From a virus (taxonomy: Duplodnaviria > Caudoviricetes): DNA of 33,543 nucleotides. Positions 1 through 33,543 of this stretch are shown piece by piece (positions within the stretch are counted from its first letter, which is position 1; every line of letters begins with the position of its first letter). The DNA is taken from positions 1 to 33,543 of the IMG/VR virus record IMGVR_UViG_3300032332_000629. One strand, written 5' to 3'. The translations under genes were made by a program, and so were the position numbers. The notes beneath the pieces are model-generated. The model was not told where the DNA came from, made no database searches, and saw only the letters and a list, made by a program, of their open reading frames with translations.

Positions 1-60
1 GGTTACGCGACCTCGTGAAGGATTTTAGGTGAAAGTTTTTTGCAACAGTTCCGCAGAACT

Positions 61-546
61 ATGCCCAAACCTGAGCCCGAACTGACCGCCATCGCCGAGG
101 CGCTCCAGATCGACGTTCGCACGCTTAGAAACTGGCGCAAACGCGACGGCTTCCCGCACGGACAGAACGCCGACGCGGTGAAAGCGTGGGCAGACCGGAA
201 CGGGCTGGGGCGCCTCAAGGACTCGACGCTTTCCGAACTCAAAGCCGAACTCATGCGCGAGCAAATTCGCCTCGCCCGCGCAAAGAACGAACGCGAAGCC
301 GGCGACGTGATTGACCGCGAAGTCGTCGAAGCGATGCTCGTGACCCTCGGCCAAAAGCTTGACCTGCTCCTTCGCCTCAAGCTGGAGGTCGAGCTAGGGC
401 CGCGCGTCGCCGGCAAGAACGCAGCCGAGGCGAACGTCGAGGGCGGGGAAATCCTGCAGGAGATCCGCGAAGTCATCAACGGCAACATCGCGAAGTTCCA
501 GGGTGATGCGCTGGCGCAGTCGCGGGAGGCGGATGCGATTGCTTGA
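61..546 (+). CDS. terS: Terminase small subunit (lambda Nu1-like)
   Basis: N-terminal HTH (IAEALQIDVRTLRNWRKRDGFP), then coiled coil and 'ARAKNEREAGDVIDREVV', typical of Nu1-like proteins; ATG at 61 preferred over the TTG at 40; GpA-like terL lies downstream. Confidence 0.85.
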   Translation: MPKPEPELTAIAEALQIDVRTLRNWRKRDGFPHGQNADAVKAWADRNGLGRLKDSTLSELKAELMREQIRLARAKNEREAGDVIDREVVEAMLVTLGQKLDLLLRLKLEVELGPRVAGKNAAEANVEGGEILQEIREVINGNIAKFQGDALAQSREADAIA

Positions 547-589
547 ATTAACTCTTGCAATCAATCAAGCGGTGTGAATGCTCTGACGC

Positions 590-796
590 ATGAACAACAC
601 CACCGCCGCCAAGGTTAAGACCCTATTCAACGCTATCGCCGCCAACTACCGCGCACGCGGTGATTCCCACCCCGAGGTGGCCGCCAAGTTTCAGGTCGAG
701 TTGGTTTTGCAGACCGCAAAAAGCCAGCCGATGTATATCAATCAGCTTCTCGATGAAGAAATCGAAGACACCCTCAAGGCGGGGCGGGCAGCATGA
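590..796 (+). CDS. Hypothetical protein (68 aa)
   Basis: ATG ORF with a TTGCAA -35-like box upstream (555-560); ATGA overlap with the next gene. Confidence 0.65.
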   Translation: MNNTTAAKVKTLFNAIAANYRARGDSHPEVAAKFQVELVLQTAKSQPMYINQLLDEEIEDTLKAGRAA

Positions 797-1173
797 GGGG
801 CGGCAAACGCCAAGGCGCAGGCCGCAAGCCGCTCCCGCCTGACCAGCGGGCCGTCGGCATCACGGTGCGCGTGCGCCCTGAAATCGCCGCACGCTTCGCT
901 GCATGGTGCACGCTGCGAGGCGTGAGCCAGTCGCGCGCGTTCTCGGCGTGGGTCAAACGCTCGTTGCGCGATCTGGTCGATGCGGTCCATCCAATTTCCC
1001 GCGAGTGCGGGGACAGTAGCTCAGACTGCGACCGCTACACTTCGCCGGTAAGTAAGAGCAACACCGGCACTATTTCTTCCCCGAACATCGGCAGTCAGCG
1101 AACCCGGCCCCTAGTATCCGACAACCAAAACGCCGAAGCGCCTACCACTGAGCCACGTCCGGGTTCGCTGTGA
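793..1173 (+). CDS. Ribbon-helix-helix-type small DNA-binding protein with a read-through C-terminal tail
   Basis: 'RGGKRQGAGRKP' motif, beta-strand 'ITVRV' and two helices; residues after about 60 look like an extension running into attC-like site 1. Confidence 0.65.
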   Translation: MRGGKRQGAGRKPLPPDQRAVGITVRVRPEIAARFAAWCTLRGVSQSRAFSAWVKRSLRDLVDAVHPISRECGDSSSDCDRYTSPVSKSNTGTISSPNIGSQRTRPLVSDNQNAEAPTTEPRPGSL

Positions 1174-1187
1174 TGCCTTGGTTCTCC
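1080..1187 (-). other. attC-like recombination site 1 (108 bp)
   Basis: + strand CCCGAAC-ATCGGCAGT-CAGCGAACCCGG...CCGGGTTCGCTG-TGATGCCTTG-GTTCTCC; 12-bp perfect inner stem; right spacer 10 nt rather than 9. Confidence 0.75.
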
Positions 1188-1212
1188 CTCTTCTTTTTCC
1201 CGTAAATCGCCC

Positions 1213-1722
1213 GTGTCCTCAACTCATCAACAATCACAACTAACTAATCACACTCGCGTGTGCTTCAGTCCTCTGTCTGTGGTGCCTTCGTTCTTTGAGG
1301 CTGACACTCAGGCCCCGGAATCGTCCTCACCGGACGGGAATAAATTTTCAACCGCGGAGGCCGTGGGCGAGCGCGCTGCGCTTATCCACGGCGCTGCGCC
1401 GGTCTGCCGCCGCGTCGTCGCGCTGCGCGACGATGGCCGATGGCTCTGCCTGAGCTGCGCGGAGCCGCACACGATCAAAGCGCCAAGCGGTCCGGGCGCA
1501 TACTCGCCGATGCGATACGCGCTCACGGAAAAGGCACGCCGCGAGCAACGCGTGCGCGCTGGCCTGTGCGCGGAGTGCAGCCAGCCGCGCGGCATCCACG
1601 GCAACGCCCGCCTCTGTGAAACGCACCGCGCCAAGTCGGCCGCTCGGAAGCGCCGGATGCGCGAGCGAGCGATGCACGCGATCCGCGATAACCTCTATGG
1701 CCACCGGGCCGACATACCATGA
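1213..1722 (+). CDS. Hypothetical Cys-rich basic protein (cassette A); true start uncertain, possibly ATG 1511
   Basis: CxxC motifs (CLSC, CAEC...LCETH) and basic tail; ATGA overlap with 1719; N-terminal half does not look protein-like. Confidence 0.45.
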   Translation: MSSTHQQSQLTNHTRVCFSPLSVVPSFFEADTQAPESSSPDGNKFSTAEAVGERAALIHGAAPVCRRVVALRDDGRWLCLSCAEPHTIKAPSGPGAYSPMRYALTEKARREQRVRAGLCAECSQPRGIHGNARLCETHRAKSAARKRRMRERAMHAIRDNLYGHRADIP

Positions 1723-2000
1723 TCGAACCGCAACAACTCATCCGGCGGCATGACCGCATCCGCGCCGTCTGGCAGCGCACGAAGTCAACTAACACGGCAG
1801 AGCGTTGCCGGCTACGCCTAGCCTCCATCGCGCGGGAGGCGCGCGAAAACTTTGACCACGCGCACGCGAGGGCAGTGGGTGCTCGTATGGTCCTCCGGCT
1901 GCCTGACGACCGTGCGCGTGTGTCCTCTTTGGCGAACGCCGGGGATGAGCCACGGCCGCTCGGGGCCGTTGGCTCTGGCCCCTCGTTCGAAAGGCCGTAG
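1719..2000 (+). CDS. Hypothetical protein (cassette A), C-terminus reads through attC-like site 2
   Basis: ATG ORF coupled to the upstream stop; ends LANAGDEPRPLGAVGSGPSFERP across the hairpin. Confidence 0.55.
   Translation: MIEPQQLIRRHDRIRAVWQRTKSTNTAERCRLRLASIAREARENFDHAHARAVGARMVLRLPDDRARVSSLANAGDEPRPLGAVGSGPSFERP
1931..1991 (-). other. attC-like recombination site 2 (61 bp, classic '59-base element' size)
   Basis: + strand GGCGAAC-GCCGGGGAT-GAGCCA-CGGCC-loop-GGCCG-T-TGGCTC-TGGCCCCTC-GTTCGAA: AAC-N9-stem...stem with extra T-N9-GTT, the layout of an attC bottom strand. Confidence 0.85.
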
Positions 2001-2016
2001 AAAATGCCCTCGTAAA

Positions 2017-2072
2017 TGTAACGCCACGACACACGATAAATCTTGCAAACACTGTAACGCTACGCCACAAAT
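2017..2072 (+). promoter_or_regulatory. Cassette B promoter with two operator-like repeats
   Basis: TGTAACGCCACGACACA (2017-2033) and TGTAACGCTACGCCACA (2053-2069), 15/17 identical imperfect palindromes, flanking TTGCAA (2043-2048). Confidence 0.6.
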
Positions 2073-2077
2073 AGGAC

Positions 2078-2551
2078 ATGGACACAACGACCACACAACG
2101 CAGGGCGAAAGCTGGCGGCGAATACGGCGCGAACGGCGACTGGTATGAGGGCGGGAAATTTATCGCCACGGAGGAAGACACCATCAAGCGCGCTCCCATG
2201 CGCCACGAGGTCACGCCCGAAGAGGCCGCGCGCCGCGCCGCCCGTGACGAGGAAAACCGCATCACCGCCGCGCGCGTGCAAGCGTGGCTGACCGAGCGCC
2301 GCGCCCGCTTCGCTGATGTAATCGCGCGCCTGACGGCCAATCCGGGGCATGACCCGAAGTGGTGGGCCGAACTGCTGGCCAACGGCCAAGCGGGATTTCA
2401 CGCCAGCCTCGGCGTGCAACTGCGCGACGGCGGATCGCTCTCGGCGCGGCAGGCCGAATACGTGGCGAAGGCGATTTTCGGGCGCTGCAACCGCAAGAAC
2501 GCCGAAGCGTGGGACGCGCTGGTGTCTGGTCTGGTGGAGGACTTCAAATGA
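2078..2551 (+). CDS. Hypothetical protein (cassette B)
   Basis: ATG with AGGAC upstream; 'RAKAGGEYGANGDWYEGGKFI' N-terminus and 'LSARQAEYVAK' C-terminal helix; coherent codon usage. Confidence 0.8.
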   Translation: MDTTTTQRRAKAGGEYGANGDWYEGGKFIATEEDTIKRAPMRHEVTPEEAARRAARDEENRITAARVQAWLTERRARFADVIARLTANPGHDPKWWAELLANGQAGFHASLGVQLRDGGSLSARQAEYVAKAIFGRCNRKNAEAWDALVSGLVEDFK

Positions 2552-2784
2552 CCGCCGCCGAATACAAGCGCCGCCGCGCCGCGCTCGGGCACACGCAGGC
2601 GACTCTCGCCAAGGTGCTCGGGCTCGCTCGCGGGACAATCGCCCGCCGCGAAACCGGCGCGCTCCCCATACCTACCGAAGCGGCGATTGCGCTTTCTTCG
2701 CTCCCGAAAACCAAGACGCGCCCGCATAGGCCGTCGAACGCCAGCGGTCAGCCACACCCGACCGAACACGATAAACCTCTATGA
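2548..2784 (+). CDS. XRE/Cro-like HTH regulator (cassette B)
   Basis: MTAAEYKRRRAALGHTQATLAKVLGLARGTIARRETGALPIP; ATGA overlap with the upstream gene; GGAGG upstream. Confidence 0.85.
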   Translation: MTAAEYKRRRAALGHTQATLAKVLGLARGTIARRETGALPIPTEAAIALSSLPKTKTRPHRPSNASGQPHPTEHDKPL

Positions 2785-2861
2785 GCACTCAACCCGACAG
2801 CGCACCAGCAGCGACCGCCAAAGCCCCGGACAAGGGTGTTGGCTGTGACGCTTTGTTAGCC
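2733..2861 (-). other. attC-like recombination site 3 (129 bp; loop holds ATG 2781)
   Basis: + strand GTCGAAC-GCCAGCGGT-CAGCCA-CACCC...GGGTG-T-TGGCTG-TGACGCTTT-GTTAGCC; N9 spacers on both sides and an extra T on the right arm. Confidence 0.85.
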
Positions 2862-3149
2862 TCCGATGGACACATCTACGAAATAAACCAAGGCTACTCT
2901 GGCATCTACATCATGCACCGGGATGGCACGGTGACGGGCTCGCCGCTGCCGTCCGAGCTTCAATTCTGGCAACAGGCGCAAGCGTATCGAGCGAAGCTCA
3001 AACACATCGTCGAAGTCATCGAGGCTCACGAAATCGAATCTCTTTCGTGCGACCGCGACGGCAACGAGTATTGCGACTGCCTGCGCCGCGCCGCCAAGGA
3101 CGCAAACCTTCTTCTGGCTAACGATAAAGCTCAGACACGAGCCGATTGA
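2781..3149 (+). CDS. Hypothetical protein (cassette C)
   Basis: Starts in the loop of site 3 and ends in the left arm/loop of site 4. Confidence 0.75.
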   Translation: MSTQPDSAPAATAKAPDKGVGCDALLASDGHIYEINQGYSGIYIMHRDGTVTGSPLPSELQFWQQAQAYRAKLKHIVEVIEAHEIESLSCDRDGNEYCDCLRRAAKDANLLLANDKAQTRAD

Positions 3150-3304
3150 ACGCAGAATCTTTCTATGAAAATCGAACCAATGCCAGAAGGCACCGGCGCA
3201 CTAATCGCGCGCATGGCTGCCGATGATCGTAAAGCCGCGAGCGCAAAAGCCATCGTCGAATCGCAGGCCCAGCAGGCTCGTTGTTCTGTGGCGCTGGGTT
3301 CGGC
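3116..3304 (-). other. attC-like recombination site 4 (189 bp; loop holds ATG 3165)
   Basis: + strand GGCTAAC-GATAAAGCT-CAGACA-CGAGCC...GGCTCG-T-TGTTCTG-TGGCGCTGG-GTTCGGC; N9 spacers, extra Ts on the right arm; loop longer than typical attC. Confidence 0.75.
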
Positions 3305-3548
3305 GTCTGAACTGCGAATCAGCGGAGAAAACGCCCGAATCATAATCGTGAATTGTCACGCCCTCATGCGCCACAAATTCCGCCGCACGCCGTTGTGGTC
3401 GATGGTCAGCCAAATCACCGGCCACGGCTCGGGCTACTCTTGGGAAATCTGCAAAAGTGCAAACCTCGATGGCGGTCAAAACTGTGGGGTCGAACGCCTC
3501 AAGGACTTTCCGCCGAACAAGGCAGATATGCCGACTTGCAGCAAATAA
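3165..3548 (+). CDS. Hypothetical protein (cassette D)
   Basis: Starts in the loop of site 4; core 'TPLWSMVSQITGHGSGYSWEICKSANLD'; ends across the terminal half-site. Confidence 0.75.
   Translation: MKIEPMPEGTGALIARMAADDRKAASAKAIVESQAQQARCSVALGSASELRISGENARIIIVNCHALMRHKFRRTPLWSMVSQITGHGSGYSWEICKSANLDGGQNCGVERLKDFPPNKADMPTCSK
3511..3535 (-). other. Terminal half-site (attI/attG-like simple site) bounding the array
   Basis: - strand GCATATC-TGCCTT-GTTCGGCG: L-like box, 6-nt spacer, GTT core; no partner hairpin arm seen downstream on +. Confidence 0.55.
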
Positions 3549-3557
3549 CGCCCGCTA

Positions 3558-3835
3558 ATGCTCGCCGCCCTCCTCCGCTACTCCCGCCGCGAACGCCGCG
3601 CCGTTGCCCAATCGTGGGCGCGGCGCTCGCACGCGACGCGGGCTGCTCGGCGCATGGAGCGCGGGCCGGATGCCGACACGCTCCGCCGTCGGGCATTGCA
3701 CGATGCGCGAGGCAAAGTGGTTCGCGAGGGCGTCACTTACCACAGAGACGGGCGCGGTTTCGCGCTTGGTGCAAGGGGCGCGGAATCAGTCAGAGCGAAG
3801 TGTTTTCCACTTTCGTTCTTCACCTTATCGCGTGA
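3558..3835 (+). pseudogene. Arg-rich ORF joined out of frame to a 3' fragment of an RHH paralog (3752-3835)
   Basis: ARFRAWCKGRGISQSEVFS matches ARFAAWCTLRGVSQSRAFS of 793-1173 at 13/19 positions but has no N-terminus. Confidence 0.5.
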
Positions 3836-3861
3836 CCGCGTCCGACAATCTTTTATTCCCA

Positions 3862-4053
3862 ATGAAAACCAACACACTACAAAATAAACTAGATCAAATT
3901 CAAAAGCTATTCGACGCCAAGTGCGACAAAAACGCCGAACTGGCATATCAAATAAAGAAGGCTCGTGACCTAACTGCGACTCACGCCGAGGAATACCCAA
4001 ACACATTTGCGCAACTCATGTTAGATTGGGCCAGAATAAATAAGAATCTTTGA
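3862..4053 (+). CDS. Hypothetical AT-rich helical protein (63 aa)
   Basis: ATG 3862 (MKTNTLQNKLDQ...); stop overlaps the terL TTG start. Confidence 0.65.
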   Translation: MKTNTLQNKLDQIQKLFDAKCDKNAELAYQIKKARDLTATHAEEYPNTFAQLMLDWARINKNL

Positions 4054-5840
4054 CCGCCTCCGACGCACTCCTCGCCAAGCTGCGCCTCCCGCAGCCCGAC
4101 CGCTCTCCGATCTACGAGTGGGCGCGGAAGCACATCACGCTCCCCGAGAGCTACGCAACGCCGGGGCCGTTCAACGCAAAGATCACGCCTTGGCTGATTC
4201 CGATCTTCGACGCGCTCCAGAATCCGCTAGTGCGCCGGGTGCATTTCCGCAAAGCCGTTCAAATCGGCGGCACGCTCGTGGCTGACATCTGGGTTCCGTG
4301 GCTCATCGCAAACGACGCGGGGCCGATTTCGTGGACGATGCAGACCGACGAAATGGTCGAGAAGCATTGCAAATCGCGCCTGAACCCACTGCTCGAACGG
4401 TGTAAGCCCGTCGCGTCGATGCTCCCGAAGCCGGGACCGAACCGGATGACTACCGAGATTTACTTCGGCGGATTCTTCCTCTCGCTCAACCCCGCGAATC
4501 TTTCGACGCAGCAGTCGCAGTCAATTCGTTACAAGGTAAACGACGAAATCTGGCTCCCGCGCTGGCAGGAGGTTTACGGTCACGCCGTCGCGCGCGTGTC
4601 GAAGTTTGAAGAGGTCGGGCGCTCGAAGATTTACAACGTGTCGCAAGCGCCCGAAATGTCCGCCGAGGTCGGCAACGTCGAAGATACGAGCTATCGCGCC
4701 GGCAATCAGCAGGAGTGGCACGCGCTTTGCCCGTCGTGCGGCAAGGCTCATCCCGTGACGTTCTCGCAGCCTTCGATCGACGACAAGGAAACGCGCGGCG
4801 GAGTCGTCTGGGACCGCACAGCGAAGCGGGACGACGAGACGTGGGACGTTGCGCGAGCGGTCGAGAGCACGCGCTTTCGCTGTATTCACTGCGGTCACGA
4901 GTCGCCGGACAACGACGCGACGCGCAACCATTGGCGCAAGACCGGGCATTACATCGCGCAACGAGAGGACGCGCCGGCGGAGATCCAGAGTTTTCGCATC
5001 GAGGCACTCGTGGCGCGCCCGATGAAGATGCTCGTGGAGGAGTTTTGCGAGGCCGAGAACCAATGGGCGAAGCGCGGCGAGGACCGCATGAAGATGGAGT
5101 TTCGCACGAAGCGCGAAGCCAAGCCGTGGATCGTCGAAAAGAAGACGGTCAATCTCTTTGTGCAGTCGAGCGGCTACAAGCTGGCTGACCACGCGCAAGG
5201 CCAAGCCATCGAGAACGAGGCAATCCGCTTCATGACCATTGACCGGCAGCTCGATCACTGGTGGGTCGAGATCGGCGCCTTCGCAACCAATGGCGGCACG
5301 CGCTACCGACAGCTGCACTTCGGGCGCATTGACACGCGCGACCAACTGCGCGCGCTTCAACTGCGCTACAAGGTCGCCGACGCGTGCGTTGCGCAGGACC
5401 GCGGCTATCGTCCGAGCGACGTTGACCGCGACTGCGCCGACTTTGGGTGGCGCTCAATGCGAGGCCACGCGCGGAAGACCTGGACAATGCGCGACGACGC
5501 GACGGGCAAGCTGATTAACTTCCCGTTTTCCGATCCGCAGGTCAGTGACTACCGCGGCGGTGACGTTTACTTCTACAACTGGAGCGGCGACTACTTCAAG
5601 GACGTGCTCCAGACCGCGCTTGAGGGCAAAGGCGACTTGAAATGGGAGCTGCCCGACGACGTGAACCCGCTGTATTTGCAGCACCTCAAAGGCGAATCCA
5701 AAGTCGAGGTTCGCGCGGGCGTTTGGGAGTGGCGCGAAGTCAAAAGCAACGCCGCAAATCACGGTCTCGACACGTCGGCCATGATGCTATGTATCGCGAC
5801 GATTGCAGGCGTCGTGCGCTACGTTCCTGCGACGGCGTAG
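4050..5840 (+). CDS. terL: Terminase large subunit (lambda GpA family)
   Basis: 'IYEWA...PGPF...TPW', Walker A-like 'RKAVQIGGT', Walker B 'YKVNDE', CPSCG/CIHCG zinc motifs, C-terminal 'NHGLD' nuclease motif. Confidence 0.93.
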   Translation: MTASDALLAKLRLPQPDRSPIYEWARKHITLPESYATPGPFNAKITPWLIPIFDALQNPLVRRVHFRKAVQIGGTLVADIWVPWLIANDAGPISWTMQTDEMVEKHCKSRLNPLLERCKPVASMLPKPGPNRMTTEIYFGGFFLSLNPANLSTQQSQSIRYKVNDEIWLPRWQEVYGHAVARVSKFEEVGRSKIYNVSQAPEMSAEVGNVEDTSYRAGNQQEWHALCPSCGKAHPVTFSQPSIDDKETRGGVVWDRTAKRDDETWDVARAVESTRFRCIHCGHESPDNDATRNHWRKTGHYIAQREDAPAEIQSFRIEALVARPMKMLVEEFCEAENQWAKRGEDRMKMEFRTKREAKPWIVEKKTVNLFVQSSGYKLADHAQGQAIENEAIRFMTIDRQLDHWWVEIGAFATNGGTRYRQLHFGRIDTRDQLRALQLRYKVADACVAQDRGYRPSDVDRDCADFGWRSMRGHARKTWTMRDDATGKLINFPFSDPQVSDYRGGDVYFYNWSGDYFKDVLQTALEGKGDLKWELPDDVNPLYLQHLKGESKVEVRAGVWEWREVKSNAANHGLDTSAMMLCIATIAGVVRYVPATA

Positions 5841-5868
5841 GATTGGTTTTAACGGGGCGCGCTTTGGC

Positions 5869-6108
5869 GTGGCACTCGACAACCCATTTCTCGGTCTCGA
5901 AACGGCGACTTTGACGACTCTCAAGACGCGGGCAACCGACGCGATCTTGGCGGTTTTGAGCAATCAAAGTTACTCGCTCAACGGCAAAAGCGTCACGCGC
6001 GCTGACCTCAATTCGCTCAATCAAATGCTGGGTCAAATCCAATGGGCACTCGATGACGCAAACGGCACGGCGCGCACGACCTCGTTCGTCAGTTTTAACG
6101 GTCTCTAA
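5869..6108 (+). CDS. gpW-like head-tail joining protein
   Basis: GTG 5869; 'QSYSLNGKSVTRADLNSL' motif; lies between terL and portal. Confidence 0.8.
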   Translation: MALDNPFLGLETATLTTLKTRATDAILAVLSNQSYSLNGKSVTRADLNSLNQMLGQIQWALDDANGTARTTSFVSFNGL

Positions 6109-6119
6109 CACTGGCAACC

Positions 6120-7970
6120 ATGGAAACCTTCGACCCGTCCAAAGTCATCGCAGAGCGCCCGTGGATTGATAAAGCGATTGAAGCCGTGGCGCCGTCGTGG
6201 GGCAAACAGCGTTTGCAGTCTCGCGTCGAGACCGCTCTGTTTTCCTACAACGCCGCGCAGACGAACCGGCTTTATGCGCCGAAGACCTACGGCCAGCCAA
6301 GCGAATCGACGCAGACCTCGCGCTCGCGTGTCGTGATGATGTGGGAAGCGCGCGACCTCGTGGAGAACTTTCCAGAGGCGCGCGAGATCACGCGCAAGTT
6401 CGGAAACTACCTTACTCCTAACGAGTATTCGCCAGCGACGCAGGACCGCGCGTATAACCAAATCGTTTCCGAGTTCTTTCACGAGTGGTGCAAGCGGTGT
6501 GATGTGACCGGCCGGCACACGTTCAAGAAGCTGATCCAACTCGGATGCGAAGAGCGACCCGTGGACGGCGATTGCGGATACGCCATCCGCCGCGTCGGCG
6601 ATGAACTCAAGATTCAGCTGGTGCCGGGAACGCGCATCGGTAACCCGAACTCGCTCGGGGCCGAGTCGGACAATTACTATCAGGGCATCATTACGGACGA
6701 GTTCGGCAAGCCGGTCGCGTATCGCATTTATCGCGTCACGCGGGAGGGCGTTTACTTCGGCGCGGAGGACGTAGCGGCGCACAACTTCTGTCACTACTTC
6801 GACCCGTTCCGCGTCGATCAATACCGTGGGATCACGGACTTTCACGCGGCAATCAAAACCGCGCGGATGCTCTACGAAATCCTCGAAGCCGAAAAGGCGG
6901 GCGTGCGCTTTGCGTCGCAACAGGCCGCGCTAGTATTTAACGACCGAGGCAGCGCGAACCCGCGCAATCTGTTCACGCCGTCGCCGACCGTAACCATGCC
7001 GAACGGGCAGACGCAGCAGAACGAAATGTCAGAGGTCGGAATGATTCGTTACATGGGCGCCGCCGACCGCGTGGAAGTGATGCCGTCGCGCCCTTCCGCC
7101 GCCTTCTCCGGCTTCGTGCAGCATTTGATGCACGAGATCGCAATCGGCGTAGGCGTTCCCGAGGGCGTGCTGTTCGGAACGCAAGATTACAAAGGTCCGA
7201 GCGTGCGCGCCGAGTTTGCGGCCGCTGATCGCGTGTTCACGCGTCATCAAGGCGTGCTCACCGACAAGGTTCTCGACCCAATCAAAAACGCCGTGATTCT
7301 CGACGCCATCGCGCGCGGAGAAATTCCGCCGCCTCCGCTGCAAGCGGGCGAGACGATGGTCGCCGCGCTCCGTCGCGCGACTGCTGGCGAATGGCGTTTC
7401 CCGGCCAAACTCTCAATCGACGTGGGCCGCGAGTCGGCTGCGAATCTCAATGAGAACCGGCAAGGCGCGAAGTCGCTGCAGGAGATCGCGGGCGAAGAGG
7501 GCACCGACGCGTTTTCGCGGCTTGAGCAGATTGCAATAGAGGCGAACTACGTGCAAGAGCTGGCGAAAAAATACAGCGTGCCGGAGTCCGCGATTCGTCT
7601 TGTCACGAACTCGCTGCCGAGCACGCCTGCCGCAGCCGCAGCCGTTGGCGATTCGACCGCCGTCGCCGCCTCTGGCGCGCAGCAGGCCGCAACGCCGCAA
7701 GCCGCGCCGACGCCTCCGACGACTGCCGCGCCCACGTCCGACGAAGCGCCCGCCGCTGAGATGAAAACGGCGCGCGAACGTATCGCTCTCGCACTCAAGG
7801 GACCGTCCGCGCGCAAGCTCGCGCGAAATGAAATCATCGTGCGCAAGCAGGTTCGCATTGCCGCGATGCGGAAGCGTCTCGGCAACAGCAACGCGTCGCT
7901 CGAAATGACGCGGCACACATTTGAACGCCTCGGCGGGGTGAAACTAGCAACGACCGAAACCGAGCAATAA
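6120..7970 (+). CDS. Portal protein, lambda family, with Ala/Pro/Thr-rich C-terminal extension
   Basis: 'YNAA...ARDLVENFP', 'CDVTGRHTF', 'RVDQYRGI', 'IAIGVGVP...DY...SVRA' motifs; position after gpW. Confidence 0.93.
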   Translation: METFDPSKVIAERPWIDKAIEAVAPSWGKQRLQSRVETALFSYNAAQTNRLYAPKTYGQPSESTQTSRSRVVMMWEARDLVENFPEAREITRKFGNYLTPNEYSPATQDRAYNQIVSEFFHEWCKRCDVTGRHTFKKLIQLGCEERPVDGDCGYAIRRVGDELKIQLVPGTRIGNPNSLGAESDNYYQGIITDEFGKPVAYRIYRVTREGVYFGAEDVAAHNFCHYFDPFRVDQYRGITDFHAAIKTARMLYEILEAEKAGVRFASQQAALVFNDRGSANPRNLFTPSPTVTMPNGQTQQNEMSEVGMIRYMGAADRVEVMPSRPSAAFSGFVQHLMHEIAIGVGVPEGVLFGTQDYKGPSVRAEFAAADRVFTRHQGVLTDKVLDPIKNAVILDAIARGEIPPPPLQAGETMVAALRRATAGEWRFPAKLSIDVGRESAANLNENRQGAKSLQEIAGEEGTDAFSRLEQIAIEANYVQELAKKYSVPESAIRLVTNSLPSTPAAAAAVGDSTAVAASGAQQAATPQAAPTPPTTAAPTSDEAPAAEMKTARERIALALKGPSARKLARNEIIVRKQVRIAAMRKRLGNSNASLEMTRHTFERLGGVKLATTETEQ

Positions 7971-7971
7971 C

Positions 7972-8253
7972 ATGGACGAAACAACGACAAAGACGGTGAA
8001 CCTTTCGTGCGTCGAACTCGTCGCCGAGAAGACCGGCGAACTCAACGGGCGCGTCGGCAAGATCGAGCACGACCTCGGCACGCAGACCGCCGCGCTTGAC
8101 GCTGCCGTCGTCGCGCTCAACGCCGGCATTGAAGCGGTCGGCCTACTTCGCTCCAATGTGCTCCGCAACGACCTTGTGCAGTGGAAGCACGCAATGTCGG
8201 CGCGCGTCGCCAACCTCGAACTCGCCCTCGAAAAACTCAACTCAACGAAATGA
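7972..8253 (+). CDS. Coiled-coil protein, paralog of the N-terminus of the next gene
   Basis: ELVAEKTGELNGRVGKIEHDLGTQT versus ELVAEKAGELNDRVGKIENELGAQT (20/25). Confidence 0.75.
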   Translation: MDETTTKTVNLSCVELVAEKTGELNGRVGKIEHDLGTQTAALDAAVVALNAGIEAVGLLRSNVLRNDLVQWKHAMSARVANLELALEKLNSTK

Positions 8254-10304
8254 AACACAACGACCCGCAGAACATCGAACAGAACTTTGACGAGCTTGAG
8301 CTTGTCGCCGAAAAAGCGGGCGAGCTAAACGACCGCGTTGGCAAGATTGAGAATGAGCTGGGCGCGCAGACCAAAACGCTCGAAAGCGCCGCAATGGTCC
8401 TAGACGCCGCGATCAAAGGGCTTGGCGCGCTGAAGCATCAGGTTCTGGAGAACGACATTGGCGCGCTCCAACTCGCGCTCAATGACAAGACCGCACATCT
8501 CGCGCGCGAGATCGGCCGCTTCGAGTCTGCCGTTGCCGAGATTGATCGCCGCGCGGAAGCAGGCGACGAACAGCTTGCCACCTCGCTTCGCGACATTGCG
8601 CTCGGGCTACGTTCGTCGTTTGACGCGAAGTCCGCCGAGATTGCTGAGTGGTCCGCACGCGTAGAACGCGAGATTGCCGCTCATTCCGTCGCATTAGCGG
8701 CCATTCCTCCCGTCATCAAGGGTGCAGACGCCAAGCCGTTTAACCCGCGCGGGGAATGGCAAGCGGGCATGGTCGCAAACTCGCTCGACGTGGTCAGCTA
8801 CAACGGGTCGAGCTACATCAGCAACGTGGACGGCAACACCGACAAACCGTCGCGCTCGGACAAATACACCGTGCTCGCGAAACGCTCGGGTAATGGCGCG
8901 GGCGGCGCGACGGACTTCGGTAGTCTCACCGGCACGATTCTACCTGCGCAGGTTGTTCCCGGCGCGGCGACCTACGCAGTCGGCGACGTGCTTTACGCCG
9001 GAACGACGGGCGCGCTTTCCAAGCTCGGAGCGGGCAGTTCCGGCCAACTTCTCAGCACGCAGGGCGCGGGCGCCGCGCCCATCTGGGTCACGGCAACGGG
9101 CGGCGCCGGCGACATGAATGGGCCGGCAAGCGCGACCGACAACGCCGTCGCGCGCTTCGACGGCACGGGCGGCAAGACGGTGCAGAACTCGACCGTGACG
9201 ATTTCAGACACGGGCGACATTACCGCAGCCGGCAAGCTCTTCACGGCTGACGGCACGAACGCGGCGCCTGCGATTGCAATCGCGAGCAGCACGGGGACGG
9301 GACTTTATCTCGACGCCGCGAACACGCTCGGCGTTGCAACGGGCGGCAACGGCACGGTGACATTTTCGACCGCGAGCGGAGTAGCCAACATCACGGGTCA
9401 CGGGGTGCGCTCGCTCACCATCACCGGCGGCAGCTCGGGCGCGTCGTTGGTTCTGGGTCAGGGTGCTACGGCAGGAAATGCGACGATCACGCCAACAGGA
9501 ACCGGCGTCGTAGCCATCGCGGGCACGGGCAGCAAACTGACTATCGCGGGCACCACGGCAGCAACTTCAACGACGACGGGAGCCTTTCAAGTTGCAGGTG
9601 GCGCAGGTATTGCGGGGGCAATTTTTGGCGGAAGCACCGCGTCATTCGCGCCAACGCTTACCACTAGCGGAGCAATTGGATTGAGCGTTTCTCCTTCAAT
9701 GACGCCTCTCGCTGCCAATCTTTATGGCGCTCGCGTGCAAGCTACGGTCGCCAGTGGTGCATCGTCTGGCGGAACAGTATCGGCAATGAATGCGAGCACG
9801 ACGAACAACGGCACAACCAACATTGCCGACGTTGAAAACTTTACATCCACCGTGAATCAGTCGGCCACGAGCGGAACATTGACTAATGTCATGGGTTTTA
9901 AGTCTACGCTTGCGCTTTTGAACAGTGGAAATGTTTCGAGTTTCTACGGTTTTCGAGCAGGCGATGCGTTTGCCAGCAGCACCGGCACATTGGCCAATCA
10001 ATACGCCTTTTACGTAGATGCGTTGAGCCGTGGAACGGTGAGCAATTATGCGTTCTATTCAGCGGGTGCGGGTAAATTCCAAATCAGTGACACTACCTCC
10101 GCCTCCTCCAGCACCACCGGCGCACTCACTGTCGGCAACGGTTCAGCGGCGACCAACGTAGCAATCGGCGGCGGCAACATTAACGCGGGCGGCACCGTAG
10201 CAATCGGAAACACGGTAGCCGCTGCCGTCTCGGTCGCGTCTACCCACAAGGTCACAATGGTAATCGGTGGCGTGACCTACTATCTTCTCGCCAGCAACGT
10301 ATAA
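8250..10304 (+). CDS. Virion fibre protein (coiled coil, CBM-like module, Gly/Thr/Ala-rich shaft)
   Basis: ATG 8250 overlapping the upstream stop; 'RGEWQAG...DVVSYNGSSY' and 'DNAVARFDGTGGK' fibre motifs; C-terminal 'THKVTMVIGGVTYYLLA'. Confidence 0.8.
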   Translation: MKHNDPQNIEQNFDELELVAEKAGELNDRVGKIENELGAQTKTLESAAMVLDAAIKGLGALKHQVLENDIGALQLALNDKTAHLAREIGRFESAVAEIDRRAEAGDEQLATSLRDIALGLRSSFDAKSAEIAEWSARVEREIAAHSVALAAIPPVIKGADAKPFNPRGEWQAGMVANSLDVVSYNGSSYISNVDGNTDKPSRSDKYTVLAKRSGNGAGGATDFGSLTGTILPAQVVPGAATYAVGDVLYAGTTGALSKLGAGSSGQLLSTQGAGAAPIWVTATGGAGDMNGPASATDNAVARFDGTGGKTVQNSTVTISDTGDITAAGKLFTADGTNAAPAIAIASSTGTGLYLDAANTLGVATGGNGTVTFSTASGVANITGHGVRSLTITGGSSGASLVLGQGATAGNATITPTGTGVVAIAGTGSKLTIAGTTAATSTTTGAFQVAGGAGIAGAIFGGSTASFAPTLTTSGAIGLSVSPSMTPLAANLYGARVQATVASGASSGGTVSAMNASTTNNGTTNIADVENFTSTVNQSATSGTLTNVMGFKSTLALLNSGNVSSFYGFRAGDAFASSTGTLANQYAFYVDALSRGTVSNYAFYSAGAGKFQISDTTSASSSTTGALTVGNGSAATNVAIGGGNINAGGTVAIGNTVAAAVSVASTHKVTMVIGGVTYYLLASNV

Positions 10305-10328
10305 TTCATAGCCAGCAACGTATAATTC
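10290..10328. repeat. 18-bp direct repeat x2 spanning the fibre stop codon
   Basis: GCCAGCAACGTATAATTC at 10290-10307 and 10311-10328. Confidence 0.95.
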
Positions 10329-10330
10329 CC

Positions 10331-10588
10331 ATGACCGACCCAATCGTAACAACCACCCTTCAGAGAATCCAAACCGATCCGCAGGGCGACAACCCAATTG
10401 CAACTGCCTTCTTTGAGAAGACTACCGTTATTGACGAGCAGAAATATGTTTCTCCTTGGACGCAGGTAACGTGGCCGCTCTTGAGCGACAAGACGGTGAC
10501 CGTCGGCAAACTCACCCTGACCTACGCGCAAGTTTCGGCTGCGGTCACGGCCATCGCGTATCAGGAAAACGGTTCCGCCGCCGTCTGA
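10331..10588 (+). CDS. Small fibre-associated hypothetical protein
   Basis: 85-aa ATG ORF directly after the fibre gene. Confidence 0.75.
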   Translation: MTDPIVTTTLQRIQTDPQGDNPIATAFFEKTTVIDEQKYVSPWTQVTWPLLSDKTVTVGKLTLTYAQVSAAVTAIAYQENGSAAV

Positions 10589-10592
10589 AAAG

Positions 10593-10766
10593 ATGAACGC
10601 CATGACCAAGAAAACCGCTCTCGAAATCTTTGCACAGATCGCCGGCCAGTTTCGCGCGACTCCGCAGGAACACGCGACGATAAAAGCCGCGTTCGACCTG
10701 CTCGCGTCGCTCCCAGAACCGACCGCGACCGACGCACGCGGGACTGACACGGTGACGCTACCGTGA
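10593..10766 (+). CDS. Hypothetical protein (57 aa; not in the ORF track)
   Basis: MNAMTKKTALEIFAQIAGQFRATPQEHATIKAAFDLL...; fills the gap; GTGA overlap with the next gene. Confidence 0.7.
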   Translation: MNAMTKKTALEIFAQIAGQFRATPQEHATIKAAFDLLASLPEPTATDARGTDTVTLP

Positions 10767-11233
10767 ACCGCATCGGCCTAATCCTCGCGCTTGTTCTCGG
10801 GCTGGCTGCGTTGCTCGTCGTGAGCAAGTGCAAGCAGGCCGAGATTGCGCGAGGACTGCCACCGCGGGTGGTCTGCGCGAATCAGGCTGATGCACTCGCG
10901 CAGGCTGGGGCGGGCGCGACGCCGATCCTCGGGACTGGCTCGATGGCTCCGTGGATTCCCGCGGCGCTGCCGGGGCTTGATCCGCGCAGGACCGTCGTGG
11001 CCTATGCTGCGATGGACGGTGCGGCGACGTTCGCGGGCGTCACGGTCGGGGCGCTTGTCGTCTATGTGCCGGCGTGGGCGTCCGGCGGGCACGTCATGCA
11101 TCAGGCTGCGGCGCGGGACTCAGGCGGCTGGATTATGTCGGGGCTGCACAATGAGCGCAGCGAGACTTGGGAACGCGTGACGGCGGCAAACTACGTCGGC
11201 ACCGTGGCGCGGGTTTACGTTTGGGCGCAGTGA
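10763..11233 (+). CDS. Membrane-anchored S26/S24-like (signal peptidase I-like) peptidase
   Basis: N-terminal TM helix; 'ILGTGSMAP' (GSMxP Ser box), 'GALVVY', 'VMHQ' (His), 'IMSGLHN', resembling SipW/Sec11-type boxes. Confidence 0.6.
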   Translation: MNRIGLILALVLGLAALLVVSKCKQAEIARGLPPRVVCANQADALAQAGAGATPILGTGSMAPWIPAALPGLDPRRTVVAYAAMDGAATFAGVTVGALVVYVPAWASGGHVMHQAAARDSGGWIMSGLHNERSETWERVTAANYVGTVARVYVWAQ

Positions 11234-11235
11234 AG

Positions 11236-11883
11236 ATGCGCACGTCGTCGCCAATCGCCCTCTGCCTGCTCGCGCTCTTGTGCGGGTGCTCAATGCCGCA
11301 GTGGCGCGTCGGGCAGAAGACCGTTCCAGTGGACGCAGGCCCATCCGTGCAGGCCGTCGAGTCACAGAGGCGGGCGGCGGCGCTCATTGTTGACCTGTCT
11401 GCGTCGCTCTCGTCGGACCCCGGCAAGCAGGTGGCGGACATTCACGCCGTTGCCGTTCCGCTCTCCGTTTCTCTTGGCGAACCGCTGAAACGCGCGACCG
11501 TGTTTCAGGCTCCCGACGTGGTGACGGCGCTGCGGAAGTCGAGCCTGGACGCGCAAGCCAAGGCGGACAAGTGGCGCGAGTTCTCGCGCAAATACGCCGG
11601 CACGCCGCTCGAAGGGACGGGCGTGAACCTCGCGGGGCCGGCTGGACTGCTCGGGCTGATCGGCGTCATCGCTGCGTGTGTCGCGTTTCCGCCGATTGGA
11701 TACCTTTTGCTGCGTGCGCTTCCGGTCTTGTGGGGCTTTTTCCGTTCTACTACGGGCGCGGTTGCGGAGTTCGCCGCGTCCAATCCTGACAAAGCACAGG
11801 AATTAAAGAACACACTTTCGCGCAAAATGGACCTCGCACATAAAAAACTCGTAAAGGTTCGCGGCGTGAAGATCCCACCATGA
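11236..11883 (+). CDS. Lipoprotein with C-terminal hydrophobic segment (candidate spanin)
   Basis: MRTSSPIALCLLALLCG|C lipobox; 'GLLGLIGVIAACVAFPPIGYLLL' TM-like segment. Confidence 0.65.
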   Translation: MRTSSPIALCLLALLCGCSMPQWRVGQKTVPVDAGPSVQAVESQRRAAALIVDLSASLSSDPGKQVADIHAVAVPLSVSLGEPLKRATVFQAPDVVTALRKSSLDAQAKADKWREFSRKYAGTPLEGTGVNLAGPAGLLGLIGVIAACVAFPPIGYLLLRALPVLWGFFRSTTGAVAEFAASNPDKAQELKNTLSRKMDLAHKKLVKVRGVKIPP

Positions 11884-12074
11884 TTGACCGTATCCAATCT
11901 CACTCCGCGCAAATAGCCGGCTCCGCTGTTTCCAGTGGCGGCACAATCACAGCGATTGCGGCGTGGCAGTCGCAGCTTGCGTGGGGCGTAACGATCACAG
12001 CTGGACTGATTGCGATTGTCTCAGGGCTTTTGACGATTCGCAGCATCTTGCGCCGCGACGTGGCAAGTAAATAA
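11880..12074 (+). CDS. Putative holin
   Basis: 64 aa, hydrophobic segments, basic C-terminus (IRSILRRDVASK). Confidence 0.6.
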   Translation: MIDRIQSHSAQIAGSAVSSGGTITAIAAWQSQLAWGVTITAGLIAIVSGLLTIRSILRRDVASK

Positions 12075-12101
12075 CGCTTTCTGACATTCGCAGCATCTGC
12101 G

Positions 12102-13052
12102 ATGCAGACAGCAACCAGCTTTCGACAATTCGCCGCGACTGCGCAAGCGAGGGTTAACCCTGCCGACGGCGTGATATACGGCGTTTCGCTAATCACCGAA
12201 GGGCCGGCGCTCGGCCACGGAGTCTACATCGACTCGACGACCTTGCAGCAAGTGCAGACCGCCGCGGGAATGTATTCGGGCGGGCTAAAGGTAAAGATGG
12301 ATCACGGCGGCGGCGCCGGTGACATCGTGGGATTCATCGACAACTTGCGCGTCGCTGGTCCGAAGCTGATCGGCGACTTCCATCTCCTCAACTCGTCCGA
12401 GCATCGGCAATACATTCTAGAAATCGCGACGAAGATTCCCGACACGTTCGGACTCTCGATTGCGTTCTCGGGTCCGGCCGAAATCGGCAGCGACAAACGC
12501 AAAATGCAACGCTGCACCGAAATCTATTCCGTGGATCTCGTCTCCGAGCCGGCCGCAAATCCCGACGGACTTTTTTCCCGTATGAAACTCCAAGCCGAAG
12601 AGCCTTCGGCAAACATTGAAATTGAACTCCCTATGAACGAAGAAATGAAAAAGGCCATTGAGGCCATGATTCAGTCCGCACTTTCCGACGTTGGACAGCG
12701 TATGTCCAAACTCGAAAGCTCGCTCGCCGTCCCGACTCCCGCAACTGCCGACGCAAAGCCCATCGCCTGCGCTTCGCAGAATGACGCGCTTCAGCTCGCC
12801 GCAAAAGAAGGCGCGCTCTCCGCGCTCAAAGAGTTTTCCAAGAGCTTCGGCGCTCCTCCCGCGCTCGCGACTCCCGCTCCCGCTGCCGCGCCCGTCGTGG
12901 TCGTGGAAAAGTTCGAGCAGCTCGTCGCGAAGAAGGCCGTTGAACTAAAGGGCGACAAAGCCGCGGCGATCTCTCTCTGCATTAAAAATCATTCGACCGA
13001 ATACGTCGCTTACCGTGCGCGCGTCGCCGCTGGCGAGGTCGTGAAACTCTAA
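12102..13052 (+). CDS. Prohead protease with C-terminal scaffold
   Basis: 'VKMDH', 'FGLSI', 'SVDLVSEPAANPDGLF' (HK97/T4-type protease fold motifs); Ala-rich helical C-terminal half with a possible nested start near 12633. Confidence 0.85.
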   Translation: MQTATSFRQFAATAQARVNPADGVIYGVSLITEGPALGHGVYIDSTTLQQVQTAAGMYSGGLKVKMDHGGGAGDIVGFIDNLRVAGPKLIGDFHLLNSSEHRQYILEIATKIPDTFGLSIAFSGPAEIGSDKRKMQRCTEIYSVDLVSEPAANPDGLFSRMKLQAEEPSANIEIELPMNEEMKKAIEAMIQSALSDVGQRMSKLESSLAVPTPATADAKPIACASQNDALQLAAKEGALSALKEFSKSFGAPPALATPAPAAAPVVVVEKFEQLVAKKAVELKGDKAAAISLCIKNHSTEYVAYRARVAAGEVVKL

Positions 13053-13069
13053 CCTAACCAAGAAATAAA

Positions 13070-13423
13070 ATGGCCACTAACTACATCGGCAGCGGCACGT
13101 TCGTTGCTAACTCTGCTATCACCGCGTTTCGCAACGTCGTGATTTCCAACAATCGCGGCGTCGGACTTTCCGCCACCGCTGGCTCCGTTGACGGCGTTGC
13201 GCTCGTTGACGCTGCTTCGGGCGACTACATCTCCGTCGCGTTCCTCACGAACAACGGCACGCTGAACGGCACGCTGATTGGCGCGCCCGTGACCATCGGC
13301 GACACGCTGTTCGCTGGTGCGTCCGGCCAAGTCTCCACGAGCGGCACCGTCACCATCGGCAAGTCGCTCACCACCGCTTCAACCGACGGCTCGATCATCG
13401 AGTTCATCCCCAAGGGCCTCTAA
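13070..13423 (+). CDS. Capsid cement/decoration protein
   Basis: 117 aa, Gly/Ala/Thr-rich, 'IGDTLFAGASGQV...IGKSLTTASTDGSIIE'; lies between scaffold and MCP. Confidence 0.8.
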   Translation: MATNYIGSGTFVANSAITAFRNVVISNNRGVGLSATAGSVDGVALVDAASGDYISVAFLTNNGTLNGTLIGAPVTIGDTLFAGASGQVSTSGTVTIGKSLTTASTDGSIIEFIPKGL

Positions 13424-13443
13424 GAATCAACTAACTAAATACC

Positions 13444-14409
13444 ATGTATACAAATTCAGCTGCCGTTTTTCGCGGCGATGTCGCTGGTGTTCTCGAACAA
13501 GCCAAGGACTGGGAGACTGGTCTCATCGGCTTGAGCGTGATGCCCGTTCTCAACGTGCCGGTTCGCGCCGGTCAATACCCCTCGTTCCTCCTCAAGGAGG
13601 GCCAACTGCTCAAAAGCGAGGTGAAGAACCGCGCTCCGTATTCCGCCTTCGCCCGCGGCACGCGCGCCTTCAATCAGGAGACCTACGCCGCGCTTGAATA
13701 CGGTTACGAGGAGGCGGTCGACGATACTGTTGTCGCCGACGTTTCTCGTTTCTTCGACGCCGAGGTTGTGGCGGCCAAACTCGCCAAGCGCAAACTCCTG
13801 CTCGCTCACGAGCTGCGCGTTGCCGCCGCGATCTTCAACACGTCGAATTTCACCTCGACGAACAGCGCGACGGCCTACACGGTCGCTAACATCGCGACGT
13901 TCGATGCTGCGTCCGACGTGCAGGACGCGATTGACCGCCTTATCGCCAAGGGCGAGGCGACCAACAACCTCAAGGTCGTCATCCCGTATGCCGTCTGGAC
14001 CCGTATCCGCGCCAGCACGAAGTTCCAGAACCGCCTGCGCGGCGCTGGTATGTCGTCCGATACGATTCTCAACGCGTCGCTCGCGAACGCTGCCGAGGTG
14101 TTCGGCGTCTCCGAAGTGCTGATCGGTCGCGCGAGCTACGACTCCGCTGCCGAGGGTCTCGCGTTCGTGTCCGCGAACGCATGGGCGAACACCTATATCT
14201 GGGTCGGCTCGGTCACCGAGTCGTCCTCTGGGTTTTTCGGTGGCGGCGCCGGCTTCACCCTCAACTGGAGCGAATACGGTCCCGCGGTCGGCGTGTTCAC
14301 CTACCGCGATGAAACGATCAAGTCGAACATCGTGCGCGCATCGCACTACGTGTCCGAGAAGATCGTTAACGGCAATGCGGGTCAGCTGGTCGCGACCCAA
14401 TACAGCTAA
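13444..14409 (+). CDS. Major capsid protein
   Basis: 321 aa; position; strongly biased codons; followed by a terminator; 'LAHELRVAAAIFN' helix typical of gpE-like MCPs. Confidence 0.88.
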   Translation: MYTNSAAVFRGDVAGVLEQAKDWETGLIGLSVMPVLNVPVRAGQYPSFLLKEGQLLKSEVKNRAPYSAFARGTRAFNQETYAALEYGYEEAVDDTVVADVSRFFDAEVVAAKLAKRKLLLAHELRVAAAIFNTSNFTSTNSATAYTVANIATFDAASDVQDAIDRLIAKGEATNNLKVVIPYAVWTRIRASTKFQNRLRGAGMSSDTILNASLANAAEVFGVSEVLIGRASYDSAAEGLAFVSANAWANTYIWVGSVTESSSGFFGGGAGFTLNWSEYGPAVGVFTYRDETIKSNIVRASHYVSEKIVNGNAGQLVATQYS

Positions 14410-14430
14410 TTCGTAGCGGATTCAGTTAAC

Positions 14431-14467
14431 GCCCCGCGCTCCAAAAGGGCGCGGGGCTTTTCGTTTT
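14431..14467 (+). terminator. Rho-independent terminator after MCP
   Basis: GCCCCGCGCTC-CAAAA-GGGCGCGGGGC-TTTTCGTTTT. Confidence 0.9.
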
Positions 14468-14485
14468 GACGCATCGGCAAGCGTC

Positions 14486-16186
14486 ATGCCTCGAATCTCA
14501 TTGTGCGTAATCTGCGGGAACGAATCCGAGCACATCGCCGCAATGCTCAAATCGTTCGCGCCGTGCTTCGATGAACTCTCGCTCGTGCGAGCAATCGGCA
14601 AGCGCGAGCCGGACGACACGATGGAGCTCGCTGAAGTTTGGTGCGAAGCGAACGGCAAAACTTTTCTGCGCGCCGAGTATCGCAACGGATTCGCGGCGCG
14701 CGATTGGGACCACGTCGATTCGTTCGGTGCGGCGCGCAATCAGGCATTCCGGCAGGCAACGGGCGACTGGCTGATTTGGGCCGACTGCGACGACACATCG
14801 GAAGGCGCGGAAAAACTGCGCGACGATCTCGGCGCAATTCCCGCAGACGTCTCAATGGTGCGCTACGCCTACGACGTGCGCGGGAGCGGGAAAAAGCTTA
14901 TGAGGGAGCGAGCGATTCGCTCGGCAGCGTTTCGCGATGGGCGCGTCTGGCATCATGCCGTGCACGAAAACCTTTTGATTCTTCCCGGCGACAAGCACGA
15001 GGACCGGCACGCGTGCGTCTGGGTTCACTCGCCGAAGACCGTAAAGCGCGAGAACCGTCGGCGAAATCTGCGCATCCTCGGCAACAGCGTGATCGAGTGC
15101 GCAACGCAGTATTTTTACATCCACCAAGAGCACTATTGCAACCAGGACAAGCAGGCCGCGGAACAGTTCGGCAAACTCGCGCTGGGCTTCCCTAACCTGC
15201 AACCGTCGTTTCGATACGAGACGCTTCTCAACCTCGCGCGCATCTGCGGCAATTATCGCGAGGCGATGACGTATTGCATGGAAGCGCACGGCATCTTCCC
15301 GTGGTGCCGCGAGGCCATCGCCGCAATGATTCTCCTTCACTTCGAGAAACGCGACGCTCGGCGCGCGACATGGTGGGCCGACCGTATGCTCGAACTTCGC
15401 GAGCCAAGCGAAGCGGAAAGGCCGTGGACGCATGAGGCGAAGTATTACGGATGGGCCGGCTTCGACATTGCGGCTCGAGCGCACCGCATGGCGGAAAACG
15501 CGAACAAGGCGAGCGAGCTTCAACGCAAGTTTCACGCGGGAGTGACGCCGACGATTTCGCTGATTCACGCGACGCGCGGTCGCTCAACGAAGGCGGTCGG
15601 ATGCCGCGAGTCTTGGATGAACACGGCGGCAAATCCTTGGAACGTCGAGCACGTCTTCGCGGTGGATTCCGACGACAAGGAAAGCGCGCAAATGTCGAAG
15701 CAGTTTGTGAGCGTGCGCAGTGAGAAAAGGTCGTGCGTCGCGGCGTGGAATCTCGCGGCAAAGGCGGCGCGCGGAGATTTAATTGTGCAGCTTTCCGACG
15801 ACTGGTTACCTTCACCGAACTGGGACCTGAAGTTGCTGGACCTCGTGAAAGGACGCGACCTCGCGCGCGAGCAAATCGTGATCGCGGTAAACGACGGTCA
15901 TCGGCGCGATGACCTGCTCTGCATGGCGATTCTTTCCCGCGCTCGGCTTGAGGCGCAGGGCGAGCTTTTCTTCGACGGCTACGAATCCGTTTTCAGTGAC
16001 AACGAGTTTTCGGTGCGCGCGTTTGCCGACGGTGTCGTGGTCGATGCGCGCGACCGCATCACGTTTGAGCACGTCCATCCGGCATTCGGGAAAGCGCCGA
16101 TGGATAAAACCTACGAGCACAACAATTCAAGCGAACGCTACAGGGCCGGCAAGGCGTTGTTCGACGCTCGCAACCCATCAAAATGA
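14486..16186 (+). CDS. Double glycosyltransferase (GT-A/GT2, TPR-like linker, GT-A)
   Basis: 'ISLCVICGNE', 'FGAARNQAFRQATGDWLIWADCDD'; helical repeats; second domain 'ISLIHATRGR...AAWNLAAKAARGDLIVQLSDD'. Confidence 0.9.
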   Translation: MPRISLCVICGNESEHIAAMLKSFAPCFDELSLVRAIGKREPDDTMELAEVWCEANGKTFLRAEYRNGFAARDWDHVDSFGAARNQAFRQATGDWLIWADCDDTSEGAEKLRDDLGAIPADVSMVRYAYDVRGSGKKLMRERAIRSAAFRDGRVWHHAVHENLLILPGDKHEDRHACVWVHSPKTVKRENRRRNLRILGNSVIECATQYFYIHQEHYCNQDKQAAEQFGKLALGFPNLQPSFRYETLLNLARICGNYREAMTYCMEAHGIFPWCREAIAAMILLHFEKRDARRATWWADRMLELREPSEAERPWTHEAKYYGWAGFDIAARAHRMAENANKASELQRKFHAGVTPTISLIHATRGRSTKAVGCRESWMNTAANPWNVEHVFAVDSDDKESAQMSKQFVSVRSEKRSCVAAWNLAAKAARGDLIVQLSDDWLPSPNWDLKLLDLVKGRDLAREQIVIAVNDGHRRDDLLCMAILSRARLEAQGELFFDGYESVFSDNEFSVRAFADGVVVDARDRITFEHVHPAFGKAPMDKTYEHNNSSERYRAGKALFDARNPSK

Positions 16187-16803
16187 CACATCACGAAGGA
16201 TACCAAATATGCAAAGAAACGGGCGCGCTGAAATCAATCAGTCGCGAGATTACGGCGCACTACGACCACGCCTACGTTGCGCGATACGAGAATTATCCGC
16301 AGGCGGAACTTTCAAGGATTCGCGCCGAAATCGTGATGAAGCACGCAGGCAAATTCGAGAACATTTGCGACGTAGGATTCGGCACGGGCGCCTTCCTTTC
16401 CGAGATCGGCCACCGGAACCCGATGGCAACGCTTCACGGCTTTGACGTGTCGCCCTACCCGCCGCCGCACTTCGTGCGAATCGAGCCTAGCTGGCAGGAA
16501 AAGGAATGGGACGTTGTGACGTTCTTTGACTCGCTGGAGCACTTTGTGGACTTGCCCAAGATTCACGCGAAATTCGTAGTCGTTTCCGTTCCATGGTATG
16601 ACGGCATGGCCGACGAGAAATGGTTTTCCGAATGGAAGCATCGACGCCCGGGCGAGCATCTCTGGCATTTCAACTCGGTTTCGCTTTCGCTCGTATTTCA
16701 GCGCATGGGAATGCGCGAAGTCTACTGCGGCAATCCCGAGGACGCGATTCGCAAGGGCGACGGCAAGCGGCCGAACATCCTGACGGCGGTGTTCGCTCGA
16801 TGA
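16183..16803 (+). CDS. Class I SAM-dependent methyltransferase
   Basis: 'ICDVGFGTGAFL', 'DVVTFFDSLEH', 'EHLWHF'. Confidence 0.9.
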   Translation: MTHHEGYQICKETGALKSISREITAHYDHAYVARYENYPQAELSRIRAEIVMKHAGKFENICDVGFGTGAFLSEIGHRNPMATLHGFDVSPYPPPHFVRIEPSWQEKEWDVVTFFDSLEHFVDLPKIHAKFVVVSVPWYDGMADEKWFSEWKHRRPGEHLWHFNSVSLSLVFQRMGMREVYCGNPEDAIRKGDGKRPNILTAVFAR

Positions 16804-17513
16804 AAATCTGTCTCGCCTATCCGCAGCGCCTCGGCGACATCATCCGCATCCTGCCGATCGCGCGACACTTTGCAGCCGACGGCAATCGGGTGTTCGTCGA
16901 GTGCCTGCCGCAGTATCACGAGTTTTTCGACTGCGTGAGCTACTGCGTCCCGACGCTCAAGATTCAGCGCCCGTTTTTCGACTACGACATGATTCTTGAG
17001 CTTGAAATCTGGCCCGACCGTTTCGCGGATTTCGTGGATTCTGGCATGACGTGGCTGGACTACGTTTACGGCACGAACCCGTTGCTGGCCAAAATCGACC
17101 GAAAGCCTGTCTTCGATCTCATCGACACGATGCCAAGTCTGGCAAACTACGGTCTTCCGCATGACGTTAGCATCTTTTCCCCGTTTGGGTATTCCCAGCT
17201 CAACCGATACACGCTCAAGACCCTAGCGGAAGCGGCAAGGAATCGCATTTCAGGGCATTTCGTGACGCTGGCCGACCCAATACACGCAGATGCACTTTTA
17301 AAGGCTGGAATCGCAAAGGAAACCATTCTGACTGCGCGCCGTTCGTCGCATCTCCCGCGCTTGCTGCGTGACGCCAAAAGCGTGTTCACGATCAATTCCT
17401 CGCCGTCCATCATTTGCGGAGCCGTGCGAAAGGAGTTTTGGCACGTCCTGAGCGGCGATGCGCAGAACGACGCGATCTCACCAGCCTCGCGGATTGTGAC
17501 ATTTGACGCCTAA
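16800..17513 (+). CDS. GT-B glycosyltransferase (GT9/heptosyltransferase-like)
   Basis: ATG 16800; 'QRLGDIIRILPIARHF' N-terminal motif; 'AKSVFTINSSPSIICGA' resembles the GT9 'DSG..H.A.A' box. Confidence 0.7.
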   Translation: MKICLAYPQRLGDIIRILPIARHFAADGNRVFVECLPQYHEFFDCVSYCVPTLKIQRPFFDYDMILELEIWPDRFADFVDSGMTWLDYVYGTNPLLAKIDRKPVFDLIDTMPSLANYGLPHDVSIFSPFGYSQLNRYTLKTLAEAARNRISGHFVTLADPIHADALLKAGIAKETILTARRSSHLPRLLRDAKSVFTINSSPSIICGAVRKEFWHVLSGDAQNDAISPASRIVTFDA

Positions 17514-17515
17514 AT

Positions 17516-17833
17516 ATGGCCGTCCGCGACTTCGACCCAACCCAACTCTCGACCGACTTTGACGCGATTCTTTCGCAAGCCGGAATCACGTTCTCGTTTC
17601 TCGGCGCGAGCGTCACCGGCGTCTGGTCATCCTCGCGCGATGCGTTCGCCGACTTTGAGAACCAGCGCCGCGACGAGTCGAAGTTCACGGTTTTCCTGAC
17701 CACAAGCCAAGTGAGCACGACGCCGGCGCAGACTCAGACGCTCGTGCGCAACGGCGTCACCTACTTTGTCGAGCAAGTGCGATTCGATGCCGAGGGCACC
17801 GGCGTCGAGATGGACGTTTGCAAGGTGATATGA
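17516..17833 (+). CDS. Head-tail connector/closure protein (gpFII-like)
   Basis: 105 aa, beta-rich, 'TLVRNGVTYFVEQVRFD'; position. Confidence 0.7.
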   Translation: MAVRDFDPTQLSTDFDAILSQAGITFSFLGASVTGVWSSSRDAFADFENQRRDESKFTVFLTTSQVSTTPAQTQTLVRNGVTYFVEQVRFDAEGTGVEMDVCKVI

Positions 17834-18708
17834 ACTTCTCGGTCAAAGTGGACTCGAAGAAGCTGGAGTTTGCGCTGGCTCGGCTGGCCGATGCTGCGCG
17901 CGTGGAGCTGGGCCAAGTGATAAAACAGGAGGGTGGACTCGTCGCAAAAACGCTGATGCTGATCATCCCGCCGACTACCGGAAAATCGTCCGCAGGCTCT
18001 CCCAGCTCGGGCGGTATGAGCACGGCGGCTCGGCAACAGGGAGAAAGCGCAATCAAGGGCGATCTATTTGGCGGCAAGCGAACATCCAACGCGCGCTATT
18101 CTTCCGTCGGACTGTTTCAGCGCATCGGCTCATCGAGCCTCGTTCCGCCAAGAAACGGAGTCAGCGAGACGGTCGGCGTTCGCCTAGGCTGGGAGCAGTC
18201 CAAGAAGATTCGCATCATGTCGCGATTCTGGAAACCCGCTGCATCGGTTTCCGAGATGTCGTCGTTCCATCGTCGTTACCGCAACGCGCGCGGGCGCACC
18301 GGCAATGTTTCGCGCAGCGTCATCGGTCGCTGGCAAGTTCAAGACCAGATGTGGGTGCAAGACGCATCGGCGGATGCCTATTTCAACGTGTTGAAATCGC
18401 GCGTGGGATGGAGCAAATCGGGATTCTCCGCTGCTGCACTCGCTTGCGGGATTCGCGTTCCGGCTTGGATTCGTAGGCACGCGACGGCATCTGGCACAAC
18501 GTCGTTTAACTTTGGGCGCAACCCCTACATCGTTGGCACCGCGACAAACACGAAGATTCCCGACATCAATCGTTACGTCGACAACGCGATGGCCATTCGC
18601 GTCAAGGTCACGCAACAAAAGGTGGACCGAATCCTAGCTAACAAAGCAGTCAATCTCGGTTTCGCCAAAGTCAGCGGAGCAGGAAAGATCGAATACAAAG
18701 AACCATGA
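17830..18708 (+). CDS. Neck/tail-completion protein
   Basis: ATG 17830; basic protein between head closure and tail terminator. Confidence 0.6.
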   Translation: MNFSVKVDSKKLEFALARLADAARVELGQVIKQEGGLVAKTLMLIIPPTTGKSSAGSPSSGGMSTAARQQGESAIKGDLFGGKRTSNARYSSVGLFQRIGSSSLVPPRNGVSETVGVRLGWEQSKKIRIMSRFWKPAASVSEMSSFHRRYRNARGRTGNVSRSVIGRWQVQDQMWVQDASADAYFNVLKSRVGWSKSGFSAAALACGIRVPAWIRRHATASGTTSFNFGRNPYIVGTATNTKIPDINRYVDNAMAIRVKVTQQKVDRILANKAVNLGFAKVSGAGKIEYKEP

Positions 18709-19136
18709 GCACTCGCACCGACATTCGCAACGCAATCGGGGCCGCGCTGACCACGGCGGGCGTCGTCGTCACGGCCAATCTGATTCGCGGGCGAAACAAC
18801 ACCATCGCGAGCGTGTCATTTCCTTCTGCCGCGGTCTATGCGATCAACGAGCAAATCGAGGTGCGCACCATGCCAATTGGCCGCGGCGAGCAGTTCCGGC
18901 AGCTCCAGGTCATGGTTGATTATTTCACGGCGCAGACCTCAGCGACGATCATCGACGACCTGTTTGACACTGGCTCGGCTGCGGTAGAAGCGGCAGTCTT
19001 GTCAGACCCGACACTTGGAGGCGCGTGCAGGGACACGCATTTAACGTCCGTCGATTATGTGATTGAACCCGACGAAGACAAACGATGGGGCGTCGCTCGG
19101 CACACCTTTAACTGCATCTATCTAACCACCGAATAA
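18705..19136 (+). CDS. Tail terminator protein
   Basis: 'RTDIRNAI', 'AVEAAVLSDPTLGG', acidic; precedes the tail tube. Confidence 0.75.
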   Translation: MSTRTDIRNAIGAALTTAGVVVTANLIRGRNNTIASVSFPSAAVYAINEQIEVRTMPIGRGEQFRQLQVMVDYFTAQTSATIIDDLFDTGSAAVEAAVLSDPTLGGACRDTHLTSVDYVIEPDEDKRWGVARHTFNCIYLTTE

Positions 19137-19137
19137 T

Positions 19138-19524
19138 ATGGCCAACCAACTCGGACGCTCAGGCGTCGTCAAAATCTCCTCCACCACTATTGGCGAGTTG
19201 CGCAATTACTCGCTCTCGCACTCGTCCGACACCGTCGAGGACAGCGTGATTGGCGACACCTACCGCACGCGACGCGGCACCATGAAGACGTGGAACGTGT
19301 CCGGCTCTGTTTATTGGGACCCGATCGACGCCGGCCAAGTGCTTTGCTCGATCGGCTCGTCCGTGACCGTGAACCTTTATCCGATGGGCATCACGGCGAC
19401 CTCGACTTACTACTCTGGCGGCGGCGTGGTCACAAAGTTCGACATCACCGCGGCGTTCGACGGCATGGTCGAAGGCTCGATCTCGGTCGAAGGCAACGGC
19501 GCGCTCTCGACTTTGACAGTCTGA
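19138..19524 (+). CDS. Major tail tube protein
   Basis: 'GELRNYSLSHSSDTVEDS...KTWNVSGSVYWD...DGMVEGSISVEGNGAL'. Confidence 0.85.
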   Translation: MANQLGRSGVVKISSTTIGELRNYSLSHSSDTVEDSVIGDTYRTRRGTMKTWNVSGSVYWDPIDAGQVLCSIGSSVTVNLYPMGITATSTYYSGGGVVTKFDITAAFDGMVEGSISVEGNGALSTLTV

Positions 19525-19532
19525 GGTGACGC

Positions 19533-19856
19533 ATGGACGCAATCGACCTTGTCAGAGAACACTTCGCATCGCTCGGCACCAAGAAAATCGAGGTGCCCGA
19601 GTGGAAGCTCACGATTCACGCAACGCCCGTCACGCTCTCGGAAAAGAACAAGCTCTATCGAAAGAGCCGAGAGAATGACATGGAGTTGCTCGTGGACATT
19701 CTGATTCTGAAGGCGGCCGACGCCGACGGGAAGAAGCTCTTCGACATTGACCACAAACCGACGCTCTTGAACAAGGCTGACAGCAACATCGTTGCGCGCG
19801 TAGCAAACGCCATTATCTCGACGGAGGCGCCGACGGTCGAAGAGCTAAAAAACTGA
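19533..19856 (+). CDS. Tail assembly chaperone (gpG-like)
   Basis: Follows the tube; 'DADGKKLF'; ends at a slippery site. Confidence 0.85.
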   Translation: MDAIDLVREHFASLGTKKIEVPEWKLTIHATPVTLSEKNKLYRKSRENDMELLVDILILKAADADGKKLFDIDHKPTLLNKADSNIVARVANAIISTEAPTVEELKN

Positions 19857-20014
19857 TTCACGGCGGGGACGCTGCCGACTTCCTCGCCGTTTATGCGATT
19901 GCAGATCGACTCGGCAAATTTGCTCACGAAGTCGCAGCGATGCCGGCGCAAGAATTGAACGGCTGGCTCGCTTACATAGACCACCAGAACCAACTGAATA
20001 AACCAAATGGCTAG
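19847..20014 (+). CDS. gpT-like -1 frameshift extension of the tail chaperone
   Basis: A AAA AAC at 19847-19853; -1 frame open to TAG 20014 (LIHGG...IADRLGKFAHEVAAMPAQELNGWLAY). Confidence 0.85.
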   Translation, partial: KKLIHGGDAADFLAVYAIADRLGKFAHEVAAMPAQELNGWLAYIDHQNQLNKPNG

Positions 20015-21206
20015 CGCGACATTTCAACTTAGGGCGGCAGACGAGACGGCGCAGGCGTTTGCGAGCGTGCAGAACAATTTGCAGCGGCTCAAGAATACGT
20101 CGAATGAAGCCGGCCGTGCGTTGACCAAAAATCTCGACGTGAAAGACGCGATGCGGTCGATGGCGATGGCGCTTGGTTTGAGCGCAGACAAGATCGCAAA
20201 CAAGATCGCTGAATGGGTCACCGGACAAACCGAGGACGTGATAAAGTTGCAGGACGAATTGGTGAAGGCTGGCGACGAAGCCATTGCGAGTTCCGCTGCA
20301 TTAGCCAAAGCTCGAAATACCGATCTGCAAAACCTCAAGATGCTCATCAGTGAGGAGCAGCGTTTGCGCACTATTGCGTCCACTAAAGCAACCGATTTGG
20401 CCGGACAAGTTGCGGCTCAGAAAGCGGCAAATGAGTTGAGCAAGGTTCAACTTGAAATCCTGAAGGCGCAGAAAGCGGAAGACGAGCGTGTGACTGGATT
20501 GCACCAAGAAGCGCAGCGGATGCAGAAAGACCGATACGCAGTCGAATTAGAACTCAGGAAAACGCTCGGCTATCAGGTGGACAAGGAAGCTCTGCTCAAT
20601 GTCCTATACGATCAACGCGGGATTGCGCTGAAGCACATTCAGCAATCAAGCGGCTATGACCCTGCGATGATTGGTCAGCGTCTTGCCGCAGAAAGAACGC
20701 TGATTGATGTCACACGAGAAATCATTCCGCTTGAGCAAGAGCGCCGAAAGCTCGCCATGGATGCAGGCCAAGCCATCGCGCAGGGCTTTGAGGACGCCGC
20801 GTTGTCCGGCAACAATCTCCGCGAAGTGCTCAAGGGACTCACGCAGGACTTGCTTCGCCTGATCTTCCGTCAGCAAATTACGCAGCCGCTAGCCGGGGCG
20901 ATTGGCAATTTCTTCGCCGGCTTCCGCGCCGAGGGCGGTCCCGTTGGCGCGGGAAGTTCCTATGTCGTAGGCGAGAACGGTCCCGAGCTATTCGTGCCAC
21001 ACTCATCCGGCAGCATTGTTCCGAACAATGCGCTTGGAGGTGGAGGCGGAAAATCCGGCGCGGCCGTCAACGTCACATACAACATCGCATCCGGCGTTTC
21101 GCGCTCTGACCTCGTCCCGATCCTCGAACAAGAGCGCAAGCGGCTCAAGGCCGAGATTCCCGACATGGTGCGTCGCGGCGGCGCGTATCGCGCTGCGTTC
21201 GCATAA
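20007..21206 (+). CDS. Tape measure protein (short, 399 aa)
   Basis: Helical; C-terminal 'RAEGGPV...YVVGENGPELFVPHSSGSIVPN' TMP motif. Confidence 0.9.
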   Translation: MASATFQLRAADETAQAFASVQNNLQRLKNTSNEAGRALTKNLDVKDAMRSMAMALGLSADKIANKIAEWVTGQTEDVIKLQDELVKAGDEAIASSAALAKARNTDLQNLKMLISEEQRLRTIASTKATDLAGQVAAQKAANELSKVQLEILKAQKAEDERVTGLHQEAQRMQKDRYAVELELRKTLGYQVDKEALLNVLYDQRGIALKHIQQSSGYDPAMIGQRLAAERTLIDVTREIIPLEQERRKLAMDAGQAIAQGFEDAALSGNNLREVLKGLTQDLLRLIFRQQITQPLAGAIGNFFAGFRAEGGPVGAGSSYVVGENGPELFVPHSSGSIVPNNALGGGGGKSGAAVNVTYNIASGVSRSDLVPILEQERKRLKAEIPDMVRRGGAYRAAFA

Positions 21207-21217
21207 CGCTCAATCGC

Positions 21218-21799
21218 ATGGCTATCACATACCCGCTCTCCCCTCCGTCGCCGTTTCGCGCGAGTCGCTTGAGCTTTACCGGCGTCTCTGCTGTGTCGCG
21301 CAACGTCTCACCATTCACGATGCAGGTGCAGCAATACAATTGGCCGGGGCAGGCGTGGATTGGTTCGGTGGAATGCCCGCCGATGACTCGCGCCGATGCC
21401 GAGGCGGTCATCGCGTTCCTATTGGCGGCGCAGCGCGGCACGTTCTACTTTCAAGATTACGCGAACACGACCAACCGCGGCGGCGTTACTGGCACGCTCA
21501 CCGTCACGACCGCGACGGCCAACGGGACCACGCTGACCTTCGGCGGCGCCACCGGCTCGTTTGCGCTCGGCGACTGGCTGCAAATCTCGACCTCGCTTTA
21601 CAAGGTCATCCAGGTCAATTCGTCGTCATCCGTTGACGTGTTCCCGGCGCTGCGGTCGAGTTACGCGGCAAGCACGCCGATTACCTACGCGAACGCCAAG
21701 GGCGTGTTCCGATTGGCGTCAGCCTCGACCGAATGGTCAATCGACCTCGCCTCAATTTATGGCGTGAATTTTTCGATCATCGAGGACGTAGCAACATGA
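21218..21799 (+). CDS. Distal tail protein
   Basis: Follows TMP; 'SPFTMQVQQYNWPGQAWIG'. Confidence 0.75.
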   Translation: MAITYPLSPPSPFRASRLSFTGVSAVSRNVSPFTMQVQQYNWPGQAWIGSVECPPMTRADAEAVIAFLLAAQRGTFYFQDYANTTNRGGVTGTLTVTTATANGTTLTFGGATGSFALGDWLQISTSLYKVIQVNSSSSVDVFPALRSSYAASTPITYANAKGVFRLASASTEWSIDLASIYGVNFSIIEDVAT

Positions 21800-22449
21800 G
21801 CATAACAACCGCAGGCCGCACGATCTCGGCCGACATGGTGACGGAAGTCACGACCGCGCAGCTTTCGCCGATTCTAATGGCGTCGCTTGATTTCTCGACG
21901 CCGCTTTATCTTTGGACCGGCTACGGGACGCTAACCTACAACGGCATTGGCTACCTCGGGCTTGGCTCACTCGGGACCATTTCTCCGGTGCAGGAGACAA
22001 CCGACCTATCGGCGCGAGGCATTACGATGCAACTATCGGGCGTGCCGACCGCTCTCGTTTACGACGCGCTGACCGAGGATTATCAGGGCCGGACGTGCGC
22101 GGTGATGTTTGGCGCGCTATCTCCGACTGCCGGACTCATCTCGTCACCAGTCACCGTTTTCTCTGGCCGGATGGACGTGATGCAAATCAGCGACGACGGG
22201 CAATCTTCGCTCATCACGATGACTGCCGAGAACAAGCTCATCGACTTCAAGCGCACGCGGGAACAGCGATACACCGACGAAGACCAGCAAACGCTTTTCC
22301 CGACTTACGCCTCGATCACTTTGCCGGACCTCGGGCTTGAGTTTGTTAACGCCATACAAGAAAAAACGATTTATTGGGGCAACCAGAACCACACAAACGG
22401 CACGGAATGGAACGGAGGAGGCGACACCACTCCGCTCGGAAACGAGTAA
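21796..22449 (+). CDS. Minor tail/hub protein
   Basis: ATG 21796; 'LWTGYGTL...YLGLG', 'FSGRMD', 'RYTDEDQQ...D.GLEFV'. Confidence 0.75.
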   Translation: MSITTAGRTISADMVTEVTTAQLSPILMASLDFSTPLYLWTGYGTLTYNGIGYLGLGSLGTISPVQETTDLSARGITMQLSGVPTALVYDALTEDYQGRTCAVMFGALSPTAGLISSPVTVFSGRMDVMQISDDGQSSLITMTAENKLIDFKRTREQRYTDEDQQTLFPTYASITLPDLGLEFVNAIQEKTIYWGNQNHTNGTEWNGGGDTTPLGNE

Positions 22450-22868
22450 TGAAACGCGCTGCAAACTGGCCGACGCTGCTGACCGCCTTCATCGAGGAGC
22501 GGCGCGATGTTCCGTTTGCGTGGGGGCGTGCCGATTGCTGCCTATTTGCGGCCGACTGGGTGAGGCTGGCTACCGATCTGGACCCCGCGGCCGATTTGCG
22601 CGGCAAATACGATTCTGCGCGGTCTGGCGCGCGCTTGCTGCGCAAGCTTGGTGGCGTTTGCGGAATACTTTCAGCGGTGGGCGAATCTTACGGAATGGTT
22701 GAAATCACTTCGGCGCAATGCTCGCGCGGTGATCTCGTCGTGCACGACACGGGGCGGGGAGACGCAATTGGGATTCAGCTCGGGAACTGCTCGGCTTTCG
22801 TAGGACGCGACGGACTGATCTTCGCCCCGGTGGCGACGCTCAACGGTGCGCGGTGCTGGCGAATCTAA
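22449..22868 (+). CDS. NlpC/P60-like tail assembly protein
   Basis: ATG 22449; 'PFAWGRADCCLFAAD', 'RGDLV'; the usual catalytic His is not evident. Confidence 0.75.
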   Translation: MKRAANWPTLLTAFIEERRDVPFAWGRADCCLFAADWVRLATDLDPAADLRGKYDSARSGARLLRKLGGVCGILSAVGESYGMVEITSAQCSRGDLVVHDTGRGDAIGIQLGNCSAFVGRDGLIFAPVATLNGARCWRI

Positions 22869-22871
22869 AAC

Positions 22872-25800
22872 ATGGCCGAAACAGTCGCAATCTGGCTCAT
22901 CACAACATTCGCCGCAGCGAATACGGCAGGAGTCGTAGTCGTCAGCATGGCGACACTCCAAGCGGTCACTGCTGTCGTCTCGTTTATCGGCGTAATGGCC
23001 GCGTCAATGGCTGCGTCGAAACTACTCGCGCCGAAGATGCCGAGTTTCGCCGACTCGTCGCTCGCCGAACGCTCGCAAATGGTGCGCTCGCCGATTGCCT
23101 CGCGCCAAATCATTTACGGCACGGCAAAGGTCTCGGGCGTCGTCGTTTACATTTCAACGACCGGAACCAAGAACGAATACCTTCACCTCGTCGTCGCGAT
23201 GGCGGGTCACGAGGTCGAAGAAATCGGAAACGTTTACTTCGGCGACGAACTCGCGCTCACCGGATCCGGTTCATCGGCGACAGGCCGCTTCGCCGGCAAA
23301 GCCGAGATTTACAAGAAACTCGGTGGCGATACGCAGACCGTCGAGACGAACTTACAGGCTGCTACCGCATCGCTGACCGATGGCAAATGGACGAGCGCGC
23401 ATCGGCTGCGCGGCATTGCCTACATTTACGTTCGCCTGACGTGGGACACCGAGGTCTTCGCCAACGGCATTCCAAACATCTCGGCAATTGTGAAGGGTAA
23501 GAAGGTTTACGACCCGCGCACGACGAATACGGTTTGGAGCGCGAACGCTGCGCTCTGCCTTCGCGACTACCTTACGAGCAGCGCAGGCATGGGGATGGGC
23601 TCGGCCGAGATTGACGATACCGCAGTGCAAGCTGCTGCGAACATTTGCGAGGAACAGGTGCAGGTGCTACCGCTCTCCCCGACCAGCTACGAAAACCGCT
23701 ACGATTGCAACGGCGTGCTCTCGACGAGCGAAACACCCGACGCAAACATCGGAAAACTGCTTTCCGCGATGGGCGGTCTGATCGCGTATTCGGGCGGCAA
23801 GGTCGTGATCTACGCAGCGAACTACCGAATCCCGACTGTTACGCTTACCGAAAAACATTTCGCTGGCGGCATGAGTGTGCAGACGCGCACGAGCGCGCGC
23901 GACCGCGTGAATGCCGTGAAGGGCGTTTACGTTTCCGAGGCGAATCAATGGCAGGTCTCAGACTTTCCCTCGATTGCGCCGTCGGCGTATTACACCGCGG
24001 ACAATAACACGCGCTACTGGCGCGACGTAGTGCTCCCGTTTACGACCTCCTCGTCGTGCGCGCAGCGTCTCGCGGTGATCGAACTGCGCCGCGCCCGTGA
24101 AGAAATCACGTTCTCGGCTCGCTTCCGCCTGGAGGCCATGCAGGTCCGCGCGGGCGATACCGTGATGATTACCAACGCCAAGCTGGGATGGTCAGCGAAG
24201 GTGTTCGAGGTGATGGAGTGGCATTTCGTGACCGATGGAAACCCACCGCAGCTCGGCGTTGACATGACGCTGCGCGAGACTGCATCGAGCGTTTATGACT
24301 GGACCGTTTCGGACGAGGTCGCGGTCGCTGACTCGCCGAATACGACGCTGCCAAACCCTTACGCAATTGACGCGCCTACGAATCTCACGCTGACGGCAAA
24401 CGGCACGACGCAATTGATTCAAGCCGACGGCACGGCGCTGCCGCGCATCCTCGTCTCGTGGAGCGCGCCAGCCGAGGAGTTTATTCAATCGGGCGGCACG
24501 GTCGGTATCGAATACAAGGAAAGCACTTCGACAACGTATCTTACTTGGTCGCGTGTTCCCGGCGACACGACGCGCGATTACATTTCTTCGGACGTGAAGA
24601 TCGGATTGACCTACGACGTGCGCATTTTCGGGGAATCGTATTTCAAGGTTTCGACGAGTTATCTGAGCGCGACCACGGGCGTCTCGAAAGACACGACGCC
24701 TCCGGCAGTTCCGACCGGACTCGGGGCAGTCATCGGCACTGGAAAGGCAGTGTCGCTCGACTGGAACGACAACACCGAGCCGGACTTTTCGGAATACGGC
24801 GTTTATCGGCTCACGTCCGCAGTAACCGCTTCGGCCCAGAAGATCGCCGAGACGCGCGCGAGTCGGTTTATCGACACCGAAGTCACGCTCGGGACGACTT
24901 ACTTTTACTGGGTCAGCGCCTACGATTCTGTCGAGAATCAATCTGCGCTTTGTGGATACGTGAGCGCCACGCCGGTCGCGATCACCGCCGGTTCCGCAGA
25001 CTCTACTGCGCCGAGCACTCCTTCGGCTCCGACGTTCATCGACTCAACGGCCTACCTCTCGACCGATGGCACGAGCTTCGCGCGCGTCTCGCTCACGGCT
25101 CCTGGTCTGCCGACTGGCGCGGTCGCGCTCGATGTGCTCTATCGTCGCAGCGGCGCAAGCGACTGGATCGTCGGGAATCAAATCTCGTCCTCCGTCTCCT
25201 ACAAAGTATCAATCGACGATCTCTCGGTCGGCATCGCCTACGAGTTCGCGGCGCGCGGAATCTCGTTTTCTGGTGCGCTTTCGTCCGTGTCGTCTACGCT
25301 GAGTCAGTCGGCGCCGTCGAATACGACCGCTCCCGGCGCTCCGACCTCGCTCACATACATCGCCGGAAACTCTGCCAGCTTTGAGCGTTCGCCGGAAATG
25401 ATCGGAGGCGTGTTAGCGTATTCAATTCGCGTCAACTGGACGCCGCCGAGCGACAAGAGCGTGCTTAGTTATGAGGCCGTAAACACAGTGACGGACAGCG
25501 ACACAGCAGCGAACGCCGACTACGCGCTCGGCTACTTTTTCCGCCAGTCGATTCCCGAGGAAATCTTCTCAAATCTTGCGATTTCGACGGGCTACATTCG
25601 CGTGCGCTCGGTTGACCGAACTGGGCAAAAAAGCGCATGGGCTGGCGGCGGCGTGAACATTAACGCCTACTGGGGACTGCCAGCCGGAACGATGACAAAT
25701 CAGAATAGCGGTTCGGTCGCGATCACGGGCGGCAGCATCACGAACATCACAGACATCGCCATTACTGACGGCGGCACGGGGGCGAGTAGCGCGTCGGGCG

Positions 25801-26237
25801 CCCGCACCAACCTCGGCCTTGGCGGAGCCGCGACGCTTTCGGTCGGCACTGCCGCAGGAACGGTCGCTGCGGGCGACGACTCTCGCATCACGGGAGCAGC
25901 GCAGAAAGCGAGCAACCTCAGCGACCTAGCTAGCGCATCGACGGCGCGCAGCAACCTCGGTTTCAGGGCGGCGGTTTCACACGTTGAAATTATGACGGGA
26001 GGTGCGCCCACTGAAGTTTTTTATTACACCCACAACTTCGGAGTGCTGCAAGAACGCATCTTGGTTCAGGTCTCCGCGGTCGCCGCTGGCGCTTTGGACA
26101 TGACCGAATACTTGGTCCAGCACGACTACGGAAACGCTGGGAACGATGCCAACACGTCCTACTTCGTAATCAGCACGAAGAGCGGCGTGAACCTGACCAG
26201 CCAGTCGGTGCGAATGACGATTAACTGGCTGCCATGA
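22872..26237 (+). CDS. Central tail tip/host-specificity protein (gpJ-like) with FN3 repeats
   Basis: 'RQIIYG', 'HRLRGIAY', 'VKGKKVYDPRT...WSANAALCLRDYL'; FN3-like 'DTTPPAVPTGL...LDWNDN...YFYWVSAYD'. Confidence 0.9.
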   Translation: MAETVAIWLITTFAAANTAGVVVVSMATLQAVTAVVSFIGVMAASMAASKLLAPKMPSFADSSLAERSQMVRSPIASRQIIYGTAKVSGVVVYISTTGTKNEYLHLVVAMAGHEVEEIGNVYFGDELALTGSGSSATGRFAGKAEIYKKLGGDTQTVETNLQAATASLTDGKWTSAHRLRGIAYIYVRLTWDTEVFANGIPNISAIVKGKKVYDPRTTNTVWSANAALCLRDYLTSSAGMGMGSAEIDDTAVQAAANICEEQVQVLPLSPTSYENRYDCNGVLSTSETPDANIGKLLSAMGGLIAYSGGKVVIYAANYRIPTVTLTEKHFAGGMSVQTRTSARDRVNAVKGVYVSEANQWQVSDFPSIAPSAYYTADNNTRYWRDVVLPFTTSSSCAQRLAVIELRRAREEITFSARFRLEAMQVRAGDTVMITNAKLGWSAKVFEVMEWHFVTDGNPPQLGVDMTLRETASSVYDWTVSDEVAVADSPNTTLPNPYAIDAPTNLTLTANGTTQLIQADGTALPRILVSWSAPAEEFIQSGGTVGIEYKESTSTTYLTWSRVPGDTTRDYISSDVKIGLTYDVRIFGESYFKVSTSYLSATTGVSKDTTPPAVPTGLGAVIGTGKAVSLDWNDNTEPDFSEYGVYRLTSAVTASAQKIAETRASRFIDTEVTLGTTYFYWVSAYDSVENQSALCGYVSATPVAITAGSADSTAPSTPSAPTFIDSTAYLSTDGTSFARVSLTAPGLPTGAVALDVLYRRSGASDWIVGNQISSSVSYKVSIDDLSVGIAYEFAARGISFSGALSSVSSTLSQSAPSNTTAPGAPTSLTYIAGNSASFERSPEMIGGVLAYSIRVNWTPPSDKSVLSYEAVNTVTDSDTAANADYALGYFFRQSIPEEIFSNLAISTGYIRVRSVDRTGQKSAWAGGGVNINAYWGLPAGTMTNQNSGSVAITGGSITNITDIAITDGGTGASSASGARTNLGLGGAATLSVGTAAGTVAAGDDSRITGAAQKASNLSDLASASTARSNLGFRAAVSHVEIMTGGAPTEVFYYTHNFGVLQERILVQVSAVAAGALDMTEYLVQHDYGNAGNDANTSYFVISTKSGVNLTSQSVRMTINWLP

Positions 26238-26264
26238 GTTCCGCATAGAAAACCGCCGCGCCCA

Positions 26265-27008
26265 ATGAAACACGCCCGCCGCTTCGTCGTAGCCACTGAC
26301 CCACACGGCGACCAAGTGGACGCCGAGACCGAGCGCGCGCTCTTCGCGTTCATCGCGGACTTCAAGCCGCAACTGCGCATCCACGGCGGCGACAACTGGG
26401 ACTTCCGCAACCTCCGCCGGGGCGCGAGCGACGATGAGAAGGCGCACAGCCTGGAAGACGACTGGCAGGCCGGCGCGGACTTCATGCGTCGTTTCTTCGA
26501 CGGCGGCGCACAGAATCATTTCCTGCGCGGCAACCACGACGAGCGGCTCTGGCGATTCGCGGAGTCGGCGACGGGCTTGCTGCGCGACTACGCGCACGAC
26601 GGAATCAAGCGGGTCGAAAAGCTGGTGGCAAAGTCGCGCGCCGGAATGCTGCCTTACGATTCGCGGCGCGGTGTGCTGAAACTCGGAGACACAAACGTCA
26701 TCCACGGATACGCGGCCGGCATCGGTGCGGCACGCAAGCACGCGCTCGTTTACGGCCGCTCGCTTTTTGGCCACACCCACAACTGCGACATCGCGGTCGC
26801 CGAGTCGTGCGATGGTGCTAGCGAGGCGCGCGGAATCGGCGCGTGCTGCAAGCTCGACATGAACTACAACGCGCACCAGATCGGCAAACTGCGGCATCAG
26901 AACGCATGGTGCTACGGCTTACTTTTTACCGATGGAACAACTCAAATCAATCAGGCTAAGAAAATCGACGGTCGCTTCTGGATCGCGTCCGACTTCCGCG
27001 CCGTCTGA
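26265..27008 (+). CDS. Calcineurin-like metallophosphoesterase
   Basis: DxH (TDPHGD), GD (GGDNWD), GNHD, HG and GHTH motifs. Confidence 0.9.
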   Translation: MKHARRFVVATDPHGDQVDAETERALFAFIADFKPQLRIHGGDNWDFRNLRRGASDDEKAHSLEDDWQAGADFMRRFFDGGAQNHFLRGNHDERLWRFAESATGLLRDYAHDGIKRVEKLVAKSRAGMLPYDSRRGVLKLGDTNVIHGYAAGIGAARKHALVYGRSLFGHTHNCDIAVAESCDGASEARGIGACCKLDMNYNAHQIGKLRHQNAWCYGLLFTDGTTQINQAKKIDGRFWIASDFRAV

Positions 27009-27234
27009 CGACAGCTGGGCCGCGCTCATTTCCTACGAGCTGAGTTTGCGCGGGAGACCGGCCGGCGACGGATGGAAAACAGTCAACGAGCTGGCTCCCG
27101 TATTAGGAATCAAATCACGCACAGCGCGGGATCGAATCGTAGCGATGGTGAGCAAAGGGAAACTTGAGCGATGCGAGGGCTCGACGGACCGTGGCATCAA
27201 GTGCTTTTTCTATCGGCCGAAGTCCAAGGCCTAG
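26932..27234 (+). CDS. Small winged-HTH-like protein (start uncertain)
   Basis: 'GWKTVNELAPVLGIKSRTARDRIVAMVSKGKLE...FYRP'. Confidence 0.6.
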   Translation: MEQLKSIRLRKSTVASGSRPTSAPSDDSWAALISYELSLRGRPAGDGWKTVNELAPVLGIKSRTARDRIVAMVSKGKLERCEGSTDRGIKCFFYRPKSKA

Positions 27235-27388
27235 TTTGCCAAAACATTTGACGCGCCCTAAGTCGCGCAACCATCGCGACTTACAAAAGCAGCAGAACAA
27301 AATCCGCAATTGAGCTTTACGCAGGCGGGGCGTTCGGATTGAGTGTGCACGTCGGAGGGAATTAACCCCGAGACGCGCAATCAACCAC

Positions 27389-27592
27389 ATGAAAACCGAT
27401 ACCACCCTTCCCGTCCTCGTTTCCACTCGCGAGGTCTTGCACCACGTGACCTTCCAAAGCGGACCCAGAATTTCAGAGGTCCAAACGATTCGGATGCCAG
27501 ATGGGTCCCTCGTAGAGGTGTCGATCTGGAAAAACGAAGCGGGCAAGGTTTGCCGCGTCGGAGCGCCGGTCATGGTCGGAGGTCCCGCATAA
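27389..27592 (+). CDS. Hypothetical protein, first early gene
   Basis: ATG after an AC-rich leader and a 150-bp intergenic gap. Confidence 0.65.
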   Translation: MKTDTTLPVLVSTREVLHHVTFQSGPRISEVQTIRMPDGSLVEVSIWKNEAGKVCRVGAPVMVGGPA

Positions 27593-27753
27593 GCGCCACG
27601 ACCGCTCTGACCCGCGCTCTGGTCCTCGCGATCACTGCGCCCGACCAAGCTCGCGCCGACCGCGCCATCGCTCTCGCCGAAAGCATCGGCGCGGGCTGCA
27701 CGAAGCGCCAGATCGCCACCGCGAAACGCAACGCATCGAAGCTCACGAAATGA
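27589..27753 (+). CDS. Small helical protein with apparent ATA start (or decayed ATG)
   Basis: GGAGG at 27578-27582 then ATA AGC GCC; SATTALTRALVLAITAPDQARADRAIALAE; stop overlaps the next ATG. Confidence 0.55.
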   Translation: MSATTALTRALVLAITAPDQARADRAIALAESIGAGCTKRQIATAKRNASKLTK

Positions 27754-28130
27754 AATCCACGCTCCTCCTCCTCGCGCTCGCAGCCACCGCGCAAGCCGCG
27801 CCTCCTGCCTCCTTCTGGCGCGCGCTTCACATCGTCGAGACCTCGGGGCGCACCGGCGCGATCCTCGGCGACAACGGCCGCGCGCTCGGGCCGCTTCAGA
27901 TTCACCGCGCTTACCACGCCGACGCTCGCATCGGCGGGGACTACGCTCGCTGCGCTGACCTCGACTACTCCAAGCGCGTCGTGACCGCCTACCTTCAACG
28001 CTACGCTCCGCAGGCGTGGGCGGCGGGCGATGTGAAGACGCTCGCCCGCGTTCATAACGGTGGACCTACCGGAGCAAGCAAACAAGCGACCGTGAACTAT
28101 GGAGCTAAAGTCGCACGCCTGACCAAATAA
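27750..28130 (+). CDS. Secreted lysozyme-like muramidase (i-type/destabilase-like motifs)
   Basis: Signal peptide MKSTLLLLALAATAQA; 'IVETSG' Glu, 'GPLQIHRAYHADA', 'ARVHNGGP'. Confidence 0.8.
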   Translation: MKSTLLLLALAATAQAAPPASFWRALHIVETSGRTGAILGDNGRALGPLQIHRAYHADARIGGDYARCADLDYSKRVVTAYLQRYAPQAWAAGDVKTLARVHNGGPTGASKQATVNYGAKVARLTK

Positions 28131-28170
28131 CTTTCCGGGGCATCGGCTCCGCAACAACAAACAACGACAC

Positions 28171-28497
28171 ATGAATAACGACGACAATGAAATGATCGCG
28201 TGCGCGCAAACTCTGCGTGCCGCAGTGAACAACGAGACGGAGGTAGCGGTTGCGCGCCGAGTGGTTATCAGCAACTACAACGCGGCGCCGGTCCATGAAT
28301 GGTGCATCTACACCGGCGACATCCTCAATAAGGGGAAATGGAAATGGGAATGCGCGATTGGAGCGACGCTGCAAAGCGCCTTCGATGCCGCGCTGGCTCA
28401 AATCGTGAAGCAGGGTGACGACCGAAGCCGCGAGCTGGCGAGGCTCAATGAATCCGCCGCAAAGCTCGGCCTGCAACTCGTGGAGGCGCAGCCATGA
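28171..28497 (+). CDS. Hypothetical protein
   Basis: ATG after an AC-rich leader; ATGA coupling to the next gene. Confidence 0.75.
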   Translation: MNNDDNEMIACAQTLRAAVNNETEVAVARRVVISNYNAAPVHEWCIYTGDILNKGKWKWECAIGATLQSAFDAALAQIVKQGDDRSRELARLNESAAKLGLQLVEAQP

Positions 28498-28691
28498 GCC
28501 GACCACGAACGGTGGAGACCGAGCAGATTCTCCGCAATCTCCTCTCCGGTCTGACGCCGAAAGAAATCGCATTCAGCCTCGGGCGCGCACCCTGCACAGT
28601 ATCGAAAACCGCGTGGAACCACGGCATTCGTAAGCAATACGTTACCGAGTCCGAGTTCCGACAAATCCTCAGTCAGCGCAAAACAACATGA
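28494..28691 (+). CDS. Small HTH protein
   Basis: 'GLTPKEIAFSLGRAPCTVSKTA'. Confidence 0.75.
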   Translation: MSRPRTVETEQILRNLLSGLTPKEIAFSLGRAPCTVSKTAWNHGIRKQYVTESEFRQILSQRKTT

Positions 28692-29116
28692 CCGAACAAC
28701 TCAAACTGATTCACGCGGAACTCGTCCGCATTCGCGAGGCTCTCGAAGCCCGCCCATACGCAGCCGGCGCACCGCCTACAAAGCCTGCATCGAGCTTCGC
28801 GAAGACTGACGAGGTGCCGATGCCGACCGAGGTGATCCCGAACGCGGGCGACGTGCAGGTGCACTTTGGCAAGAACAATGGCGTGGCGCTCTCCAGTCTC
28901 GGCGACCGCTCCGTCGCGTGGTATGCGCAAGAACCGGAACCGCGGCTCGACAGCAGCGGCAAACCGTTTCCGCCGCGTGCCGAGGACGTGCAGCTTCGCA
29001 ACGCAGCGCGGACGCTGATTCATCAAAAGCGCGGGACACTCACGGGTGCCGCAGTAAACCAACCAAAGGCATCCGTCACGGTCGCAAGCGTGGATGACGA
29101 AAATGTTCCCTTCTGA
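28688..29116 (+). CDS. Hypothetical protein with 'HFGKNNG' motif and acidic DDENVPF tail
   Basis: Motifs seen directly; upstream of the recombination genes. Confidence 0.75.
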   Translation: MTEQLKLIHAELVRIREALEARPYAAGAPPTKPASSFAKTDEVPMPTEVIPNAGDVQVHFGKNNGVALSSLGDRSVAWYAQEPEPRLDSSGKPFPPRAEDVQLRNAARTLIHQKRGTLTGAAVNQPKASVTVASVDDENVPF

Positions 29117-29188
29117 AAAAAAGAAACCCGCGACGGCAACGACACCGCGCGGGAACCCACAAATCACCCTTAGACAAACAACAACAAC

Positions 29189-29884
29189 ATGAATAGCGAA
29201 GACGTTAAAACCAGCACCGCAACCGTAACCGCCGTGATCGAAACGCCGAAAAGCGTGACGACACCGGCCCAAATCAAGAGCCCGATTAACTTCGGCGCGC
29301 AGGGCGTGAAGCTCGCAAGTCTTGAAGACGCATTCAGGCTCGCGAACGCAATCGTCGCCAGCGGCTTCGCGCCGCGTGGCATGGAGAAACCTGAGTCCGT
29401 GCTCGTCGCGATCCAGCTCGGCGCAGAGCTGGGTCTCACACCTATGGCAGCGTTGCAAAACACCGCCGTGATCAACGGCCGGCCAGCGATCTACGGTGAC
29501 GCGGCGCTCGCGCTCGTTCGCGCTTCCGGTTTGCTCGAATCGTTCGCCGAGGAAGAGGTCGGCGAGGCCGGCAAAGACACGTTCGGCGTCCGCGTCACCG
29601 CAGTCCGCCGCGATGGGTCGAAAGGCTCCGAGACGTTCACCATCGGAGACGCCAAGGCCGCGAAACTCTGGGGTAAATCCGGTCCTTGGACGGACTACCC
29701 GCGCCGGATGCTGAAATTCCGCGCGCGCGGCTTCGTCCTGCGCGACGTGTTCGGGGATGTGCTCAAGGGCTTGCGCACCGTTGAGGAGGTCCGCGACTTT
29801 CCCGAGGAGCGCAACGTCACGCCACTCTCGGAAAAAGTCGGCGGTGGACTGACTGCCGCGCTGACGAACGGAGGTGCCGCATGA
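29189..29884 (+). CDS. recT: RecT-like ssDNA-annealing recombinase
   Basis: 'AIQLGAELGLTPMAALQNTAVINGRPAIYG', 'GPWTDYPRRMLKFRARGFVLRDVFGDVLKGL'. Confidence 0.85.
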   Translation: MNSEDVKTSTATVTAVIETPKSVTTPAQIKSPINFGAQGVKLASLEDAFRLANAIVASGFAPRGMEKPESVLVAIQLGAELGLTPMAALQNTAVINGRPAIYGDAALALVRASGLLESFAEEEVGEAGKDTFGVRVTAVRRDGSKGSETFTIGDAKAAKLWGKSGPWTDYPRRMLKFRARGFVLRDVFGDVLKGLRTVEEVRDFPEERNVTPLSEKVGGGLTAALTNGGAA

Positions 29885-30177
29885 ACGCCGGGGAAATCAA
29901 GAACGCCGCAGTGATCAACAACGCTACGGAGCAATTCCGCTCGCTGCTCGAAACGCACTTCGTCGCCATCGCTCGCGCCGCCGAGGAATCCTTTATTGAG
30001 GACGAATCGCAGGCCGAGCCGAAAGCCAAGGCATCGTTTGCCGTCGAGTGGGACGCGCTCTCGCTCTCGCCGAAAGTCTCGGTGAAGATCGGCTGGTCGG
30101 TGCGATTCAAGGACGAGTCGGAGGCGATGGTGGACCCGCTCCAGCAGAAACTCGACATCGTGGAGGGCAAAAAATGA
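29881..30177 (+). CDS. Hypothetical protein
   Basis: ATGA-coupled at both ends; GGAGG upstream. Confidence 0.75.
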   Translation: MNAGEIKNAAVINNATEQFRSLLETHFVAIARAAEESFIEDESQAEPKAKASFAVEWDALSLSPKVSVKIGWSVRFKDESEAMVDPLQQKLDIVEGKK

Positions 30178-31010
30178 ACATCGAAACCAACGAGCAATAC
30201 CACGCGAACGACGCGATCTCGCACAGCAAGCTGGAGCTATTCCGGCGCCGGCCGATCTCCTATTACCGCCGATTCGTCAGCAAGACGCTCGCGCGCCCCG
30301 AGGCGACGGAGGCATTCCGCATCGGCTCCGCGGCACATTGCGCGGTCCTGGAGCCTGACGCCTTTTGGGTGCGCTACGCTCTGCGCCCCGAGGGCATTGA
30401 CCGGCGGACTAAGGCCGGCAAAGAAGAGTTCGCGCGGTTCGAGTCCGAGAACATCGGCAGAACCGTAATCGACCAAGGCGAGGCCGGTAGCGTGCGCGAA
30501 ATGGCCGTTGCGGTGCAAAATCATCCGCTAGCGTCGCAACTGTTGGCCGCTGGCTCACCGGAGTTGAGCTGGAGAGTCTCGCCCGCGGGCGGAATGGCGC
30601 TGCAATGCCGGACGGATTGGTTCAACCCTGCCGGCTGCGAGTTGAGCGGAGGGCGACCCTACGTCGCGGACTTGAAGACAGTCGAGAGCCTCGATTCCGA
30701 CGCGTTCCGCAACTTCGAGCGCGCTTGCTTCTCGTTCGGCTATCACCGGCAAGCAGGCTTTTACCTGCCGCTCATCACGGAGATTCTAGGCTCGCCGGTC
30801 TTCGACTTCTTCTTCATCGCCGTGGAAAAGGTCGAGCCGTTCGGCGTTGCCGTCTATCGCCTAAGCGACGCAGCAATCTCCCGCGGGCAAGACGAGACGA
30901 TCAGCGATTTGATTCGCCTGAAATCGTGTCAGGAAAGCCAGCAATGGCCCAACATCGAACCGAGCCTGCGCGAGATTGGGCTGCCTAAATGGTATGGAGG
31001 TGGCGAATGA
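30174..31010 (+). CDS. RecE/exonuclease VIII-like PD-(D/E)XK nuclease
   Basis: ATG 30174; 'YHA..AISHSKL', 'GSAAHCAVLEP', 'CRTD...DLKT', 'YHRQAGFY', 'FIAVEK'. Confidence 0.9.
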   Translation: MNIETNEQYHANDAISHSKLELFRRRPISYYRRFVSKTLARPEATEAFRIGSAAHCAVLEPDAFWVRYALRPEGIDRRTKAGKEEFARFESENIGRTVIDQGEAGSVREMAVAVQNHPLASQLLAAGSPELSWRVSPAGGMALQCRTDWFNPAGCELSGGRPYVADLKTVESLDSDAFRNFERACFSFGYHRQAGFYLPLITEILGSPVFDFFFIAVEKVEPFGVAVYRLSDAAISRGQDETISDLIRLKSCQESQQWPNIEPSLREIGLPKWYGGGE

Positions 31011-31108
31011 AGCCGCTGATTGACTGGCTGCTCTGGATCGCGTTCGCCGCGGTTCTGATTGTGACTTACCCGTTTATTTTCAACCGAAATGACGACGATG
31101 ATCTCTGA
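31007..31108 (+). CDS. Small membrane peptide (33 aa; not in the ORF track)
   Basis: MKPLIDWLLWIAFAAVLIVTYPFIFNRNDDDDL; GGAGG and ATGA overlap. Confidence 0.6.
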   Translation: MKPLIDWLLWIAFAAVLIVTYPFIFNRNDDDDL

Positions 31109-31289
31109 CATTCTCACGACACTCGCAGTTTTCGCAGGCGCCCTTGCGCTTGGCTTTATGATCGGCGCGCACACTGGCTACAAGCGAGGACGCGACGAGC
31201 AATGGATTGAAAGTTTCTTTAACGCGCAGAAAATGCAACGCGACCGGCGCGACAATGCCGGCCGGTTCAAACGGAAGGAAAAGCCATGA
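31089..31289 (+). CDS. Small membrane protein
   Basis: N-terminal TM helix; C-terminal 'RDNAGRFK'. Confidence 0.7.
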   Translation: MTTMISDILTTLAVFAGALALGFMIGAHTGYKRGRDEQWIESFFNAQKMQRDRRDNAGRFKRKEKP

Positions 31290-31498
31290 ACAAAAGAAAA
31301 TCAGACGAGGCGAAACGCAACCAGTGCGACGCTATGCTCGCGCAGTTTATGCCCGTAAAAACGATCGCGCAGGCCCTTAGAATGAGCCGTGGGACCGTGA
31401 GCGAACGAGCGAAGCGCGCGGGGATGACGAGGCACTACATCACGGAGGCCGAGGCGCGGCTGCTGCTCAAGCGGCGCATGGGAGGGTTTGAGAAATGA
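31286..31498 (+). CDS. Small HTH protein, paralog of 28494-28691
   Basis: 'PVKTIAQALRMSRGTVSERA'; shared G..+.Y[VI]TE.E.R motif. Confidence 0.75.
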   Translation: MNKRKSDEAKRNQCDAMLAQFMPVKTIAQALRMSRGTVSERAKRAGMTRHYITEAEARLLLKRRMGGFEK

Positions 31499-31947
31499 GC
31501 ACGCTTACCTTTACCGTCCAGGGCGAGCCGAAGGGCCAGCCGAGGCCGCGAGCGTTTGCGCGGAAGATGGGCAACGTGCACGTCGCGCGGTTTTACGACT
31601 CGGACGTGGCCGACACATGGAAGTGGCTGGTCAAGGTCGCAACCATCGAGGCCGCGATCCGGCAGAAGTGGGCGTTTACCGAGTCGCCCGTTGCAGTCGA
31701 GCTGCGGTTCGCCATGCCGCGCCCGAAGTCGCATTTCGGTGCGCGTGGGCTGCGGGAAAGTTCGCCGCAGTTTCACGTCGGACGACCCGACCTCGATAAC
31801 AAAATTAAGCTAATTTTTGACCAGATCACTCGCTGCGGGCACATATGGCGGGATGACTCGCAGGTCATCGCGCTTAAGGCCGACAAGTTTTGGGCCGTGG
31901 GCGATGACGCGGGGTGCTCGGTTTCGATTTCGACGCTGGAGATTTGA
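31495..31947 (+). CDS. rusA: RusA-family Holliday junction resolvase
   Basis: 'GEPKGQPRPR', 'FAMPRPKSH', 'RPDLDNKIKLIFD', 'WRDDSQV'. Confidence 0.92.
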   Translation: MSTLTFTVQGEPKGQPRPRAFARKMGNVHVARFYDSDVADTWKWLVKVATIEAAIRQKWAFTESPVAVELRFAMPRPKSHFGARGLRESSPQFHVGRPDLDNKIKLIFDQITRCGHIWRDDSQVIALKADKFWAVGDDAGCSVSISTLEI

Positions 31948-32025
31948 GTTTACATCCGAGCCGAAAGCTGAGAGAAGAAACCAAGGCCGTAGAAAGCCGA
32001 TTTCCACAATGTTTCATCAAACTTT

Positions 32026-32092
32026 AGCCAGTCAGAAGCGCGGAGGCCTATCGTGGGGCCAATTTCTACCCGTGCATCTGGCTGGCTTTTTT
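32026..32092 (+). terminator. Long terminator/attenuator hairpin just upstream of the replication gene
   Basis: AGCCAGTCAGA (32026-32036) pairs with TCTGGCTGGCT (32077-32087), followed by a T run. Confidence 0.7.
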
Positions 32093-32097
32093 GTTCC

Positions 32098-32928
32098 ATG
32101 AAATCACCTGCATTCCAATTTTATCCCGCAGACTACACCAGCAGTCAGCGCGTGCGACTACTCACGCTTGAAGAGGAGGGCGCTTACATTAACCTTCTTT
32201 GCTCGTGCTGGCTGCACGGCTCGATTCCAGCCGACCCAGCGATGGCGGCGCGATTGGTCGGCAAGGGTTGTTCAGCCACCCTTGCAACCACCGTGCTCAC
32301 CATGTTCACGCCGTCGAGCCAAGCAGGTCGCTTGGTTCACGAGAGGCTTGAACGCGAACGCCTCAAGCAATCCGACTGGCGCGAGAAGTCGGCGTCTGGC
32401 GGGCGGAAGTCGGCTGAATTACGCAAGGGTGCCTCAACCACCGTTCAACCACCCTTGGCAAATGGTATAAACCAAAAGTCAACACTTCAGTCTTCAGTCT
32501 CTAGTCTTCAGTCTTTATCTACGTCTACGTCTTCAGCTCTAACACATACAGCGTCGGTTCCCGCCGCGGTGCTCGTGGAGAGCCTTTCCGGCGATTGCCC
32601 ATTTCCGGCAGAGGCCACGAAGAAGGCAAAGCGCAACTCATCCGTTGACGCGCTTGAGCTGCAACAAATCTACTCGGCATATCCGCGCAAGGTGGCGCCA
32701 GCCGACGCTCTCAAGGCGATTGCCAAGGCGATTGCTAAAGGCAAGGCGCCCGCGCATCTGCTGGAAAGGACCGCGGCCTACGCCGCCGCAACTGCGCTTT
32801 GGACCGAAGACGAGCTTCGGTTCATTCCCCATCCGGCAACCTGGTTCAACGGTGGGCGCTACGACGACGACCCAAAAACTTGGTTGAGCAAGGCCGCGCC
32901 TCAATCCGAATTCGCAAACGCATTTTGA
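32098..32928 (+). CDS. Replication initiator (DUF1376/YdaU-like N-terminus)
   Basis: ATG 32098; 'PAFQFYPADY...LTLEEEGAYINLL...W..GSIP'; C-terminal 'YPRKV...FIPHPATWFNGGRYDD'. Confidence 0.85.
   Translation: MKSPAFQFYPADYTSSQRVRLLTLEEEGAYINLLCSCWLHGSIPADPAMAARLVGKGCSATLATTVLTMFTPSSQAGRLVHERLERERLKQSDWREKSASGGRKSAELRKGASTTVQPPLANGINQKSTLQSSVSSLQSLSTSTSSALTHTASVPAAVLVESLSGDCPFPAEATKKAKRNSSVDALELQQIYSAYPRKVAPADALKAIAKAIAKGKAPAHLLERTAAYAAATALWTEDELRFIPHPATWFNGGRYDDDPKTWLSKAAPQSEFANAF
32272..32536. repeat. Iteron-like repeats, putative replication origin inside the initiator gene
   Basis: Four CA(A/G)CCACC(C/G)T units (32272-32294, 32435-32456), then tandem TCTTCAG-type repeats (about 32486-32536). 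Confidence 0.6.
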
Positions 32929-32962
32929 GCCAGCAACGACAACCCAACGACAACCCAACAAC

Positions 32963-33427
32963 ATGAAACCCAAAGAAACAAACACAGCACCCATCACCCC
33001 AACCGAGGCGCAGAAAGAACTCGGCACCAAAGTTCGATTCGCCCTTCCCCACATCGGAGACCAACTCATCGCCGAGTCTGAGGCTCAGGCGATTCAGCGG
33101 GCGATGTTAGTTGAGTATGGAAACCTCACTCAATCCTACAAAGATGCCGTCACCCGCGCCGAGCGTGCCGAGGCGGAACTAGCCGACCTACACACCAATC
33201 ACCAGAATCAAGTCGCGCTGAGTGTTCAATACCTGAACGAACTCGCCACCGAGCGGGCGCGGTTGGATTGGCTTCAGTCACGGCCATCGACGGTGCTTTG
33301 TCACTACGCTGTTGCCGGTTGGTCTATACGGAAAGACCGTATCAATTCAGTTGACGAACTAGCGGAGCATAATCTTCACGATCTACGCTCCGCCATCGAC
33401 GCAGCCATGAAGGAGGACGGCAAATGA
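32963..33427 (+). CDS. Hypothetical phage protein
   Basis: ATG after an AC-rich leader; 'ERARLDWL' and 'LRSAIDAAM' helical modules. Confidence 0.75.
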   Translation: MKPKETNTAPITPTEAQKELGTKVRFALPHIGDQLIAESEAQAIQRAMLVEYGNLTQSYKDAVTRAERAEAELADLHTNHQNQVALSVQYLNELATERARLDWLQSRPSTVLCHYAVAGWSIRKDRINSVDELAEHNLHDLRSAIDAAMKEDGK

Positions 33428-33543
33428 GCGACACACCACGAACAGACGCATACACTGTTTCACGCAGCATATCACTCCTTGAGAACGGAGTGGTGCATTA
33501 CATAATTGAGTTATTTGTAACCCGCGAGTTCGCCCGCCAGCTA
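33424..33543 (+). CDS. Hypothetical protein, truncated by the window end
   Basis: ATGA overlap; MSDTPRTDA...EFARQL open to the end. Confidence 0.65.
   Translation, partial: MSDTPRTDAYTVSRSISLLENGVVHYIIELFVTREFARQL

Follow-up and report, generated by a model that had tools for sequence, protein, structure and literature searches.

A phage gene-cassette array with attC sites and an attI-like docking site, probably shuffled by an integrase acting in trans

The phage genome analysed here, a stretch of 33,543 nucleotides (the window) that is linear and 90% complete, very probably carries an integron cassette array between its terminase genes: four cassettes bounded by attC sites and ending at an attI-like site, with no integrase found, which would be shuffled in trans by the IntI of the host or of a co-resident phage. 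The terminase small subunit gene (61..546, + strand; phrog_57, E 2.9e-10) flanks the array on the left and the large subunit gene (4050..5840, + strand; phrog_15, E 2.5e-42) on the right; no terminal repeats were found in the window at the lengths tried. An earlier note on this DNA had read the interval as a cassette-acquisition platform with no integrase in view. This reading is supported by covariance model matches to the hairpins, by breakpoints at AAC triplets in relatives and by a genome in which no recombinase was found. One MAG contig and the likeness of the attC sites suggest that the host is likely a member of the Opitutaceae.

Re-inspection of the sequence confirmed four imperfect palindromes with the AAC-N9 ... 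GTT layout described earlier, all on the + strand, at 1080..1187, 1931..1991, 2733..2861 and 3116..3304 (sites 1 to 4). They are the best four matches of a scan for AAC...GTT hairpins on the + strand of all 33.5 kb (scores 11, 8.5, 8.5 and 8, with the next best at 7). Between 900 and 4100 the scan finds four sites, while 1000 dinucleotide shuffles gave 0.10 on average and never more than 3, a lenient control because the scan was written once the sites had already been seen. Our own covariance model, R1, with a training set consisting solely of 30 Opitutaceae attC sites adjoining intI, matches all four palindromes, on the + strand only, with 23.8 bits for site 1 (E 1.3e-4), 44.6 for site 2 (E 3.7e-10), 48.8 for site 3 (E 2.7e-11) and 24.8 for site 4 (E 7e-5); the next-best match in the window has an E of 0.61. 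In the host set the model structure is 91% paired, with two-sided changes in 14 of the 17 pairs. Rfam at gathering thresholds gave no match in the window. The central 33 nt of site 2 are identical at 32 positions to a host chromosomal attC (in L153). All four sites have the attC geometry set out in PMC2727003, namely AAC/GTT cores, an imperfect hairpin, an unpaired central spacer and extrahelical bases on one arm, and on this sequence evidence the four hairpins are identified as attC sites.

At site 1 the + strand corresponds to the bottom, recombining strand, with the crossover AA|C at 1085|1086. Site 2 spans 53 nt from AAC to GTT and site 4 spans 181 nt, encoding residues 1-45 of the cassette 4 protein; the loop of site 3 contains the start codon of the cassette 3 gene (2781). 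Folding of the sites as free single strands, a check proposed in the earlier note, gave the attC hairpin for sites 1 and 2 (z -2.3 and -3.7). For sites 3 and 4 (z +0.6 and +1.0) the hairpin is not the fold of lowest energy, and these two may therefore recombine poorly.

Each GTT core had been claimed to pair better with the next site than with its own, and in the window it does, matching the next site at 3, 3, 4 and 4 of 4 variable bases against 1, 2, 2 and 2 for its own. Of the 4 variable bases, R'' matches 3.69 in the next core and 2.25 in its own across 71 phage cassettes, against 1.98 (maximum 2.39) in 10,000 permutations; the match is perfect to the next core in 55 of the 71 and to the own core in seven. 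R'' is thus complementary to the R' that closes the same cassette, as in cassette arrays. Two cassettes of L097 that duplicate those of L095 were dropped before the core, strand and phase counts. The site set behind the cassette units includes 11 sites from our hairpin scan rather than from the covariance model, and misses at least two (in L099 and L092).

The recomputed unit lengths of 851, 802, 383 and 396 bp agree with the earlier ones. Cassette 1 (1086..1936, + strand) contains ORFs at 1213-1722 and 1719-2000, and cassette 2 (1937..2738, + strand) an ORF of unknown product at 2078-2551 and a helix-turn-helix gene at 2548-2784 (HTH_3, E 8e-7); no relative of the cassette 2 gene was found in the viral contigs searched. 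The ORF of cassette 3 (2739..3121, + strand), at 2781-3149, takes its stop codon from site 4, and that of cassette 4 (3122..3517, + strand), at 3165-3548, takes its final 10 codons and stop from the docking site. Upstream lies a two-gene module that is also present in relatives lacking an array. Its first gene is a 68-aa ORF (590..796, + strand) with no PHROG or Pfam match. At the distal array end a small basic ORF (MRGGKRQGAGRKP..., 793..1173, + strand), which reads the AAC of site 1 as Asn, is likely DNA-binding; it may be RHH-like, a profile search having given no match. The segment 969..1085 is likely the leftover of an older, distal cassette that has lost its attC, as the identity of L095 and L097 to the window stops at 968.

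The cassette ORFs lie on the attC bottom strand in all four window cassettes, in the same direction as terS and terL, and the usual layout of a top-strand ORF ending ahead of its own attC is absent. The longest ORF is likewise on the bottom strand in 42 of 53 cassettes from phages without intI and in 16 of 18 from phages with it, against 7 of 48 host cassettes. A viral sample selected by attC first, from which L165, L173 and L177 were excluded as duplicates, gave 47 of 64; an exception is L166, a viral array with the ordinary orientation (4 of 5). All five window genes that cross a junction read the AAC as Asn, and their tails therefore come from the next site. The longest open phase at the junction is the one that reads Asn in 65 of 71 phage and 25 of 48 host junctions, a test biased in hosts and phages alike by those cores that have a T ahead of the AAC and hence a TAA in one phase. 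We also considered R'' as a routine second swap point, for which phase gives no support, the GTT falling in phases 0, 1 and 2 in 11, 21 and 14 genes.

The last core, at 3511-3518, pairs with the preceding one as the earlier note described, but it lacks a hairpin partner and does not make a fifth attC. The AAC at 3516 is instead identified, by sequence comparison, as a conserved attI-like docking site (3511..3548, + strand; crossover AA|C at 3517|3518), a fixed and hairpin-free insertion point at the array head and a candidate attI. The docking motif is present in 16 loci, whose upstream flanks are of 14 different kinds. Compared with the window, the loci are identical at 2-9 of 13 over the 12 positions that precede the AAC, and mostly at 8-13 of 13 over positions 24-35, which the search pattern does not cover. 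Four of the loci (L001, L002, L082 and L083) were found through protein searches, independently of the motif, and a pattern match in L098, AT-rich and with no covariance model match, was dropped as chance. Likeness to host attI appears modest: with a matrix built from 14 rule-picked host sites, some of them possibly wrong, the 3516 site scores negatively and ranks 29 of 998 AAC sites. A scan of positions 1-4100 for sigma-70-type promoters found none.

Breakpoints in relatives fall exactly at the AAC, as had been predicted, both in locus comparisons and in contigs of other samples. L097 and L095 have in common a 1,045-bp block of 98% identity that ends at an AAC, beyond which L095 has two extra cassettes (786 bp) ahead of the docking site. 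Whole units were also gained or lost at the crossover in sequencing runs X2 and X5. A contig of X5 matches 1380-1937 in cassette 1 and continues into a different attC-like left arm; contigs of X2 and X4 match 2000-2739 in cassette 2, and that of X2 then runs into an attI-like platform. Cassettes 1 and 2 thus have new neighbours in other samples, joined at AA|C. Whole cassettes seldom recur from one array to another, so only a handful of cases show the same cassette reordered, and no circle junctions were seen in the contigs, the only data searched, of four sequencing runs. The array DNA has no match among GenBank phages. In this phage family the interval between terS and terL is a hotspot for insertions in general, most of them lacking attC: across 80 terL loci the gap ranges from 0 to 2.8 kb and a covariance model match is present in L001 and L002 only, and the idea that attC makes the interval special was rejected.

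The claim that no integrase is in view extends to the 90%-complete genome, in which no tyrosine or serine recombinase was found (PF00589 and PF00239, no match). Having two or more attC sites in the space of a few kb and no neighbouring intI, the window array is a CALIN. An intI beside attI is present in five phage or prophage-like records (L106, L111-L113 and L187), where a short intI occupies the slot that in the window holds ORF110. L106, an Opitutaceae MAG contig, carries the same array, then attI, then a true IntI (TIGR02249, 313 bits against a cut-off of 265). The host and phage integrons examined have intI on the attC bottom strand, which corresponds to the docking-site side of the window array. 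Of 151 genomes belonging to the same family as G006, 66 have an IntI above the cut-off. In a tree with 30 host IntIs the five phage or prophage-like IntIs fall on their own side, and the enzyme used may therefore not be that of the host. The shuffling enzyme is likely the IntI either of the host, itself probably an Opitutaceae bacterium, or of a co-resident or helper phage.

ORF110 (3558..3887, + strand; 109 residues) is a small conserved gene in the intI position, and its identity to relatives ends near 3781 in the window, so that the C-terminal third differs. It is possible to see in it the working part of a two-component phage integron, which binds the hairpins or recruits IntI to the docking site. 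ORF110 follows the docking site, whole or truncated, in every motif locus but one chance match, and sits at the attI end in all four distinct attC-first loci that carry it. Searches gave 213 homologs and 174 clusters, it occurs in 1 of 401 bacterial genomes, as the remnant in L106, and its predicted structure is confident (pLDDT 91.7; two helices, four strands, one helix). We nevertheless consider such a role unlikely, as the window itself and L001, L090, L097 and L101 have truncated or altered copies of the gene, which is present in none of six near-complete viral records picked by attC motif and bears no likeness to host IntI (hhalign probability 0.2%). ORF110 has no Pfam family, no usable Atlas match and no match among GenBank phages. 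Foldseek found nothing at E<=0.001 in either PDB or BFVD, and the best VIA Z is 3.9; the score of the four-strand-plus-helix domain against a PC4/Pur-like fold (5a4n, Z 3.5, rmsd 3.2, 52 aligned) is level with unrelated entries. ORF110 is probably a linked passenger or accessory and not the recombinase. A recombinase gene of the phage's own, located in the tenth of this linear genome that is missing, would be in keeping with the intI of some array-bearing phages. It is very unlikely, given that phage intI lies within about 50 bp of attI where examined, that the slot here is taken by ORF110, and that PF00589 has no match in G001, an array-bearing genome that is 95% complete and has the same docking site.

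The intI of L106, which overlaps an ORF110 remnant in that slot, also raises the question of whether the window array is a relic of an ancestral intI, with cassettes that now move only by homologous recombination between the docking sequence, which is conserved, and attC arms held in common. RecT-like and exonuclease VIII genes are present in the phage, and the module is patchy, absent from L004, L005, L006 and L010 at 92-95% terL identity and present in L088 at 76%. However, breakpoints fall at the AAC between neighbours with only few bases in common, R''/R' complementarity is kept in 55 of the 71 cassettes, and five of the six near-complete viral records picked by attC motif lack intI, as would be expected of a stable state rather than of a recent loss; we regard a relic as improbable. 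The hairpins might instead be mere translation or transcription signals between small genes. Genes do start within attC in 28 of 42 bottom-strand cassette genes and stop in the next site, but such signals would leave unexplained the match to host-type attC, the complementarity to the next core and the exact swaps at AAC, and we give this explanation almost no weight.

In the favoured reading, an array shuffled in trans, IntI would excise a cassette as a circle by attC x attC recombination and the circle would be inserted at the docking site by attC x attI, so that the newest cassette would adjoin terL. Transcription would enter from the distal, terS end rather than from a Pc promoter, which at attI would be useless for the window genes because of their direction. 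The fixed phase would let any gene borrow a short tail and a stop codon from whatever site comes next. The cargo would be a pool of phage accessory genes, including DNA methyltransferases that would counteract restriction by the host. In this way the integron mechanism would give the phage a permanent platform on which to swap genes of its own without carrying the enzyme. With the docking site and cassettes identified, and with host IntI and the phage IntI of L106 or L187 as candidate enzymes, the standard attC x attI assay is applicable.

How genes acquire attC sites is an open question in the field, for which the cassette 4 protein, being modular, provides a starting point. A broader proposal, which we hold only as a doubtful possibility, is that Verrucomicrobiota phages run an integron economy of their own, in which ordinary genes of the phages are made into cassettes, the enzyme is a short phage-lineage IntI or a hijacked host one, and ORF110 is an accessory. 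A reusable attC module carrying a ribosome site, start codon and leader peptide would be joined to a gene body at R'', and the new cassette closed at the R' core. If so, the arrays would preserve a natural record of how cassettes arise, and the same gene would be found with different attC leaders, with different tails or leaderless. Host integrons reportedly stock anti-phage genes (bioRxiv 10.1101/2024.07.02.601686); here host integron chemistry appears to shuffle phage genes, methyltransferases included.

The Opitutaceae have sedentary chromosomal integrons (intI, attI and an attC array) with attC sites similar in style and geometry to those of the window, and host and phage arrays are alike in their strand relation to the attI end and in core complementarity. 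They differ in that host cassette genes are on the top strand (41 of 48) whereas phage ones are mostly on the bottom strand, host attC sites are homogeneous within an array whereas phage sites are diverse, and host intI has a longer N-terminus than phage intI and lies about 500 bp from attI. CALINs have already been published in phage genomes (Qi et al. 2023, PMC9892861), where 17 in 10,705 genomes were presented as rare captures and five of six tested attC sites, from other phages, recombined with attI1 by IntI1 in vivo. Like the window array these are phage attC arrays without intI; they carry DNA methyltransferase cargo, as do arrays of this phage group, and one Shewanella prophage CALIN also has an attI, like the docking site here. 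The main text of that paper makes no mention of Verrucomicrobia, attC-antisense genes or a fixed reading phase, orientations possibly being in its supplement, nor of related phages that exchange cassettes at one fixed site, as they do here. Integrase-less phage attC clusters are therefore known; an inverted and frame-locked layout headed by attI did not turn up in the portions of the literature searched. IntI also inserts at attG sites, which are neither attC nor attI and have a short GWT core, with excision at nearby sites also possible (bioRxiv 10.1101/2022.09.11.507474); these are random genomic sites, whereas the phage docking site is a single conserved element of 33 bp that at least 14 arrays reuse. 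In the canonical attC x attI reaction, as described in Bouvier et al. 2009 (PMC2727003), the choice of strand places genes in the direction in which Pc can express them. The window genes run opposite to that direction and would be read from the distal end, and the first extrahelical base is often T in phage sites, unlike in that system. With antisense genes, a phase-locked crossover and borrowed tails, the array would be the textbook cassette inverted.

The window is a linear siphophage contig, estimated to be 90% complete, in which PHROGs, run on 51 ORFs chosen from 197 of at least 60 aa, named terS (61-546), terL (4050-5840), portal, capsid, tail, RecT-like, exonuclease VIII, RusA and replication proteins. 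The four palindromes that an earlier note had read as an integron-like cassette array between terS and terL were confirmed at 1080-1187, 1931-1991, 2733-2861 and 3116-3304. They are the best four plus-strand matches in a hairpin scan of the whole genome, and four sites were never reached in 1000 shuffles of 900-4100 (mean 0.10). As the scan was written with the sites already in view, we built an independent test, a covariance model of 30 attC sites from intI-adjacent arrays of Opitutaceae genomes, its named structure being 91% paired with two-sided changes in 14 of 17 pairs. This model recovered the four sites at E values of 2.7e-11, 3.7e-10, 7e-5 and 1.3e-4, all on the plus strand and with no further match in the window below E 0.61, supporting their identity as attC sites. 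Folding gave a less uniform picture, as sites 3 and 4, which have long loops, adopt a minimum-energy fold different from the attC hairpin. On the plus strand the extra bases of the hairpins belong to the right arm; such bases mark the bottom strand (PMC2727003), and the plus strand is therefore the recombining one, with crossover at AA|C. Elsewhere in the genome, a 707-aa ORF located between the genes for portal and head protease (8181-10304) has no PHROG or Pfam match, and glycosyltransferase and methyltransferase genes flanked by capsid and tail genes (14486-16803) possibly serve virion or host surface modification.

The 71 phage cassettes average 3.69 matches, over 4 variable bases, between the R'' core and the core closing that cassette (55 perfect), against 2.25 for the left core of the R'' core's own site (permutation, 1.98). 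In the window, as the note stated, each GTT core pairs better with the next core than with its own. The bottom strand carries the longest ORF in 42 of 53 cassettes from arrays lacking intI, 16 of 18 from intI-bearing arrays and 47 of 64 in a viral sample chosen by attC first; the host figure is 7 of 48. Ordinary gene orientation was seen in a single array of the attC-first sample (L166, on viral contig G535, with homogeneous attC sites), which was probably captured as part of a host integron. Reading phase is also constrained: the AAC encodes Asn in junction-crossing genes of the window (5/5), its relatives (25/26 and 11/11) and the attC-first set (24/26). An ORF-independent test gave Asn at 65 of 71 phage versus 25 of 48 host junctions, both counts being biased by a T preceding AAC. 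In 28 of 42 cases the gene starts inside the attC. Among 74 cargo ORFs of relatives we identified five DNA methyltransferases, one Mom-like, one PAPS-reductase-like and one RNA ligase gene and four unnamed PHROGs, with 62 unmatched; in the window only an HTH gene has a clear family. Two similar modules, each with an AT-rich leader, a small gene and a small DNA-binding gene, occupy 547-970 and 2040-2784, the latter inside cassette 2 (1937-2738) and the former also occurring between terS and terL in relatives that lack the array. One host array (L146:12978-14005, oriented) repeats a cassette in tandem beside attI.

The array ends at an attI-like docking site (3511-3548), and comparison with relatives places turnover at its AA|C. 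Two phages with terL 98% identical, L001 and L002, match the window rightwards from the AAC at 3516 and to its left hold unrelated cassettes. A motif search found the docking site in 4 viral and 12 metagenome loci, L098 being discarded as a chance match. Fourteen distinct upstream flanks occur among 16 docking loci, window included; compared with the window, the stretch of 12 bases preceding AAC shows 2-9 identities of 13, and positions 24-35, outside the search pattern, mostly 8-13 of 13. Up to about 11 cassettes precede the site at these loci, and L096 showed no attC within the 1.2 kb available. The breakpoints fall at AAC, as the note's cassette reading anticipated: L097 and L095 have in common a 1,045-bp block (98% identity) ending at an AAC from which L095 carries two cassettes more, and contigs from other sequencing runs track cassette 1 up to 1937, then another attC-like arm, and cassette 2 up to 2739, then a variant docking site resembling that of L104. 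The docking site forms no hairpin. Scored with a matrix derived from 14 host attI candidates picked by rule, it ranks 29 of 998 AAC sites, a modest support. Six docking loci do not adjoin a terL of the window's kind, and the module therefore moves between phage types. It is missing from relatives with 92-95% terL identity (L004, L005, L006, L010), and among 80 terL loci only L001 and L002 gave covariance-model matches; the terS-terL gap, 0-2.8 kb long, serves as a hotspot for insertions in general. The longest array seen, with 14 attC sites, lies in the 70-kb G539 (L171), followed by a docking-site variant and ORF110, and the docking sites of phage arrays L176:6628 and L181:7104 closely resemble host attI sites.

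Which enzyme acts on the array? PHROGs named no integrase among the 51 ORFs, and six-frame searches of this 90% complete genome with PF00589 and PF00239 were empty at E 0.1, in keeping with the earlier remark that none was in view. A second array-bearing phage genome (G001, 95% complete) likewise has no tyrosine recombinase. ORF110, a small gene of 104-113 residues (3558-3887 in the window), follows the docking site either whole or truncated and has 213 homologs (174 clusters at 50%). Of 23 further viral records 5 have the gene, placed at the attI end; among 401 bacterial genomes one has it. Its confident predicted model (pLDDT 91.7) has no clear match to any fold and no likeness to IntI. Frequent damage to ORF110 and its absence from many arrays rule it out as the recombinase; it may have an accessory role. 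In the window its end is replaced by about 270 bp not common to L002/L003 (3780-4050), containing a short AT-rich ORF (3862-4053), and other lesions occur in L001, L090, L097 and L101.

The one locus returned when species genomes were searched for ORF110, L106, lies on a phage-like contig from an Opitutaceae MAG, where five attC sites of the window's kind and an attI precede a 343-aa IntI (313 bits, cut-off 265) whose gene end overlaps an ORF110 remnant. This complete integron with inverted cassettes (L106:182-3001) adjoins a 3,215-aa protein and an SSB-like gene. Within this family 66 of 151 genomes have an IntI above the cut-off, and window attC site 2 agrees with a host attC in 32 of its 33 central bases. 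Further short intI genes adjoin arrays in viral contigs. Those of L187 (171-2439), L188 and L111-L113 encode IntIs of about 320 aa within about 50 bp of attI, apart in the tree and without the roughly 130-residue N-terminal extension of most Opitutaceae chromosomal IntIs (420-530 aa; L114-L142). A branch with support 100/99 separates the five phage or prophage-like IntIs from 30 host IntIs, in a tree with long branches and only best-scoring host matches. Among viral records chosen by attC alone, intI occurs in 2 of 20, and in 1 of 6 near-complete ones. As arrays with and without intI coexist, the simplest reading is that a host or helper IntI would recombine the window array in trans, which we consider likely.

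The protein of cassette 4 (3122-3517) may bear on how cassettes arise. It is modular, attC 4 encoding residues 1-45; 7 of 25 homologs have only this leader in common, on unrelated bodies. Another 17 have the body alone in common, beginning around residue 35-50; seven of these are leaderless proteins of 70-83 residues and the others carry different leaders. Tails vary past the junction Asn. Near-identical attC sites (91%, 88%) also stand on unrelated bodies, identity stopping at GTT or a few bases beyond, and the cassette 2 body occurs with a different attC in run X2. These sequence comparisons fit the joining of attC modules to gene bodies at R''. Three points speak against it: GTT falls in all three phases (11, 21 and 14 genes), R'' recombination is rare with wild-type sites (PMC2727003), and the leaderless homologs may still be cassettes.

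We conclude that the window array is real, actively varying and of integron type. Qi et al. 2023 reported 17 CALINs, attC clusters lacking an integrase, among 10,705 phage genomes, and five of six sites proved active with IntI1 (PMC9892861). No antisense, phase-locked phage array headed by a fixed attI is described in the openly licensed papers searched or in the main text of that study. By definition the window array is a CALIN with an attI; its layout, with antisense genes, locked phase and a fixed attI, makes it a variant of that kind.

What the first reader, a model, noticed from the sequence alone, without database searches (positions are those of the whole stretch)
1084..3548. All five crossover AAC triplets are in-frame Asn codons; stop codons come from the neighbouring site
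Seen: AAC at 1084, 1935, 2737, 3120 and 3516 is in frame in ORFs 793, 1719, 2548, 2781 and 3165 (..SPN|IGSQ, ..LAN|AGDE, ..PSN|ASGQ, ..LAN|DKAQ, ..PPN|KADM). None stops before the crossover. A shared register by chance is about (1/3)^4. In site 3 this frame ends in a TGA overlapping the next ATG (ATGA 2781-2784); at site 4 and the terminal site it stops 15 and 9 nt before the next ATG. The GTT-side frames differ (2855 vs 3298), as expected if that side never changes partner. Inference: shuffling swaps C-terminal tails and preserves translational coupling whatever the cassette order.
Basis: partly seen in the sequence, partly recalled or inferred. Interest (0 to 1): 0.85.

Follow-up and report, generated by a model that had tools for sequence, protein, structure and literature searches.

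The report
Frame-locked inverted integron cassettes in phage
A phage keeps small genes in integron-type swappable cassettes written backwards compared with those of bacteria, so most genes read through the predicted swap point as an asparagine codon and end in the neighbouring site; close relatives show the same proteins with different tails, which likely lets the phage reshuffle genes without breaking them.

Summary
Observation confirmed: all five AACs are in-frame Asn. They mark four attC-type hairpins and one attI-like end site between the terminase genes of a phage. Its + strand is the recombining strand, so the genes are inverted relative to Opitutaceae integrons carrying the same site family. 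Tail swaps are seen in nature: seven different cassettes abut the end site at the AAC, six in the Asn frame; 12 of 14 homologs of ORF 1719 keep the Asn, then differ. Across 126 viral junctions, 70 of 78 read-through genes use the Asn frame (background 45%); 26 genes stop at or before the AAC. Corrections: chance for this window is about 0.02; a stop near the next start occurs at about half of sites (41 of 85; not at sites 1 and 2); the GTT side does change partner (97%-identical body, different leader); canonical bacterial cassettes also lean to Asn (17 of 24), so selection for shuffling is not the only possible cause. No integrase in this contig. This scan found the arrangement before on other phages; seven paper searches did not find it in print.

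The parts
40..546 (+). Terminase small subunit-like HTH protein (context, upstream of the array); the name is inferred from position before gpA
   Evidence: (weak HTH hits below cut-off)
793..1173 (+). Fixed gene before the first site; conserved to about residue 56-64, then an extension that reads through AAC 1084 as Asn 98; translation of the extension untested
1080..1187 (+). Site 1, attC-type hairpin, AAC 1084-1086 to GTT 1181-1183, one extra base on the 3' arm
   Evidence: z -2.2
1213..1722 (+). First ORF of cassette A (1086-1936); start uncertain; its stop overlaps ATG 1719
   Evidence: relatives cover part of it
1719..2000 (+). Conserved gene reading through AAC 1935 as Asn 73; 12 of 14 homologs keep the Asn and then carry other tails
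1931..1991 (+). Site 2, 53-nt attC, AAC 1935 to GTT 1985-1987, unpaired T on the 3' arm; 85-87% identical to chromosomal attC sites of Opitutae genomes
   Evidence: z -3.8
2078..2551 (+). First ORF of cassette B (1937-2738), no family hit
2548..2784 (+). XRE-type HTH gene reading through AAC 2737 as Asn 64; stop overlaps ATG 2781
2733..2861 (+). Site 3, AAC 2737 to GTT 2855-2857; its loop holds the upstream gene's stop and the start and 26-residue leader of ORF 2781
2781..3149 (+). Gene of cassette C (2739-3121); Asn 114 at AAC 3120; homolog P0001 ends N-K instead of N-DKAQTRAD
3116..3304 (+). Site 4, AAC 3120 to GTT 3298-3300; its loop holds the upstream stop and the start and 45-residue leader of ORF 3165
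3165..3548 (+). Gene of cassette D (3122-3517); Asn 118 at AAC 3516; tail supplied by the end site
3512..3548 (+). End site (attI-like half site, no second arm), shared from the AAC onward by relatives with six other upstream cassettes
3558..3887 (+). Fixed gene after the end site; homologs lie near arrays in other phages (L121, L126, L115)
4050..5840 (+). Terminase large subunit gpA (context)

Best explanation
This is a phage-borne array of integron-type cassettes whose genes lie backwards relative to their attC sites, so that the predicted crossover (AA|C) falls inside the upstream gene as an in-frame Asn codon, and a cassette that moves, likely by a host integron integrase acting in trans, takes its stop codon and short tail from whichever site follows it. 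Each cassette runs from the C of one AAC to the AA of the next and carries its own site at its 5' end; about two thirds of the sites also hold the start codon and N-terminal leader of the cassette's gene. New cassettes likely enter at the attI-like end site (3516). The shared register is likely kept by purifying selection: it is the only frame that stops inside nearly every site and never runs into the next gene. Stop-start coupling is a frequent, not general, by-product. More rarely the site upstream of a gene body is replaced as well, which swaps the leader.
For: Shown: (1) hairpins with AAC/GTT ends and extra bases on the + strand 3' arm; in integrons the extrahelical bases set the recombining strand (PMC2727003, passages) and the cut lies between A and C of RYYYAAC on it (PMC7439510, passages). 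(2) The 4 nt before each AAC complement the 4 nt after the previous GTT in 72 of 88 viral cassettes (same-site 15 of 82; shuffled mean 10, max 21); in the window 3/4, 3/4, 4/4, 4/4. (3) Opitutaceae and other Verrucomicrobiota chromosomes carry the same site family beside an integrase, with genes on the other strand (antisense 100, sense 15, tie 5 of 120 bodies). (4) Seven distinct cassettes join the end site at the AAC, six as Asn; one cassette ends N-KADMPTCSK in L103 and N-VEISH... in L102 with an identical upstream site. (5) Contigs of other runs leave the window sequence at 1087, 1937, 1939 and 2739 (twice), and one starts at 3515 (21 of 27 loose ends listed; X1 may be the source sample). 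(6) 70 of 78 read-through junctions are Asn by a coding model blind to the AAC, 50 of 53 by a longest-ORF rule; majority Asn in 28 of 32 loci. (7) Genes starting inside a site avoid the AAC frame (6 of 58, p = 5e-5). (8) A related viral contig has an integron-integrase-like gene 59 nt after its terminal AAC (L307; TIGR02249 212.7 bits, cut-off 265). Inferred: integrase action on these sites, supply in trans, selection as the cause of the register.
Against: No tyrosine recombinase in this 90%-complete linear contig. Sites 3 and 4 do not take the attC fold as their minimum-energy structure. Canonical bacterial cassettes that read through their own AAC, which is not a crossover, also favour Asn (17 of 24), as do 2 of 3 genes of the canonical array of phage TJE1; the phage bias is stronger (50 of 53, Fisher p = 0.008) but selection for shuffling is not the only source. 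Frame +1 also stops inside 69 of 85 sites, so safety alone does not explain 70 against 4. 26 of 104 called viral junctions need no borrowed stop. The loci were collected with motifs of this site family and include related phages, so junctions are not fully independent. No expression data.
Confidence: 0.72

Rival explanations
1. Same anatomy and same crossover, but the Asn register comes from how cassettes are first made (capture of a gene end at an in-frame AAC, helped by codon usage) and is only inherited; shuffling swaps tails, but the register is not kept for the sake of shuffling or coupling.
For: AAC is in frame in 45% of background cases. Canonical cassettes, where the AAC travels with its gene, show 17 Asn of 24 read-throughs; TJE1 2 of 3. 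Homologs without leader or Asn tail exist (P0034, P0036, P0038, P0043-45), as expected if bodies were cut from ordinary phage genes.
Against: Read-through is the rule in the phage arrays (53 of 77) and the exception in bacterial ones (24 of 110). Sites themselves are shaped for the Asn frame: stop inside 83 of 85, no fusion in 85, next gene avoids that frame; with L-box starts left out (a subset chosen after the fact) the stop is near the next ATG in 33 of 65 against 16 and 13.
Confidence: 0.2
2. The sites are relics that now serve as short homology joints for the phage's own RecT/RecE-like recombination, not as integrase substrates.
For: The window encodes RecT-like (29189-29884) and PD-(D/E)XK (30174-31010) proteins and no integrase. 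Some exchanges break 12 nt inside a body or inside genes.
Against: Junctions fall on the AAC itself where partners share only 3-5 nt; the two ends of each cassette are complementary (72 of 88), which homology-driven exchange would not maintain; host integrons with near-identical sites exist.
Confidence: 0.05
3. Chance: the reader picked the ORFs that happen to span each AAC in a GC-rich genome, and several are not genes.
For: Five of five has probability about 0.02 under the codon-aware null. The ORF 793 extension has no homolog, and the coding model scores the ORF 1719 frame weakly.
Against: ORFs 1719, 2548, 2781 and 3165 have homologs that keep the Asn; the bias holds without the window (65 Asn, 4, 4).
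Confidence: 0.03

Closest known systems
CALINs and integrons in phage genomes (Qi et al. 2023, PMC9892861; read parts 2-4 of 7, term passages, supplement part 1 of 2; figures and the Dryad file not seen)
   Same: attC arrays without a neighbouring integrase in phages; five of six tested phage sites recombined with attI1, bottom strands more than top strands.
   Different: The text I read calls TJE1 and PH101 typical arrays and does not discuss genes inverted against attC, read-through or frame. TJE1 is canonical. One of their phages, MW202573, looks by eye like an inverted array, with four of five genes in the Asn frame and one ending TAA|C (my detector did not call these sites).
Chromosomal integrons of Opitutaceae / Verrucomicrobiota
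   Same: Same attC family (site 2 is 85-87% identical to some), integrase and attI-like site in the same geometry.
   Different: Genes lie on the other strand; 86 of 110 called genes end on or before their own AAC; the crossover lies before the gene, not inside it.
Synthetic attC sites built as peptide linkers (Nivina et al. 2020, PMC7439510; passages)
   Same: attC sites that are at once recombination sites and coding sequence.
   Different: Designed; here natural sites encode tails, stops, starts and leaders of real phage genes.
Inverted-integrase integrons (intI on the same strand as attC; mentioned in bioRxiv 10.1101/2025.02.12.637893, passages)
   Same: An orientation variant of the integron.
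   Different: There the integrase is flipped; here (L307) integrase, end site and attC keep the usual geometry and the cassette genes are flipped.

Membership tests
Integron attC site | Inverted R boxes with AAC and GTT cores and a paired L region | tested here: met
   All four full sites; site 2 fold z -3.8, site 1 z -2.2
Integron attC site | Extrahelical bases on one arm that set the recombining strand | tested here: met
   Extra bases on the + strand 3' arm in all four sites; unpaired T in site 2. A clear extrahelical G was not resolved.
Integron attC site | Folds into the recombinogenic hairpin as single strand | tested here: inconclusive
   Yes for sites 1 and 2; sites 3 and 4 (121 and 181 nt) have other minimum-energy folds
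Integron attC site | Recombined by an integron integrase | not testable with these tools
   Needs an assay; natural junctions at the AAC agree
Integron gene cassette | Complementary core sites at the two ends of one cassette | tested here: met
   3/4, 3/4, 4/4, 4/4 in the window; 72 of 88 perfect in viral arrays
Integron gene cassette | Gene on the top strand, ending at or before its own attC, crossover upstream of the gene | tested here: not met
   Genes are on the bottom strand and span the crossover
Complete integron | intI beside the array | tested here: not met
   No PF00589 match in G000 (contig 90% complete); present in related viral contig L307
Complete integron | attI primary site at the array end | tested here: inconclusive
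   Half site at 3516 with seven different upstream partners; position and sequence resemble end sites beside Opitutaceae integrases; function untested
CALIN | Two or more attC sites without neighbouring integrase | tested here: met

The most novel reading that the evidence does not exclude
These attC sites are natural protein-end modules. Phages turn the core of an ordinary gene into a cassette by fitting it between a GTT and an AAC, so that one site gives it a start and leader and the next a stop and tail. Recombination on both strands then mixes leaders, bodies and tails combinatorially, tuning expression or stability. The arrays would be a readable record of how integron cassettes are born, a long-open question.
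Probability: 0.25. Interest if true: 0.9.

Novelty: new variant of a known kind. Interest (0 to 1): 0.7.

Why it matters
Integron cassettes are taught as gene plus downstream attC, with the crossover outside coding sequence. Here phages use the host's attC family with the genes flipped, so the crossover edits protein ends, and population data show the swaps directly. It gives a natural counterpart to engineered in-frame attC linkers, explains otherwise puzzling shared N-terminal leaders and variable tails among small phage proteins, and offers pairs of cassette and non-cassette homologs with which cassette genesis can be studied. The arrangement has been seen several times in this scan, so it is a recurring class, not a one-off.

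Tried and rejected
Repeat finder: no family matching the sites, which are too divergent. First detector too crude, replaced. Protein-seeded viral scans for ORFs 3165 and 2078 gave 1 weak and 0 loci. The short-loop pattern gave 15 loci, 2 with sites. L105 matched the end-site pattern inside an unrelated gene and was dropped. No blastn match of 2700-3560 among 50,697 annotated phage records. Longest stop-free stretch is a poor strand test in these GC-rich phages (sense 41, tie 22, anti 19 of 82); the coding model was used instead. Loci L108, L128 and L131 have uniform sites and unclear gene strand; they stay in the 126-junction tally and were removed from the tail counts (4 of 89 rows). No sigma-70 consensus promoter in 500-4100. 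No RNA holder listed. Only 4 of 11 listed runs were laid. Only 1 of 5 array-bearing viral contigs tested had a tyrosine recombinase; its close relatives were 2 contigs. PH101 was not examined; P12002L was looked at only by eye and its genes stop before the sites. Considered and rejected: crossover at the + strand GTT as the main route (contradicted); Treponema-type inverted-integrase integron (name recalled; geometry differs). Paper searches: searches found no description of inverted, frame-locked phage cassettes; the library lacks most subscription papers.
Full report
1. The observation. The window is a 33.5-kb linear virus contig, 90% complete by the record's estimate, with lambda-type terminase and portal genes. 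The five AACs are Asn codons of ATG-started ORFs, none of which stops before the AAC. The stop and start spacings quoted for sites 3, 4 and the end site are right. With a codon-aware null (1003 of 2217 background AACs in frame) five of five has probability 0.019.

2. What the sites are. Four are hairpins from AAC to GTT, 100, 53, 121 and 181 nt long, with extra bases on the 3' arm of the + strand. Site 2 folds with z -3.8 and site 1 with z -2.2; sites 3 and 4 have other minimum-energy folds. In integrons the extrahelical bases choose the recombining strand (PMC2727003, passages), and the cut lies between A and C of RYYYAAC on that strand (PMC7439510, passages). So the + strand here is the bottom strand and the AAC is the predicted crossover. 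The two ends of each cassette are complementary: 3/4, 3/4, 4/4, 4/4 in the window, and 72 of 88 perfect in viral arrays against 15 of 82 within a site and a shuffled mean of 10. There an integrase-like gene lies downstream on the motif strand and the cassette genes lie on the other strand (100 antisense, 15 sense, 5 ties). Site 2 is 85-87% identical to such sites, which points to an Opitutae host (inference). The fifth AAC has no second arm; its place and sequence resemble the end sites beside those integrases.

3. Natural swaps. Terminase relatives L001 and L002 match the window from the AAC at 3516 onward. With the metagenome scan (7 loci, one chance match dropped, L101 and L104 the same junction as L002) there are seven distinct upstream cassettes including the window's; six read the AAC as Asn and end KADMPTCSK, and one (L102) stops 4 nt before it. 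One cassette has an identical body start and upstream site in L102 and L103 but different tails. Contigs from four laid runs leave the window at 1087, 1937, 1939 and twice at 2739, and one begins at 3515 (X1 may be the source sample). In proteins: 12 of 14 homologs of ORF 1719 keep the Asn and then differ; P0001 matches ORF 2781 in 85 of 88 body residues and ends N-K; of 13 aligned homologs of ORF 3165 (26 found, 23 fetched) six end P-N plus a tail, and six lack both leader and Asn tail. ORF 793 is the weak case: of 11 distinct homolog ends listed, those of L101, L104 and L126 read through an AAC as Asn near residue 57-60, the other eight stop by about residue 57-63, and none covers the window's residues 65-97.

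4. Tally. Sites were called in all viral and metagenome loci; the frame of the upstream gene came from a three-periodic model on the 120 nt ending 15 nt before the AAC. Of 126 unique junctions in 38 loci: Asn 70, other frames 4 and 4, stop overlapping the AAC 15, stop before 11, ambiguous 6, antisense better 9, no open frame 7. 70 of 78 against 0.452 gives p = 1.6e-16; without the window 65, 4, 4; majority Asn in 28 of 32 loci. A longest-ORF rule gave 50, 2, 1, with 24 own-stop and 6 uncalled. The same strand of bacterial arrays shows no bias (25, 11, 34). Caveat: loci were collected with motifs of one site family and are partly related.

5. Tails and coupling. For 85 sites with a called next gene (of 121; 4 rows of unclear strand removed), the Asn frame stops inside the site in 83 and never fuses with the next gene; the other frames stop inside 69 and 36 and fuse in 13 and 30. 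A stop within -11 to +20 nt of the next ATG occurs in 41, 36 and 13; without the 20 starts inside the L box, 33, 16 and 13 of 65 (a subset chosen after the fact). 58 next genes start inside the site, and only 6 use the AAC frame. So the register protects against fusion nearly always and gives stop-start proximity about half the time. Coupling itself was not measured.

6. The GTT side changes partner too. P0032 shares 69 of 71 body residues with ORF 3165 but has an unrelated leader in the same frame; P0002-P0007 share a body under at least two leader types; contigs with the 2000-2739 body at 97% have another right arm, with the break about 12 nt inside the body. Leaders use all three GTT frames (32, 17, 9). 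The route (minor top-strand recombination, phage RecT, or repeated cassette genesis) is open. The Asn lean is also not unique to crossovers: canonical bacterial cassettes give 17 Asn of 24 read-throughs, with 86 of 110 ending on or before the AAC, and TJE1 gives 2 of 3. The phage bias is stronger (p = 0.008).

7. Mechanism. Shown: anatomy, polarity, register, swaps at the AAC. Inferred: excision and insertion by an integron integrase, here in trans since none is encoded, with entry at the end site; purifying selection against fusions as the main keeper of the register. A related viral contig has its own integrase-like gene directly after the terminal AAC (212.7 bits, below the 265 cut-off).

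8. Comparison and novelty. It works like an integron cassette array and meets the CALIN definition; it fails the canonical gene orientation. Qi et al. 2023 (PMC9892861; parts 2-4 of 7, passages, supplement part 1 of 2; figures and the Dryad annotation file unseen, which may show attC direction) reported phage attC arrays but, in what I read, not inverted genes or frames; one of their phages appears to be such an array. Seven searches found no description. Six earlier notes of this scan report the same arrangement on other phages (seen after my tallies); they are not independent support. What this locus adds is direct population evidence of tail swaps at one end site, leader swaps, and two controls that temper the selection argument.

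9. Verdict. Real feature; new variant of a known kind; interest 0.7.

Noticed in passing
L307 6942-7972 (also L112, L118, L146, L308): Viral contigs of 38.6 and 84.5 kb carry a seven-site inverted array, a terminal AAC site and an integron-integrase-like gene 59 nt downstream on the gene strand: a phage-context complete integron with flipped cassettes.
   Followed up: partly
L310 (MW202573) 2150-3740: A published phage CALIN looks by eye like an inverted array; four of five annotated genes read the AAC as Asn and one ends TAA|C.
   Followed up: partly
L309 (TJE1) 77-1520: Canonical phage array in which two of three genes still read their own AAC as Asn.
   Followed up: partly
L108 3412-5662, L128, L131: Uniform 81-nt sites; ORFs starting 20-29 nt before each AAC run through the whole site in another fixed frame. 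Gene strand unresolved.
   Followed up: no
window 2781-2858 and 3165-3300; P0009-P0016, P0050, P0051, P0054, P0056, P0057: Site-encoded leaders are shared by unrelated small proteins; the residues just after the leader predict the residues before the terminal Asn through core complementarity.
   Followed up: partly
window 555-592 and 2040-2080; L101, L103: A TTGCAA-containing motif precedes small genes, repeated in relatives; possible early promoter, including one inside cassette B. The consensus scan did not score it.
   Followed up: no
window 2078-2784; L099, L101, L130, L301: Two-gene cassette ending in an XRE HTH gene; similar small two-gene modules occur in relatives' cassettes.
   Followed up: no
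window 29189-31947: RecT-like, PD-(D/E)XK and RusA genes.
   Followed up: no
L151-L153, L247: Arrays of 11-21 sites of this family; L151-L153 lie in a genome bin labelled Paceibacterota, whereas most labelled hits with arrays are Verrucomicrobiota; may be mis-binned.
   Followed up: no

Follow-up and report, generated by a model that had tools for sequence, protein, structure and literature searches.

Integron attC sites and the integrase that acts on them, IntI, are the best-described relatives of the locus analyzed here. As set out by Nivina et al (2016, PMC5027507, in excerpt), attC sites have R', L', L'' and R'' boxes with extra bases beside L''; extra bases on the GTT arm define the bottom strand, and the first and last extrahelical bases lie 6 bp apart on the R''-L'' arm. 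The quoted range of attC lengths is 57–141 bp. Some wild-type attC sites recombine on the top strand (PMC5027507, in excerpt), and in model integrons the top strand recombines about 1000-fold less (PMC5371416, in excerpt). In phages, attC clusters without an integrase (CALINs) with functional attC have been published (Qi et al, 2023, PMC9892861). Peptide-coding attC sites within coding sequence have been designed (Nivina et al, 2020, PMC7439510, in excerpt). The attG system (Loot et al, bioRxiv 2022.09.11.507474, in excerpt), with its insertion and imprecise excision, offers a route for cassette entry and the pickup of flanking DNA; the excerpted text describes neither translated nor inverted cassettes. 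The excerpted portions of PMC8618304 and PMC8352920 hold nothing on cassette polarity, and a full-text literature search, whose coverage leaves out most subscription papers, returned no paper on inverted, translated phage attC cassettes.

The window analyzed here is a whole virus record of 33,543 bp, about 90% complete, with genes on the + strand for the terminase small and large subunits, portal, major head protein, tail, a RecT-like protein, exonuclease VIII and RusA. Its cassette region consists of 3.5 kb of small ORFs between the terminase small subunit gene terS (61–546, +; PHROG 57, E 2.9e-10), the left neighbour of the variable region, and the large subunit gene terL on its right (4050–5840, +; PHROG 15, E 2.5e-42). 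With four attC sites within 2.2 kb between terS and terL and no integrase, the locus qualifies as a CALIN in a phage, and a Dam methyltransferase, described as cargo of the published phage CALINs (PMC9892861), is the cassette of a close relative (L004), where its frame opens in the hairpin loop. A tyrosine recombinase (PF00589) was matched nowhere in the contig, and the window has no intI gene with an attI beside the array, so it is not a complete integron. Rfam at the gathering score gave 0 matches in the window, and a repeat finder returned nothing beyond a weak pair formed by sites 2 and 3. Among the cassette genes, Pfam and PHROGs together named only an HTH gene, with one weak match to a PHROG of unknown function for the ORF starting at 3165. 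Neither ORF 2781 nor ORF 3165, nor two exact arm or loop patterns, retrieved anything when viral contigs were searched directly, and annotated phage records gave no match. As detailed below, the array works like an integron cassette array and has most of the features expected of attC, while departing from canonical cassettes in the polarity of its genes and in the origin of their starts.

All four sites share the + strand pattern AAC-N6-L'(7) ... L''(8, with one extra T)-N5/6-GTT, with AAC/GTT coordinates of 1084/1181 for site 1 (1080–1187, +), 1935/1985 for site 2 (1931–1991, +), 2737/2855 for site 3 (2733–2861, +) and 3120/3298 for site 4 (3116–3304, +). Our final scan, which used AAC-N6-L'(7) ... 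L''(8)-N5/6-GTT plus an inner stem on both strands, found 4 sites on the + strand and 0 on the - strand, against a mean of 0.1 and a maximum of 1 in 100 dinucleotide shuffles of the whole window; a first, stricter scan recovered 3/4 and missed site 4. Each site has the inverted RYYYAAC ... GTTRRRY cores with L boxes 5–6 nt inside, the purine/pyrimidine pattern of the outer four core bases being loose. Sites 1–3 (108, 61 and 129 bp) fall within the quoted length range, and site 4, at 189 bp, exceeds it. The initial annotation placed the unpaired bases on the right (GTT) arm, and this is where we find them (site 2, GGCCG-T-TGGCTC-T; site 3, GGGTG-T-TGGCTG-T). Site 4 has three extra T and site 1, an attC-like hairpin with the same bottom-strand geometry, has one. 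The spacing from first to last extra base, as read from the sequence, is 6 bp in sites 2–4, so the + strand of these three has the extrahelical bases of an attC. The first of these bases is T in the phage sites and in the host attC family described below, whereas in the usual integron attC it is G. A fifth element (3512–3560, +) is a left half-site, with AAC at 3516, a spacer and L' but no GTT core, which holds a stop (3546–3548) and precedes ATG 3558. It is the fixed right anchor of the array; compared by eye, it is unlike the host attI region, and it differs from the plain genomic site of the attG system in being an attC left arm. Sites 1, 3 and 4 have only their geometry in common with the attC of complete integrons, and kinship in sequence is seen at site 2.

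That kinship fixes the polarity of the array independently of the extra bases. We searched a genome collection with a pattern derived from the - strand of site 2, which yielded 56 stretches at 55 loci, nearly all in Verrucomicrobia, and the inner 36 nt of site 2 are identical in 28/63 host loci (some of which overlap). Site 2 is thus a minimal attC of an Opitutaceae chromosomal family, and Verrucomicrobia (Opitutaceae) are the likely hosts, as judged from this sequence family. The longer adjacent ORF lies on the host strand matching the phage - strand in 44/54 contexts and on the opposite strand in 9, with 1 tie (4/58 contexts had too little room to be scored). With a codon model that had been trained on the genes annotated in the window, host coding falls on the top strand at 51/66 host sites. 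IntI scored above the cut-off in 3/5 host genomes tested, and one host locus (L110) is a complete integron, with a divergent IntI (TIGR02249, 372 bits) and a sense gene ending before an attC of the site-2 type; the L110 attC sites beside IntI match site 2 exactly over its inner 36 nt. Since host genes are sense to the sequence of the site-2 - strand, the phage - strand corresponds to the host top strand; the bottom strand is therefore the one that carries the phage genes. Beyond the translated hairpin itself, the host loci gave no match to any cassette protein.

The proposal that the cassettes are inverted is therefore backed both by the position of the extra bases and by the identity of site 2 with a host attC of known polarity. 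Its corollary, that homologous cassettes should have the same polarity, was borne out by a survey of phage sites, in which downstream coding is on the bottom strand at 33/37 sites. This survey combined 20 loci on 16 viral contigs, found with two gapped patterns that required long loops and so biased the sample towards them, with the window, L001, L004 and L005 to give 37 distinct sites. A longest-open-frame test at the phage loci (18 vs 18 between strands) was uninformative in this GC-rich DNA and was replaced by the codon model. Canonical cassettes carry a top-strand gene, with its own start, upstream of the attC. Here, in contrast, the genes are on the bottom strand, the attC is 5' of the gene, the starts are in hairpins and the site itself is translated. 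The main text of PMC9892861 describes neither bottom-strand genes nor starts inside attC, and in phage TJE1 from that work the one site recovered by our scan has ordinary polarity.

Folding energies show no advantage for the bottom strand. In constrained folds, the top strand comes out ahead at sites 1, 3 and 4, with a tie at site 2 (bottom versus top: +3.2, 0, +2.1 and +1.4 kcal/mol for sites 1–4), with mean differences of -0.03 over 25 phage sites and -0.5 over 29 host sites. Stronger folding of the bottom strand, which is a trend and not a rule for attC, is thus not seen at the window sites. Site 4 has a predicted folding probability of just 4e-4, and the full hairpins of sites 3 and 4 are missing from unconstrained folding. 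Strict strand selectivity is harder to argue when the bottom strand has no folding advantage, and there is room for use of the top strand.

Within the array, cassette A (1086–1936, +) comprises site 1 and ORFs 1213–1722 and 1719–(2000), which have no family match; its core ends are complementary at 3/4 bases. The TGA at 1171, in L'' of site 1, ends ORF 793–1173. Cassette B (1937–2738, +) comprises site 2, a promoter-like element with a repeated 16-mer (2043–2078), a gene of 157 aa (2078–2551, +) and the HTH gene (2548–2784, +; Pfam HTH_3), which reads through the next AAC. The 157-aa gene has its own start and stop, and its homologues begin at their own Met. Cassette B had been credited with its own promoter; a TTGC motif does lie 35 nt before ATG 2078, and a sigma-70 scan gave 0 sites there. 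The same spacing from TTGC to ATG occurs at 555/590 and in two relatives. The element at 555–592 (+), TTGCAA 35 nt before ATG 590, likewise falls below the sigma-70 scan threshold and keeps its spacing in L009 and L167; it likely drives the small genes, the array and terL. Site 2 was also said to be minimal and to lack an ATG. The former holds, at 61 bp; the latter applies only to its loop, as ATG 1945 lies in the L' box, and five relatives (L156, L159, L160, L163, L167) appear to start genes at the equivalent position.

Sites 3 and 4 go further, with starts inside the loops themselves (ATG 2781 and ATG 3165), as initially noted. In site 3, the stop of the HTH gene overlaps ATG 2781 (ATGA) and is followed by a 26-codon leader; the loop of site 4 holds a stop (3147–3149), ATG 3165 and a 46-codon leader. 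The 122-aa ORF 2781–3149 (+) is made up of the leader from site 3 (2781–2857), a core (2855–3122) and a tail from the left arm of site 4 (3123–3149). The 127-aa ORF 3165–3548 (+) has a leader from site 4 (3165–3300), a core (3298–3518) and a tail from half-site 5 (3519–3548). Comparison among related sites and homologues supports the reading of these ATGs as starts. Of 27 related phage sites that are bottom-coded and keep a frame open over 120 nt, 21 contain an in-frame ATG, compared to 10/54 in the other frames (Fisher p 4e-7); counting the loop alone, the numbers are 17 vs 8. In ORF 3165, the GTT core is followed directly, without an intervening ATG, by the conserved core (70 conserved residues). 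Leaderless, free-standing homologues have their start just ahead of this conserved core, at a point that lacks an ATG in the window, so ORF 3165 requires a start within the hairpin. Other possible starts (ATG 3180, ATG 3213 and a GTG located in frame in L'') also fall within site 4. ORF 2781 has no Pfam or PHROG family, and its next ATG sits 19 codons into the core.

The genes also extend across the left cores. At every one of the five AAC cores, the ORF coming from upstream reads the triplet in frame, as Asn (5/5; for site 5, 3516-3165=351), and genes lacking a stop of their own borrow one from the next hairpin. Across the survey, the upstream gene reads the AAC in frame at 17/31 sites; 11 further sites use another frame, and in 9 of these the TAA of TAAC places a stop on the crossover. 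In contrast to the usual integron attC, these phage sites hold a start, a leader and often the stop of the previous gene. They also differ from the designed peptide-coding attC of Nivina et al (PMC7439510, in excerpt) in being natural and in carrying both start and stop.

DNA-level comparisons put the moving boundary at the AAC core. Relatives with 95% terL identity have short terS-terL intervals without an array. Contigs L004 (terL 99%) and L005 (98%) have site 5 in common with the window from its AAC onward and carry other cassettes upstream. The same stretch of site 5 recurs in contigs of runs X7, X11, X14 and X15, with different upstream DNA in each. Overall, contigs of eight runs break at 1087, 1937, 1939, 2739 and 3515, the AAC cores of sites 1, 2, 3 and 5 (site 1 in X1 and X11, of which X1 is possibly the run that the window came from). 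A 97% copy of cassette B ends at 2739 in runs X2, X3 and X16. Matches to 1944–1987 in X2 and X16 resemble host cassettes and were left out of the phage evidence. Cassette content varies among relatives with 98–99% terL identity and among co-occurring contigs, and protein clusters 2, 6 and 8 retain the same leader and core with different tails after the Asn. Halves of attC are present at the locus in only 2/80 terL relatives, many of whose contigs are short. In L167, a distant relative, this locus contains three inverted sites, and its terminal left half-site is coupled to the start of terL.

As relatives break at the left AAC core, the moving unit is the hairpin plus the downstream gene. The initial annotation described a unit in which the attC sits 5' of its gene, and the AAC breakpoints agree; the description is incomplete in that stops are borrowed and the leader is not a permanent property of the gene. 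Such AAC-bounded units have complementary ends, as integron cassettes do with their AAC crossover in R'. The four bases after each GTT and those before the next AAC are complementary at 14/16 bases in the window and at 61/76 bases over 19 neighbouring pairs, versus 39/76 within sites, with perfect complementarity in 9/19 pairs versus 0 within sites. This is as expected of a circular intermediate. We rejected core-end complementarity as an arbiter between the two crossover models, as the flanking tetramers belong to the core in both.

A second exchange point lies at the right core: ORFs 2781 and 3165 are leader-core-tail chimeras by sequence comparison, with the GTT as the point at which leaders are re-paired with cores. 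The evidence is mostly at the protein level. Among 25 matches to ORF 3165, 18 are to the core and 7 to the leader only, there ahead of unrelated cores; among 16 matches to ORF 2781, 8 are to the leader on mutually unrelated cores, 7 to part of the core and 1 to both. In total, the site-3 leader is found on nine unrelated cores, with 23–25/26 aa identical on the 8 beyond the window. At the DNA level, L155 contains the whole site-3 module, from AAC to GTTAG, at 94% identity, with unrelated DNA on both flanks. Conversely, protein P0001 has a core 68/70 identical to the window's under an unrelated leader, and in P0027-29, whose cores are 55–57/59 identical, three unrelated leaders all meet the core at one common residue (both at the protein level). 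The eight members compared in the 70-residue core family have eight different leaders and eight different tails. An attC shared by different genes is usual in chromosomal arrays; what calls for another point of exchange is one core occurring under different hairpins. Not all junctions coincide with the GTT core, so other recombination acts too: where the 97% copy of cassette B meets a hairpin of the same family, the junction is 12 nt beyond the GTT, and 5/7 carriers of the site-4 leader have another right arm. For the L155/L170 pair, whose core is bounded by GTT and AAC, identity is 76% and a swap is indistinguishable from leader divergence; this case was set aside.

We consider it reasonably probable that this is an inverted integron-type array in which IntI moves hairpin and gene at the AAC, while a rarer exchange at the GTT, most likely on the top strand, re-pairs starts and cores. 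Host IntI likely acts on the bottom strand, where it would cut the folded + strand at AA|C and so excise and insert hairpin-plus-core units. Reading the AAC as Asn, with the next hairpin bringing stop and start (as in the TGA/ATG overlap at 2781–2784), would keep any cassette order translatable. Half-site 5, which is constant, is probably the entry point for new cassettes, as an attI-like double-stranded target. On the - strand the cut would fall at G|TT, and an exchange of this kind between two sites would fuse a leader with the following core; such top-strand recombination by host IntI would best explain the re-pairing. With the inversion, cassette genes would stay part of the terS-terL transcript, and both their co-orientation and the overlaps of stop with start fit the initial suggestion of an architecture adapted to slot into a phage operon. 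Host integron cassettes often encode phage defence, according to two bioRxiv abstracts. Ordinary host cassettes, many of them anti-phage, would insert here antisense and be silent, which might conceivably benefit the phage. A broader form of this reading, which we put forward tentatively and as rather doubtful, has IntI using both cores: start-less and stop-less cores, start-bearing leaders and stop-bearing tails would be shuffled in frame, and any phage gene could become a cassette by two cuts, one in the bottom strand where an AAC lies close to the gene end, the other in the top strand where a GTT lies close to its start.

The competing explanations differ mainly in how they treat the leaders. 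If recombination took place only on the bottom strand at the AAC, the leader would be permanent and shared leaders would reflect one attC family attached to many genes when cassettes were made, as happens in chromosomal arrays. Most DNA breakpoints are indeed at the AAC, attC within one chromosomal integron are often highly conserved (PMC5027507, in excerpt), and leader and core stay together in the 90% clusters 2, 5 and 6, although clustering at 90% favours leader-sharing pairs. We nonetheless think this unlikely, because it leaves unexplained the near-identical cores (68/70; 55–57/59) with unrelated leaders and the same joining residue, as well as a fixed-length 70-aa core with eight different leaders. 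Re-pairing could instead proceed without IntI, which would move cassettes at the AAC while replication slippage or a RecT-like recombinase acted on the short right arms that sites share. In its favour, the phage has genes for exonuclease VIII and a RecT-like annealing protein, small cassettes are reported to undergo deletion between similar sites without the integrase (PMC5371416, in excerpt), and there are loop-internal hybrids as well as the one junction 12 nt past the GTT. However, 9/9 carriers retain the site-3 leader right up to the codon that precedes the core (a count partly biased by the whole-leader search), and homology to L155 stops within 2 nt of the GTT, leaving just 3–5 nt shared, which makes this route quite unlikely in our view.

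The remaining alternatives deny the inversion or the sites themselves. Were the - strand the substrate, with crossover at the GTT, these would be cassettes of ordinary direction that lend a start to the next gene. The GTT breakpoints are compatible with this, and the - strand folds equally well or better at sites 1, 2 and 4; yet the identity of site 2 with a host attC of known polarity and the repeated DNA breakpoints at the AAC, even at half-site 5 where there is no GTT core, make it very improbable. We find it scarcely credible that these hairpins are relics or products of chance and that gene calling produced the leaders as artefacts: the even split of the longest-open-frame test (18 vs 18) speaks for such a reading, but it is opposed by 4 sites versus 0.1 by chance, the frame-specific enrichment of ATG, and the differing cassette content among relatives with 98–99% terL identity and co-occurring contigs. 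The array is real, inverted and more modular than first described, with parts of proteins likely being shuffled and not whole genes alone.

In the usual view, an integron cassette is a whole gene on the top strand, and strand selection serves to maintain that arrangement. This phage keeps a mirror-image pool, which would use the host enzyme and be expressed only in the phage orientation. Until now, translation of recombination sites had been demonstrated for designed ones. That leaders and cores re-pair bears on the natural use of top-strand recombination and on whether cassettes can be created by the integrase alone. To our knowledge, how integron cassettes are created is an open question; if both cores are used, the phage array would offer an answer that involves recombination only. 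The array also accounts for a set of short phage 'hypothetical proteins' whose shared ends, being hairpin arms, mislead homology searches.

At site 2, the L' box on the left (AAC) arm carries an ATG (GATGAGC; position 1945 in the window). In several related phages (L156, L159, L160, L163 and L167) this L' ATG shares its reading frame with the gene that follows, and it often lies immediately 3' of a stop codon in the R' spacer. At site 1, ORFs 793–1173 and 1213–1722 share a reading frame whose sole interruption is a TGA at 1171, in the L'' box of the right arm. The first gene of cassette A (1086–1936) may have lost its loop start, or it may be reached by read-through.

Both in the window (3512–3560) and in two relatives (L167:2441–2475 and L001:3211–3245), the last element of the array is a left half-site whose sequence provides a stop codon, and in L167 the terL start directly follows this stop. 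It is possible that the terminal half-site substitutes for attI. The segment adjoining terL on its 5' side (3781–4053), which contains a weak hairpin near 3790–3820 and a 63-aa ORF, is missing from the related loci L005 and L006 and is possibly a decayed site. Upstream of site 1, the sequence reads GTT at position 963, and a contig from sequencing run X11 matches 966–1086; together these suggest that 963–1086 is the core of one more cassette, its hairpin having been lost.

ORF 2781 (2781–3149) is mosaic within its core, distant from any hairpin: the second half of the core (2990–3110) is common to the related proteins P0027–P0033, whose first halves differ. As for other cargo, a Dam methyltransferase cassette in L004 (145–758), a 99% terL relative, has a frame opening inside the attC loop. 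Elsewhere in the window, the gene at 14486–16186, which lies 3' of the major head protein gene, encodes a protein of 566 aa that matches glycosyltransferases twice.

A TTGC motif was found 34–35 nt 5' of an ATG twice in the window (555–590 and 2017–2078) and once each in L009 (1203–1238) and L167 (811–845). All four elements are flanked by direct or inverted repeats and followed by a small gene and a DNA-binding gene; they are likely leaderless, self-regulated promoter units.
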